Source: Octopus vulgaris
Lineage: Eukaryota
NCBI GenBank assembly: GCA_951406725.2
Contig: OX597819.1
Span: 132,246,001-132,310,000 of the forward strand
Length of the DNA stretch: 64,000 nucleotides
Reading direction: 5' to 3'
Made by a program: the position numbers and the translations under genes. This document shows positions 1 through 64,000 of this stretch, in pieces; within the stretch, counting starts at the first letter, position 1; each line of letters opens with the position of its first letter. The notes below the pieces were generated by a model, which was given only the letters and a program-made list of their open reading frames with translations, was not told where the DNA came from and did no database searches.

Positions 1-7
1 TATTATT

Positions 8-45
<38 letters not shown>

Positions 46-46
<1 letters not shown>

Positions 47-347
47 CTATGTTTGACTTTTGCTTTATGTCTGTACAAGTTGGCTCCAAGTCTCACCCAG
101 AGACCTCAAGAAACAACAGGTTGGAAGTTCACGTTGTTGTTATGTCTAGTGTGCCATATATTTGGTTTTTTTTTGGGTGTTGTACTTGTGAATGTCTAAT
201 ACATAGATTAAAAAAAAATTGTTTTAAACCTTAGGATTACATAGAGAGTATTTTGCGTAGGATATGAGCAGTTCCCATGAGCACTATCTTTTGAATTTCT
301 GCCATTTTGGGGTTTCCTGGTATCTGACTTAGGTAGCAATCAGCCCC
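46..347 (-). mobile_element. 3' end of RLE-type (Dong/R4-like) non-LTR retrotransposon, flanked by (TAA)n on both sides
   Basis: Minus strand reads ...YLSQIPGNPKMAEIQKIVLMGTAHILRKILSM*, homologous to the C-terminus of the RLE fragments at 12437-12676 and 18398-18646. (TAT)n arrays lie at 1-45 and 348-415. Confidence 0.85.
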
Positions 348-390
<43 letters not shown>

Positions 391-415
391 TACTATTATT
401 ATTATTATTATTATT

Positions 416-574
416 ACCCAGGTTACTGCTTGGAATCGAACTCGGAATCTTGGAGTTAGTAGCCCGCGCTCTTAACCACTTAGCCACATGCTCGTGGCAA
501 CAAACAAGATGAGGACAAATATCCATCAAATGTAAATAATGTACATAATTCCTCATCTCTTAAATATTGAACTG
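416..574 (-). mobile_element. tRNA-derived SINE-like element with inverted terminal piece (same family as 19505-19765)
   Basis: A-box TGGCTAAGTGG (476-486) and B-box GAGTTCGATTCC (432-443) on -. Positions 498-574 are the family's 3' tail in the opposite orientation. Confidence 0.75.
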
Positions 575-589
575 TAACACCAATAATAA

Positions 590-598
590 CTGCTGCTG

Positions 599-662
<64 letters not shown>

Positions 663-683
663 CACTACTACTACTACTACTAC
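590..683. repeat. (CTG)n/(ACT)n microsatellite
   Basis: Direct reading. Confidence 0.95.
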
Positions 684-942
684 GTGAGGTACAAATGTCG
701 AATTGAATTCATTCGATCTCAGTTATTTTATTGGTTGATGATTTGATGGAGAGAAAAGTGAGGAATTCAGTTTTGGTAGGATTTGAACTTCAGAGGGGAG
801 AACTGAAGAATATACAACGGGGGGGGGGGGTCTCTTCTTCTTCCAACTATGAACCACCTATTTGTGTATGCGCGAGAGAAAGAGAGAAAGGGAGAGAGAG
901 AAAAACTGTGTGTATGACTCTGTGTGTGTATGTATGTGTATG

Positions 943-986
<44 letters not shown>

Positions 987-2273
987 TGCGTGCGTGCTTG
1001 AGTGTCTGTTTAAAAAAATGGTAAGTTCTGAAAATCCGGTTCGTATTCACATAATACCTAGAATATTTTTTTCATTGTGGTTTAAATGAAGATATTGTTG
1101 AGCTAAGAAGAATAAATAGATATTTTTTTTTGTATCCCAGTCACGTTTTTATTCGTCCATTCAAGTCTGTTATAGCATTAACTCCTTCAAGCACCGAGCT
1201 ATATTTTTACTCTTGTTATTATCATTGAAAGAAACGCAAACAGACGTTGATTTTCATATAAAAAAAAAACTTATTACAGCAAAGCAGAGCCAGGAAGATT
1301 TTTTCTGAAATGCACAAACTAAGTGGCTGTTATTTATATATTAAAAAAGAGACTTTACAATCGATTTCCGTATTCGATCTTCATTTAAGCGAGAATGCAT
1401 TTTCTTTATAAAAATACTAATCGATAGTTTTACATCCTTGACCTATTCTTCATTTTCTCGAGGACATTTTAGAATGAGAATTCTTCGTTTTTGTCTGGAT
1501 CTACTTTAAGCATCTTTTAACTGAAAATGTTCGTCTTGCCAAGTTTTTTTTCTCTTCTACATTTTCCTTATTATTCCGCTGCAGCCTATCTCGTTAAACA
1601 GAACCAAATATTTCTTTACTTAGCGATGCCAACCATTTTCAAGTTTTTCACCTATTATTATTATATCTTGATGCCAATCTTAATAAATGTTAAGAAATTT
1701 TCGTATATCTTAACCAAATTTAATAAGAAGGAATTCTAAACAAAATTTTCAAGTTATTGTAAAAACAAAATTCAATTTTCCACTACTTAGAAGCCTATGT
1801 TTTTTTAAAATTCTAAAATCATATCTGGTGATTTTGATTCTTGTGTTTCCAAATGAATTCTAAGACCACATTTCTTCTTTATTTTTCAGATATTAATTCT
1901 TTTTAAAATGATTCGTTTTACCAAATATTTCAGCAGTGTTTTCTCCAAACCTTACACAGCGGCGCTGTTCTTGTGCAAGATGTCACAGCGAACAGCAGTT
2001 TCTTCCTGATTCAATAAAATGGTAATAATCTTTTAGAATTACTTATTTATGAGAAAAGTCGAAACCAAATGTCTTGAAGAGCTTAGGTCCTTCTCCGCTA
2101 AATTCCAGGTTCAAATCATGTTGGGGTCGATATTATTTTCCGTTTATGAAATAAATAAGGGTCATTGATACCCTGGGTCACTTTAAACCCCTGAAACCCT
2201 TCACTTACAGAGTGAATCCCGGAAATTATTGAAACATTGGCCAAATCTTCGTTTTGCATTACTCTCTCTTTTA

Positions 2274-2657
2274 TCTTTTACTTGTTTCAAACTGTGGCCA
2301 TGCTGGGGCACCGCCTTGAGAAATTTGAATCGAGTGGATCGACCTCAAATTTTTTTAAAAGCCTAGTGCTAATCCTATCGGCTTTTTTTGACGAACTGCT
2401 TAGATACGGGGACGTAAATACACCAACACCGGTTGTCAAGCGATGGTGGTGGTGGTGATGGGGGACAAACTCAGATACAAAGACACACATTCACGCATAC
2501 ACACGATAGGCTTCTTTCAGTTTCCATCCGCTAAATCCACTCACAAGGCTTTGGTTTGTCCGAGGCCTTGGTAGAAGACACTTCCTTAAGGTACCATGCT
2601 GTAGACTGAACCCAGAACCATGTGGTTGGGAAGCAAGCGTCTTACCACACAGCCACT
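2274..2657 (-). mobile_element. tRNA-derived SINE, family A (octopus-type SINE)
   Basis: tRNA-like head on - (GTGGCTGTGTGGTAAG...GGTTCAGTC) and 3' tail GGCGGTGCCCCAGCATGGCCACAG...GAAACAAGTAAAAG. Homologous copies at 33095-33270, 46863-47070 and 51663-52012. Confidence 0.85.
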
Positions 2658-3351
2658 TGTGTTACATTTTTAGCAACAATGCTGGTAAATATTCCAGAGT
2701 TTTGTCAATATTCTTTCTTGTTAGACTAGAAAAAGTCTGGCAAGTGAGAGCAATGAACCATGACAAACCCCCGTGTACCCAGGTAATTAACTGATATTCA
2801 AGGTGGAGTATGGCATAAAGAGAACTAAGAAAACACCGGGTTACTAATTTCACTTTATAAGTGACCCTCTTCGTTTTTAATTCACTTTCTGTAGCAGTCG
2901 ACTTTGATTTTCATCTCCGAAGTTGGTAAAATAAGTTCTAGTATGAAGTGGGATCGATTGAACAACAATATTTCTTCTTCTTTATCAATTTGGTTTCGTG
3001 CCAAATACAAGAAATCAATGTTGCAAAAACAGTTGAACAGTTAATGCTTCTAATCTTGAGGTCATCAAACAACGGAAACAGACGACCAAATAATCATTCT
3101 CCATACTTAATTCTCGCCTGGAAATGTTTTCAAAGCTACCCTCCTTCCATGTAGAGTAAAGAGAGTAGCCATTATAATCCTGTACAACATCAGATCCGGC
3201 GAGATAAAATTATTTAGAGTCAGTCGCCAGTTTTTGAATGTCTAACATGGCGGTTTGTAATCGTTACTCGAACAACGCTGTGACTTCATTTCCGGTCTGG
3301 ATGTTGTCAGATTAAAATAACTCTGGACAGACATTGTCACTGTATTGTTAA

Positions 3352-3460
3352 CGGGGACGTAGTTAGAGTAAATGGCGCCCAAGACAAGCATCAAAATTGC
3401 GCCCCTTAAAGTGGCGCCCAGGGAATGTGCCCTGCTTGCCCCACCCTAGCTACGCACCTA
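3352..3460. mobile_element. Degenerate hAT-like MITE
   Basis: Imperfect terminal inverted repeats CGGGGACGTAGTTAG / CTAGCTACGCACCT and internal GGCGCCC motifs. No clear target-site duplication. Confidence 0.5.
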
Positions 3461-4844
3461 TTAATTTGCAGAAAGAGGGGGTGGGGTGGGGGTGAAAGTG
3501 ATGCTATTTGAAAATGAGAAAAGGAGAGAAAAATCCTTATTTTTCCAATCCTGATTCCATTTCAGTCAAATTCTCAGCTGAATTCACTACAATTATCAGT
3601 TTCTTTGATTCATTAACTAAAATGTTATTAACTAATTCTTAATTATACATATCATCGACTTTATCTCGTTAATTGATTGAAGTTCAAGAAAAATAAATCC
3701 ATTGCAAAAAAGTTATTATAAATGTTTGATTAAAAAAAATAATGATTTGAAATGAACCATTTTTAACAGGGAACGGTTTAAATCTATTCCTCGGTCATAC
3801 ATTGGTGGACATTGGGAAATCTGGACACAAGGGAGCAGGAGGAGGAGGAGGAGGAGGAGGAATATAAACAGTTGGACCGACTGCTTTACTGGCAACTGAA
3901 TTTACCGATTCCACTTAGATGTGAAGGCGTGAACTTATAACAACGCGTGACAAAACTAAAGAATAGAAAATAGTTTTATCTGCCTCTCTGCCATTCCGCT
4001 GTCTTAATCGACAAAGAAAGCGAACTGGTGACGTATTTATAAAAATGAATTTCTAAATGTTTATTTCCAAGTTTGTTAATCTCATGCAACTGTGACAAAA
4101 TGTCAATTGTTTGGCTTCCTCAGTCATAGACGTGTATCAAACGACGACTCAAGTAAATGGATAGCCAAAGTATGGCAGCTTTGAAGTGTAACAAAAACAT
4201 AAGCGAACGAATATGTTGTCAAGTAAACGACATTAAAGTAAATGTTTGCAAGAAATGTCAACTGATTTCGTCTGAGTTTTTAGAATCTCAGAATATCAGA
4301 GAGAAAGTGCTGTTGTAAAAGTCGATTATTCAAACTTGGATGTTATGGCTTCAACCATTATGGGGTTATTACGTAAAAGCTAATATTTATCCAAACTCAC
4401 AGAGGTGGTCATTAGCTGTATTGTTTGTGATATTAATTTAATGGAAAACAAATCTTTCTGTCAATGAGGACGTTGATCTATCGCAAGTATTTTCCCCCGT
4501 GGACACAAGTTTAACTTAGTAATGCAAACAAGAAGATCACTCGTCAATTACAGCAATGAATTATATTACTGTATATTACCAACTTAGAAACTGGTAAACT
4601 GGACTATAAAATACATTAGCGTCTTGGCCACAGACGCCGGTTTATCGGACAATGCCGGTTTAACGGACAGAGACCTTCGGCTTCTCGGCTGCTGGTTCGA
4701 TATTTTAACCAATCGGAGATTCATACTTTGATATGTGAAGTGTTGGCTTCGATTCAAAACAAAGAATTGTTAAGTAAACAAAAATACTACCGTACAGTTT
4801 CAGAAATCAAAGTGATCGAGTCGCCTGACATCTAATTTACCGTT

Positions 4845-5370
4845 TTCTTCCAGACATGTGAGCTGTACAAGTTCGTATCTACCTAAAGTTATTGCATGAA
4901 TACATTAAAATACATTCAATTTATGTGCTTCCATATTTCCAAGTTATTCTATGTTTCCAAATGTCTAGTTTTATGTGTGGTTCCATACCTATAAGTTATT
5001 GCATGGTTCCAAAACTAACATGTGGTTTCATATGTGTAATGCCATATTTACGTTCCGATATATTTACTGCGGGCTTCCATATATCAGTTTCATTTATTAT
5101 GCACTTCCATACCTGTAATGATATTTGTGGTTCGGTATATCACTGCTACATTCTTCTATACACATTTCTGGTCCGATATATATATATATATATCATGGTG
5201 CTTCGATACATTAGTTTTATTTATCAGAACTTCCAAACATCTAATGTAAAATCTGATTCTATTTACTGAAGTGCTATGAAATTCTATACATCTAAGTTAT
5301 TTATGGTTCCAAATGTCTACGGCGGGCTTCCATACGTCGAATTTGCTGTACACTTCCAGACATTCACACC
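4845..5370. repeat. Highly degenerate minisatellite with recurring (G/C)TTCCA(T/A)A core
   Basis: The core recurs about every 20-25 bp through the interval. Confidence 0.5.
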
Positions 5371-5465
5371 ATTAATATATGCATGTCTTTGATATTTAGA
5401 CTTGCTCTATTATTCCATATTCATTACACGAAAAACGCTAACCTTGAAGAATAGCATATATATAT

Positions 5466-5515
<50 letters not shown>

Positions 5516-5780
5516 ATGTATATATATATATATTTATATATATACATACATATATATGTGTGTGTACACGCATACACACACTTAAACACACATATACATA
5601 CATATATATGTACATATGTGTAGATATCTCTTACTCTTTTACTTGTTTCTGTCATTTGACAGTGGCCATAACATATTCTTTATATATATATTGATTGATT
5701 GATTGATTGATTCTAGTTTCAACTTATGAGCTGTGGCCATGCTGGGGCACCGCCATTTGGTGTTGCTACTTGGTTTCACT

Positions 5781-8000
5781 TCATGGAGGCTTTCTAGCAA
5801 CTGCTATTTGGTGCATGAGAGAGTTCGATGCAGCTGCCCTCATCTGCCCCTCCTGCCGTGAAGTTGGTTCATCTGGGACACCTGACAGGAAGAGATCCAG
5901 CTTCATTTTAAAGACATCTGTATCCACCCCATGCAGGTCTCTCAGGTTCTTCGGGAGGATATTGAAGAGCTGTGGGCCTCGGAAGCCCAGGCTATCACAG
6001 AATCTTGTCCTACATCTTGATGGCAGGTTTGGAGTCCTAGGCACCACGCAGTGGCGCCCAGTTCTGGCATTTGCGTAACTCTCGATGCCAAAGTTCAGGA
6101 CACTTCCCTCCAGGATCTTCCAGATGTATATTATGGCATATCTTTCCCGCCTACGCTCCAGGGAATATAATTTTAATCTCTTGAGTCTTTCCCAGTAGCT
6201 TACATTCTGCATAGAGGCTATCTTCTTTGTGTAGCTTCGTTGGATCGCCTCAAGTTCTGTGATCAACTTGACACTGGATGGTGACCATAGCTGAGAGCAA
6301 TAGTCAAAGTGGCTTAGGACAAGTGTCTTCCAGAGGACCATCATGGTTTCTTGTTCTCTTGTTCTAAAGGTTCTAAGAATCCATCCAGCCAGCCGTCTAC
6401 ATTTCATTGTCAGTTTAGCAACATGTACATGAAAGGTCGCGTCATCACTCATGTGAATACCCAGGTCACGCACTGATTGTGCCTCTGGGATTGCAATCCC
6501 TCCGGGTCCAGTGTATTCATTGGGTATTGCATTCAGTTTTGCATGCTGATAGTATAAAGCTTGAAACTTTCCAGCATTGAACTGCATGCTATTCTTTTCA
6601 GCCCACTTGTATATTTCGTCCAGCTCACATTGCAGGTGTTTAGTGTCCTCAGGGTTCTGTATTGCCTGTGAGACTTTTGTATCATCTGCATAACTTGTGA
6701 TCGTGGCTCTCTGCGTGGCTGAGGGAATGTCTGAGAGGGCCATTATGAACAGTAGTGGTCCCAGAACAGTGCCCTGCGGAACACCGCTCACTATTTGTGT
6801 GTTAATGGAGGTGGCCCCATTGGCTACTACCACCTGACTTCTATCCTTCAGAAAGTCATGAAGCCATTCTCCCAGTTTTCCAACTATGTTGAGATCACGC
6901 AGTTTGTGACATATCATTCCATGATCGACTTTATCAAAGGCCTTTGCAAAGTCGAGATATATCACTTCCACATTTGAGTGGTTGAGCAGCCGTTTCAGCA
7001 CCCAGTCATAGTGTTGTAGGAGCTGAGTTAAACAGCTTCTCCCTGGTCGGAAACCATGTTGGGTGTCGGGCAGCAAGTCATTCTCTTCAAGGAAGGTGAT
7101 CAGCTTCCTTCTGACTATTCGTTCCATGACCTTGCTGATGTGTGAGGTCAGAGAGATAGGTCTATAGTTCTTGGCTTCCGCTCTGCTACCTCCTTTATGA
7201 ATGGGGCATATTTTACCTTCTTTCAGTTTTCCTGGAAGTTTGCCAGCTGCAAGGAAGCTCTGAAAGAGGAACTGCAGTGGTCTTGCTAGGACTCTCTTAC
7301 ATGCTTTTAGGAGGATTGCCGGGAATCCATCGGGGCCAGTAGCTGAGTCTGTTTTCATTTCATCTATAGCCTTGGTTACATCGTCTTCCTTTATATCGAT
7401 GTAATCTATCGTCGCCGCCTCTGATTTTATATCTGCAGTGGTAAAAAAGTCAGTTGGATTGGTGATTTGGAGATGCCCAAGGGGTGGAGTGAAAACACTC
7501 TTGAATTGCTCATTCAGTATTTCACTTACCCTCATTGGTTTTCCTGTAAGTGTGCCATCCTTTTCAAGGAGTGGCCCTATTCTACAGTGCACTGTAGCTG
7601 TTTCTTTGGCATACCTGTAGAAAGCTCTGGGGTTAGATTTTATGTTTTCTATAGCCCAGGCTTCTTTGTCTGCTCTTTCTTTTTCATGGGAGAGTTGCAG
7701 ACATTTTTCGATTTCCAACAGTTTTATTTTTAGGCGGGACTTTTCACTGCTTTCAATCTGTTTGTTTAGGCGATTTGAAAATTTCGTACGCCGTCTCATT
7801 AAAATTTTCCTCTCTCTGGGGATTTTGTTCTTGTGTACAGTGGCCTTTCTCTCTGGGACACATTTGTAGCATATGGCTTGCATTACAGACATGAATTGTT
7901 GAAGTTTCACGTCGATGTCTGGCGAGGAGAGACATTCAGGCCAGTTTTGTTTGAGGATCTCTTTCTCAATTTGTTTCCAGTTTGCCTTATGGTAGTTCAA
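5781..8000 (-). CDS. LINE ORF2 reverse transcriptase part
   Basis: Motifs GPDG, NYRPISLTS, QHGFR, YLDFAKAFDKVDH, GVPQGTVLGP, YADDTK and C-terminal SLERRRERY. A single frameshift near 8000-8020 separates it from the APE part. Confidence 0.95.
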   Translation of the reverse strand: MNYHKANWKQIEKEILKQNWPECLSSPDIDVKLQQFMSVMQAICYKCVPERKATVHKNKIPRERKILMRRRTKFSNRLNKQIESSEKSRLKIKLLEIEKCLQLSHEKERADKEAWAIENIKSNPRAFYRYAKETATVHCRIGPLLEKDGTLTGKPMRVSEILNEQFKSVFTPPLGHLQITNPTDFFTTADIKSEAATIDYIDIKEDDVTKAIDEMKTDSATGPDGFPAILLKACKRVLARPLQFLFQSFLAAGKLPGKLKEGKICPIHKGGSRAEAKNYRPISLTSHISKVMERIVRRKLITFLEENDLLPDTQHGFRPGRSCLTQLLQHYDWVLKRLLNHSNVEVIYLDFAKAFDKVDHGMICHKLRDLNIVGKLGEWLHDFLKDRSQVVVANGATSINTQIVSGVPQGTVLGPLLFIMALSDIPSATQRATITSYADDTKVSQAIQNPEDTKHLQCELDEIYKWAEKNSMQFNAGKFQALYYQHAKLNAIPNEYTGPGGIAIPEAQSVRDLGIHMSDDATFHVHVAKLTMKCRRLAGWILRTFRTREQETMMVLWKTLVLSHFDYCSQLWSPSSVKLITELEAIQRSYTKKIASMQNVSYWERLKRLKLYSLERRRERYAIIYIWKILEGSVLNFGIESYANARTGRHCVVPRTPNLPSRCRTRFCDSLGFRGPQLFNILPKNLRDLHGVDTDVFKMKLDLFLSGVPDEPTSRQEGQMRAAASNSLMHQIAVARKPP

Positions 8001-8884
8001 GCTGGAAAGATTTTGAGGTTTCTTGTAGGCTGCATGTCCGTGCTCTCTTTTGGCCCGTACATGGTCAGCTCTATCATGTTGTGATCCGAGAGTAGTGTCG
8101 GTGTCACTTTCACATTATGGATGAGATCCATGTCATTTGTGAAGCAGAGATCCAGTGTGTTACCTGCCCTGGTTGGTTGGAGTATTACCTGCTCCATGTA
8201 CAGGGTGTTGATGAGGTTCAGGAGGGACCTCGCCTGTCCTCGTTCACATCTTGTCATTCCTGGGAGAGAAAGGCCCTCGGGCCATCTGACATTGGGCAGA
8301 TTGAAGTCTCCCATAAGAAGCACACCTATGTGTTGTTCTAATGTGGTTAGAATTTCTTCTATTTTTATAAGGCAGTCTTCGAACTTGCCCACATGGCTTG
8401 GGGCATCTGGAGGGCGATATGTAGCACACACAACTACATCAAGTTGCCTAATATGTACAATTAGTGTGTCACACACCGAGTTTGAGTATGACAAGAGGAC
8501 CTGGGGTGTGAGGTCCTCACGGATGTACATAGCAACACCTCCATGACTCCTTTCTTTCCTGTCGGTCCGTAGTACAGCATACTGTGGTATGTGTAACTCC
8601 GCATCTGCTATGTCCGGTTTCAGGTGCGTTTCTGTAAGTGCTATGCATAAGGCTTGATTGCATGCAACAAAGTCTCTCAGGAACGGGATCTTTGTCCTGT
8701 TACTGAGTGTTTGCAGTCCTCTGATGTTCAGTAGGAGTATCGAGGTGAGGTGTACGTTGTTACCGGCGGTGTCCATCCTGTGTCTGTTTGCTGTGGTGGT
8801 CTGGTATATAGTGGGTAGTCCAACCTGCGGGCTTGGGTTTGATGAAGCCAGGTCAGCTGCTGTACAATCTTTTGTGCCATGCAC
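7997..8884 (-). CDS. LINE ORF2 N-terminal part: apurinic-like endonuclease (frameshifted relative to RT)
   Basis: Motifs LNIRGL, ALTETHL, HGGVAMY, YRPP, GDFNLP, LDLCF, SDH. Confidence 0.9.
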   Translation of the reverse strand: MHGTKDCTAADLASSNPSPQVGLPTIYQTTTANRHRMDTAGNNVHLTSILLLNIRGLQTLSNRTKIPFLRDFVACNQALCIALTETHLKPDIADAELHIPQYAVLRTDRKERSHGGVAMYIREDLTPQVLLSYSNSVCDTLIVHIRQLDVVVCATYRPPDAPSHVGKFEDCLIKIEEILTTLEQHIGVLLMGDFNLPNVRWPEGLSLPGMTRCERGQARSLLNLINTLYMEQVILQPTRAGNTLDLCFTNDMDLIHNVKVTPTLLSDHNMIELTMYGPKESTDMQPTRNLKIFPA

Positions 8885-9507
8885 AAAAAAGATTGTTGCT
8901 CAGCAGCTGCTCTTTCGACAACATCATGTTGGCTGTTTGTGGCGCGCACAACATCTGCGTACCTCCGCTTTGGGGCAGGTGGTGCGTAGTCCATCCCTTT
9001 TCTTTGTGTTGATGGTTTGTCCATCTGCCTCGTGTCTCTGTGGCAGGGTCCCCGATGTGCAAAGCGGCAGCCTGCACCTTCCTTTCCGTGCCAGCAGGAA
9101 CCTCTCAGGTAGAACATACACACCCGTGTGCGCTGTTTGGTTCCATCCTTTGCGGTTCCACTTCTACTCCTGGTTGTTTCACTCTTTGGTCCTGCTTGAG
9201 CTTTTTCTTTTCCTTTAGCTCTTCCAGTCCTTCTTTTAGTTCTTCTTCCTCCCTCTACCTCTTCACCGGGTTCTCCGTCTCCATGGCCCTTGCTGCCGGT
9301 TGGAGAACTTGCACCTGGGTTCACTTCCCGGGCAGGTTTCTCATTCAAAACCTCCTCCTGGGCGTCCACCAGGTGGGGGTGACTTCTTTCATCGTCTCCA
9401 TTCTTGCCATCTTTGCCCCGCTCGTTCTCAAAGATGGCATCAAGTGCGCCAATGTGCGACCGTACAAGCGCATATGAGCGCACGAATTCCTGTCTCTTTC
9501 GCTCCAT
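8728..9507 (-). CDS. LINE ORF1 with CCCH zinc finger
   Basis: First plausible ATG at 9507 (MERKRQEF...). Motif CMFYLRGSCWHGKEGAGCRFAH (C-x7-C-x8-C-x3-H) is preceded by a basic region. The upstream YI repeat in the ORF track is (TA)n readthrough. Confidence 0.75.
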   Translation of the reverse strand: MERKRQEFVRSYALVRSHIGALDAIFENERGKDGKNGDDERSHPHLVDAQEEVLNEKPAREVNPGASSPTGSKGHGDGEPGEEVEGGRRTKRRTGRAKGKEKAQAGPKSETTRSRSGTAKDGTKQRTRVCMFYLRGSCWHGKEGAGCRFAHRGPCHRDTRQMDKPSTQRKGMDYAPPAPKRRYADVVRATNSQHDVVERAAAEQQSFLCMAQKIVQQLTWLHQTQARRLDYPLYTRPPQQTDTGWTPPVTTYTSPRYSY

Positions 9508-9568
9508 CTGAGCCGCTGTCCTCTTGTAGCCTCTGCTCTTCAGCGCAGCCGCAATCACCTCGCTAGGG

Positions 9569-9666
<98 letters not shown>

Positions 9667-10179
9667 CTGTGTGTGTGTGTGTGTGCATATAACTCTCTTA
9701 CCTTCGTCACGTTAATCAGCTTATTTAGCAAAAACTTCCTTTGACTTGTTTCACGCGATAAATATGAAACGGTATTCGCTTTAATTATTATTTTTATATA
9801 TCTAAACATCAAAATGTTTTAAATAACTGGTGTGTTAGCAGTGCTTTGTTTCATTGTCGTAAAGCATTGTAGACCATATTTACTGATTTATTTGTTTACT
9901 TTGAGAGATGCCATTGTGAATAATAATAAACTCCTCTATCCAACCAGAATAACTGCCCCCACCACGCCTTTCTCTCAACACACACCTTACAAGCACATGT
10001 TAACCTCCTATCCTTCCATACACAACCACTTTCTCTGTCTACCTACAATAACAGATAACTCTCATTTAGATTACTACAAATACTAAAAGAATAACAATAA
10101 ACCACAGTCTGACGACGGCGTGTTAACCGAGACTTCCAAGTTCCCGTTAATATTTTCCTCGTATGTATATATGTATGTA

Positions 10180-10555
10180 TACAGAGTGTTCGGGATAAAT
10201 TTGACGATATTGTATGTCTTTGTTTTTTCAGGAACAGTTTGATAAAAGTTAGCTGACATGGAGGACTGAAAGCCAACTGAATATTGCAAAAAGATTACCT
10301 GCCACATGACGATTGGCGCCGGGTGTCAACATGCCACCGACATCATGACTTGCTCAATGCTCTGGAAACATTGTAGAAACTGTAAGATGTGGCAGCAGGA
10401 ATCAGCTCTTTGCCATACCTGTGGAAAGAGTCAGAAGTGGTTGTCGGAGAATTTCTACAACTTCAACAGACCCAGTTTCTGACCCCCTAATTCCCTAGAT
10501 TGCAATCCCATGGATTACTGTGTGGGTCATATTTGAGAAAGAAACCAACCAGTAG
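10180..10555 (+). pseudogene. Tc1/mariner (maT/DD37D-like) transposon remnant
   Basis: From 10390 it reads WQQESALCHTCGKSQKWLSENFYNFNRPSF*PPNSLDCNPMDYCV, a decayed WQQD.A..H and WPPNSPD.NP.D catalytic region. TA+CAGAGTGTT is a putative left end at about 10180. Confidence 0.75.
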
Positions 10556-10719
10556 CCGCGGAAAAAATAGATAAATAGTTACCTGGGTAGCAAAAAATCA
10601 CACAAGTAAAAAGGTTGTAACTCCTTGATTTTAAAGGTAGAAACTTCGGGTTTACGTGAAATATTTTGTATAATATATATAAATAAATAAATGGAGTTAA
10701 ACGCAGGTGTTATTCAAAT

Positions 10720-10796
10720 TCTTTTACATGTTTCACGGGTATTATTTCAAAGGAATAAAATGGTGTAAAACAATGTAATCTTCTCTTCAGGGAAAT
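10720..10796 (-). ncRNA. Degenerate minimal hammerhead ribozyme motif (Penelope-type)
   Basis: On -: CTGAAGA, long stem II region, GAAA-CATG-TA with palindromic stem III ACATGT. Stem I pairs poorly. Confidence 0.4.
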
Positions 10797-11581
10797 GAAG
10801 AAAAGAAACTCGTCAATAAGACATTTTAACAGAAAATGATGGATATGTAAAGTGATTAACTGAACGCTATTAATATTGTTTCAAAAAATGTTAGAGGATA
10901 TAACGTCAAAGGTAGCGTATAGAAAGAGGAGAGGTAGGAGGAAAGAAAAGAAAAAAACCCAAATAAATGAGAAGTATATAACGATATGTAAATTAAATAA
11001 AACCCTATAGTCTTGGAAAAAGATATATCTAGTGAAAGTGAAATGTAAGAAGAAAATCAATGTTTAAATTATATATAATGATAGATATCACGTATATGAA
11101 CTAAAGGTGTGTTTCTGCCAATGTTTACATCGGTATGTACGCTCTATAACCGTGTATAGAAGGGGATTTTTAGAAAAAAGAATAAAAAATAGTACAGAAT
11201 TACAGAGAAGACATTAAGTGAAGCTAAAATACTATAATTTAATCTACATCCATTAAATTATTTATTTATGAATTTAATAAACATCTCAGTTGAATCTTAT
11301 TCTAATTATGTAGTATATACTAAAAAAGTAACTTATATACATAATACTACTACAAGAATTAAAAATAGGAAAATGGTTCGAATATATACACACAAATTAG
11401 TTAAAATTGTTATATAATTAATTCAATTTATGTATAGATTTAATATTTCACTCATTTATAGTATTAACCAAAGTTTCTATTATTATTAACAATATTTACT
11501 ACCTATTCGATAAGATTTTGTCCTACAAAACTTTTTCTCAATGTAAATTATAGGTAATACGTTAAGATTATAGTTCACAAG

Positions 11582-11636
<55 letters not shown>

Positions 11637-11637
11637 C

Positions 11638-11694
<57 letters not shown>

Positions 11695-11695
<1 letters not shown>

Positions 11696-12773
11696 TCTAC
11701 TTCAGAAGGAAGGAAAACTGATACAAATAGCGGCAAAACACGAGCAAAACAAAAAAACTGTTCTCAGTATTTAAGGAAGCTGACAAATACAAACAAGAAA
11801 TCATACCACCTAATAAATATGAAGAAGAAGAAGATGAAGAAACAACAAAAGCTATAAAACAAATGAAATCCAAACTAAAACTAGAACAGCAACGAACCAT
11901 GATAAAACGATGGCAAGAAAAGCCCCTTCATGGTAAATACTGGACTAAACTAAACGCAAAAGAAATAGACAAAGAAAAATCCCAGCAATGGTTGAGAAGC
12001 TCAGGACTCAAAGCAGAAACAGAGGGATTTTTAATTGCAGCACAAGACCAAAGCCTCCCCACCAGAAATTACCAAAAACATGTAATGAAAAGAAATATAA
12101 CAAGTAACTGCAGAATATGTGGAGATGGACAAGAAACAATAAATCATATTATCTCTAGCTGCCCAGTCCTGGCTAAGAAGGAATATATTCACAGACATGA
12201 CAGAGTTGGAACCTACATACATTAGAAGCTATGCCAACATTATGGAATAACAACAGAAAAAAGATGGTATAGGCACACACCAGAAAAGGTCACAGAAAAC
12301 GAGAAAGCAACCATACTCTGGGATATGCCGATACACACAGATAGAGAAATTAAGGCCAACAGACCAGATATAGTTATCAGGGATCAAGAAGAAAAAATGC
12401 TTTCTAATTGATGTATCAATACCGGCAGATGACAATGTGTCTCTAAAAGAAATGGAGAAACTTTCAAAATACAAAGACCTGGAAATAGAGGTAACCAGAA
12501 TGTGGAATCTAAAAACAGAAACAATCCCTCTCATAGTAGGTGCATTAGGCATGATAAAAAAATATTCAGACAAATACATAACAAAAACACCAGGACTTAC
12601 AAACACATATAACATACAGAAAATTGCACTACTAGGCACTGCACACATCCTACGCAGAACACTTTCCATACAATAACCATCAGAGCATCACAACAAATCA
12701 CAGCACATACCCAAGGCACACAGAGCTGCGCTCGGTAGTGAAGTGAAAGCACGCTATAAAAATAAAACTACTG
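11695..12773 (+). mobile_element. 5'-truncated Dong/R4-like RLE LINE inside (AAT)n
   Basis: Zinc knuckle CRIC...HIISSC, RHD, and RPDIV...LIDVSIP...K..KY restriction-like endonuclease motifs, with one stop (12223) and a frameshift. (AAT)n at 11582-11694 and 12774-12883. Confidence 0.93.
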
Positions 12774-12883
<110 letters not shown>

Positions 12884-13041
12884 GTAAATAAATATACGTA
12901 TCGTAGCATATAATTAACAAATAAAAATATAGAAATCAATATTTTTACAATCAAAACCAAACAAAATTCAACAATATTGTTTTAAAAGGAATTTCAGGAC
13001 TTATCTAAGAAAATCTGTTACATCGTGCTTCTTCTTTAATT

Positions 13042-13095
<54 letters not shown>

Positions 13096-14739
13096 CACAT
13101 ATATATATACATATATAAATATACATACACATATATATGACATGGAACATCGTGGTTCTTCTCTAATTTATATATATACACACACACATATATATATATA
13201 TACATATACATATACACAAACACACATATAAATATACATACACGTATATATGGCATGGAACATGGATAAGTGATGATGATGACGACACATGTGTGTGTAG
13301 TTGTGCGCATGCGCAGGTACGGAGACGCGCTTAATTGGTTTCCGCACAGTTTTCGCCCATCAATAATGTCGAGTTGTGCTTATGATAGAAAACATCTGCT
13401 GATGGTGCCGTGTGGGACGATCCAACGTGGAACCACGATATTGCCAATTAGAGGTGCATCCATTTTAGTCTTGAATTCCTTATTTCGTGTATATTTAGCC
13501 TGATCGAAGGAAGCAATTTTTATTCAAGAAAATAACCGAATGGTTTCGTGTTCATTCAAACTCCTTTCTGCCATTATCTAATTTGATGGAATCTTCTGCG
13601 TGTTGGCAGTGGGTTGAGCTGGCAACATTTTATAGAATTCTTTGTTTTGTTTCTAAACTCCTGCATAACAATTCTAATAGAATCAGACATAGATTCAAAC
13701 AGTCTCGAATTTTGGTTCCTCAAGAGTATTTTCTTCTGTTTTCTTTGGAGATAAATAGCATTTTTGGTTGTTTTTTTTTTATCTTTACCTTTTTTCTTTT
13801 TATCTCATGCACCTTTGTTAGTTTTAAAACTAATTTTACTTAAAGCAGAAATGTGAACTACAGAGAAGCGCCACAATAACCTCAGCATCACGTGACCACT
13901 TTTTACGTTGTTTTCTGTATTTATAGAAAACTCCAAAACCGGGAATTTCAACATGAAAAGCACCAAGTCTATTCATTTCGTTAACTAGGTTTGTTTTCAT
14001 AGTGTTGTTGTTGTTGTTGTTGTTGTTGTGTTTTTTCCTCCAGTCAACTGCAAAAACGGGAAACTAATAATGGCTGTTCTTTTATTAGAGTGAAAACATT
14101 TCCAATAAATTGGCTGAATGTGAATAATTCTTACATCTCTATAGAATCTGTGTCATTAGTTAAAAGATTTCTATGGAAAGAATCTGCATTGAAGATCGTT
14201 TTTTTCAATGTTTCATTTCTTTAACAAGAAGAAAATAAGCAAAACAAAAAATGTGAAAAGAAATTTAAAAATAAAACGATTTTTTACTTCTAAAGTTTTA
14301 TGTATATTATTTTATTTTCAAATTAATTTTAAATTGTAATCATGCCAGACAGCACATGATTGCAAAGAAGATGTGTTCTGCGAATTTTAAAAATGAAATG
14401 TTCTGTTTTACATTAAAGTTTTGACACAACACGAAATAGATAGATGGTCGTCAATGAATAAGAATGGTCGGAAGATTCGAAACATTTAGTCTTGGAAGCT
14501 GGAGGAGAATTATCGAAAATGTATTTCTGATTTAATGATGTCGAGTTGACGTGTCATTTCTTTAGAATGGCTATCTTCTCGTTTCCGTCTCTAAAGACCA
14601 AAGCCGATAATTGTATTCGTCTTTCTTCAGTGGAAGTTGTTTTTGTGAAAAGAAATCGAATAAAATTGATATAATTGATTCACTGAAATAATCATATCGG
14701 TGTTATTATTATTATTATTACTATTACTATTACTATTAC

Positions 14740-14814
<75 letters not shown>

Positions 14815-15123
14815 CATCATTTTAAATCATATTGGACCTTAGCAACCTCGGCGGGGATCTGGCGCAGCCTAACAACAAACTCACTGCCAAATGTTTCAAA
14901 TTGCTGAAAGAAATTTGCTGTCAACGATCAGGAAAAATCCCATTTGTATTCGGCAAGATCGATTCCATCTTGCCGAATCATATTTTCATAAGTGCAATGA
15001 ACAGAGGCCATTAAACCATTTAATCCAGAGAATATGACCCGGAAAATCGGAAATTTATTGTTGTAAACAATACAAGGAATTCTGAATAAAAAATGTCAAA
15101 AATGAAATATAGTAAACTTTTAA

Positions 15124-15175
<52 letters not shown>

Positions 15176-15660
15176 CACAGAAAACGAGAAAGCAACCATA
15201 CTCTGGGATATGCCGATACACACAGATAGAGAAATAAAGGCCAACAGACCTGATATAGTTGTCAGAGACCATGAAGAAAAAAAATGCTATCTAATTGATG
15301 TATCAATACCGGCTGATGACAACGTGTCTCTAAAAGAAATGGAGAAACTCTCAAAATACAAAGACCTGGAAATAGAGGTAACTAGAATGTGGAATCTGAA
15401 AACAGAAACAATTCCTATCATAGTAGGTGCATTAGGCATGATAAAAAAATATTCAGACAAATACATAACAAAAACACCAGGACTTACAAACACATATAAC
15501 ATACAGAAAATTGCACTACTAGGCACTGCACACATCCTACGCAGAACACTTTCCATATAATAATCATCAGAGCATCACAACAAATCACAGCACATACCCA
15601 AGGCACACAGAGCTGCGCTCGGTAGTGAAGTGAATGCACGCTATAAAAATAAAACTACTG
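15176..15660 (+). mobile_element. Second, near-identical 5'-truncated copy of the same RLE LINE inside (AAT)n
   Basis: Aligns by eye almost base for base with 12291-12773 and has the same 3' end ...AAAACTACTG|AATAAT. (AAT)n on both sides. Confidence 0.93.
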
Positions 15661-16207
15661 AATAATAATAATAATAATAATAAATGCCCTGATGTTGTAC
15701 CAGGCAGTGGCTCTCATGGCTTCGGATCTTAACGGATTGCAAAGTGTTATCATGTACATTGTTTTGTCTTGGTATAAAAGATGGGCTACAGCAAATATTC
15801 TGCTCAATACCACCGATTTGCTTGTCAGTTGTTTGACCTTAACCAGTTGAGCATTTCACTTAGTGGCTGACGGTATGTGCATCTCTGATCACGAGCAGAA
15901 GTAGTGGGGAAGCATCATAGCCATGTGTTGGAGGTTTAGATAACTCACCTTTGGAAACATGGGTGTTTCGTTCAACATCCTTAAACAACTCTTATTCAGG
16001 GACCTTTTGAGCGGGATGAGCTACTCGACCAGAAGAACATTCTAACTGGGCCCCACCTGCAAGGTGATGTGCTGTTTATCTTGATATGAGATCACCATGT
16101 CATGTACATATGGTTGTGATGCATGTGCCTAGTGTACCCTTATCAGACGGGTTGTCATGATGGGTAAACTGGGCTTCGTATATTTTACCCCAGTGTCACT
16201 TTGATGG

Positions 16208-16285
16208 CAAAGTCGGCCTCGGCGGAATTTGAATTCAGAACGTAAAGACGGACGAAGCGCAACTAAGCATTTTGTCACGCCGCCT
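16208..16285 (-). mobile_element. SINE family B fragment
   Basis: AAAGTCGGCCTCGGCGGAATTTGAA matches the family B copies at 48586-48800 and elsewhere. Confidence 0.7.
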
Positions 16286-17237
16286 TATTTCACACACAAA
16301 GTAATAAAATGCCAAATAACAGCGTCTTTACACCATTTCCTGTATAGATGAGAGGTTGGTTTGTTTCGTTTGTATTATCTAGTTTCGACTCCAGTAAATA
16401 TATCACATCCATATTTAAGATGGAACAACGTCCGCGACGGTTTATTAAGATGTTAAGGCAATGTGTTATGATTGTGTGCTGGAGAGGCGAAATCTTAAAG
16501 AAATGAAACTCAGCCACTTGGGTCCCCACTTGATGAGGGTCAACCAGTAACTTCAACGTTTCCCTTGAAACCATTAAAAAATCAATCGTTCTATGATTTC
16601 AATAATAAAATTTTACTTAATAACTAAGTCCTTTCTGCATCTAAAGAATTCTCTCGACGATTAAACGAAAGAAAAAATAAAATGTTTGCTGTTAAGTTGA
16701 AATATTTTAATAATTTTTAAAAGAAAATATCTGAAAAGAATCTTGTAAAGATTTAGTTATTGATCACCAACAAAGGAATTGTTAACAATATATTAAAGAA
16801 GATTCAATTGATTTATCTGGAGGGAAGCAGGAATCAAAAGAATTGTAGAATGTAAGTCAATATTTAGTCCTCCTGTGCTTATAGTTTTTAAAACTAAATA
16901 TTAAGACTTTTACCAAAAAAAAAAAAGAAATAAAATTCAGTTTCAAATGGTTTAGAATCGATTATTTTTGACTTTGTATCATTTCTGTTTCTCGATTAAA
17001 AGACATTTTTGAGTACAGAGAGTACAAAAGTTATTGAGAAGGAGAAGCCTAACCACGTGACACACCGGTCGTAAATTTTTATTCTGCTGAAAACGTTGTG
17101 TTGGGATTTGGATTAAACACTCAGACTGACCGAGTCAAACAGAGCATTGGTTCCTTTCGCCTGATTGCAACCCCCCCACCCACAAACTTCTTCAAAGATG
17201 TCTGAATAAATTGGCAATGCCTTTAGGCTGAAATGGT

Positions 17238-17858
17238 TATAACAAGCTTCCTTGCTCCTTATTACAAGTTGTGGCGACACGATCAGGTAGCGAAAGTGCT
17301 ACATTGGAAACTGAGCGAAAAGTGGGGACTCCAGAGAGAGAGAGAGGGGCAAGACGTGGTATGAGCACCAACTGCAGAGAATGGCGGAGTTGGAGACTAG
17401 CAAAATCCTCTGGGATTTCCCATCCAAACGGATCAAGTGCTAGAGCATAACAGACCGGACCTATTAGTGGTGGACAAGGTGCACCACATATGCTATATAG
17501 TTGATGTTGCATGTCCCTTTGACCCACGAATAGTCAAGAAGGAAGGCAAAAAAAAAAAAACAGATGAGCACAACCCTCTTCAGTACGAAATGGAAAATGA
17601 AGAAGAGGAAGATAGTGCCAATTATTGTTGGGTTTTTGGGGACAGTATCAGAAGGCATCAAGGGGAATATCAAGGAAATTGGAATAGAGTGTCTAGTAGA
17701 ACTGTTACAAATGGTTTGCCTCCTTGGTACACCCAGAATAATCAAGGAAGAATTGGATATCTGAAAAGAACGGATAGCATGGTACCGTAGGCTGCAGGTA
17801 GAAAGCCCGTTACGCATGCAAGATGCCAGGAGTTCCAGCAAAACCTGTGATAAAAAGA
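17238..17858 (+). mobile_element. RLE LINE fragment (distinct family) whose 3' end runs into (AAT)n
   Basis: RHDQVAKVLHWKL...KILWDF...HNRPDLLVVDK...IVDVACPFD...VPIIVGFLGTV, with frameshifts. Confidence 0.85.
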
Positions 17859-17921
<63 letters not shown>

Positions 17922-17931
17922 GATGATGATG

Positions 17932-17978
<47 letters not shown>

Positions 17979-17982
<4 letters not shown>

Positions 17983-18810
17983 GCAGAGAGCGAAGGTTTC
18001 ATCCTGGCTGCTCAAGATCAAAGCCTATTAACCCGGAACTACCAGGTCAATGTGATGAAAAATGGAGCAGACCCAAAATGCCGATTCTGCAACGACATGA
18101 TTGAAACAGAGGACCACCTAATCTCTGGATGTAAAGTCTTAGCACCAGTGGAGTATAAATTAAGACATGACAGAGTTGTCCAATATCTCCACTGGCTAAT
18201 AAGTCGGCATTACAATATCAAAACTGCCGACAAGTGGTATAATCACCACCCTGAGGCTGTAACTGAAGGAGAAAATGTAACCATTCTGTGGGACTTTCCA
18301 GTACATACAGACCGAACCATCAAAGCCAATAAACCAGATATTGTTGTGAAAGACCAAAACAATAAAGTTTGCTTATTGATCGACATGAGCATCCCCTGTG
18401 ATCATAATATCTCGGCGAAAAGAGTTTGACAAGCTCAGAAAATATAAAGACCTGCCCATTGAAATTGAGAAAATGTGGCATCTCAAGGCGATTACAATAC
18501 CAGTGATCGTAGGAGCACTAGGAATGATCAAGAAGGGAACCGAAAATTACATGAGAATGATCCTTGGCTTACCATCCCTGCAAGAAGTGCAAAAGATTGT
18601 CTTAACTGGTACATCACACGTATTGAGAAGAGCATTGTCGATGTGAGAACTATTACTACCCATGTATTTTAATTTAACTTAAAAAAAAAATGAACGAACT
18701 AGTGAGTTTAGTTTAATAGCTACCAATGTATACTATGAGTCTGCCCTAGGAGTCGGGAAGACACTCAGCAAGAAATGGAAGCAAATTTGAAAGAAGAGGA
18801 AAAAAAAAGA
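17979..18810 (+). mobile_element. RLE LINE fragment (further family) inside (AAT)n
   Basis: AESEGFILAAQDQSL, CRFC...HLISGC, RHD, KPDIVV...LIDMSIP, LTGTSHVLRRALSM*. (AAT)n at 17859-17978 and 18811-18868. Confidence 0.92.
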
Positions 18811-18814
18811 TAAC

Positions 18815-18864
<50 letters not shown>

Positions 18865-19080
18865 TAATAGACAATACGAAGAACACGATTCAACTGCAAT
18901 AGACATTTTATTGGATGAACGATAGTTTTTATAATTTTGTATTTCTATGTATGAAGCTGTCGAAATATCGTTCAACCAATATTGCAATCGCATCGCGATC
19001 TTCGTATTGTCTATTTACCTTTTGAAGAATTTGGTCAATGCTTTTAAAATATTACAACACGAACAATATTACAACACCTG

Positions 19081-19328
19081 GCCATATCTAGCCACATTGT
19101 CCTGTCTCCTTTTGTATTCGCGTGGTTCGAGCTTACAACACTCACTAAACAATATGGCTTATACTTTCTCCCTTCTCAGAGCACATCCTACACTGTGGCG
19201 AGTCAGTGCTTTTATCAATGTCATATTTGGAGTAGTTTGTTCTGAGAGCTTGTTCTTCAGCGCTGCACACTAATGCCTCAGTGGGCCCTTTTAAGTCTCC
19301 TTCCTGAAGCCATTGCCAAGTTTTATCC
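19081..19328 (-). mobile_element. RLE LINE internal fragment, 5' end abutting (AAT)n
   Basis: Minus strand reads DKTWQWLQEGDLKGPTEALVCSAEEQALRTNY...CRMCSEKGESISHI..SECCKL...YKRRQDNVARY. Confidence 0.8.
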
Positions 19329-19765
<437 letters not shown>

Positions 19766-20458
19766 ATTATTATTATTGTTATAAAGTAATGTTATACCAA
19801 TTCTATACACTTAAAAAATTATTGATTTATTTTGAATGACTAAGATTAAAGGCGTATACATACATACATACATACATACATACATACATACATACATACA
19901 TACATACATACATACGCACAAGCACGCACGTACACACACATACATACATGCATACATAATACATGCTATATAATACATACATACGCAAAAGCACGCACGC
20001 ACACACATATACCCGCATACATACACGTATACGCACGCACACACATGTACCCACATACATACATACACTTTTGCCTGAAGAAACAAACATTTGTATTAAT
20101 ATTCTCTTTAAAATCCATGAATTTTGCAAATCCTATTTGTAATATCTTATGGAAGAGGAATACAACTAAGGCAGGAGATTTGGCGAAACGTATACACACA
20201 CACACACACACTAACAAACACACACACACACAGAAGCACACACACAAACACACACTCACAGAAGCACACACACAGAAGCACACACATACACACGCACACA
20301 CAAACACACACACACACACACAAACAGAGGCACACAGACACACACACAAACACATACACATAACTGACACAGACACATACGCACAGACACACACACAGAG
20401 GCACACAGACACACACACACACAAACACATACACATACGCAGACACAGACACATACGC

Positions 20459-20493
<35 letters not shown>

Positions 20494-21554
20494 CCCAAAA
20501 GTATACTTTGCCTTATTGTGAAGACTATTCGGGGATAAATGCGTGCTTCGCAGAGGTGTCAGGTCAGAGAGTAAACTATTTTTGAGTAAACTCCGTCTTA
20601 ACGCTTTCTCTCTCTCTCTCTCTCTCTCCACATCTTCTCTGTTTTACACGGAAATCTCTTTTGTGCTCTCCGTTCTGGAAACAATCAGTCGTGGCTTTGA
20701 CAAACACCAATATTTTAACTTTAACATTATGGGATTTATAGCGATTACTTACAAAAACTAATCTTTATCCAAATTTAGATGATCGGTGTTTATCTCTACT
20801 TTCTGTGGCATTAACCTAATAATAGTTAAATACATCTTCCTGTCAATGTCGATCTATGGCCAGTGGATTTCCTCGCCGACGTGAAGTTCACTCGGCACTG
20901 AAAGACAAGAGAATCACTCGTCAGTTACACAGTGCTGTCTCTTCTTCCTACAGTCTATATTTACAGACTTAGAGATTGGTGAATCGAACCGTTGAAGACG
21001 TTAGCGTCTTGAATAGAGACAAGGCTGTTCTGGTGTAAATACACAAATCATCGGCTGCTGATCCGGTTCGTTATCAACCCGGCTATCTGCCCTTCAATGT
21101 GTGAAAGACAGATGCAAATAACACAAGTAGAACCAAAATACTGTACGGTCTACACGTCTAACGAATCGCGGGCTCCTGCCTCTTAATTTATTGACAGCTG
21201 TACGCTTCCTCGCATCAAATGCATTCCGTGAATCCATACACTGACACTCTTTGCTTCTGTACATCCAAGTTATTGAAGAGGTTGCATCTTCTTTATTATG
21301 TGATTCCATACTTGTCCGTTGCTCTCTTGCTGTTCTCTACACTTGGAATATTGTGTGATGTCACACATGTTAGCTACAACTGTGTAGTTGTAAGCACCCC
21401 CCCACACACACATACACACAGACACACACAGACACACATACACAGACAGACACACTGACAGACAGACACACACACTAATTAATAACCACCTGCTGGTGTC
21501 ATCATGTGAAGACAGCCTAATTGAAGTTAAATACATATTTATTTATTATTACAT

Positions 21555-21558
21555 AATG

Positions 21559-21590
<32 letters not shown>

Positions 21591-21657
21591 ATGTATGTAT
21601 ATATGTGTGTGTGTGTGCATATATATATGTATATATGTATGAATGCATATATGTATG

Positions 21658-21704
<47 letters not shown>

Positions 21705-21801
21705 TATACATATAATGTATGTATATATGTGTGTGTATGTGCATATATATATATATATATATATATTTACATATATGTATATATGTATGAATGCATATAT
21801 G

Positions 21802-21866
<65 letters not shown>

Positions 21867-21908
21867 GTATATGTATAATGTATGCATACATGTGTATATT
21901 TATGTATA
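21555..21908. repeat. Compound (TA)n/(TATG)n microsatellite
   Basis: Direct reading. Confidence 0.95.
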
Positions 21909-22129
21909 GTAAACAGACTTCATCTGAGTGCGACGAGTGTTTGGGGATAAAAGCCAGGTTAATGAGAGCTCATTATTGGTAAACTAACATTTGAAATTTT
22001 CAATATATTCAAATTCACTTCAGGTTCCATAAACACAAACTCTTGCTCTCTAATTAAGCTGTAAACACCTGAAGGGCTTTCTCTGATGTCTAGAATATTT
22101 TGACAAATATCAAGCTAAAATATTTATTC

Positions 22130-22760
22130 CACAACATAGCATGTCACAGAAGCTACCGTGTATAGGTAAATGTAGATATTACAAGGAAAAATATTTGTAT
22201 CAAAGAGAAAACTTCCCCACGACGAAGTCTTGCGCCGTATGTGGATGTAGAGTGTAAGCCATTTTAAAGTCGAAGCTGAACGAAGATCTGATAGGGGTTT
22301 GGAGATGAGAAACAATTGGAGTGAATTTGGAGAGTTTTTTGTGATGATTATATGAATTTGGTGTGGAGAGGTGAGGAGGACAAAATATTTGCTTTCTGCG
22401 TGAGAAGAAAGGGGAGAGCAACAGATAAAAAAAAAGCGGTGTAAACGTTGAAGTATTAAATATTATGTCTTTGATGTCAGGGAGCTGCCGTCGGTGGTTG
22501 GAAGATCTGAAGAGGTTAAAAGAGATTTAGAGGAACGAGGAAAAGAAGCTTCAGATGTGAGGAAATGAAAGTATTTATTGTTGTTGTTAAGGGAAGAAAA
22601 TGTTGAGTTGAGTCGATTTTAGATCTTCTCTGATAGATGTGTGGGTTGTGTGAGAATAAGGCGAGTGTGTTGCCGGCTGTTACCAAATCTTAAGAATGTC
22701 TTCATAGAAGAGGAATAACAGCAGACTTAGGGTGATTCTAGTTCGTTTCTATTTTCATTA
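22130..22760 (-). pseudogene. Possible decayed Penelope-like element C-terminal region (RT thumb/GIY-YIG end)
   Basis: Broken frames give ASFPRSSKSLLTSSDLP, PLSDL and FLFDTNIFP, which resemble the linker and C-terminus of PLE proteins. No intact catalytic motif seen. Confidence 0.35.
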
Positions 22761-23614
22761 TTTCATTTGTGCAGGAGTAGTAGGGAAGGGAGAGGACCAC
22801 AAATGTTGCTAAACCTTAGTTCGGTTCCTATCTGGAAGTTAGGAGTCACTAATGGGCCTCTCCAGATCTTGCGTTTTCTGAAATACCAGTCATGAATTGG
22901 CAAAGAGAGAAGATGGCATTTTGCAGCACCGTAGTAGAAAAACCTCTCGAAGGGGCTGTGCCATTTTACTGTTTCTGTTGGGAATCCTTTCTATCAAACT
23001 GTAACCCTTTACAGTGGAAGGTATTGTTAGAAGTTACACAAAAAGGCATCGATTTGTTGTCATCCAATGACTCGTAACAGGGTGGACGCTGCTAAAGGCA
23101 GGTCATGGTATTTACCCGGGTGGCTTATTAGGACACTGCTCCTCACTTCAAACCATATCACGCTGTTTCATAGTGACATCAGTCCTAAACAACCGGTTTA
23201 CTGGAATCAAACCCGCCTCAGTTCTGTGACGGTCGTTTACCCTTCAGAGTCACCACAGACTCTACGTGGGTTGCCTTCACTGGCGGAAGTAAGAGTCACT
23301 TCCGTCCCGAGGTGATGCTATCAGACCAGAATATTAAGTATTTAGAAATGGAGAAAGAGAGTAGGAGAAAGAGTTAAAGGGAGAGAGAGAGAGAGAGAGA
23401 GAGCGAGCGATATAGTGAAAAAATGTGAGGGGTCGGTGGTGGTGGTGGTGATGTATAATGGGAAGGTGGTGGGGATGAAGAAGAGTTGTAGTAATATTCT
23501 GCAGAAAGAAAGAAGAAAAAAGCCGAAGAAAGAGAAACAGGAATTGAAATAAATACCAAAGCTGAAAGTTTGAAGAATTTACTCGATGCATTATCTGTTC
23601 AGAGTGAGGATTCA

Positions 23615-23830
23615 GATATTGGTTCCAAATTTTGGCACAAAGCCAGCAATTTCGGGGGAAGGACTAAATCGATTAATTTGACCCCAGTACTCAACTGGTA
23701 CTTAATTCATCGACCCAGAAAAGATGTAAGGCAAAGTCGATCTCAGCGGTATTTGAACTCAGAACCTAAAGACGGACAAAATGCCGTTAAACATTTTGTC
23801 CGGAATGCTAACGATTACGCCAGCTCTCCG
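23615..23830 (-). mobile_element. tRNA-derived SINE, family B
   Basis: Homologous to 48586-48800 (GAGCTGGC...GAGTTCAAAT...CGACTTTGCCTT...AAGTACCAG). Confidence 0.8.
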
Positions 23831-24171
23831 ACCTAGTGAGGATCCAAAGAGCAATACCAAATGTGACACTCACTCCTGATTCACAGTAACAGCTATATTT
23901 AGATGTATCTAACGACGTTAACTCTGTTTTTCGCATTTTCCGTTAATTACGATTTTCAAAAAAAGTTGGGAGTAATTTTTGCTTTTGCTGTCGTTACAAG
24001 ACACCATTCCTGCGGCGAAGGAATAGAACGACAATAGAAATTATGAAATCCTTTGTGGAATTGGTAGAGTGCCGCAAACTCTCGACTCAAGAACGAGCAA
24101 GTTCCTAATTTACATTTCATCTTTCCAGTTTTTGAAATTCCCCCAAAACAACAAAAATAAATGGTGAAAAT

Positions 24172-24500
24172 ATATTTGCCACTTAAATGTGGCTAACCCT
24201 TAAGGGTGGATGTTACTGGAGCTTGTAGCCCCAGGGGGACACCTCCTCCAGCTGGCTATTGACACACTTTCTGTGCTCTATCGGTATTTGCAAAGGGAAG
24301 CCATCCTTCCCATCTTCAATCTGACATGATACACACTGACTCGAGTTTCTGGGTATTGACCCGTCATCAGTGTGTGACAATCACCGATTGCCGATGAAAA
24401 GTAGCGTCCACCCTTAAGGGTTAGCAACATTTAAGTGGCAAATATGCTTCACGATGTCGTGCAGCTACTGTTTATACCTCGTTCAGAGATTTATTATAAC
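24172..24500 (-). mobile_element. Penelope-like non-autonomous element with inverted terminal repeat and hammerhead motif
   Basis: About 46-bp inverted repeat (24172-24217 / 24400-24445) with a further extension of about 55 nt after the right arm. Internal hammerhead motif. Confidence 0.7.
24331..24376 (-). ncRNA. Minimal type I hammerhead ribozyme motif
   Basis: On -: CACACA-CTGATGA-C-GGGT-CAAT-ACCC-A-GAAA-CTCGAG-TC-AGTGTG, with palindromic stem III ACTCGAGT and a GUC cleavage triplet. Confidence 0.7.
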
Positions 24501-26016
24501 AAAAATAAATGCTATGAAAATTTAAAAAAGAAACTCAACAAGAATTGGACGCCTTAACTTGGTTGGGAATATTGGCAATTATGTCTATTAATAATTCCTT
24601 AATGTTGCCTTCGTAGTTTTAGTTTTTGATGTGGCGACTCAAAAAGGAACTTGAAACGTTACAGGCATCAAATGACAATTCTTCGATGTGTATTGAGAAA
24701 TCCAGAAATCTATAGAGATGAAATAATATAAGAACTGGAAAAGTTGTTGTGATATAGATTTATAGAACACTGTGTAGGATAAAATGAAATATTGGGAACG
24801 TGTGGAAAGTATTAAAGAAAGAAAGAAAAACGAGGACTGGATAACCTGATGGAGTTGAAGTCTAAAAACTGATTTTGATAAGAACGTCATTGATTTCTGA
24901 CATAGTTAGTAATTGTAGCGAAATGTTGAAGACGACGGAAGCAAACCTTAGCACATGGTTCCTTTTTGCGAGATGATTCCAAACTTTCTAACATGGACTC
25001 CATCGTTCCACAGCATTTCCACCTCTCATCACTTTCCAGTAATAACTTTATCGGAAGCATTCACACATTTCCAACGTTGATCCTGATATTAAGATCGACG
25101 GCGCTGGACAGAAACGTGATACAGATTAAGCACTAAACTACGATCCCATTAAAAAGCTTTATATATTATTATTTCACAAGGAATTATATATTCAGAAACT
25201 GTCTATTCCAAGAGTTTGAGATGGTCAGATGCAACTAAATGCAGCGGAGTAGTTCCACAAAATGATTATCACTATAGTCCATAGCTTGCCTGAATCCGAA
25301 GAAAATGTGTTGTGTGCTATTGTAGGTTATGATGTGATAGATATGTGTTAAGAGAGATAATAAATCAGTCATCGGAGAAGGAGTAATAACATTTTCAGCA
25401 GAAATTAGGTTAGATTTAATACGACTAAAGAGAAAGCTAAACTGGCTGCTAAACTGGCCATAAAAATGACAAAAGCAACGGCGAGAGCGAAGGATAATGA
25501 AGTTATGGCGGCGTTCTATGGCTGAAACTTCTTTCGGTTGAATGGCCTGACTATAAATAAGGAACTACATATTAGTTGTGTTAAAACAGCAGAGGCTGCA
25601 ATAGTTTCCAAGCGAAATGAAAGAGGCGTTTAGGCACATTGAAGAGACATCTACAGACTCTGTAAAATGCCAGCGAACCAAATTTCCAACATTAAACGTT
25701 ATATATCTTACGTTATTAGTTGCTCGAAAGTAGATTTGAGAAAACTTTAGGAAAAAAAAAAAAAATAGCGAAGGCGTAAATGAGGCGGCAATGAAGTTAT
25801 ATTATATGAGAGGTCGGAACAGACACCGGAAATTGATTGGTCTGCCATATTGTAGAGGCTCAAACAGCAACGCCCTCAGTCAAATATATACATACATACA
25901 TACATACATACATACATACATACATACATACATACATACATACATACATACATACATAATAATAACAAAATAATAAATAAAACATATGCATATATACATA
26001 CATATATGTACATACC

Positions 26017-26070
<54 letters not shown>

Positions 26071-26079
26071 GCATATATG

Positions 26080-26243
26080 GGTACAGGACACCAAAAAAAA
26101 AAAAAACGTAGAACACAAGAGACACAAAAACATGCAAATGGGCTTTTTTTTCAAATAAAGAAAAAACAGAGTACAAGACATGCAACACAATGAATATTCC
26201 CCTTCTTCAGTTGCCCCTGTTTCGACTACTCCGTGTTTCGAAA
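26080..26243. mobile_element. Short interspersed repeat (homologous to 29838-30005) between (TA)n and (CATA)n
   Basis: Shared GTACAGGACACC...ACGTAGA...AAAAAACAGAGTACAAGACA...TCCCCTTC(T/A)TCAG...CGTGTTTCGAA. Confidence 0.7.
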
Positions 26244-26475
26244 ATACATACATACATACATACATACATACATACATACATACATACATACATACATACG
26301 TACATACATACATACATACATACATACATACATACATACATACATACGTACATAAGAAATCTTGAAATAAAACTGAATAATGACATATATACATACATTA
26401 CAAAATACAGTTTGTAAGCGGAACAGTAAAAATATGCAAGACTTTTTAAATGTGATATTGTTTTCGTTATATACA

Positions 26476-26562
26476 TTCCAACGATGGAGTTTTGTATGTT
26501 TGTTAGAAACGAGCTCCTTCCTTAAAGGAAGATTTTAAATGACTAAAAACAGAAGAGAAAAC
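26476..26562 (+). mobile_element. Retroposon 3'-end fragment (other copies at 27560-27670 and 63823-63930, both -)
   Basis: Shared TTCCAA.GATGGAG.TTTGTAT.TTTGTTAGAAAC.AGCTCCTTC...GGAAGA...GAAGAG followed by CA/CATA repeats. Confidence 0.65.
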
Positions 26563-27712
26563 TCACATATACTACATACGCGTGCGCGCACACACGCACA
26601 CACACGCACACACACACACACACACATACATACACTCATCACCTCCACACACACACACACATATATATATATATGTTGACATCATAGGAATTTCTACACT
26701 TCTGAGAGAACGTCGATTAATTCTATTTTGGAATTGGATCTCGAAGTAGATATAAAGCTATAAATAATAAGCACGTAATATTGTACATCTAAGCAAGACA
26801 TTTAATCACCGAGAGTGCTCAACGACTCAACACGTAGTCGGTGCTATGAGTGTGTGTCACTGAATGAAATAGACGAAAAGATTTGACGTGAAATAAACCT
26901 GAAAGAAGGAAATTTGCAGGAATTACCACAGAATCCTCATAATTGCAGAAATTACCCTAAAAAATTGGGTTTTATTTTTATTGTTTTGTGTCTGGCCATT
27001 TAATGGAATTGGTTTTTGTTTCTGTTGGAGTTGTAGACGAAGTAAAGAAAGAGGAAAATGTCTCTGGAGAACTGAAAGAACCACAAGGAGTTTCTGGCAG
27101 ACAAGGAAGATTATGGGCGGAGCGAAGGTTGCTCTTCAATGGACGAGGAAACAAGAATAAAAGCAGAAAACAAAATAAATAAAAGACGAAAGATGAAGGA
27201 GAAAATGGAGAATCGACAATAATGATTTCAATGAATTGTTGTTACCGAAAGAATGGCGGAATTCCTTGAGATAGCGTTCAAAGGATTTGTTGAAGTTCCA
27301 GGAAGCAATATGGTAATATTGACATTTTCTTTGAAAATATTATTGATAGAAAAGAGATAAGGGTTTTGGATGTGAGTGGCGGGAGGAGGAGAAGGATAGG
27401 AAAAGAAAGGCTGACAAAAGTGAACTACTTCCCATAGAAAAGGGGTAACGTGTATTTAAGGGAGAATGCATAGTGTGTATGCGGGTGTGTGTGTGTGTGC
27501 ATGTAAGTTGTGTATGCAGGTATGTACGAATGGGTGTATGTATGTGCGTGTGTATGCGTGTTCTCTTCTATTTTTCATCGTATGTAGTCTTCCTTTAAGG
27601 AAGGAGCTGGTTTCTAACAAAGATACAAAGCTCCATCGTTGGAATATGGATAACAAAAACAATGCCTCATTGTGTTGCTTGTATGTATGTATGTATGTAT
27701 ATATAAATGGTT

Positions 27713-27933
<221 letters not shown>

Positions 27934-27940
27934 GAAATAA

Positions 27941-28745
27941 ATAACAGGATGTCAGGTATTGACGTAATATGACCGTTTGAAGCGACTCCATTTTATTGAA
28001 CAATGTAAATATTATATCGATTTAAATAAAGTACCATCTTCATCTGCAAAAAATATGGATTTTCAACAGACAACATATATTAATATAATTTTTCTCAACT
28101 CTCAGAGCTAGAGGATGTGCTCTTAATGTTTTCCTAGATCTCATTATAGCGTCCTAACTTTCATAGTGCTGGTCCCTTTAAATGAAAATACTCTCAACCC
28201 TATCCTACCTCTTGTTATGGGCATTTACTACTGCTGCCTTATTGACTCCTTCTAAAGTTTGTTTCTTTTGTGTGGTAAGGCGTACCTGTGGCCATAAGAA
28301 ATTAAGACTAAGGAGAACCTCTAATAATATTTATTTATGACCAGCAACCAGCTCTGAACTGTCAACTTATAATGTTTTTAATCCTCAATAAAGACAGTCC
28401 ACTAGTCTTAGAGCATTTGATGGTGATAAGAAGGTAGATAAAAAAACCCGAAATGAATTACAATCCCATGACCCACCCCCACTGTGATCCATTCTTCGCA
28501 CTCCAGAATTGTAGTTGTTTTTCTCTTAGCTTATTCTTGCTGCAATAGGGGCAGCATGAATTCATCCTCTAGCTTGGATAAAATATTTGAGAAAAATTAT
28601 ATTAATATATCTTGTCTGTTGAAAACCATATTTTTTTCCACTGAAGATGGCACTGTATCTAAATTGATGTAATACTTGCATTGTTCAATAAACTGGAGCC
28701 GCTTGAAACTGTCGTATTGCATTAATACCTGTCATCCTGTTACTT
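27941..28745. repeat. Diverged inverted repeat pair of about 180 bp (27941-28120 / 28560-28745), Penelope pLTR-like
   Basis: The arms align in reverse complement. The right arm contains CTGAAGA (28641)...GAAACTGTC (28705), a decayed hammerhead core. Confidence 0.6.
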
Positions 28746-28977
28746 GTTTGATTTTATTCGCCTTCGAAATGTGCAGATAATATCGGATTGACTCGGTGCC
28801 TCAACTTAAGTACACATCATTCTGACAAGTCTCCAGAGAAACAAGCAGCCAAACTGTTTATATACTCAACAAACGCAGCAGTTATTCTATGAAGGAGTCC
28901 TTGATTTGCATAGCGAAAAAGTTTAACACTTTATAAATACGAGACGGGGATCTTAGTCCACACAGTATCAAGGTATG

Positions 28978-29055
<78 letters not shown>

Positions 29056-29058
<3 letters not shown>

Positions 29059-29595
29059 AAGGGTGAAAAGGAATCTGTCCAAAGACTTCTTGAACCCTAT
29101 AGGGTCTGTTTCTGTTTTAATGTGTTTTGGTGTAATGTTAAAGAGAGCGGGGCCAATTGAGGTGAAATAATTGTGCCGTATTGTTGTTATGAGATGAGAG
29201 TGCGATTTTTGTTTTGGGCGGATGGCACGGGGCCCAAGCCTTGGATGTACCTTAAAGGTGATGCCAACATCATTTGGGCAATGCTGATGGAATATTTTCC
29301 ACATCATGCAGATGGTGTAGCGCTCACGGCGACGTTGGAGAGAATAAAGTTTTAGCTTTTCTTGTCGACCCCAATAGTCGAGGCCTGTCATGCCATCTAT
29401 CTTTTTTGTGATTGCCCTTTGAGGTGCTTCAACTTTTATGATACTTTGTTTTGTGTGGGGAGACCACAGTGGACAACAGTATTCAAGGTGGGGTCGGGCA
29501 AAAGTGGAGAAGAGAAGGATAATGGTGTGGATATCTCTCGACTGGAAAGTTCTGAGAATCCAGGAACACATTCTGCGGGCCATGTCAACTTTGGT

Positions 29596-29598
<3 letters not shown>
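29056..29598 (-). mobile_element. Fragment of a second CR1/Jockey-group LINE family, flanked by (TA)n on both sides
   Basis: WILRTF...[13 protein letters not shown]...YSLQRRRERY...GPALFN..P...FKKSLDRFL is homologous to the C-terminus of the 5781-8000 ORF. Confidence 0.9.
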
Positions 29599-29674
<76 letters not shown>

Positions 29675-30484
29675 AGCTTAGAGAAGAAGAAGAAACGAAA
29701 CGAAACGAATCGAATCGACGCGAGGGCGCTCAGTCATACAATAGTGTAATAAATAAAATATATGCATGCATACAAACATATATGTACGTACCTACATCTA
29801 CATGTATATATACATGCATATATAAATATATATACGTGTGTACAGGACACCACAAATAGACGTAGAGCTCAACGAGAAACGAAAAAGTAAAAACAGCATG
29901 GAATGGACCATTTTTTTCACAACGAAAAAACAGAGTACAAGACAACTACACAAGGAAAAATCCCCTTCATCAGCTGTCCCTAGTTCAACTCCAGCGTGTT
30001 TCGAAGGTGAGGACAGAACACGTCTCGCCGAACTAGTCCTTCCTGCGAAAGAATTAAATAAAATTCCTTTGCAGAGGGGTAAAAACAAGGAAAAAAATGT
30101 GACAAAAACAGGACGTAAAAACAATACAATTAAAAACAAATACAAAGTAAAAATACAATTACAAAAAATACAGTACAAGATGGAATAGAAACAGGACAGG
30201 AAAACAAATAATGAGGGCCTATAAGCCTAGACGACGAAAAAATTTTCACGAGCGCAGGAAGAAACATGTTTACTTGAAGAAGGCCGCCAGCGAAAGGAAG
30301 TTCGTCGACCTGGCTGTGAGAGAAATGAGGAGGAGTGAGAGAGAGAGAGATAGAGAGGAAGGAAGCCAAAGAGGGTGAAAGAGAGAAGAAAGAGTTATAG
30401 AGTTTCGCGTCATAATTATATATAAAAACCAGCTTAGGGAAGAAGAAGAAACGAAACGAAACGAATCGAATCGAATCGACGCGG

Positions 30485-30705
30485 ACGTAAAGTATACTAG
30501 CCATCTCAATATTGCTAACCACTAAGGGTGGGTGTTACTGTAGCTTTTATCCCCAGGAGATCATCGTCTCCAACTGGCTTTAGGCACACTTTTTGTGCCC
30601 TTAGTAACACCCACCCTTAGTGGTTAGCCATATTGAGATGGCTAGTATACTTTACGTTGTCGAGCAGTTACTGTTTACATCTCGTTCGGAGATTTATTAT
30701 TGCTA
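30485..30705 (-). mobile_element. Second copy of the inverted-terminus (Penelope-like) family of 24172-24500
   Basis: About 55-bp inverted repeat (30485-30539 / 30603-30657) plus extension TGTCG.GCAG.TACTGTTT...CTCGTTC.GAGATTTATTAT shared with 24455-24497. Confidence 0.75.
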
Positions 30706-30707
30706 TA

Positions 30708-30774
<67 letters not shown>

Positions 30775-30780
30775 TGTGTG

Positions 30781-31004
30781 TATGTATGTATGTATGTATG
30801 TATGTATGTATGTATGTATGTATGTATGTATGTATGTATGTATGTATGCATGTATGTATGTATGTATGTATGTATGTATGTATGTATGTATGTATGTATG
30901 TATGTATGTATGTGTGTATGTATGTATGTATGTATGTATGTATGTATGTATGTATGTATGTATGTATGTATGTATGTATGTATGTATGTATGTATGTATG
31001 TATG
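30781..31004. repeat. (TATG)n microsatellite
   Basis: Direct reading. Confidence 0.97.
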
Positions 31005-31900
31005 TCTGTTCATTCATGGGCATCGCTGGCACCACGTAAACGAGGAGGATCTGTTCCCTGGATGAGTGGTCGGCGGCTGAACCAGCACCCTGCCCGCCAC
31101 CAAGACATTTAGACCCCTGTAAGGTGACGTACAAAGCCTGTCAATTCTTATTTCAAGGAGATCAGCTTCGATTTGCTTAAATCGATTACACCATCCCTCG
31201 TTAATATTTCGCAGTTTCGGAAGATCGGCAGGGCATCATCTTTCATCCGGATAGGGTTGAAGGCGGCATTTCTCGACCCATGTCGGGCTGACCATAACAA
31301 GGATCTCACCAATGCACTCTTGCTCAGCTCTCCGGAAATGTCCAACAAAACGTATGCGTCTCTGTCTGTCTGTCTGTCTCGCTCCCTCCCTCCCTCCCCT
31401 CTCTCCCCTCTCTCCCCTCTCTCCCTCGCTTCCCTTTCACCTCTCTTACCTTTCTCTCCTCCCTCTCTCCCTGTCCTTCTCTCTTCCTTCTCCCTCTCCT
31501 CCCCTCTCCAGTCTCTTCCTCTCTCCCGTCTCCCCTCCCCTCCCTCCTCCACCACACCCGTCTTTCCATATCTCCCCGCCCCCCACTCTTTAATGACATA
31601 AGATTTCCAAACAGTCTTATCCTATGCTTATCCTTGCAGATTATTCAGAGAGGTCCATAACATCCGGGTGTTTTTCTCCATCCAGATTTGCCTGTAACTG
31701 TTTGGTGAACGCCCAAGCAGCAGCCTCGTACAATATCACTGATTCCATTATGGCGCAGAAGACATTTCTTTTCGGATCATCTGGCAACGATGAATTCTCT
31801 ACGAGACTGCGAGGCCGAGACAACCAAGCCATTCTTTCTTCGTTAGACGAATGTTTACGTTCTTTAAGCTTTGGGAATATTATTGAATTGATGTCGACTC
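31005..31900 (-). mobile_element. Decayed RTE-group LINE 3' portion, interrupted by a CT-rich repeat
   Basis: KRNVFCAIMESVILYEAAAWAFTKQLQANLDG and LLWSARHGSR resemble RTE post-RT motifs (S.LLYG.E.W; LLW.P.HG.R). The 3' end runs into (CATA)n. Confidence 0.65.
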
Positions 31901-31935
31901 GTCACGTGTGGAGCCGAAGCGAAATTCTTCACCAC

Positions 31936-32732
31936 AGAAATACACTCAGCGTGCGTTGGAAGAAGATATTGGAATGGAAGGGGTTTTTTTTCGCGGCTAT
32001 AAAACAGATTAATCCAAACGATATTTTTATATCGTGTATGCGTGTTTCTAAGTGCATGTGTATGTGTGCGTTTGTGTGTGTGTTCGTGTGTGTTCGTGTG
32101 TGTGTGTGTGTGTGTGTTGATGTGTACGCTTGTGAAGTCTATTAACAAATGACTGACAACGAAAGAGAAAAGGTTTTTTTTAAAAAAAAGCAGAACAGAA
32201 GAAACGTTTTTGCTGTTGTTTGTTGTAATTACTGGAATGGAAACCTCGACAATTCTTTATTTTGGTATTTTCAATTCTTTTCTATTGACACCGAAAAAAT
32301 AAGGAAGTTGTTTTGACTTGGTGTCTTGTGCCGCTGCCAAAATACACCAAATCCTAAAGACGTACTGACGCACACACACGCACACATACACGCACACACG
32401 AATACACGCACACGAACACACACACGCGCGCAGACACACACGCGCGCAGACACACACGCGCTGCTTCCATTTTACCGTTTTGCTCGACTGTGAAACTCTT
32501 TTCTTTCTTTCTTCCTTCTTGTTTCTTTCCTCGATTTTTTTTCTTCTTCTTCATATTCCACGTTGATATCTTTGAAACATAAAGATTGCTTTCAAACTTT
32601 ATTCTTTTCCCTAAACCCTAATTACTCTAATTAGTTGAGATAACTCCAAACTCATCAGCTGCTCAAAGACTAAACTAACAGCTTCAAACTTTTCTCGCCT
32701 TTTTTCTCATCTATTTTCTTCTTCAGAAACCC
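31936..32732 (-). repeat. Left arm of long inverted duplication
   Basis: Reverse complement of 36956-37229 plus about 37990-38530. The ORF track shows matching peptides on opposite strands (MKKKKKNRGKKQEG..., [17 protein letters not shown]...). Confidence 0.95.
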
Positions 32733-32751
32733 TTTTTTGCCTCCCACCACA

Positions 32752-32789
<38 letters not shown>

Positions 32790-33094
32790 TGTATGTATGT
32801 ATGTATGTATGTATGTATGCGTGTATGTATGTATGTATGTATGTATGTATGTATGTATGTATGCGTGTATGTATGTATGTATGTATGCGTGTATGTATGT
32901 ATGTATGTATGTATGTATGTATGTATGTATGTATGTATGTATGCATGCATGCATGTATGTATGTATGTATGTGTGTGTGTGTGTGTGTGTGTATGTATTT
33001 ATGTATGTATGTATGTATGTATTTATGTATGTATGTGTGTATGTATGTGTATGTGTCTGTGTTATGTGTATGTGTGTCCGTATCTCTATGTTTG

Positions 33095-33270
33095 TGTCCC
33101 ACCACTATTTGATAACGACCCGTAACTTAGTGGTTCAGCAAAATAGACCGATAGAATAAGTACCGGGCTTAAAAAATAGTTCTGGGATCGATTCACTAGA
33201 CTAAGAGTCATTGAAGGCGGTGCTCCAGCATGGCCGCAACCTAATGCCTGGAACAAGTAAGTAATAAAAA
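33095..33270 (+). mobile_element. SINE family A, 3' part
   Basis: CCGTAACTTAG.GGTTC.GCAAAA.AGACCGATAGAATAAGTAC...GGCGGTGCTCCAGCATGGCCGCA. Confidence 0.85.
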
Positions 33271-33284
33271 GATCATAATGATAT

Positions 33285-34018
33285 TCTTTTCTACTTTAGG
33301 CACAAGGTTTGAAATTTTGGGGGAAGGGGGCAGTTGATTAGATCGACCCCAGTATGCAACTGGTACTTAATTTATCGACCCCGAAAGGCAAAGTCGATCG
33401 CGGCGGAATTTGAACTCTAAACGTAGCGGCAGACGAAATACCTATTTCTTTACTACCCACAAGGGGCTAAACATAGAGAGGACAAACAAGGACAGACAGA
33501 CGGATTAAGTCGATTATATTCACCCCAGTGCGTAACTGGTACTTAATTTATCGACCTCGAAAGGATGGAAAGCAAAGTCGACCGCGGCGGAATTTGAACT
33601 CAGAACGTAGCGGCAGACGAAATACCTATTTCTTTACTACCCACAAGGGGCTAAACACAGAGGGGACAAACTAGGACAGACAAACGGATTAAGTCGATTA
33701 TATCGACCCCAGTGCGTAACTGGTACTTAATTTATCGATTCCGAAAGGATGAAAGGCAAAGTCGACCACGGCGGAATTTGAACTCAGAACATAAAGATAG
33801 ACGAAATACCTATTTCTTTACTACCCACAAGGGGCTAAACACAGAGGCAACAAACAAGGACAGACAAAGGTATTAAGTCGATTACATCGACCCCAGTTCG
33901 TAACTGGTACTTAATTTATCGATTCCGAAAGGATGAAAGGCAAAGTCGACCCCGGCGGAATTTGAACTCAGAACATAAAGATTGACGCAATACCGCTAAG
34001 CATTTCGCCCGGCGTGCT
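33285..34018 (-). repeat. SINE family B with internal tandem amplification (184-bp period, about 3.5 units)
   Basis: CCTATTTCTTTACTACCCACAAGGGG starts at 33441, 33625 and 33809. There is a single tRNA head at about 33965-34018. Confidence 0.9.
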
Positions 34019-35429
34019 AACGATTCTGCCAGCTCGCCGACGTAATGATATTCTAATGATTATATTAAATAATATGATTCCATAATGATGTTACATCATA
34101 ATATCATATTAACTAATTTGCTGCCTTGTTATTCCTGCCCCCATCTACCCCCTCACCTCCTCCAACCCCCTCCCTCAAACCCCTTACATGTTTCTTCCAT
34201 TACTTTCGCCCCCTCCCCCTCCAGTCGTTCGCCATATTTTTTACTTCTATTCTTCTTATCTGTTTTCATCTTGAAGATTATTTTACCTTATCCGCCCCCA
34301 GCGTCCCTTGTGATTCCCTGGTGCGTAAAAGCATTCTCATATACATGTGTGGGGCCTTCAGTAATGCGTGCGCCGAGGTGCACGAGTGTGCGTGCGCCCG
34401 CGGTATGTACGAGGTTGGGTTGTGTTTTTTTCTGTGCGGCTGTGTGTGTGTGTGTGTGTGTGTGTAAGCAGCACGCATGTATGTAAATGCATGAATATGT
34501 ATATGTGTGCGTGATCGCGTGTACATGTATGTACGACTGTGTATATGTGTGTGTGATTATGTGATTGTGTGTATGTGTGTGTATGCATGTGTGACTGTCT
34601 ATATGTGCGTGTGATTGTGTGTATGTGTGTATGTGTGTGTTTATGCATGTGTGACTGTGTATATGTGCGTGTGATTGTGTGTATGTGTGTATGTGTGTGT
34701 ATGCATGTGTGACTGTGTATATGTGTGTGTGTATTTGTATGCATACAAGTGTATGTACACGAACGATATATCGCTTCCGGTGTATGCCTACCTTCAATCC
34801 TTCTCCCGACCCCTCACTGCTGTTGGCTCCTCGTTCCTGTGGGGAGCAGCCGACGAGTCTGTTGCTTCCCGGTCCCTCAGCTTCCCTCAGACGGTGACTC
34901 ACCCCATCCTCAATCACACAACGTAACCGAGTGCTTTGTGCCTCCGGGGGATCTCAGAATAGCTGTGGCCTCTAGAGACACAATGTGCAGATCTGCCGAT
35001 ATTCTATGCTACTTATAAATCCCTGCTCAGTCGTACTCAGTCGAGTACAAGAAGATAAAAGCTATGGATGCGCATCTTGAGAGAAGAACACGCTTCAATG
35101 GCCAACTTTTATTGGGAGTTTCCGACAGATTGCATTCCCGATAGTCTTAGGTATCCGTTAATATTGGATCTATAGTGATGATAATAATAATAGTTTCAAA
35201 TTTTGGCACAAAGCCAGTAACTTTTTGCGAGGGTTTTGGTTCCCTCAGAATTGGCACAATTCTGAAAGTATTGGAGGTTTTTGGACAAAACTACACCTCA
35301 TCCATACTGTCACGGGCGACTGAAAGCGAGTGACAGCTGCACCAGCCACAGGGTTAGAGAAAGGAATGGCCTAAAAATCGTCCAGTCATTCAATTTCCAG
35401 GATAGGAAACAGCGCTGCAGCGGTAAAAA

Positions 35430-35860
35430 CAACATACGACGTCACTCTTAGATTGATCTCTTGGAACATATAGACACTGCGTAATGTTGGTGACATAACA
35501 ATCCAATCTCAGAGTTGGGGAACCTCCATAGCTGAAGTGACACAGTGTAGACTTTTCTGTATGCTGTGATGCAAAGCAGCTTGGAGAGAGAATTCTCTGA
35601 ACAAAGTTGTTGAAGGCTTTGCTTTGTTTCAGAGAAGATGTAAGGAAGGTAGACTTCCGTGACCTCGGCTTTACTGTGAAGAGTAGTTTTCTATTTAAAC
35701 TGACTTACAATACCGCTTGGCTCCAGTAAGCGACTATTGGCACCATTTATTATTCTCCTTGCAGAGAGGCAGTATGTCACATTACTGAGTATCCGTGGAC
35801 CAACTCTGCCAACTGACGGCCAAGACAAAGAGACGCTTTGCATCAGACTTTAGATCAAAC
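35430..35860 (+). pseudogene. Possible decayed RTE-type endonuclease fragment
   Basis: LRLISWNI*TL and PTLPTDGQDKE resemble RTE APE motifs (WNVRTL; PT....E.KE.FY). Confidence 0.4.
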
Positions 35861-35875
35861 ACTGAACAAACCAAA

Positions 35876-35945
35876 CCCCCTTTTTTATCTCCAAAAGAAA
35901 AGCTCTGCCTTGTAATTTGTCCCGTGTGTGGCTAACAAAAAAACA
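35876..35945 (+). mobile_element. Short 3' terminus of a Tx1-like LINE followed by (TATC)n
   Basis: AAAAGAAAAGCTCT..TTGTA.TTTGTCCC..TGTGTGGCTAA.AAAA matches 44967-45025. (TATC/TGTC)n follows at 35946-36350. Confidence 0.75.
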
Positions 35946-36098
<153 letters not shown>

Positions 36099-36119
36099 GT
36101 CTGTCTGTCTATCTATCTA

Positions 36120-36247
<128 letters not shown>

Positions 36248-36955
36248 TCTATCTGTCTGTCTGTCTGTCTGTCTGTCTATGTATGTATGTATGTATGTAT
36301 GTATCTATTTATCTATCTATCTATTTATCTGGTTGTCTGTCTGTCTGTCTGCCTATTTGCACGTGCTCTAATGGACTGTTTACATTTATTAAATACATTA
36401 ACACCAATATAAGAAGGTACAATGTTTACCAATTATGAATCGAATATATATTCAATATATCTACTCATGAAATAATGGAAGCATTAAAAAGAAGCGGCTT
36501 CAGCGCCAATATTCAGTTCATGGAACCTACTCCAGTATCGTTAATTAATGAATGTCACGTGAAAATTAATATGGTACAATCTGCCTTTGTCTAAAATCGC
36601 GTTGACGGTCGTAACTCCGTAAGTGCCTTCCCAGTTCCGAAACGTGAAGCTTTCCAACCAAAACAAAACAACGAGTGTCAACACATATCAATTTCAAAAC
36701 GAACGTTACTGCAAAAATAAACAATTTCTACAGTAATAAATGCACTTTAAAAGAATGTTTTGTATGTGTTTGGGTGTTGAGGTGTGAGCGCGCGCGTGGT
36801 GTATATTTGTAAAGGACAAATACATTATTCTTAAACACGAATGTTGACAGTGACTTCGAAGTTTCGGCCAGTTGGATCATCATTGGATGTGCATGTGTGT
36901 GTGGTGTACACGGGGTGGGGGATTAACGCAAACAGAGATTGTGAGAGATGAAGAA

Positions 36956-38350
36956 GGATTTGCTGCAGAAGAAAATAAATGAGAAAAAAGTCAAAAAAAG
37001 TTTGAAGCTGTTAGTGAAGTCTTTGAGCAGCTGATGAGTTTGGAATTATCTCAACTAATTAGAGTAATTAGGGTTTAGGGAAAAGAATAAAGTTTGAAAG
37101 CAATCTTTATGTTTCAAAGATATCAACGTGGAATATGAAGAAGAAGAAAAAAAATCGAGGAAAGAAACAAGAAGGAAGAAAGAAAGAAAAGAGTTTCACA
37201 GTCGAGCAAAACGGTAAAATGGAAGCAGCAATTGTCTGTAAATTCTGTGAGTTTTGCAACGCGTTTGTTTCCTTATTTTCAACGACTGACTCGGTTCCCT
37301 TAAAGACTGAGAATCCCAGGAAATATTCTTGCATTGAGGGTGCGGTGGCGGATGTCTATTCGGGGTGCAATGGTGGTGGATGTATATTCGGGGTGCAGTG
37401 GTGGTGGATGTCTATTTAGGGTGCAGTGGTGGTGGATGTCTATTCGGGGTGCAGTGGTGGTTGATGTCTATTCGGGGTGCAGTGGTGGTGGATGTCTATT
37501 CGGGGTGCAGTGGTGGTGGATGTCTATTCGGGGTGCAGTGGTGAGAAAAGAAGTTGAAACAATTTCAACGTATTCTTAATGAAACAAAAGTGGATAAAAT
37601 ATTTCACAGAAAGAATCCTTAAACCCCGTATTCGGTTCCGTTGTATTTAATTGGTCGAATGGAGAATGACAGCGAGGGAACCATAGTCGGAAGCAGAATA
37701 GTGACTGCATTAGAAGAAGAAGTTTGGTGGGAGGGAGGGATGGGGAAGAAATACCTGGAATAACACGGTGTGTGTGTGAGTGTGTGGCTGGGTGTGTACA
37801 TACATGCGCATATGTATGTGTGCATCTGTGTGTATGCATCTGTGTGTGTATGCAAATATGTACGCGTCTGTATGAGTCTGTATATGCATGTATAAGACTG
37901 TGTGCGTGCGTCTCTGTTTGTGCGCGCGCACGAGTGTGTGTCTGTACGCGCGCGCGCGTGTATGTGTGTCGTCGCATGCATGTGTGTTTGTGTGTGTGCG
38001 CGCGCGCGTGTGTATTCGTGTGTGCGTGTATGTGTGTGTTTGTGTGTGTTCGTGTGTGTGCGTGTATTCGTGTGTGTGTGTATGTGTGTGTATGTGTGCG
38101 TCAGTACGTCTTTAGGATTTGGTGTATTTTGGCAGCGGCACAAGACACCAAGTCAAAACAACTTCCTTATTTTTTCGGTGTCAATAGAAAAGAATTGAAA
38201 ATACCAAAATAAAGAATTGTCGAGGTTTCCATTCCAGTAATTACAACAAACAACAACAAAAACGTTTCTTCTGTTCTGCTTTTTTTAAAAAAAAACCTTT
38301 TCTCTTTCGTTGTCAGTCATTTGTTAATAGACTTCACAAACGTACACATC

Positions 38351-38389
<39 letters not shown>

Positions 38390-38530
38390 ATACGAACGCA
38401 CACATACACATGCACTTAGAAACACGCATACAAAATATAAAAATATCGTTTGGATTAATCTGTTTTATAGCCGCGAAAACAAACCCCTTCCATTCCAATA
38501 TCTTCTTCCAATGCACGCTGAGTGTTTTCT
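36956..38530 (+). repeat. Right arm of long inverted duplication (carries about 750 bp extra)
   Basis: See 31936-32732. Confidence 0.95.
37340..37542. repeat. 28-bp minisatellite, about 7 copies (GGATGTCTATTCGGGGTGCAGTGGTGGT)
   Basis: Units start at 37350, 37378 and every 28 bp after that. Confidence 0.95.
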
Positions 38531-38737
38531 ACATTTGTTGTCCGACATAAATTCATTTTTAAAATCATCTTTAGGTTTAAGCTGTGCAGTTAAGAAGTTC
38601 ATTTCACAATCGTGTGATTATAGGTTCGATATAATTGCATGTCACCTTTGGCGAGTATGTTCTACTTACTACTGCTTCGGAGTGACTAATAACCTGGGAT
38701 TTGAACTTTGGTTGTCAGGAACTGTGCCAATTTCTTC

Positions 38738-38823
<86 letters not shown>

Positions 38824-39160
38824 GTCTATCTATCTATCGACGGACGTGTTGTCACCTCGGCTCCGAAGGTAATCGTTTATTTTGACTATTTATAGCCCAA
38901 TTTTTGTGTACATTTTTGTAAATAAGGTGTGTAAGGCACCCAACTTTCGTTTGAGTGCTTTTCCAAGGGAGGAATTCGCCCCTAGGGGCAGTTTCAACCC
39001 TATTTAATTTGTGTAATTTTTTCTCGACATTTCGAAAATGTCGAGAACTTGTATTGTAGAACGCTGGTCGCGTTCCTTTATCGACCAACATTCTCCTAGT
39101 CTGGAAACGCTAGGAGAAGAAAAAAAGAACCCATGCACGCAAAGTGCAAACCTAAATGAC

Positions 39161-41240
39161 ATGGCAGTGAACGCTGCAACCACTTGCGATAACAGCACTG
39201 TCACCACCACCACTAACAACAACAACAACAAGACTACTACTGCTACCACCACCGCCTCCACCACCACCACACCACCACCACCGCCACCTCAGCCACTACC
39301 TCAACTACCAACAACAACAACAATAACAATGACAACAAGAATAATAACTTTTTCACCACCATTTCGACATCTGCTGCCACGGCTGTCTCTTCTGCCACTG
39401 ACACCACCGCCAACAACAAAAACAACAATAACAACAACAACTTTCCCGTTCAGACCTTGTCTCCTCCAACAACAAGAACTGAAGGGAATAAACAAAAGAC
39501 TGTGACCACCAAACAAATTGACAAAAGCTGCTTGAATACAGGGATAAACTATGCAAGTAATTTTCCACCCCTTCCTACTTGCACAATCAAACCAAATACA
39601 CCGATTTTACCAACTGCAGCCAACAACAACATCACCACCAGCAACAACAATAACAAAACAACAACAAATTTCGCCGAGGCGATAAAAGAAAAAAAGACAA
39701 CAGTATATTTTACTGCACAACAAATAAAAGACACGAACATTTCAATAACAGAAGTAGATGGTATAGTAAAAATAAATATACCACAAGAAATATTAGAAGA
39801 TGAAAAAAAAAGAACAATTATATATGAAATAATTAATAAGAAAACAAAAAGTCCAGAGAAGGCTAACACAAGCAAAATAGAAAAATGCTTGAAACCCATC
39901 TGGAACTACAAAGAGTTCGCACACATACAAGTGGTCTTCCACACTGAAGAGTTAGCAAGACGTTTCTCAACGCTAACTCTTCATTCAGATGAACTTCAAC
40001 TAACACCAAGCTATCGTGGACAGAAAGTGACTAAGATCACTTTAAACAATGTCCCAAAAATAGCTAACAATCTATGGCTAGTAAAGGCCTTATGTGTGAA
40101 AATGGAAGATTTCACAATTTTACAAACTACGGTCACGGAGCACAAAAACTGGGTGGGAAAAAAAGTAGAATTTCTACTACATATAAACCAAGAGGACATA
40201 AAGAAAATACCCACCCAGATATGTGTATCAGAAGACCACAAGTTGTATGTGGTCGTCGATGGCAGAAGACCACGTTGCTACATATGCGGCAGTGAGCAAC
40301 ACCTAAAAAAAGATTGCAAATCTGCCGCAAGAAAACAACAGCAACAACAACAGCAACCGGAAAAAACAAATAAACCAGCTTTACTACCCACACCACGTTT
40401 TACACGAACAGGACTAATCACAGAAAATCAACAAAAAACAAACCTCACCAACCAAACAACCACACCAACTGCACCAAGAACAGAAGCAACACCACCAACA
40501 ACAACAACCAAGAATAAACCAACTCCCAAACCAAGGACATATGCCAAAAAGACACTCATCGAAAATGAAGAAACAATTACTACTCCAAATCCCCACAAAA
40601 TTGACACCCCAAACAACAATACCTACAATCACTCAAACACAAAATACCCACACCCCACCTCCAAATCCGCATACACCACAACCTAACGCTCACCAACCAA
40701 CACCAACAACAAAATCAACACAGTCTACAATAGACCCCAATATTTTCCCTCTTCCAAGCTCTGATTCTTCTGATTTGTCATTAGACGAAGAAGACACAGA
40801 AGATTGGCAAATAGCCACAGGGGGGAGAAGAAAAAGGGGAAAAAAAGAAAAGAAAAGATAACAAACAAAGCAGGAAGATTCACCACTCCCGAAACAAAAA
40901 AACATCCACAGAAAACAAACACTTCAACACAAACACACCATCATCAAACCCCCCAACAATGTTGACAGCCATAAACACAAACAACCACGACCTAATGGAA
41001 CACATTAGGTCAAACACCAACATAACTGAAAACGACATAAAAACAAGTAACCACCCACGCACAACACCACCACAACACATTAAAATAATACACGTAACAC
41101 AGAACACATACAGCACCCTGAAATCTCTTTACCCTGATGCAGTAGGGAGATTTCAAAAGTATTCATCAAAGAAACTATACAAAAACCTCATGGAAGAAGA
41201 CTGTGAGGTGAAAAACAAAGGACTTTCGAACCAAAAGTAA
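39161..41240 (+). pseudogene. Tx1 ORF1 (gag-like, CCHC zinc knuckle), broken by frameshifts and stops
   Basis: GRRPRCYICGSEQHLKKDC in ORF 39457-40686, with Thr/Pro/Asn-rich flanks continuing in adjacent frames. Confidence 0.8.
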
Positions 41241-41308
41241 CCTTTTGTCTCTCTCTTTCCTTTTTTGCACTTTCTTTTCGTGTGTAAAACACAATTTTTT
41301 ATCGGAAC

Positions 41309-44300
41309 ATGCTCAGAATAGGCAGTATAAATGTACGTGGCTTGGGGTCGCCTTGGAAACAAGGCTACCTGTTAAATGACATCAAGTCCCTAAATCTGAA
41401 TATCATAGCCATCAGTGAGACCAGACTCCACAGCTTGCGGGCACTCCAGCACAGTTTCGGTACACATTTCAACATTTATTTTTCTCCGTGTCTACCGAGA
41501 ATGGGCGGAGGTGGCACCGCGGTGCTTCTCCGGAAGAGTCTGGATCTCAAAGTAAGAGCAATTTTCCTAGACCCGGAGGGTAGGCTGGTCGTTTTGGATA
41601 TCGATGGCAGCAATGAGTGTGCTTTTCGACTGATAGCAGTTTATGCTCCGTCCTTAACAGGCCGACCAGATTTCTTTCGACGTCTAGAGTCTTTCATGGG
41701 AACGTCTCGTCCTTTACTTTTAGTGGGGATTGGAATGCCACCCTGGACACGCATCTAGACTACGTGGGCAGAGATAGCAATAGAAGGGGATGAAAATGCC
41801 TCAAAGACCTGCTCAGACGTTTCCAACTGTCTGACAGGTACCGACTGGACCACCCGAATGTGCCAATGTGGACATGGAATAACTGCATCGGGTCGTCCAG
41901 ATCATACTTAGATAGAGTATTCTGTAGGACAATAGATAAAAATAGTGTAGGTTGTCCACTATTTCATATAGTCAGTTACACAGATCACAAGTTTGTGACT
42001 TGTACACTTGACTTAGATAAGACACATAGGCAGGGTCCTGGTTACTGGAAACTGAACGCGTCTTTTACAGCACGACAGGTTTACAGGGACCGGATCAGCA
42101 CATTAGTTAAGAGAGCTTTGACGGGTACCATCATCAACAACAGATGGTGGTATGCCCTAAAAAAAGCAATTAAAGCAGAATCAGTCAGATACAGTAAAGC
42201 CCTAGCATTAGACCGAAATAGAATAGAGGGAGAATTAGTTAAGGTTTTAGAAGAGGCACTTAGAACTGGCATTGCGTCCAACGTGCTGGCGGCAAGATTG
42301 GCCCTCGACCAACACCTCAACGCCAAACACGAGGGATGCGTTGTCAGAGCTAGGATGCGTGCTCTGAGGAACGAAGGAGTTGGAGCCGCCCAAGAGGCCC
42401 GAGTGGTGGAGACGCAACGAAGCAACAGAGCCACCATCAAGTCTCTTATAGATGAACAGGGGCGCGAATTGCTCGAGCCTAAAAGGATGTGTGGGGCTTT
42501 TCAACAACACTTCACCCAACTGTTTGGGACAGGTGGTGGGTCAGAACGCAGAGTGGACTTTAGTGCCTACCTGCATGCCTTGCCACGACTCTCAGCAAGA
42601 GAGGTGGAATCTTGTGAAAGGCCTATCACAGCTGCGGACGTACAGGATGCGATGGTAGGCTGCGCGAGAGACAAGTCACCAGGCTTGGATGGTCTGCCCT
42701 ACGAACTTTATTTTCATATGTCAGACTTGTTTGGAGACGTCTTGGCAGCTGTCTACTGCAACTGGCAGCAAAACGGGAGTATTCCTGCTTTTGTAAAGCG
42801 AGGAGCAGTGGCACTGATTAAGAAAGACCCAAACAAGGGGGACGTCATAGATAATTTCAGGCCCATCACTCTGCTCAACGCAGATTTGAAAATTTTGGCC
42901 AAGGTGTTAGCCGAGAGGTTGGCGCTTGTCATCAAGAAACTAATCGACAAGGCGCAAACATGCGCCGTGCCGGGTAGAAGTATTCATGACAACCTCCATC
43001 TGATGCGCTACATCATAGACAGGGTAGTTAAGAATCCTGGCATGGGTGGGGCGCTGATCAATTTGGATCAATCAAAAGCTTTCGATAGGGTAGACCATCA
43101 CTACTTGGAGGCTGTCCTTAAAGCGGCTGGTTTCGGTCCAGTTTTCCGCAGTTGGATCGCTGTCTTATACAGCGGCATCCGCTCAGTAGTTCGCGTAAAT
43201 GGTCATCTATCCAGACCTTTTAACATCATGCGTTCGGTTCGTCAGGGATGCCCCCTCTCATCGCTGCTGTATGTATTGACTCTTGAGCCACTACTGCGGA
43301 AACTGGCGACGCTGAGGGGCATCCCACGAGAGCTGGGATGCGGGAGGAGCGTGTCTGCATACGCGGATGACGTCACCGTTATAGTGTCGAGCTACGAGCA
43401 CATCGAGCTGGTCGGCGAGACACTAAAAGAATACGAAGCGGTAACGGGAGCAAAAATTAACCGGGAAAAGTCAGTGGGCTTGCGGCTCGGCACCTGGAGA
43501 AGCAGGCCCATGCCGTCCAACAGAGTCTCCATCGTGGGACGCTGGACGGACGGACCGGTTAAATTGCTCGGGGTCTGGTTCGGTCCGGACCTCCAAATGG
43601 AGAAGAACTGGGGCGAGATAACGACTAGGGTAGCTACTCTCACCCAGAAATGGGCTGAGAGAAAGCTATCCCTAAAAGGTCGGGCGGAGGTGGCGAACGC
43701 GTACATCGCATCAGTCATCGAGTATCGTCTGACCGTCGTGCCTTGTCCCGACCCTACCATCACCAAACTGGAACGTATACTCTTCCGCTTCTTGTGGAAG
43801 GGAAACGTTCCGATGGTTAGGCGATCCATTTGCTGTCAACACCCGCTAAATGGAGGGCTGGGCATGCCGTGGTTGATGATGCGCAGACATGCGCTGAGAC
43901 TGCGACATCTCCGGTGCTTCATAGACAACGGTGAACAGGTGTGGTCGCCTTTTGTGCGGCGCGCTTTCCCGCAGCTCGTCTCCTTGGACGAACTACAGTC
44001 ATGGATCAAGCAGAGACCGAGGCTAGGCGAATGGCACCGCGAGTGTCGCGTTGCTCTCAAGCAACTCTGCCGTCCGGGATCGAACTTGTGCGACTCCATC
44101 ACAACAAAGGCATTCTATAGAGGATTAGTGGAGGGGAGGTGCGACGACGAACTCGGGCAGAGTCTGGGCGTCGACGAGGAACACCTGACCCGCCTGTTCA
44201 GGACAACTTTCGGGCCGGGACCTATGAACAATCACCAAAGATCCCTGGCCTGGCAGTGCTATCGAGAAGCATTACCTGTTCGGGATAAGCTCTACAGACA

Positions 44301-44745
44301 CGGTTCCAGACACACTGGACCGACTTGTCCGAGATGCGGTCAGAGCGACGAAACCGTTCTGCACGCACTCGTGCAATGTCCAACCATTTCAGACCTGTGG
44401 GCTTATGCCGAACGGCTGCTGTCACGTGTGGGACGAGTCCGCCTGTCGGCCGAGTCTATCATGAGTATTGCTCCGCCCCCTTCCCTCAACCGGGAAGGCA
44501 AGGCAGTTTTCATCGTTCTGGTGGCCATGGTGAAAGAATGTGTGTGGTGGACCCGAGCGAAAGGATTAGAGACAAACACTTACCTCTCTGGCCAATCGCT
44601 CATCAACTTTTTCAAGTACCACTTGAAAAGGAAGGTGAGAATGGAGAGGGAAGTTTTGTCTCGCGAAAGATTCAAAAAAAGATGGGTGAATGTTGTAAAG
44701 ATGGTGCGTGCTAGTGAGGAAACCATTTTGAGCATGAACCTGTAG
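41309..44745 (+). pseudogene. Tx1 ORF2: APE endonuclease, reverse transcriptase and C-terminal zinc finger; frameshift near 41728 and TGA at 41791
   Basis: SINVRGL, AISETR, AVYAP, G(D)WNA, YLDR, TDH, GPGYWKLN, SPGLDGLPYE, FRPITLLN, LDQSKAFDRVDH, VRQGCPLS, YADD, CPRC...HALVQC. 41860-44745 is open. Confidence 0.95.
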
Positions 44746-45072
44746 ATCGTAAAAAAGAAAGAAAGAGAGCATTTTGATCTCATGTGGTTATTTCCTCCCT
44801 GACTGAGGTTCCCGTGGTCTTTTCTGTAGGCTTTCTTCCCACGGATGAACCCAATCTTATTTTATCAATGTTTTTATCATTGTTTCTGTGATACACGATT
44901 TCTTTTCTTTTTTTTCCTCCTCTCGATCCCTTTTGATCGCAATCTTACATTTTTTTTCCACCCTCGAAAAGAAAAGCTCTTTGTATTTGTCCCCTCTGTA
45001 ATCAGCCCTGTGTGGCTAATAAAAGAAAGTTATCTATCTATCTATCTATCTATCTGTCTATCTATCTATCTA

Positions 45073-45157
<85 letters not shown>

Positions 45158-45979
45158 GTACACTCTCATTCGCACACATATTTATGTTTGTGTGTATGTG
45201 TGTGTATACACACACACACATAAACATACATACAGACACACGCATACATACACATCCGATGATGACCCAACTGGCCGAGACTTAGAAGCCACTGTCAATA
45301 TCCTTGTTTAAGAATAATGAATTTATACTTTACAAAAGTAAAGGGTAACCGATCAGATTAATGTAAAATTGCTTTTATCATAAATGAAAATAAAAACAAA
45401 CATTATCATATGTGTGTGTGTATATCTATACACATACATGTCATAAATCCACCGTAATCTAATCCCTAGCTAATCCCTAACCCTGTAAACTACTTAATTT
45501 CTTATGAACCCGCACTAATTCTAAACTAAATCCTTGACCGACATCCTGCTAAATATATGACTCTTATAAAGCTTAACATAAAAGAGATAGGAACAGTCAA
45601 GCGAGATCTCTAGTCCCCTATTAGACAATGGAAGAGTCCTAAATAGTTCGATCCACAATTAAGAATAACATCGATATGTTGAAGAACGTAGCAATTCCAA
45701 AGAATGCGTGAAAAAGGGAACATATAGGTTTCTATATTAATCTCAAGACAAAAACAACTGAAGAGAAGTGAAATAGGCGCAGACGCCCCATCATCAGCTG
45801 TTCTATTGGAAAACATTGTGGTTTCAACACCAGGTTGTACCATTCAAGCGAAACTACAAGAAGCAACTCCATCAACACTGGCACATGTAATAGAACCTCC
45901 CCCACAGCATGAGATAATGTGTACTTTTATAAACTAATTATAACATAGAAAGTAAACGATTATAATGTACCAAAATTTT

Positions 45980-46182
45980 GATTTCAAATTTTGCACCTGG
46001 CCAGCAAGTTCGGGGGAGGGGTTAAGCCAATGCCAGTGTTCAGCTGGTACTTATTTTACTGACCCCGAAAGGATGAAAGGCAAAGTCGACCTTGGCGGAA
46101 TTTTAACTCAGAACGTAAAGACGGACGAAATGCCGCGAAGCATATAGTCTGGCATGCTAGCGATCCTGCTAGATAGCCACCT
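45980..46182 (-). mobile_element. SINE family B
   Basis: GACCCCGAAAGGATGAAAGGCAAAGTCGACCTTGGCGGAATT on +. Confidence 0.85.
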
Positions 46183-46602
46183 TAATAACCTACCAAAATA
46201 TAAATGCCTAAAACTGCGGACTGGGATTCCTGTGATACTTGACTCTCAACGGCTCGTTTTCATTAGTATTTTAAAAGAGAATTTGCATGATTAACTGGTT
46301 TGATTTGATTTGAAAAGTGCACTTCGAGTCTCCTGCTCGGATAGTTTGCTACACAGACGGCTTTGTATAACGTACTGCGCATAATTCGACAATCGTTCAG
46401 ACTACTCTCCCAGTTCTTCCGAGTGCTGCTCTATTCGAACATGAAACTTAAAGTAGCCCACATATAACTCTTGTATTCATTGAATGATATTTAACTCTCA
46501 CTAATTTGAGTGCCTTTTGCTGATCCTATCCGCAAGTGAATAATACACACACTCTGTGTGTGTGCGTGTGTGCGTGTGTGCGTGCGCGCGTGTGTGTGTG
46601 TG

Positions 46603-46853
<251 letters not shown>

Positions 46854-46862
46854 ATACACATT

Positions 46863-47070
46863 ATCTTTTACTTGTTTCAGTCAATAGACTGTGGCCATTC
46901 TGGGGTATTGCATTAAAGAATTTTATTCGAACGACTCAACCTTAATACTTAATTTTTTTTAAAGTCTGATACTAATTAGATCGGTCCTTTTTGCCGAACC
47001 GCTAAGTTACGCGGGTGTAAACACAACAACACCGATTGTCAAGTGGTGGTGAGGGACAAACTCAGACACG
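46863..47070 (-). mobile_element. SINE family A, 3' part
   Basis: Homologous to 2274-2480 and 51663-51860. Confidence 0.8.
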
Positions 47071-47078
47071 ATCTCTTT

Positions 47079-47121
<43 letters not shown>

Positions 47122-48585
47122 GCACATCCTTTAAAAGAATTTTTCATGCATCTGTAAGGAGTGTTACATTGATAAGCAAACAGAACACGACTCCGAACTC
47201 GTAATATCTTGAAAGCAATTGTCATTAATTTAGAGGACAATTCAACAAGCTTCCAGCTATGTAAAACCGTATCGGTCAGTATCATAGGTCATTTCAAATA
47301 TGGCAACAGATCGTATACAAGGATTGGTTAAAAAAACCTGTTTCATACCATCAGAATATAATGGGGATTTTATAATAACTCTCCTGTAGTTTATGTTCCT
47401 TACTCGAGATTTAGCATCTGGTTGATTCTATTTATTTTAATGGAGCCTCACCTCGTTGGAATATATTTCGTGCACTCTTCGGAGCAAGGATTTGGTAATA
47501 GACATACAAAATATAAGAGAAGCGCTCTTCGTAATTTTGTCAAATGCATTTTACAGGAACTTTTAATGTACATTGTGATGGAAGTGCTGTTGTGTGGCCA
47601 GCAATTTATGTTCAATAATGGAATTTTGTGGTTAATTCCCATTTCGTTAGTGTTGCGTTAATGACACCCCCACCCTCATTCATAGGAACACTCACTGTCC
47701 CTTAATAGCTTTGCAGTTTGAAACCCCATGCGTCAGCTTTTACGGAGACTGACGGTGCATCAGAAATCACCTTCGCTTGTTTATTGATGGAAAATAATGC
47801 ATCTAATAAGCAGGAGGTAACATGCATTCATCTACAGTTGCCAATAGGTTAATGGAAAGCAAAAACCATCAAGAAGAATATTTGCTTTTTTATTTATGAA
47901 ATCGAGGTTAGCGTCAGGTGAAATCAAAAGATAAAAGTAGTTCCACGGTTATTTCAAGAATATATTAGACATTCGCTGTTTTTTGCTGGTAGGGATTCTC
48001 TATTTCGTTTTGTAACCAAACTATATTACAGTTTTATAAGTGAATGCTTATAAGCGGTTCAACCATTGTTAAGTTATCTCCAGATATTCTGTAGAGTTTA
48101 GAGCCACCACTGAAAGTTCCATATACGAATACATCTATGTAAACAATGTGTTGTAACTTTTTGTGCTGGCTCTAAATTCTATTGAAATTCTGTAGAGAGA
48201 AACTTAAAAGCAATTCCCTGTTGTATTCTTTCAGAATAGTGTTGTTATTGTCGTTGTTTCACCCCGTATCAGTTCTGATTGATCGAATCTGTGGTTTGAG
48301 ACGTTTCACTCATGAAAGCTCATCTAATTTTCAAATTTGTCTCCATAACTATTTTATGTATCCTTTTTTAAATACGACAGGGTGTGATTTGGCTGCTATT
48401 TCTCACAAGCCGAGCAGTCATGTCGATACCATCATTGAAACATCGGTGATTCCCACTTCATTTGTGGACGAAATCCCTCCATATTTCAGTTTGGTACAGT
48501 CAACTGGTGTGGTCTTTCAAAAGTTCTGGATTGAAAGAGCGGTTTAAGTCTTACACTTGTTGATTTAGTATTAATTGTAAGCTTA

Positions 48586-48800
48586 ACGCGGTGAGCTGGC
48601 AGAATGGTTAGCACGCTGGGCGAAATGCTTTTTGGCATTCCGTCTGTCTTTACGATCTGAGTTCAAATTCCGCCGAGGTCGACTTTGTTTTTCATCCTTT
48701 CGGGGTCGACAAAATAAGTACCAGCTGAGCACTGGGGTCGATGTAATAAACTTAACCCCTTCCCAGAAATTGCTGGCCTTGTGCGAAAATTTGAAACTAA
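48586..48800 (+). mobile_element. tRNA-derived SINE, family B, full length
   Basis: A-box-like TGGCAGAATGG, B-box GAGTTCAAATTCC and central GTCGACTTTG.TTTTCATCCTTTCGGGGTCGA.AAAATAAGTACCAG domain. Confidence 0.88.
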
Positions 48801-49111
48801 TATTAATTATATCCATAGTAACTTGTAAAGGCAGGTGATTGGCGGAATCAGTTAATCGCGCAACAAGTTTGCCGTATTTGTTACGTCTTTTTGCATCGTG
48901 AGTTTTTTCATTGTCCCCAGTTCTATAAAATTAAATACCTGTCAAGTCCTGGGACAATAAAATTGATTGTTAATGTATGGCCATGGCACATTAAGCTAGC
49001 ATTATACAGCGGAACCGAAATCCTCGTCCAAAGGCGAAAGACCAACAGGTGACGCGCCAGAGAGAGTAGACAGACGTCACGACACTAGAATCTATTTTTA
49101 ACACCCTAGAT

Positions 49112-49394
49112 CAGAGGTTCACAACCGGACACCTCACAACCTTGCGTATCCCCAAGTAGTATTTTAAGAGTCCACGAAAAACTTTGCTTTAGATGTAATG
49201 CAAGAAACAGCCAGGTTTCTTTATCTAGCGTTCTACACAGGTAAATGTGTGAAAGCATACAAGGAATTGTGAAAGAAACATCAATAAAACTAGTTTTAAA
49301 CAGGGAATGGCTAGAGGTGGTGGTGGGGGGTCTACCTGAATGAAATAGGAATCAAAGAGGTCCAAAGATTAAAAAAAATGGCCGAGAACCACTG
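49112..49394. mobile_element. hAT (Charlie-type) non-autonomous DNA transposon
   Basis: Terminal inverted repeats CAGAGGTTCACAACC / GGCCGAGAACCACTG and 8-bp target-site duplication CCCTAGAT (49104-49111) / TCCTAGAT (49395-49402). Confidence 0.85.
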
Positions 49395-49454
49395 TCCTAG
49401 ATTACTGTCCACACGGTAGACACATAGGCATCTTACCAGTCACACACACGCACA

Positions 49455-49576
<122 letters not shown>

Positions 49577-49814
49577 AAAAGTGGATCTTATTGAAAAGAG
49601 CAAAGCAAAAGAAAGGATATTTCCAGGACCAACAATCTCCTTTCTACAGTCTCAGACATTGGCATCGAAGTCTGGCTTTCATCGATTTCTTTGATGTCCC
49701 CAACAAAACGACATTTCGATATCGGTAGAGCGTCTCCGTTGGCTTCTTGCTTCGTCGTTAAAATTCCTCAAATCAAACAGACCTTACACTTAACATGTGT
49801 ATCGATCTATCTAC

Positions 49815-49975
49815 ACAGCAATTTTGGGAGGAGAGGAAGCTGATTACTTCGACCCCCAGCGCTCTAAAAGAGATGAAGAGCAAACTCGATCTCGGCGCCA
49901 TTTGAACTCAGGACCACAAGGAATACTGCTAAGCATTTTGACCGGCCTGCTTAACCAACCTGTCAGCTCTCCGTC
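49815..49975 (-). mobile_element. Degenerate SINE family B
   Basis: TCGACCCCCAG...CTCGGCG..ATTTGAACTCAG...GCTAAGCATTTTG matches the family. Confidence 0.6.
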
Positions 49976-50058
49976 TTATGTTTGTCTACGTTCGATATAT
50001 ACACACTCCCGAAAACGTGCACAAACATATATGTGTATGTGTGTGTATTAAATCTCTG

Positions 50059-50106
<48 letters not shown>

Positions 50107-50476
50107 TTACAGTCATCTAACTATCTATCTTCATATATATATGTATATATATGTGTATGTGCATGTGTGCATATGTATGTATGCATGTATGTTTGTCTAT
50201 CTGTCTGTATGTATGTACATAAGTATGTATGTTTATATATGTGTACATAAGAAATATATATATATACATATGGTATGTACATATGCATATATGAATCTGT
50301 ATATAAATACTTACTCCTCAAACTAAACACATATATTCATATAGTATTATCTATATCTATATATGTGCGTGCTTGTGTGTGTGAGTGTGTGTGTACATAT
50401 ATTTTGTATCTATAAATATATATATCTAACAATATGCACAGTCACCTACAAGCGCATATACGTACCTTTGTGCGTG

Positions 50477-50507
<31 letters not shown>

Positions 50508-50981
50508 TTGACTTGTCAAGTTCCTTTCATCTGTTCTTCCAAACTTTTTCCTTTCCAATTTCTTGGCTCCACAATCCCATTGCCGTCTTCTCTTATCTAT
50601 CACCTTGTCATTTATTCCCGGCATCCATCTTTACCCTATTGCTCTCAGCACTACTGACAAAAGCCGTCTTCTTCTCTACATGTTTACTGTATGGCCATCA
50701 ATATTTTTTTCTCCTGTCTTCTTCGTCACTGATCTTTAACTCCTTTTGAAAAAAAAAAGATTATCTTTTGAAGTAACATGAACCATCCATTCTTTCGGTA
50801 GCGTGCGTTCAGTTCTCTGTACGCATGCGCTTTCAACTCAGCCATATCCGCAAGGTATCTACATATATGAATTATCGGATTAACGCATGCAACTCTTCGT
50901 GTTTTCGTTGCATGTAAATATTCATATTTAAATAAACATATTAACCCACAATCAAATGCAACTCACAAAAACGCAATCAAT

Positions 50982-50982
50982 A

Positions 50983-51066
<84 letters not shown>

Positions 51067-51075
51067 GTCTATCTG

Positions 51076-51133
<58 letters not shown>
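50982..51133. repeat. (TATC)n microsatellite
   Basis: Direct reading. Confidence 0.95.
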
Positions 51134-51214
51134 GAGCATTCTCTCTTTCTGTCTGTCTGTCTCTTTCTCTCTCCCTCTGTCTGTCTATCTATTTGAAGCA
51201 ATTACTGACGTACA

Positions 51215-51320
51215 ATCCCGATCGTTAGGTTGATAGTTCGATACCGCGACCGGGTGCTGCGCTGTGTTCTTGAGCAAAACTCTTCATTTCCCTTCGTCCT
51301 AGTTCGTTCAGCAGAAAATG
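51215..51320 (+). mobile_element. SINE family C fragment (tRNA B-box plus CORE/V-like block)
   Basis: AGTTCGATACC...TGTGTTCTTGAGCAAAAC, homologous to 57230-57290 (-). Confidence 0.55.
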
Positions 51321-51590
51321 CGGAATCCTCACAGGACCTGGCATTCGATTAGGGGTGGCGAGGGGAGAATGGTGTAATCTTAGTTGGTCTAATCCCAGTG
51401 AAATCGGCTTAAACTCCGGTCTAACGAGCCTGTGGGGTTCACACCGATTTAGGGCATTATGAAGATAGATTTTTATGTTTATGTACAATATCTGCTTAAT
51501 GTTTTTATATCTCTATCGATACACACACACACACACACACACATTTATACACACATTTACACACACACATATATACACATATACATATGT

Positions 51591-51621
<31 letters not shown>

Positions 51622-51662
51622 GATACATGCATATACATGTGCGAGTGTATGTGTGTGTATAT

Positions 51663-52012
51663 TCTTTTGCTTGTTTCAATCATTTGACTGCGGCCATGCT
51701 AGAGCACTGCCTTTAGTCGAACGAATCGATCCCATGACTTATTCTTTGTAAGCCTAGTACTTATTCTATCGGTCTCTTTTGCCGAACCGCTAAGTTACGG
51801 ACACGTAAACATACCAGCATCGATTGCCAAGCGATGATGGGGCGGGGGCAAACATAGACACATAAATACACATACATATATATACGGGCTTCTTTCAGTT
51901 TCCGTCTACCAAATCCACTCACAAGGCTTTGGTCGGCTATAGTAGAAGACACTTGCCCAAGGAGCCACGCAGTGGGACTGAACCCGGCACCATGTGGTTA
52001 GTAATCAAGCTT
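51663..52012 (-). mobile_element. SINE family A, near full length
   Basis: B-box GGTTCAGTCCC, CTTGGGCAAGTGTCTTCTAC block and 3' tail GGCAGTGCTCTAGCATGGCCGCAGTCAAATGATTGAAAC. Confidence 0.9.
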
Positions 52013-52019
52013 CTTTATT

Positions 52020-53600
52020 TCATATAGATTTGCCTCGTAACTTTTGATGGTTTTCTTCCACCACTGGAAGCTGGCCCTCATCCGCCACGATGATGGAGAT
52101 GTCATCCGCATACGCCGTAGCTCTTCTTCGACACCACAGATCATGCGGTGCGCCCCCTAGTGCCTCTAACTTCTGCAGCAATGGCTCAAGAGCCAATACA
52201 TACAAAAACAGAGATAGGGGGACACCTCTGACAAACTGAACGTATGTCACATCAAGGACGACCAGCCAACTTTCTGAGTCCACATAGACTGTACTTGTCT
52301 GCAGAGCCAAGCTTTTACGGATCAGTACCACTACACCCCTCGTCCTCCGGTCTGGCCAGGAGACATGATTTTCTCATAGCCATTCAGGAACAGCGAGAAG
52401 GTTTGTAGACTGTCCCGCTTGGTCTCTGTAGCAAGCATCACATGTATATCGTGTGATCTGAGGTCGTCGAGGAGACAAGTTTGTTTCCACTTCGAACTCA
52501 GACCACGCACATTCAGACAACCAAGGGTAAGTGCAGTCACAACTTAAAAAGTAGAGGTTCTACTAACCCTTCATGGGTGACGTTGGGGCCGTCCTCACCA
52601 CACGCGAGGCAGCCCCTTCCTTCTCCTCCTTCTTCAAATACTTCGGAAGGTTCCCACTTCTTCTGATGGCCGTCGAGTGTCTTTCCTTCAACTGCTTGAA
52701 TAGGGTTTCCCCTATCCAGGTACGCCTTTTCGGAAAGTCTTTGCGCTTCGAGAAAAGCTTGGAGGTATGGCGGTTCACAATTGTTTCGTCTTTGTATTTG
52801 TCTCTGGCGTCAAATTCCACCAACACCTTAATGTCAGTCATCTTTTTCTTTTTTTCTTAGTATTCTTGTTTGTTTTTGTGAGGGAAATGGATGGCACGGT
52901 GGTTGAGTTCATTTACGAACTACTGTCTACCCCCCACCTCCACCATCTCCATGGTGTCGTCCGAGGAGCCGCACTTTTTCCATCAGGTACCAACAAGGGG
53001 GGGGGGCGTATTTTTACTTGTGTCGGGGTTTGTGTATGCAGGGATTGGGTTTTTGTGGTGTTATGTTTAGAGGCCGGCACCGCAGTTGGGGGAGTGGGAA
53101 CTTTTGCTTGTGTGGGGTCTGGTATATATGTAGGTTTGGGAACAATTTTTGGGTTTTCTGAAGGGCCTGATGTCTGCGACATTTTTTCCATCTTTTCTTT
53201 TTCTTTTTGTTTCCTTGTTTCGCAGTCCACGCGAATGTGGCCCTTTTCCCACATTCATAGCAGGCGGGTTTTCTTCCACCTGAACTCTAAGGGCCACATT
53301 CTCGCCCACGAGCACCATCATCAATATATATATATATATATATGGTTGTCCGATAAGTTTCCATGAATCAGAGTGAAGAGACACCCGTAATGGCGTGGGT
53401 ATATTTTGGTGTCTTGTATCAGATCCACTGCATATGACCTTCTCAATCTTTGCTCTCTTGATAGGATCTCTCGCTGGGTTTAATTCGAGGGTGTTTTGTG
53501 TTGGCGTTGTAACGTTGCTTCTTGTATTATGACCGTCTGAATGCTGTATGTGGCGAAAGTTTGGCAGTTCCTGAGATGTCGTTTAGACTTTGGTGTTGCG
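52020..53600 (-). pseudogene. Internally deleted Tx1-like LINE remnant
   Basis: ORF1 knuckle remnant EKGHIRVDC. APE start LNVRGL...ATETK...LIRKSL...WLVVLDV is joined almost directly to RT PLS.FLYVLALEPLL...YADDI. Homologous to 41309-43400. Confidence 0.85.
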
Positions 53601-56154
53601 TTACAGCACGTTTAGCTTTTTTACTATTTTCCTCTGCATTTTATACAGCATCTCTTAGCGAGAATATACACAGTAAGTGATGAGAGCATTTTAGAATATA
53701 TATCATGGCATTGGAGAATTCCGGAATATACACCAAGTCGTTTGAGAATTCCGGAATATATATACCATGTCATAGGAGAATTCTATCTACGACTGTCTGG
53801 TCGCAGTATCCAGGGAGAAAAAATGTATCTCTCATCTTCGAACCATAAAACTGAAATGGAATACCGATTCCCGAGTGTCGACTGTGGTTTTAAAATATAT
53901 TTACTGGGATTAAAATACTTCGACGGGAAAGGGCAGACGATATCTCTCTCTCACTTTCTAACAAAAATGAAATGGAAAATATAAAACATTGTGTTGTTGG
54001 CAAGAGAGAAATGATTTATATGTCGAGATAAATTGACGATAGTGAAATTAAAATGATGAATTAGATTAGTGGAAGTCAGCTCCGGCGGCATTAATGAAGC
54101 TTCTTGATTGAATTTCTACTTGGTTGAGTTTATGTCAACTAACAGAGATTTATGCCGAGATTAAGGCCAGATAATGTAAGTTTTATACTAATGATGTTAT
54201 TTTAATGGGTCTTATCAACAGGAAAATCAAAATTACTTTGAAGTGCTAAAATTCCAACAATAGAAATTTCCAAATCTGTTCTTTTTTTAAAAATTTCAAC
54301 GCTTATTTTTTTAATTTGATTTATGTTTTAAAAAGATAATAAATGGGTTACATTAAAAATTAAAATGATTTGAAGCGAAATATATTCGCTGCTGTTAATA
54401 TAAAGAAAAATAAAAATAAAATGTGATTTATCAATATTTATGGGTTGCTCCAATTCCGGTTTGTCAATTAAAAAACAATATCATATATCCATGATACTTG
54501 CCGCTGACTCAAAAAGAAAAAGAAAAAGAATACAAAGAAAAAAAAGAAGCACAGCAGGAAAATTATTGTTTTCGGTAATTAAAAAAGTAAATCTGAAGAT
54601 TTTGAAACGAAATTTTTTCTAAACCAGAAAATATAAATTTATTAATATTTGATTTAAAAGGCAGTTTTGAGCCGAAATTCCCTGGAATCATAGTCACTGG
54701 AATTGGCTCCATCGATTCAGTCATAGCAAGAAAATGAAAGACACCTCGCAGAGAACAACAACCACAAAAACTAAAATAAAAAAAACCTCAACAATTTCTT
54801 ATTTTCAAGTATTTTTTTATTTCTATTTTACATTTTAAAGAGAAAATGGCGTTGACCTTCTTTGTGGAGGTATAAATATTTCAATAAATAATAATAAAAA
54901 AAAAAAGGATCAGAATTAGATGTTTACGGAATACCAATAATTTCTACAATAATCAAGGGTGGTGGAGGTGAGAGAAACGGTAGAATTTCAGGAGAATTGC
55001 TTCATTTTTGGTTCTCTAAGTTCCATGTTAAAAACCTATCGCAATCAATTTTGACTCAAATCTATCCGGAATAGTTAATGCCAATACCAGTAATATATTG
55101 GACTACAATCAACCCACAAGACATTCTCTCTAAAGGTGAGTGACCAGTGCCCAACTGATAAACGCTGGAATTGCTGCTGCCTTGACCCAAACTTCCAATT
55201 CAGTGCTTACCATTATTTAGCTTAATGTTTCTTCCGCATCTCTATTTCCATTGCTTGCGTCTTTTTCACGAAAGTAATTCTTTCTCGAACGTTGCAGCGT
55301 TGAAAGCTTTGTTTCCATGTCGTGTCATAAGGTAAGTCTACCTGGAGGAGAGAATCCATCTACAATTGAATGTCTAAGGCTAGAAATGGCAAGTAACAAG
55401 ACTGGCAAAAATGAAACGGCTCAACGAAGATTTCGAAATGTTAGCGCTTGAACAACATCTAACATTTCCAGCCAACCACAAGTCGCGTTACATTTTGAAC
55501 AAAGTAATGGTTAGAATTCGAATGGAAGACCTTTCCCTGGTGCATTTGTGTAAATCCTAGTATTTATCACAAGATCTATCCATCAAAGTTAAACCTTAAG
55601 TTCGTAATTGACTAACTCCATTAATCGATAGTAAAACGGATTAGTGGAAGACTTTGTACGTCCGCCACTTCAACAAATCTCAATACATTTCTACGGCAGG
55701 TTTGTTTACTATAAGACTCTCGCCTAAAACGAGATGTTAAATTTCGGAAAACGAAGTTCCTGTCCCAACTTAATTATGAAGAATTAGAACGATGTAGACG
55801 TGGTGTAGACATACCATAAAATATGTTTTCTGCTGATTCACTGTGGCATGTCTTTGTGACACCAGCGGAGCATTTGCAGCATTTACACGTGACGGTAACA
55901 AAGCCACTGCAGCGTGTCCGTCGTGTGGCCGAGTGGGATGACGGACAACTTCATCGGTTTCCATCAGATGTCGAAATCAATTTCGTAAATTATTTATTCC
56001 CCCCCCCCTATCATACTGAAACATGTCCAAACATTATGATAATCACACTAATACATAATAACATACGGGATAAGAGCGCTCAAACACTGTATTTTGGTGG
56101 CGAGTTTTAAGAACGCATACTCACATACACACAAATATATACATACATACATAA

Positions 56155-56185
<31 letters not shown>

Positions 56186-56325
56186 TGAAGATTACATTTA
56201 ATACTCAACTGCAAGGAAGCTATTTAAACCGTGGTTTATATATATTTATTTATTGTAATAATAAGATGAGAAAACAGAGAGGTAATTAATAAATTATTAT
56301 TTATTAATTAAAAAATTGACAACCA

Positions 56326-56412
56326 TCCCTTACAGCTGTTTCAATTCCAGACCGTCGGAAAATTGCTTAATTAATTTAAAAATTATTTGAAAGTCGAATC
56401 TCTTCAGAGGTA
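56326..56412 (-). ncRNA. Type I hammerhead ribozyme motif with long stem II
   Basis: On -: TACCT-CTGAAGA-GATTC...GAATT-GAAA-CAGCTG-TA-AGGGA, with palindromic stem III ACAGCTGT and a GUA triplet. Confidence 0.65.
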
Positions 56413-56560
56413 TTTTAAGATATACAAAATAGGTGTTCAATTCCTGCATGTAGAGTAAACGGCTGCAAACCGTTATCTAATATATTTATATGTATATGTA
56501 TATATATATGTATATGTATATGTACATGTATATATATGTATATGTATATGTATATATATG

Positions 56561-56627
<67 letters not shown>

Positions 56628-56629
<2 letters not shown>

Positions 56630-56762
56630 AACTTTGGTTGCAGAACAAACAACAAATATAAGGTCATCCACCTAACATATCACATTTCAAACATTTAAAC
56701 GTTCGAGATGTGATATGTTAGGTGGATGACCTTAGATTTGTTTGTTCTGCAACCATAGTTTA
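56628..56762. repeat. Loop-less palindrome (fold-back) of about 135 bp
   Basis: Centre TTT|AAA at 56696/56697. The arms of about 65 bp are reverse complements with a few mismatches and one small indel. Confidence 0.92.
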
Positions 56763-56861
56763 ATATATTTGCCTCATTTACTTGAGCACTTCTATAGCAG
56801 TCCTTTAGAACATTCTGTTCCTGATAAGAAACAATCACTTTATTATTGATATATGTATATG

Positions 56862-56970
<109 letters not shown>

Positions 56971-57009
56971 GTATATTAGAAGAGGAGCATAAAGTAGCAA
57001 TATATGGTC

Positions 57010-57327
57010 AGTATGATACAACTGGTTTTCCGTCGGTTACGACGACGTGTTTTCCAGTTGATTCGATCAATGGCACAACCCGATCGAGGAATTTACATGA
57101 AAATGGCACGCGTGCCCTTAACGTAGTTTATGGGGAGATTCAGTATGACACAGAATGTGACAAGGCTGGCCCCTATCAATTACAGGTATAACGCATTTTT
57201 GCCAAATAAGTGAACAGGAGTAACGGGAAATAAAGTGTCTTGCTCAAGGACACAACTTTCCGCTGGGAATCGAACTCACAACCATACGATCGTGAGTCGA
57301 TGATCCTAAGCACCAAGCCAAGCGCCT
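57010..57327 (-). mobile_element. tRNA-derived SINE, family C
   Basis: On -: GGCGCTTGGCTTGGTG...GAGTTCGATTCCC...TTGTGTCCTTGAGCAAGACACTTTATTT. Confidence 0.75.
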
Positions 57328-57469
57328 TTACTCAGTATGATATACATTGAAGCCCCACCCCCACCAACCAAAACCAACTGCCAAACACATCGGTTGAATA
57401 AAATAAAATAATTAGGGTTTAAGTGTGACTCGAAACCACTCACAGATTCGTTACATTTTGATCTATGTT

Positions 57470-57665
57470 TGGTTTCAAATATTGGCACAAGGCCAGCAAT
57501 TTCATGAGAGAGGAGTAAGTCGATTACTGGTATTCTGCTGGTACCTACCTTGTCGATCCAGGAGCGGGTGAAAGGCAAAGTCGACCTCTGCGGAATTTGA
57601 AGACGGATGAAATGCGAGCAAGCATTTTGTACGGCCTGCTAACAATGCTGTCCGCTCGCCCACTT
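57470..57665 (-). mobile_element. SINE family B
   Basis: GAAAGGCAAAGTCGACCTCTGCGGAATTTGAA on +. Confidence 0.8.
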
Positions 57666-57885
57666 ACAGCTAAATCCTTAAAACACTTCGAAGCCTTTCT
57701 AACTAAACTCAATGGAAAAAAAATATCACGTCACACTTTTATTTTCTATTTCGCTGCATTAAAGTAAAATAAAGTTTTACAAATCTCGGTTATTTGCGAG
57801 GAGGTTTCCTAAACCGAAGCATTATGGCTTAGTGAATGAAAGCTTTTCAGTTAAGAGTGGTCTGCAGAAAAAGAACCAGCAGAGC

Positions 57886-57988
<103 letters not shown>

Positions 57989-60329
57989 TTATACATACAG
58001 AGAGAGAAAGAAATAGAGAAAGAGTGAGAAAGAACGTCGAGAAATGCAAAAAATAAAATTATACCACACTATAGAATACAGGAAGGGGAAAAAAAACTTA
58101 GAGACTTGCATCAGAAAAACACGGAACATCTTTAAATAGAAAACATGTCCTATGCCTTATTGAATAATCCGGATTATCGTTGAGACGCTGCTTAAATGTA
58201 TCAAGGAAATTCTGTAAAATAAGACCAATGTAGACTACCAAAAATATCCAACGAAAGCAGCTTAGGAAGATTGATGGGAATCAAAGTGATACGTCTAAAG
58301 AAAGATTGGAAGAAAGCAAAGCTAGTTACGAAATATTGAAATGTAGAAACTTTTAAGGGAAAATGTTTTGGGGATTATCGCAGAATCTGGGTCAGTTTGA
58401 GACGGTACCATTAATGCTGGATAGAGTATAGTCAAATAGGTAAGTTCATTTTGCAATCACAAGGTGCCGGGCTCGATCCCACCGTATGGCATATTGGGAA
58501 AATGTTTTCTATAGTCACAGGTTGATCTATACTTGGTGAGTCAAGCTGGTGAGAGGGGAAGCTGTACGGAACCCTTCAGGTGGGATGTATCCGTAATTCA
58601 AAAGATATAGGCTTGTCATATATTGTGTCATATTGATTCTACCTAAGAATTACGCTAGAGTTTCAGGAATATTCAGCTATTTACACGTTAAATCAGGGGC
58701 AAGTAATTCAGCTGATCGAACAACTGAATCCTCGTCGGTTAACCACGAAGATCCATCAATGTAAAATCAGAAACTTTAAAGAATAAAAGCCCAGTAGGAA
58801 ACTGCCATATTCCAAAATACTGGAACCAACGCATAGATGTCAAGTAGATGTGTACTTATGGTTAAAAAATACTTTCAGACGTTATTGGTGATTAAATTTT
58901 ACTGAGTTTTAACAATTTTTCTTTAACTCGATGTCTTTTGGAATAGAATTCAACTGGAACCTTAAATCTGTGAAGATTGATCATAGTGAAGGTCATGGAG
59001 TGAAATACACCTCGGCTCAACTATTTATATTCCACCTTTTCGGTCGGCATTAACAGTCACTATCGAAGTGTTTTCTGTTCCTTTAAAATGTTTGAAATGG
59101 ACCTAGTTAGTAAAGGAGACCCATAAAAACTCCTGGATTCCGGGAAGGAGTACCTCTACCGTCTCGGGGAGAAACTCCACGTCTGTCAGCTACCCGAGCA
59201 CCTTATAACTGATTGGTATCGTTTTATCTCAGTAGCTTTTAGGAAAGGCATGAACATCACAGCTCTTCACTTCATCTTCTCTTAAGTCTTAAAGCTTTTT
59301 ATGTCCACAAATTTTTCTAAGTTGGTGAAACACCATCAAGGCAGCTTGTAATTCATTGATCGATCTGTTCAAAATACAGAGAACAAAAAGGAAAAAAGAT
59401 GACGTTTTAAAACTGATATACTAAGACAGGGTAGATAAGTTTGAAGAAGACGCCATGTCTGTTATTGGAAGCAGACGATCGAAACATATTTGCATATGTG
59501 AGGTGTTGAATATGTTGTTTGCTCAATGATATTCGATTGATTTCCTGTGTGACAAAGACTTACTGAAGCAGAACTGAGTAAGGCTACTCACTAACAACAC
59601 CAATATGAACAGGAAATTGTTCAATGGTACTAAAAAACACAAAACAAAACAATGTCCATTATTTAGCCAACTGCAAAGGTTTTGTCCTGTCAAAAATAAT
59701 AATACCTAAATGACTGAAGTTTCATGAATATTTAAGACGACATTGTTACAAACCGTTAATTTGTTCGATTCTTTGAGCGCTTCTCCATTCGCTAATGTAT
59801 TTCCTTTGTCGCTTAAAGGCTTACACCAGCAACATCGTTTCATAACCCACAAACGGCGTAAATACAAGAAGCATTCGATTACATATTATGATCGACCCTC
59901 GTCTTCTTTTCTCTATTCACCTTTACAACGCTTTTATTAAACTACAAACAACGTTATACTCTCGTAATTAAACTGTTAATAGAAACAAGATTTATAACCA
60001 AGCATTAAAGAATGATTTTCCATTTTCGCTGCTATTTAATATACTGGAAACCATTTTATAATTCTTCATTAATACGACGAGCCACATTAACTCCGAAGTA
60101 GAAAGAGAAGAAATGAAAGGTTAAGGAATGGACAATGAGGAGTTTCCTCAAAGAGAATCAATGCAGTTTGTTGAGTGGGGCCGAAAAAGAAATGGTCGCT
60201 GGTCCCTTGAATAAAGTAGATGGAATCTCATGGAGAGCAGCGGCAGCTTTTCACGGGAAATTTCTCATTGAATTATTGGAGTATTTATAATAATTATTGT
60301 CTCCATGGTAACAGGTCACTTCATAAGCA

Positions 60330-60616
60330 GAAAGACAGAAAAAATAGAAAGAAAAAAGGGGAAGGGAGAGATTGAGAAAGAGAGAGAGAGAGAAAGATAT
60401 ATAGATAGATAGAAAGAGAGAGAGAGAGAGAGAGAAAGAAAGAGTGAGAAAGTATAAAGATAGGTTAAAGTATAAAGTGAGAAAGTATAAAGATACGAGA
60501 AAGAAAGAAGGAAAGAGTTATTACAAGAAAGAACGAAAGAGATATTAGTGAGAGAGAGAGAGAGAAAGATAAAAGTAGAGTAGATAAGTGAGTTGAACCT
60601 GTACAGATGTCTAAGT

Positions 60617-60656
<40 letters not shown>

Positions 60657-60840
60657 TAGAGAGGGAGAGATAGAGAGGGAGAGAGAGAGGGAGAGAGGGT
60701 GAGGGAGAGAGAGATATGAGGAGGACAAAATAGATAGAAAGTTTGTGTGTGTATGTGAGAGAAAAAGAAAGTGAGAGAGAGAGAGAGTGTGTGTGTGAAA
60801 GAGAGAGGGAGAGAGAGAGTGAGTGAGTGAGAGAGAAGTT
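60330..60840. repeat. GA-rich low-complexity region
   Basis: Direct reading. Confidence 0.9.
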
Positions 60841-61325
60841 ATTTGCATTTATAGCTGAACGGTTCCACCGGAAATTAAATGTGGATTTTCAGCAGAGAAT
60901 AACTCTTTCATTGGGGACAAAACTAGTTGGAAAGCCATGTTGGAATATGATAAAGAATCTTTGTCTAAAATTTAACAGGAATATTTCTCAGGTCACACAG
61001 CACTATGTGTGTGTGTGTGTGTGTAATAGCGTGTTTGTGTGCATGTGTGTGTGTATGTATGTATATGTGTGCATGTGTGTACGTATGTGTGTGTGTGTGT
61101 GTGTGTATTAATTAGTATTGATGTATGAATAAGTTTGACTGGTAACGTTCTTAACGTTATCTTTTGTAATGTCGTCTGCCATAAAAAAGGTTGGATTTCG
61201 GTAAAAACGCGGCTGCGATCCTTGATTAAGTCAATTCATATAATTCTAGAATGTTGCTTAAAGAAAACAGGAAATTCTCGACTTCTGATCCTGGATTTCG
61301 TATAAGAAACGCACACGCGCACGCG

Positions 61326-61387
<62 letters not shown>

Positions 61388-62304
61388 AACACACACACAC
61401 ACACAAACACAAACACACACACAAACACAAACACAAACACACACACACAAACACAAACACAAACACACACAAACACACACATATATTACATACAAACTTA
61501 CACAATCCAATGCCCACACACACACACACACACATGCACATACTACATACAAACATACACAATCCCGTACACACGCGCACACTGCACACAACTCGATCCT
61601 TAACCCCCAAGTTTTGTTAAGAGCTAAGCGTGAGAGGTGTTTGACGCAAGCTGTCACTGCCTGAGGATCAAGCATTCATCACAATTGCGGGACTTTAATC
61701 TTCTAACCAGAATTTCTTTGAAGTCTGTGGTCATCATGAAAACGAGTAGAAGCAGTTCACTGCTGGGCCAGTGAATGCGTTTAGCTCGGTGGAAGGTGTG
61801 ATATTTTGGTTAGACAACTGTTAAGAAATTATAAGTTCAGTAACCTAGTCTAGGAATTAAAAGACAGCGTGTGTGTTTATTATTAGCAGAATTACCCTCC
61901 CGAGACAAACAAATTATGTTTCAACTCTTGAGTTCATATCAATAACATTACGAACCATATACCAAAAAGAAAACAGACTTTTTTTTAAATAGAAAACTGA
62001 AATATTTGTTGTCAGTATGTCGTCATTTGGTGATGTAATTTGGTTGCCGGAGGGTTACGGCTAAGAAAGAGAGCTTTTAATTTGGGGACAGAAAAATATG
62101 AGTACCGCAAAAAGTTCGTTGCATGTTATTATTTTCTGCGATGAAAGTTGGTCTCCACGCCCCTAATAATTGCAAGGCATTGGGTCTTGACTCTTGAGAA
62201 TAATGATATATTATTCTTATTCTTTAACATAAGATTTCAATCATCTGCTTTTTCAATCATTTTGTTGTAATAGAATGGGAAATACGTGTGTGCGTGTGCG
62301 TGTG

Positions 62305-62401
<97 letters not shown>

Positions 62402-62708
62402 GTAGTCCACAGCTTGAAGGGCAAGCAGGATGGGGCTGTGAATCTTGTTGCAGAAATAATCTGAAGATTGTCACATTGGAATAGACTCCGCCTCCCAAAC
62501 CCAGCTCCGTGTATTTAGCATACGTTTGTGTATATCTCGTTTACATGTGTTTTATTGTATGGGTATGCACGATGCGCTCAAATTATATACACATACATAC
62601 ATGCATTCATATGTACACACATACACACACAGAGGTAGTGATGCAGATAAATACGATTAAACTTGATGTGTGTAAATATAATACATGTACATATATAGAT
62701 GTACAAAT

Positions 62709-62774
<66 letters not shown>

Positions 62775-63130
62775 CATACATACAAAAACTAAAATATTCA
62801 GAGGAGAAAAACATAAGTATAAGGATATATAAATATTTATATATGTTTACAAATAAATTTACTTGTATATGGAGTATAAAAAATGCAGAAAACTAAGGGG
62901 AGAATGCATAACGCGACAGCTGTTTCTGGGAGGTCACAATTACGTAATAGCTGTTATGTTCATAATTAAAAGATGGAATATGCCAGAGGCCATGGGTATT
63001 CAACTCGAAGATGGATGGATATGTCTCTATGAATCCATCCGCAGAAATATACGTCCCACAAACGGCTGTTGTGTTAAAAAACTATGCATTCTTCCCTTAG
63101 TTTTCGGTACTGTTTATGTAAATATATTTG

Positions 63131-63198
<68 letters not shown>

Positions 63199-63200
<2 letters not shown>

Positions 63201-63255
63201 GGCGGTGCCCCAGCATGGCTACAGCTCATAAGCTGAAACTAATCAAAATCATCAA
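63199..63255 (+). mobile_element. Ultra-short 3' terminus of the (TA)n-associated LINE
   Basis: ATGGCGGTGCCCCAGCATGGCTACAGCTCATAAGCTGAAACT plus an AATC-type tail is near identical to the reverse complement of 5715-5756. It is preceded by (TA)n and followed by ATATATA. Confidence 0.85.
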
Positions 63256-63472
63256 ATATATACTTTTACATTTTTGTTTAATCTTCTGAATATATTTAGT
63301 TTTGTATCTCTCTCTATTATCGTGTTTATCTGCAACATTATCCGCATTTCAGTTCACCTGGATTCCACTTATTGCCACTCATTATCCCGTGGACATCGAC
63401 TTCGGAGTGTAAGTTCAAATCGTTTGAACACTGCTACGTGTTTTCTATTTCGAACATCTCGAGATCTCAACT

Positions 63473-63537
63473 GTATGTATGTATGTATGTATGTATGTAT
63501 GTATGTATGTATGTATGTATGTATGTATGTATGTATG

Positions 63538-63568
<31 letters not shown>

Positions 63569-63822
63569 GTATGTATGTATGTATGTATGTGTGTGTGTAT
63601 GTATGTATGTATGTATGTATGTATGTATGTATGCATGCATGTATGTATGTATGTATGTATGTATGTATGTATGTATGTATGTATGTATGTATGTATGTAT
63701 GTATGTATGTATGTATGTATGTATGTATGTATGTATGTATGTATGTATGTATGTATGTATGTATGTATGTATGTATGTATGTATGTATGTATGTATGTAT
63801 GTATGCATGTATGTATGTATGT
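63473..63822. repeat. Long (TATG)n microsatellite
   Basis: Direct reading. Confidence 0.97.
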
Positions 63823-64000
63823 CTCTTCTGCATTTAATCATTTAGATTCTTCCTCTGAAGAAGGAGCTGGTTTCTAACAAAGATACAAAGCTCCATCTTT
63901 GGAATGTTGATAGTGAAAACAATGCCACATTTTAAACCTGTAACAAATTCTCTATAGTTGTGCTGTTCCGCTAAGAAATTGCATTTGTAATGTAGGAGCC

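Follow-up and report, generated by a model that had tools for sequence, protein, structure and literature searches.

In a 64,000-nucleotide stretch of Octopus vulgaris DNA, called here the window, a LINE copy on the reverse strand carries near its 3' end 24 nt (5731-5754) that recur, letter for letter, in an abundant SINE on the same strand (2292-2315). The first-pass annotation took this LINE family, LINE-A, to be the one that drives the SINE, called SINE A. The question raised by the locus is thus where SINE A obtained its tail and which LINE proteins copy it. SINE-LINE tail sharing as such is textbook knowledge. The 24-nt identity is real, with a chance expectation of ~1e-11 in the window. 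As argued below, at least eight LINE families of the CR1 clade end in a predicted two-hairpin tail of 39 nt. We consider it likely that SINE A took this tail from a sister sub-lineage represented by another family, LINE-C, and not from LINE-A, and that SINE A is copied by ORF2 proteins of this clade.

The LINE-A copy and its 3' end

The LINE-A copy extends from 5690 to 9569 (-). It had been described as near-intact; however, it is 5'-truncated at 9569 inside ORF1 (8728-9569, -, with a CCCH/Torus finger), and its ORF2 is split over two frames. The APE endonuclease part (7997-8899, -; PF14529, E 1.4e-12) is not in the frame of the stretch that codes for the linker, the RT and the C-terminal part (5781-8114, -; 777 codons; PF00078, E 1.7e-30). 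A (TA)n array marks the 5' junction (9570-9666). A second copy, which shares 99.8% identity with it over 3.86 kb, has an uninterrupted ORF2, a state found in two of the six long LINE-A copies fetched, and the subfamilies of LINE-A are 93-100% identical to the window copy. An ORF1 upstream of an ORF2 with APE endonuclease and RT is a CR1-type layout, and the closest named homologue of the ORF2 product comes from Argonauta hians (58%). LINE-A can be placed in the CR1 clade indirectly, via a by-eye match to O. sinensis clusters of a published tree. The ORF1s of families A and C also give weak Myb/SANT-like and CCCH matches below the Pfam cut-offs (L379:1032-1841 and L377:1451-2482).

The ORF2 stop lies 26 nt upstream of a predicted hairpin that we called SL1 (5735-5754, -; seven pairs, one G-G mismatch and a 4-nt loop). 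SL1 occupies the first 20 nt of the 24-mer; that the 24-mer itself is predicted to fold in this way had gone unnoticed. A second predicted hairpin, SL2, follows at 5720-5733 (-; CAGCT-CATA-AGTTG, five pairs, one of them G-U, loop CAUA), then AAAC at 5716-5719 and the terminal repeat of the family at 5690-5715 (-; TAG and (AATC)n, with a short (TA)n behind them). The SL2 loop varies among LINE-A subfamilies, being CATA in the window copy and CAAG in another subfamily.

We looked for this tail in other copies. It is present in all of the 30 best LINE-A DNA matches, a set that includes the window copy and was retrieved with a query containing the tail, and also on all eight ORF2 ends found by protein search in a systematic sample of 100 stretches of 10 kb (1 Mb of the 2.8-Gb genome). 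The tail is therefore native to the LINE, and the view that the SINE shares a LINE-derived 3' end with a predicted structure is upheld; the refuting case set out in the first-pass annotation, other full-length copies without the tail, did not arise.

SINE A and the hairpins of its tail

The window contains four copies or parts of SINE A in addition to a remnant described below. The copy at 2266-2659 (-) is of an older type, A2; it has A- and B-box-like motifs in its head and carries the 24-mer at 2292-2315 without SL2. The main type, A1, is found at 51663-52015 (-), with SL2 at 51677-51690. Two 3' parts lie at 46861-47069 (-; SL2 at 46878-46891) and at 33119-33261 (+; SL2 decayed). Directly after the latter, at 33383-33994, there is a 184-nt unit repeated 3.3 times and derived from another common repeat. 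The A- and B-box-like motifs are ~43 nt apart in the head of SINE A and in that of a second element described below, SINE-Z. ARAGORN and Rfam returned no tRNA match for either head, and SINE heads are often missed by tRNA scans. SINE A may well be one of the octopus SINEs OK, OR1 and OR2.

The systematic sample yielded 112 tail-like matches, of which 90 were SINEs, five LINEs and 17 unclassified. Genome-wide, exact ends number 72,695 of SINE type, 6,713 of A-type, tail-only copies and SINE-Z included, and about 535 of C-type, a few of these being SINE variants. SINE A is present at ~100 places per Mb. Scaling by this density, or by the share of exact ends (19 per Mb of sampled sequence), we estimate its copy number at roughly 250,000-400,000.

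A covarying stem-loop had been read from three hairpins upstream of GAAAC, one assigned to the LINE and two to SINE A. All three are present, at 63222-63235 (+), 51677-51690 (-) and 5649-5662 (-), although the last had been placed 4 nt off (at about 5645-5658). The first, CAGCT-CATA-AGCTG, sits in a 57-nt tail-only insertion in (TA)n, and its sequence is not that of SL2 in the flagged LINE-A copy. The third belongs to a decayed 3' remnant of SINE A at 5628-5669 (-), with most of SL1 deleted, a double change in SL2 and a TAAAAGAG-type end. Both quoted SINE hairpins are decayed derivatives of a single stem, CAGTC-AAAT-GACTG. At the pair that differs in them, 214 SINE tails contain one compensated double change, with 0.85 double changes expected, so the differences between the quoted copies are decay. 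Over all five SL2 pairs there is a mild excess, with nine compensated doubles where 4.2 doubles of whatever type would be expected. These 214 in-register tails were kept out of 249 after removal of duplicates and gapped tails, and the remnant is not among them because its 24-mer is deleted. Covariation is shown between families, as described in the next section, but neither by the quoted SINE copies nor within the SINE copies.

The perfect identity between LINE and SINE is itself atypical. None of the 90 SINE tails of the systematic 1-Mb sample has the full 24-nt match (one to six mismatches each), and the copy that has it, at 2292-2315, has lost SL2, the hairpin first quoted, altogether. The part common to SINE A and LINE-A consists of SL1, CAG and GAAAC.

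A predicted two-hairpin tail in at least eight CR1-clade families

Protein searches of fetched loci revealed the same module 3' of the ORF2 stop in families A (several subfamilies), B, C, D, E, F, G and H, in the order SL1, SL2, AAAC and a family-specific repeat. Protein identity is 69% between A and C, over 592 aa, and about 41-42% between A and B. In a tree based on 600 aa, the Argonauta hians protein forms one clade with A, C and D (support 100/100), to which a C-terminal tree adds E, G and H (100/98). The split that places C and H on one side and A, D and E on the other has weak support (81/85 and 81/76). Three fragments under 70 aa were excluded.

LINE-B retains the module in a variant form at 41% identity to A. 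The presence of the module in LINE families as distant as this suggests transfer from LINE to SINE and not the reverse. The window contains a fragment of LINE-B (29060-29577, -; ~41% amino-acid identity to A) without the tail, which other B copies have in its variant form; the SL1 loop is longer there, and the ends consist of (TATCAAAG)n. LINE-B (29060-29577 and L061-L090) has many young copies, and open frames of at least 1,000 codons occur in many of its 150 matches. No SINE with a LINE-B tail was noticed in our samples.

All 17 natural representatives of the tail were predicted to fold into two hairpins. With 13 representatives, B being left out, 97.4% of the cells are paired in one structure, compared with 22-40% in slid controls. 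The covariation score for these 13 is 0.210, a value reached by one of 500 shuffles, and pairs 25-32 and 26-31 of SL2 have changes on both sides. The rows of this alignment are mutually related and were selected by us, with one natural copy per family. SL1 hardly varies and hence has no covariation support; it is near-invariant in A, C, D, E, F and H and in three SINE types, in contrast with the drifting loops and repeats. The folding z-scores of single tails are modest (-1.2 to -2.1). Judging from sequence and predicted structure, a stringent SINE-LINE partnership of the known kind appears to hold at the level of the clade.

Two peculiarities of LINE-C copies may be mentioned here. In one (L337), a 42-nt tail is present as a head-to-tail duplicate, as RT slippage or re-priming would give. 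In two long copies on different contigs (L373 and L377), ORF2 is split at the same place, by shared ancestry or sequencing error.

The tail of SINE A is closest to that of LINE-C

We then compared the ends of SINE A with those of the LINE families. Over the 53-nt end, with one natural copy each, SINE A1 has six mismatches with LINE-C, none of them in the last 14 nt, and 19 with the LINE-A copy of the window; the older A2 type has eight and 17, respectively. LINE-C is the best match among the families sampled in about 1.9-1.96 Mb; rare families may have escaped this sampling. The terminus of SINE A is that of LINE-C, AAACAAG(TAAAAGAG)n, and 87 of 91 sampled SINE ends have the C-type terminal repeat AAG-TAAAAGA, while none has an A-type repeat. 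The SL2 loop is AAAU or YAAU in SINE A, GGAU in LINE-C and CAUA or variants in LINE-A; those of SINE A and LINE-C both end in AU, in contrast with that of LINE-A. The letters upstream of the SINE tail are followed by a LINE-A hairpin in two matches genome-wide, one of which is a true SINE (L252). Thus, the SL2 stem, the loop and the terminal repeat all fit LINE-C better, and the statement that LINE-A drives the SINE is probably wrong. The donor of the SINE A tail was likely a C-type LINE.

The exact SL2 of the SINE was found in none of 199 LINE-class tails (1.96 Mb). A search for the SINE SL2 pattern next to a LINE-type upstream word gave 64 matches, and the 30 that were fetched included no LINE with the SINE loop; they comprise 23 SINE variants, four LINE copies of C, D and F types, two chimaeras and one short SINE end.

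Family H ends in a TAAAAGA-type repeat, as C does. We considered it as direct donor and rejected it for its 3-nt loop and its AAACCC, despite its upstream TAAA and its TAAAAGA repeats. The lone 'H-type' end among the 91 SINE ends is explained by a single substitution.

SINE-Z, a young passenger of the LINE-A lineage

The first 30 A-type ends on one contig (C1) correspond to 14 LINE bodies, of which 12 measure 1 kb or more, 12 tail-only copies and four copies of a short element. This element, SINE-Z, is of tRNA type and ~205 nt long, and its A-type tail is joined at the foot of SL1 to a head and body from another abundant tRNA-type SINE group. In that donor group, 44 of 59 end-reaching matches, a number that includes four SINE-Z loci counted twice, run into other 3' parts. 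At least five different 3' halves are found behind this one body, which has the appearance of a modular, tail-swapping superfamily (L009, L051, L053, L157, L185, L244, L304 and others).

The SINE-Z junction has 692 exact occurrences genome-wide. All ten junction loci fetched (L385-L394, e.g. C1:10351450-10351700) are SINE-Z, with a mean pairwise identity of 99.0%; there is none in the window. The first 39 nt of the tail are those of the CAAG-loop subfamily of LINE-A, and nine of the ten loci keep the exact tail of one A subfamily. The 53-nt end has four mismatches with the CAAG subfamily, 10 with the CATA subfamily of the window and 12 with LINE-C. Judged by its shared tail, its best match and its age, SINE-Z is a very young product of a tail swap and the putative partner of the LINE-A lineage. 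In sequencing data, contigs of four runs cover its head and its tail, with no listed piece spanning the element, and none of the matches listed comes from an RNA run.

Tail-only insertions and single fusions

The hairpin quoted from position 63222 belongs to a tail-only insertion of the LINE-A lineage (63201-63257, +), which consists of SL1, SL2 and the terminal repeat and lies directly after (TA)n. Such insertions are frequent. Of 26 sampled A-type insertions, 12 end 31-49 nt from the 3' end and two between 55 and 1000 nt, a distribution incompatible with a constant stop rate (p ~3e-22); two of these 12 form an inverted duplicate and one is a tRNA fusion (L370). In LINE-C, tail-only copies amount to three of 28 (Fisher p 0.006 versus A). 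Tail-only loci of 31-57 nt that start at the 5' foot of SL1 are 63201-63257, L345-L349, L352-L354, L364, L369, L372, L112 and L148, and three further tail-only copies were seen within a tandem duplication (L026).

The tRNA fusion (L370:1450-1680, -) comprises an intron-containing tRNA (Rfam tRNA, 50 bits), by eye of Leu type, together with its leader, its trailer and an oligo-T; an A-type tail follows, and there is a possible 6-nt target duplication. It is a candidate pre-tRNA-LINE chimaera, or else an insertion beside a tRNA gene. Other single fusions occur at or near the foot of SL1, namely a SINE A body with an A-type tail (L252) and another SINE head with a SINE A tail (L116). In two further loci (L240 and L230), SINE A contains inserted D- or E-type segments.

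We infer that the 5' edge of the bound tail is where reverse transcription terminates or moves to another template. The enzyme may stall there, the RNA may be trimmed back to a protein footprint, microhomology with the AT target may play a part, or the missing sequence may have been deleted afterwards. By analogy with stringent L2 systems, ORF2p would bind the tail hairpins via the region between its endonuclease and its RT, nick AT/TA-rich DNA and prime reverse transcription on the terminal repeat. Near-invariant SL1 might be a clade-wide handle, with SL2 and the repeat as the family-specific part.

On this basis, we tentatively propose that the octopod CR1 tail might serve as a nursery for SINEs. 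The RT would stop or jump on reaching the 5' foot of SL1, which probably marks the limit of the ORF2p footprint. The bare 31-49-nt module would thereby be inserted by the thousand and repeatedly grafted onto Pol III RNAs. Its stages would be tail-only inserts (12 of 26), single grafts (the intron-containing tRNA, SINE A bodies and another SINE head), then SINE-Z (1% old, ~700 copies), and finally SINE A, with some 250,000-400,000 copies. If this is true, the eight or more families that coexist, all differing in hairpin and repeat, form a natural matrix for the recognition code between CR1-clade ORF2p and RNA.

Ages, insertion sites and the proteins that copy SINE A

An age comparison, as suggested in the first-pass annotation, gave a divided answer. 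Young SINE A copies are 97.4-99.7% identical to their majority (n=30) and overlap in age with LINE-C, as all 26 C-type copies listed in order of position are 98.5-100% identical to a young copy; the exact C pattern is biased towards young copies, and no older LINE-C layer was seen among these 26. In contrast, most SINE A copies are older than the LINE-C copies seen, the median divergence over 160-nt 3' segments being 5.7% for A1 (n=59) and 19% for A2 (n=31). That LINE-C is young and has about 535 exact ends while SINE A is older counts against LINE-C as the partner. In addition, none of six long LINE-C copies has a complete uninterrupted ORF2, one being open from mid-endonuclease to the end. 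Family H has a fitting age (8.8% divergence, best matches only) and a related end, and the LINE-A lineage is more abundant than LINE-C and partly older.

The terminal repeat would record the donor of the tail and not necessarily the enzyme that copied it later. We regard LINE-C as the likely driver of the young SINE A copies; candidates for the older ones are forerunners of LINE-C, family H and some relative outside our sample; some mobilisation by proteins of the LINE-A lineage may also have occurred.

Insertion sites differ between SINE A and the LINEs. A TA run follows the 3' end in seven of 30 young and 17 of 91 sampled SINE A copies (random, 8%), versus 25 of 28 for LINE-C (p 3e-7 against young SINE A), 24 of 30 for LINE-A and 24 of 28 for LINE-B; the ranges are 19-23% for SINE A and 57-89% for the LINEs. 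ATA precedes 62 of 80 SINE heads. The lower frequency of SINE A at long TA arrays might reflect selection acting on long copies, or targeting that depends on ORF1.

Three other explanations were weighed against copying by a C-type sub-lineage. According to the first, which is possible though rather unlikely, members of the clade read SL1 and cross-mobilise each other's tails, with SINE A carried by whichever family is active and having no one-to-one partner. The near-constancy of SL1 amid drifting loops and repeats would fit this, as would the span of SINE A, at ~0-30% divergence longer than that of any one sampled family, and the chimaeras of SINE A with D-, E- and A-type segments (L240, L230 and L252). 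However, single chimaeras may also come from recombination, and each family retains its own SL2 and repeat, SINE-Z having kept an exact A-subfamily tail in nine of ten loci. Published stringent LINEs are also family-specific (PMC4176376).

The second explanation keeps the LINE-A lineage as the main driver of SINE A, reading SL1 and any 5-bp SL2 whatever its loop and repeat. LINE-A indeed has far more ends than LINE-C (6,713, with tail-only copies and SINE-Z, versus 535), subfamilies at 93-100% of the window copy and uninterrupted ORF2s (two of six); its SL1 differs from that of SINE A1 at one loop position, its own SL2 loop varies, and one SINE A body has acquired an A-type tail (L252). We nevertheless find this explanation improbable. 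It has to accommodate 19 mismatches in 53 nt, two stem changes that affect both sides, a different loop and repeat, and the lack of A-type ends among 91. Moreover, the A lineage already has a SINE with its exact tail, the ~700 copies of SINE-Z, which spread only after the swap, and in zebrafish, loop swaps abolish ZfL2 mobilisation (PMC4176376).

Finally, a SINE fragment inserted at or captured by the LINE-A end, or a chance match, can be dismissed: the remnant at 5628-5669 does lie 20 nt past the end of the window copy, but it adjoins this one alone of 30 LINE-A copies and hence belongs to the flank, and neither a tail present in 30 of 30 copies and, as a variant of its own, in each family down to 41% identity nor an expectation of ~1e-11 is compatible with such an origin. 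We retain a C-type sister sub-lineage as the likely source of the SINE A tail.

Other non-LTR elements of the window

A long Tx1/L1-type element with an ORF1-like frame, endonuclease, RT and zf-RVT (39217-44745, +) is unrelated to the tail. Other non-LTR fragments, with zf-RVT and an endonuclease-like C-terminus, lie beside (TAA)n arrays at 11731-12225, 15090-15560 and 17854-18429.

Comparison with known SINE-LINE pairs

SINEs dominate the repeats of octopus genomes (PMC9068888). Several tRNA-derived ones are on record, OK, OR1 and OR2, of which OR1 or OR2 is cited as a CORE-SINE, and the portions of the same articles that we consulted name no partner LINE for them (PMC4824008, PMC4758252 and PMC3531059). 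Table 1 of a 2013 article has no mollusc pair (PMC3747384).

The CR1 assignment stems from Martelossi et al. (2023), in whose tree the O. sinensis clusters 104, 114, 135, 14, 140 and 179 belong to the CR1 clade of the Jockey superfamily (PMC10294476). By eye, over ~120 aa, the RT stretch of LINE-A equals clusters 7, 21, 36 and 54 of that work and is within one to four residues of clusters 104, 135, 140 and 179, while LINE-C matches clusters 114 and 64 and LINE-D clusters 14 and 65. The portions of its text consulted give no 3' tails or SINE partners for these clusters, and the tail motif did not occur in the supplement files searched. In the parts of an octopus genome preprint covered, neither SINE nor CR1 appears as a whole word.

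UnaL2/UnaSINE1 and ZfL2-1/ZfL2-2 likewise end 3' in a stem-loop and, behind it, a short tandem repeat (PMC4176376 and PMC3747384). Unlike the octopus families, UnaL2 and ZfL2 belong to the L2 clade, have one stem-loop and were established by assay. Loop identity decides specificity in zebrafish L2 (PMC4176376), and the model for L2 combines general recognition of the stem with specific recognition of the loop (PMC4176376 and PMC3747384).

A closer likeness is found in bivalves, where CR1-14_CGi, a molluscan CR1-clade LINE, shares its 3' tail with the tRNA SINEs BivaV-SINE2 and BivaCORE-SINE1, that is, two SINEs with different heads on one LINE tail, and where the tails likewise have predicted stem-loops with compensatory changes (PMC4824008 and PMC4758252). 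With CR1-tailed SINEs already known in bivalves, the pairing itself is unsurprising. The bivalve SINE tails printed in the supplement of PMC4824008 bear no likeness by eye to the octopus tail. What sets the octopus system apart from the bivalve one is the tandem arrangement of two hairpins, the coexistence of eight or more families and a tail swap ~1% old.

In the literature searched, no article was found that assigns a partner LINE to an octopus SINE or describes a truncation hot spot at a LINE tail; older octopus-SINE papers, SINEBase, Repbase or Dfam may already record the pairing. The present analysis would name the likely engine of a SINE found at ~100 places per Mb, and it corrects the partner first proposed for it. 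Of more use are the several LINE families that coexist, each with a matching tail, along with the recent tail swap and the tail-only insertions. With these, the proposed origin of SINE tails by template switching can be tested directly, and so can the respective roles of stem and loop in recognition by LINEs of clades other than L2.

In the U6-L1 chimaeras that reportedly arise by template switching, a Pol III RNA is joined to the 3' end of a LINE. SINE-Z, the SINE A body with an A-type tail (L252) and the tRNA-tail fusion (L370) are built in the same way. The octopus junctions differ from them in being concentrated where a structured tail has its 5' foot, and one of the fusions became a family.
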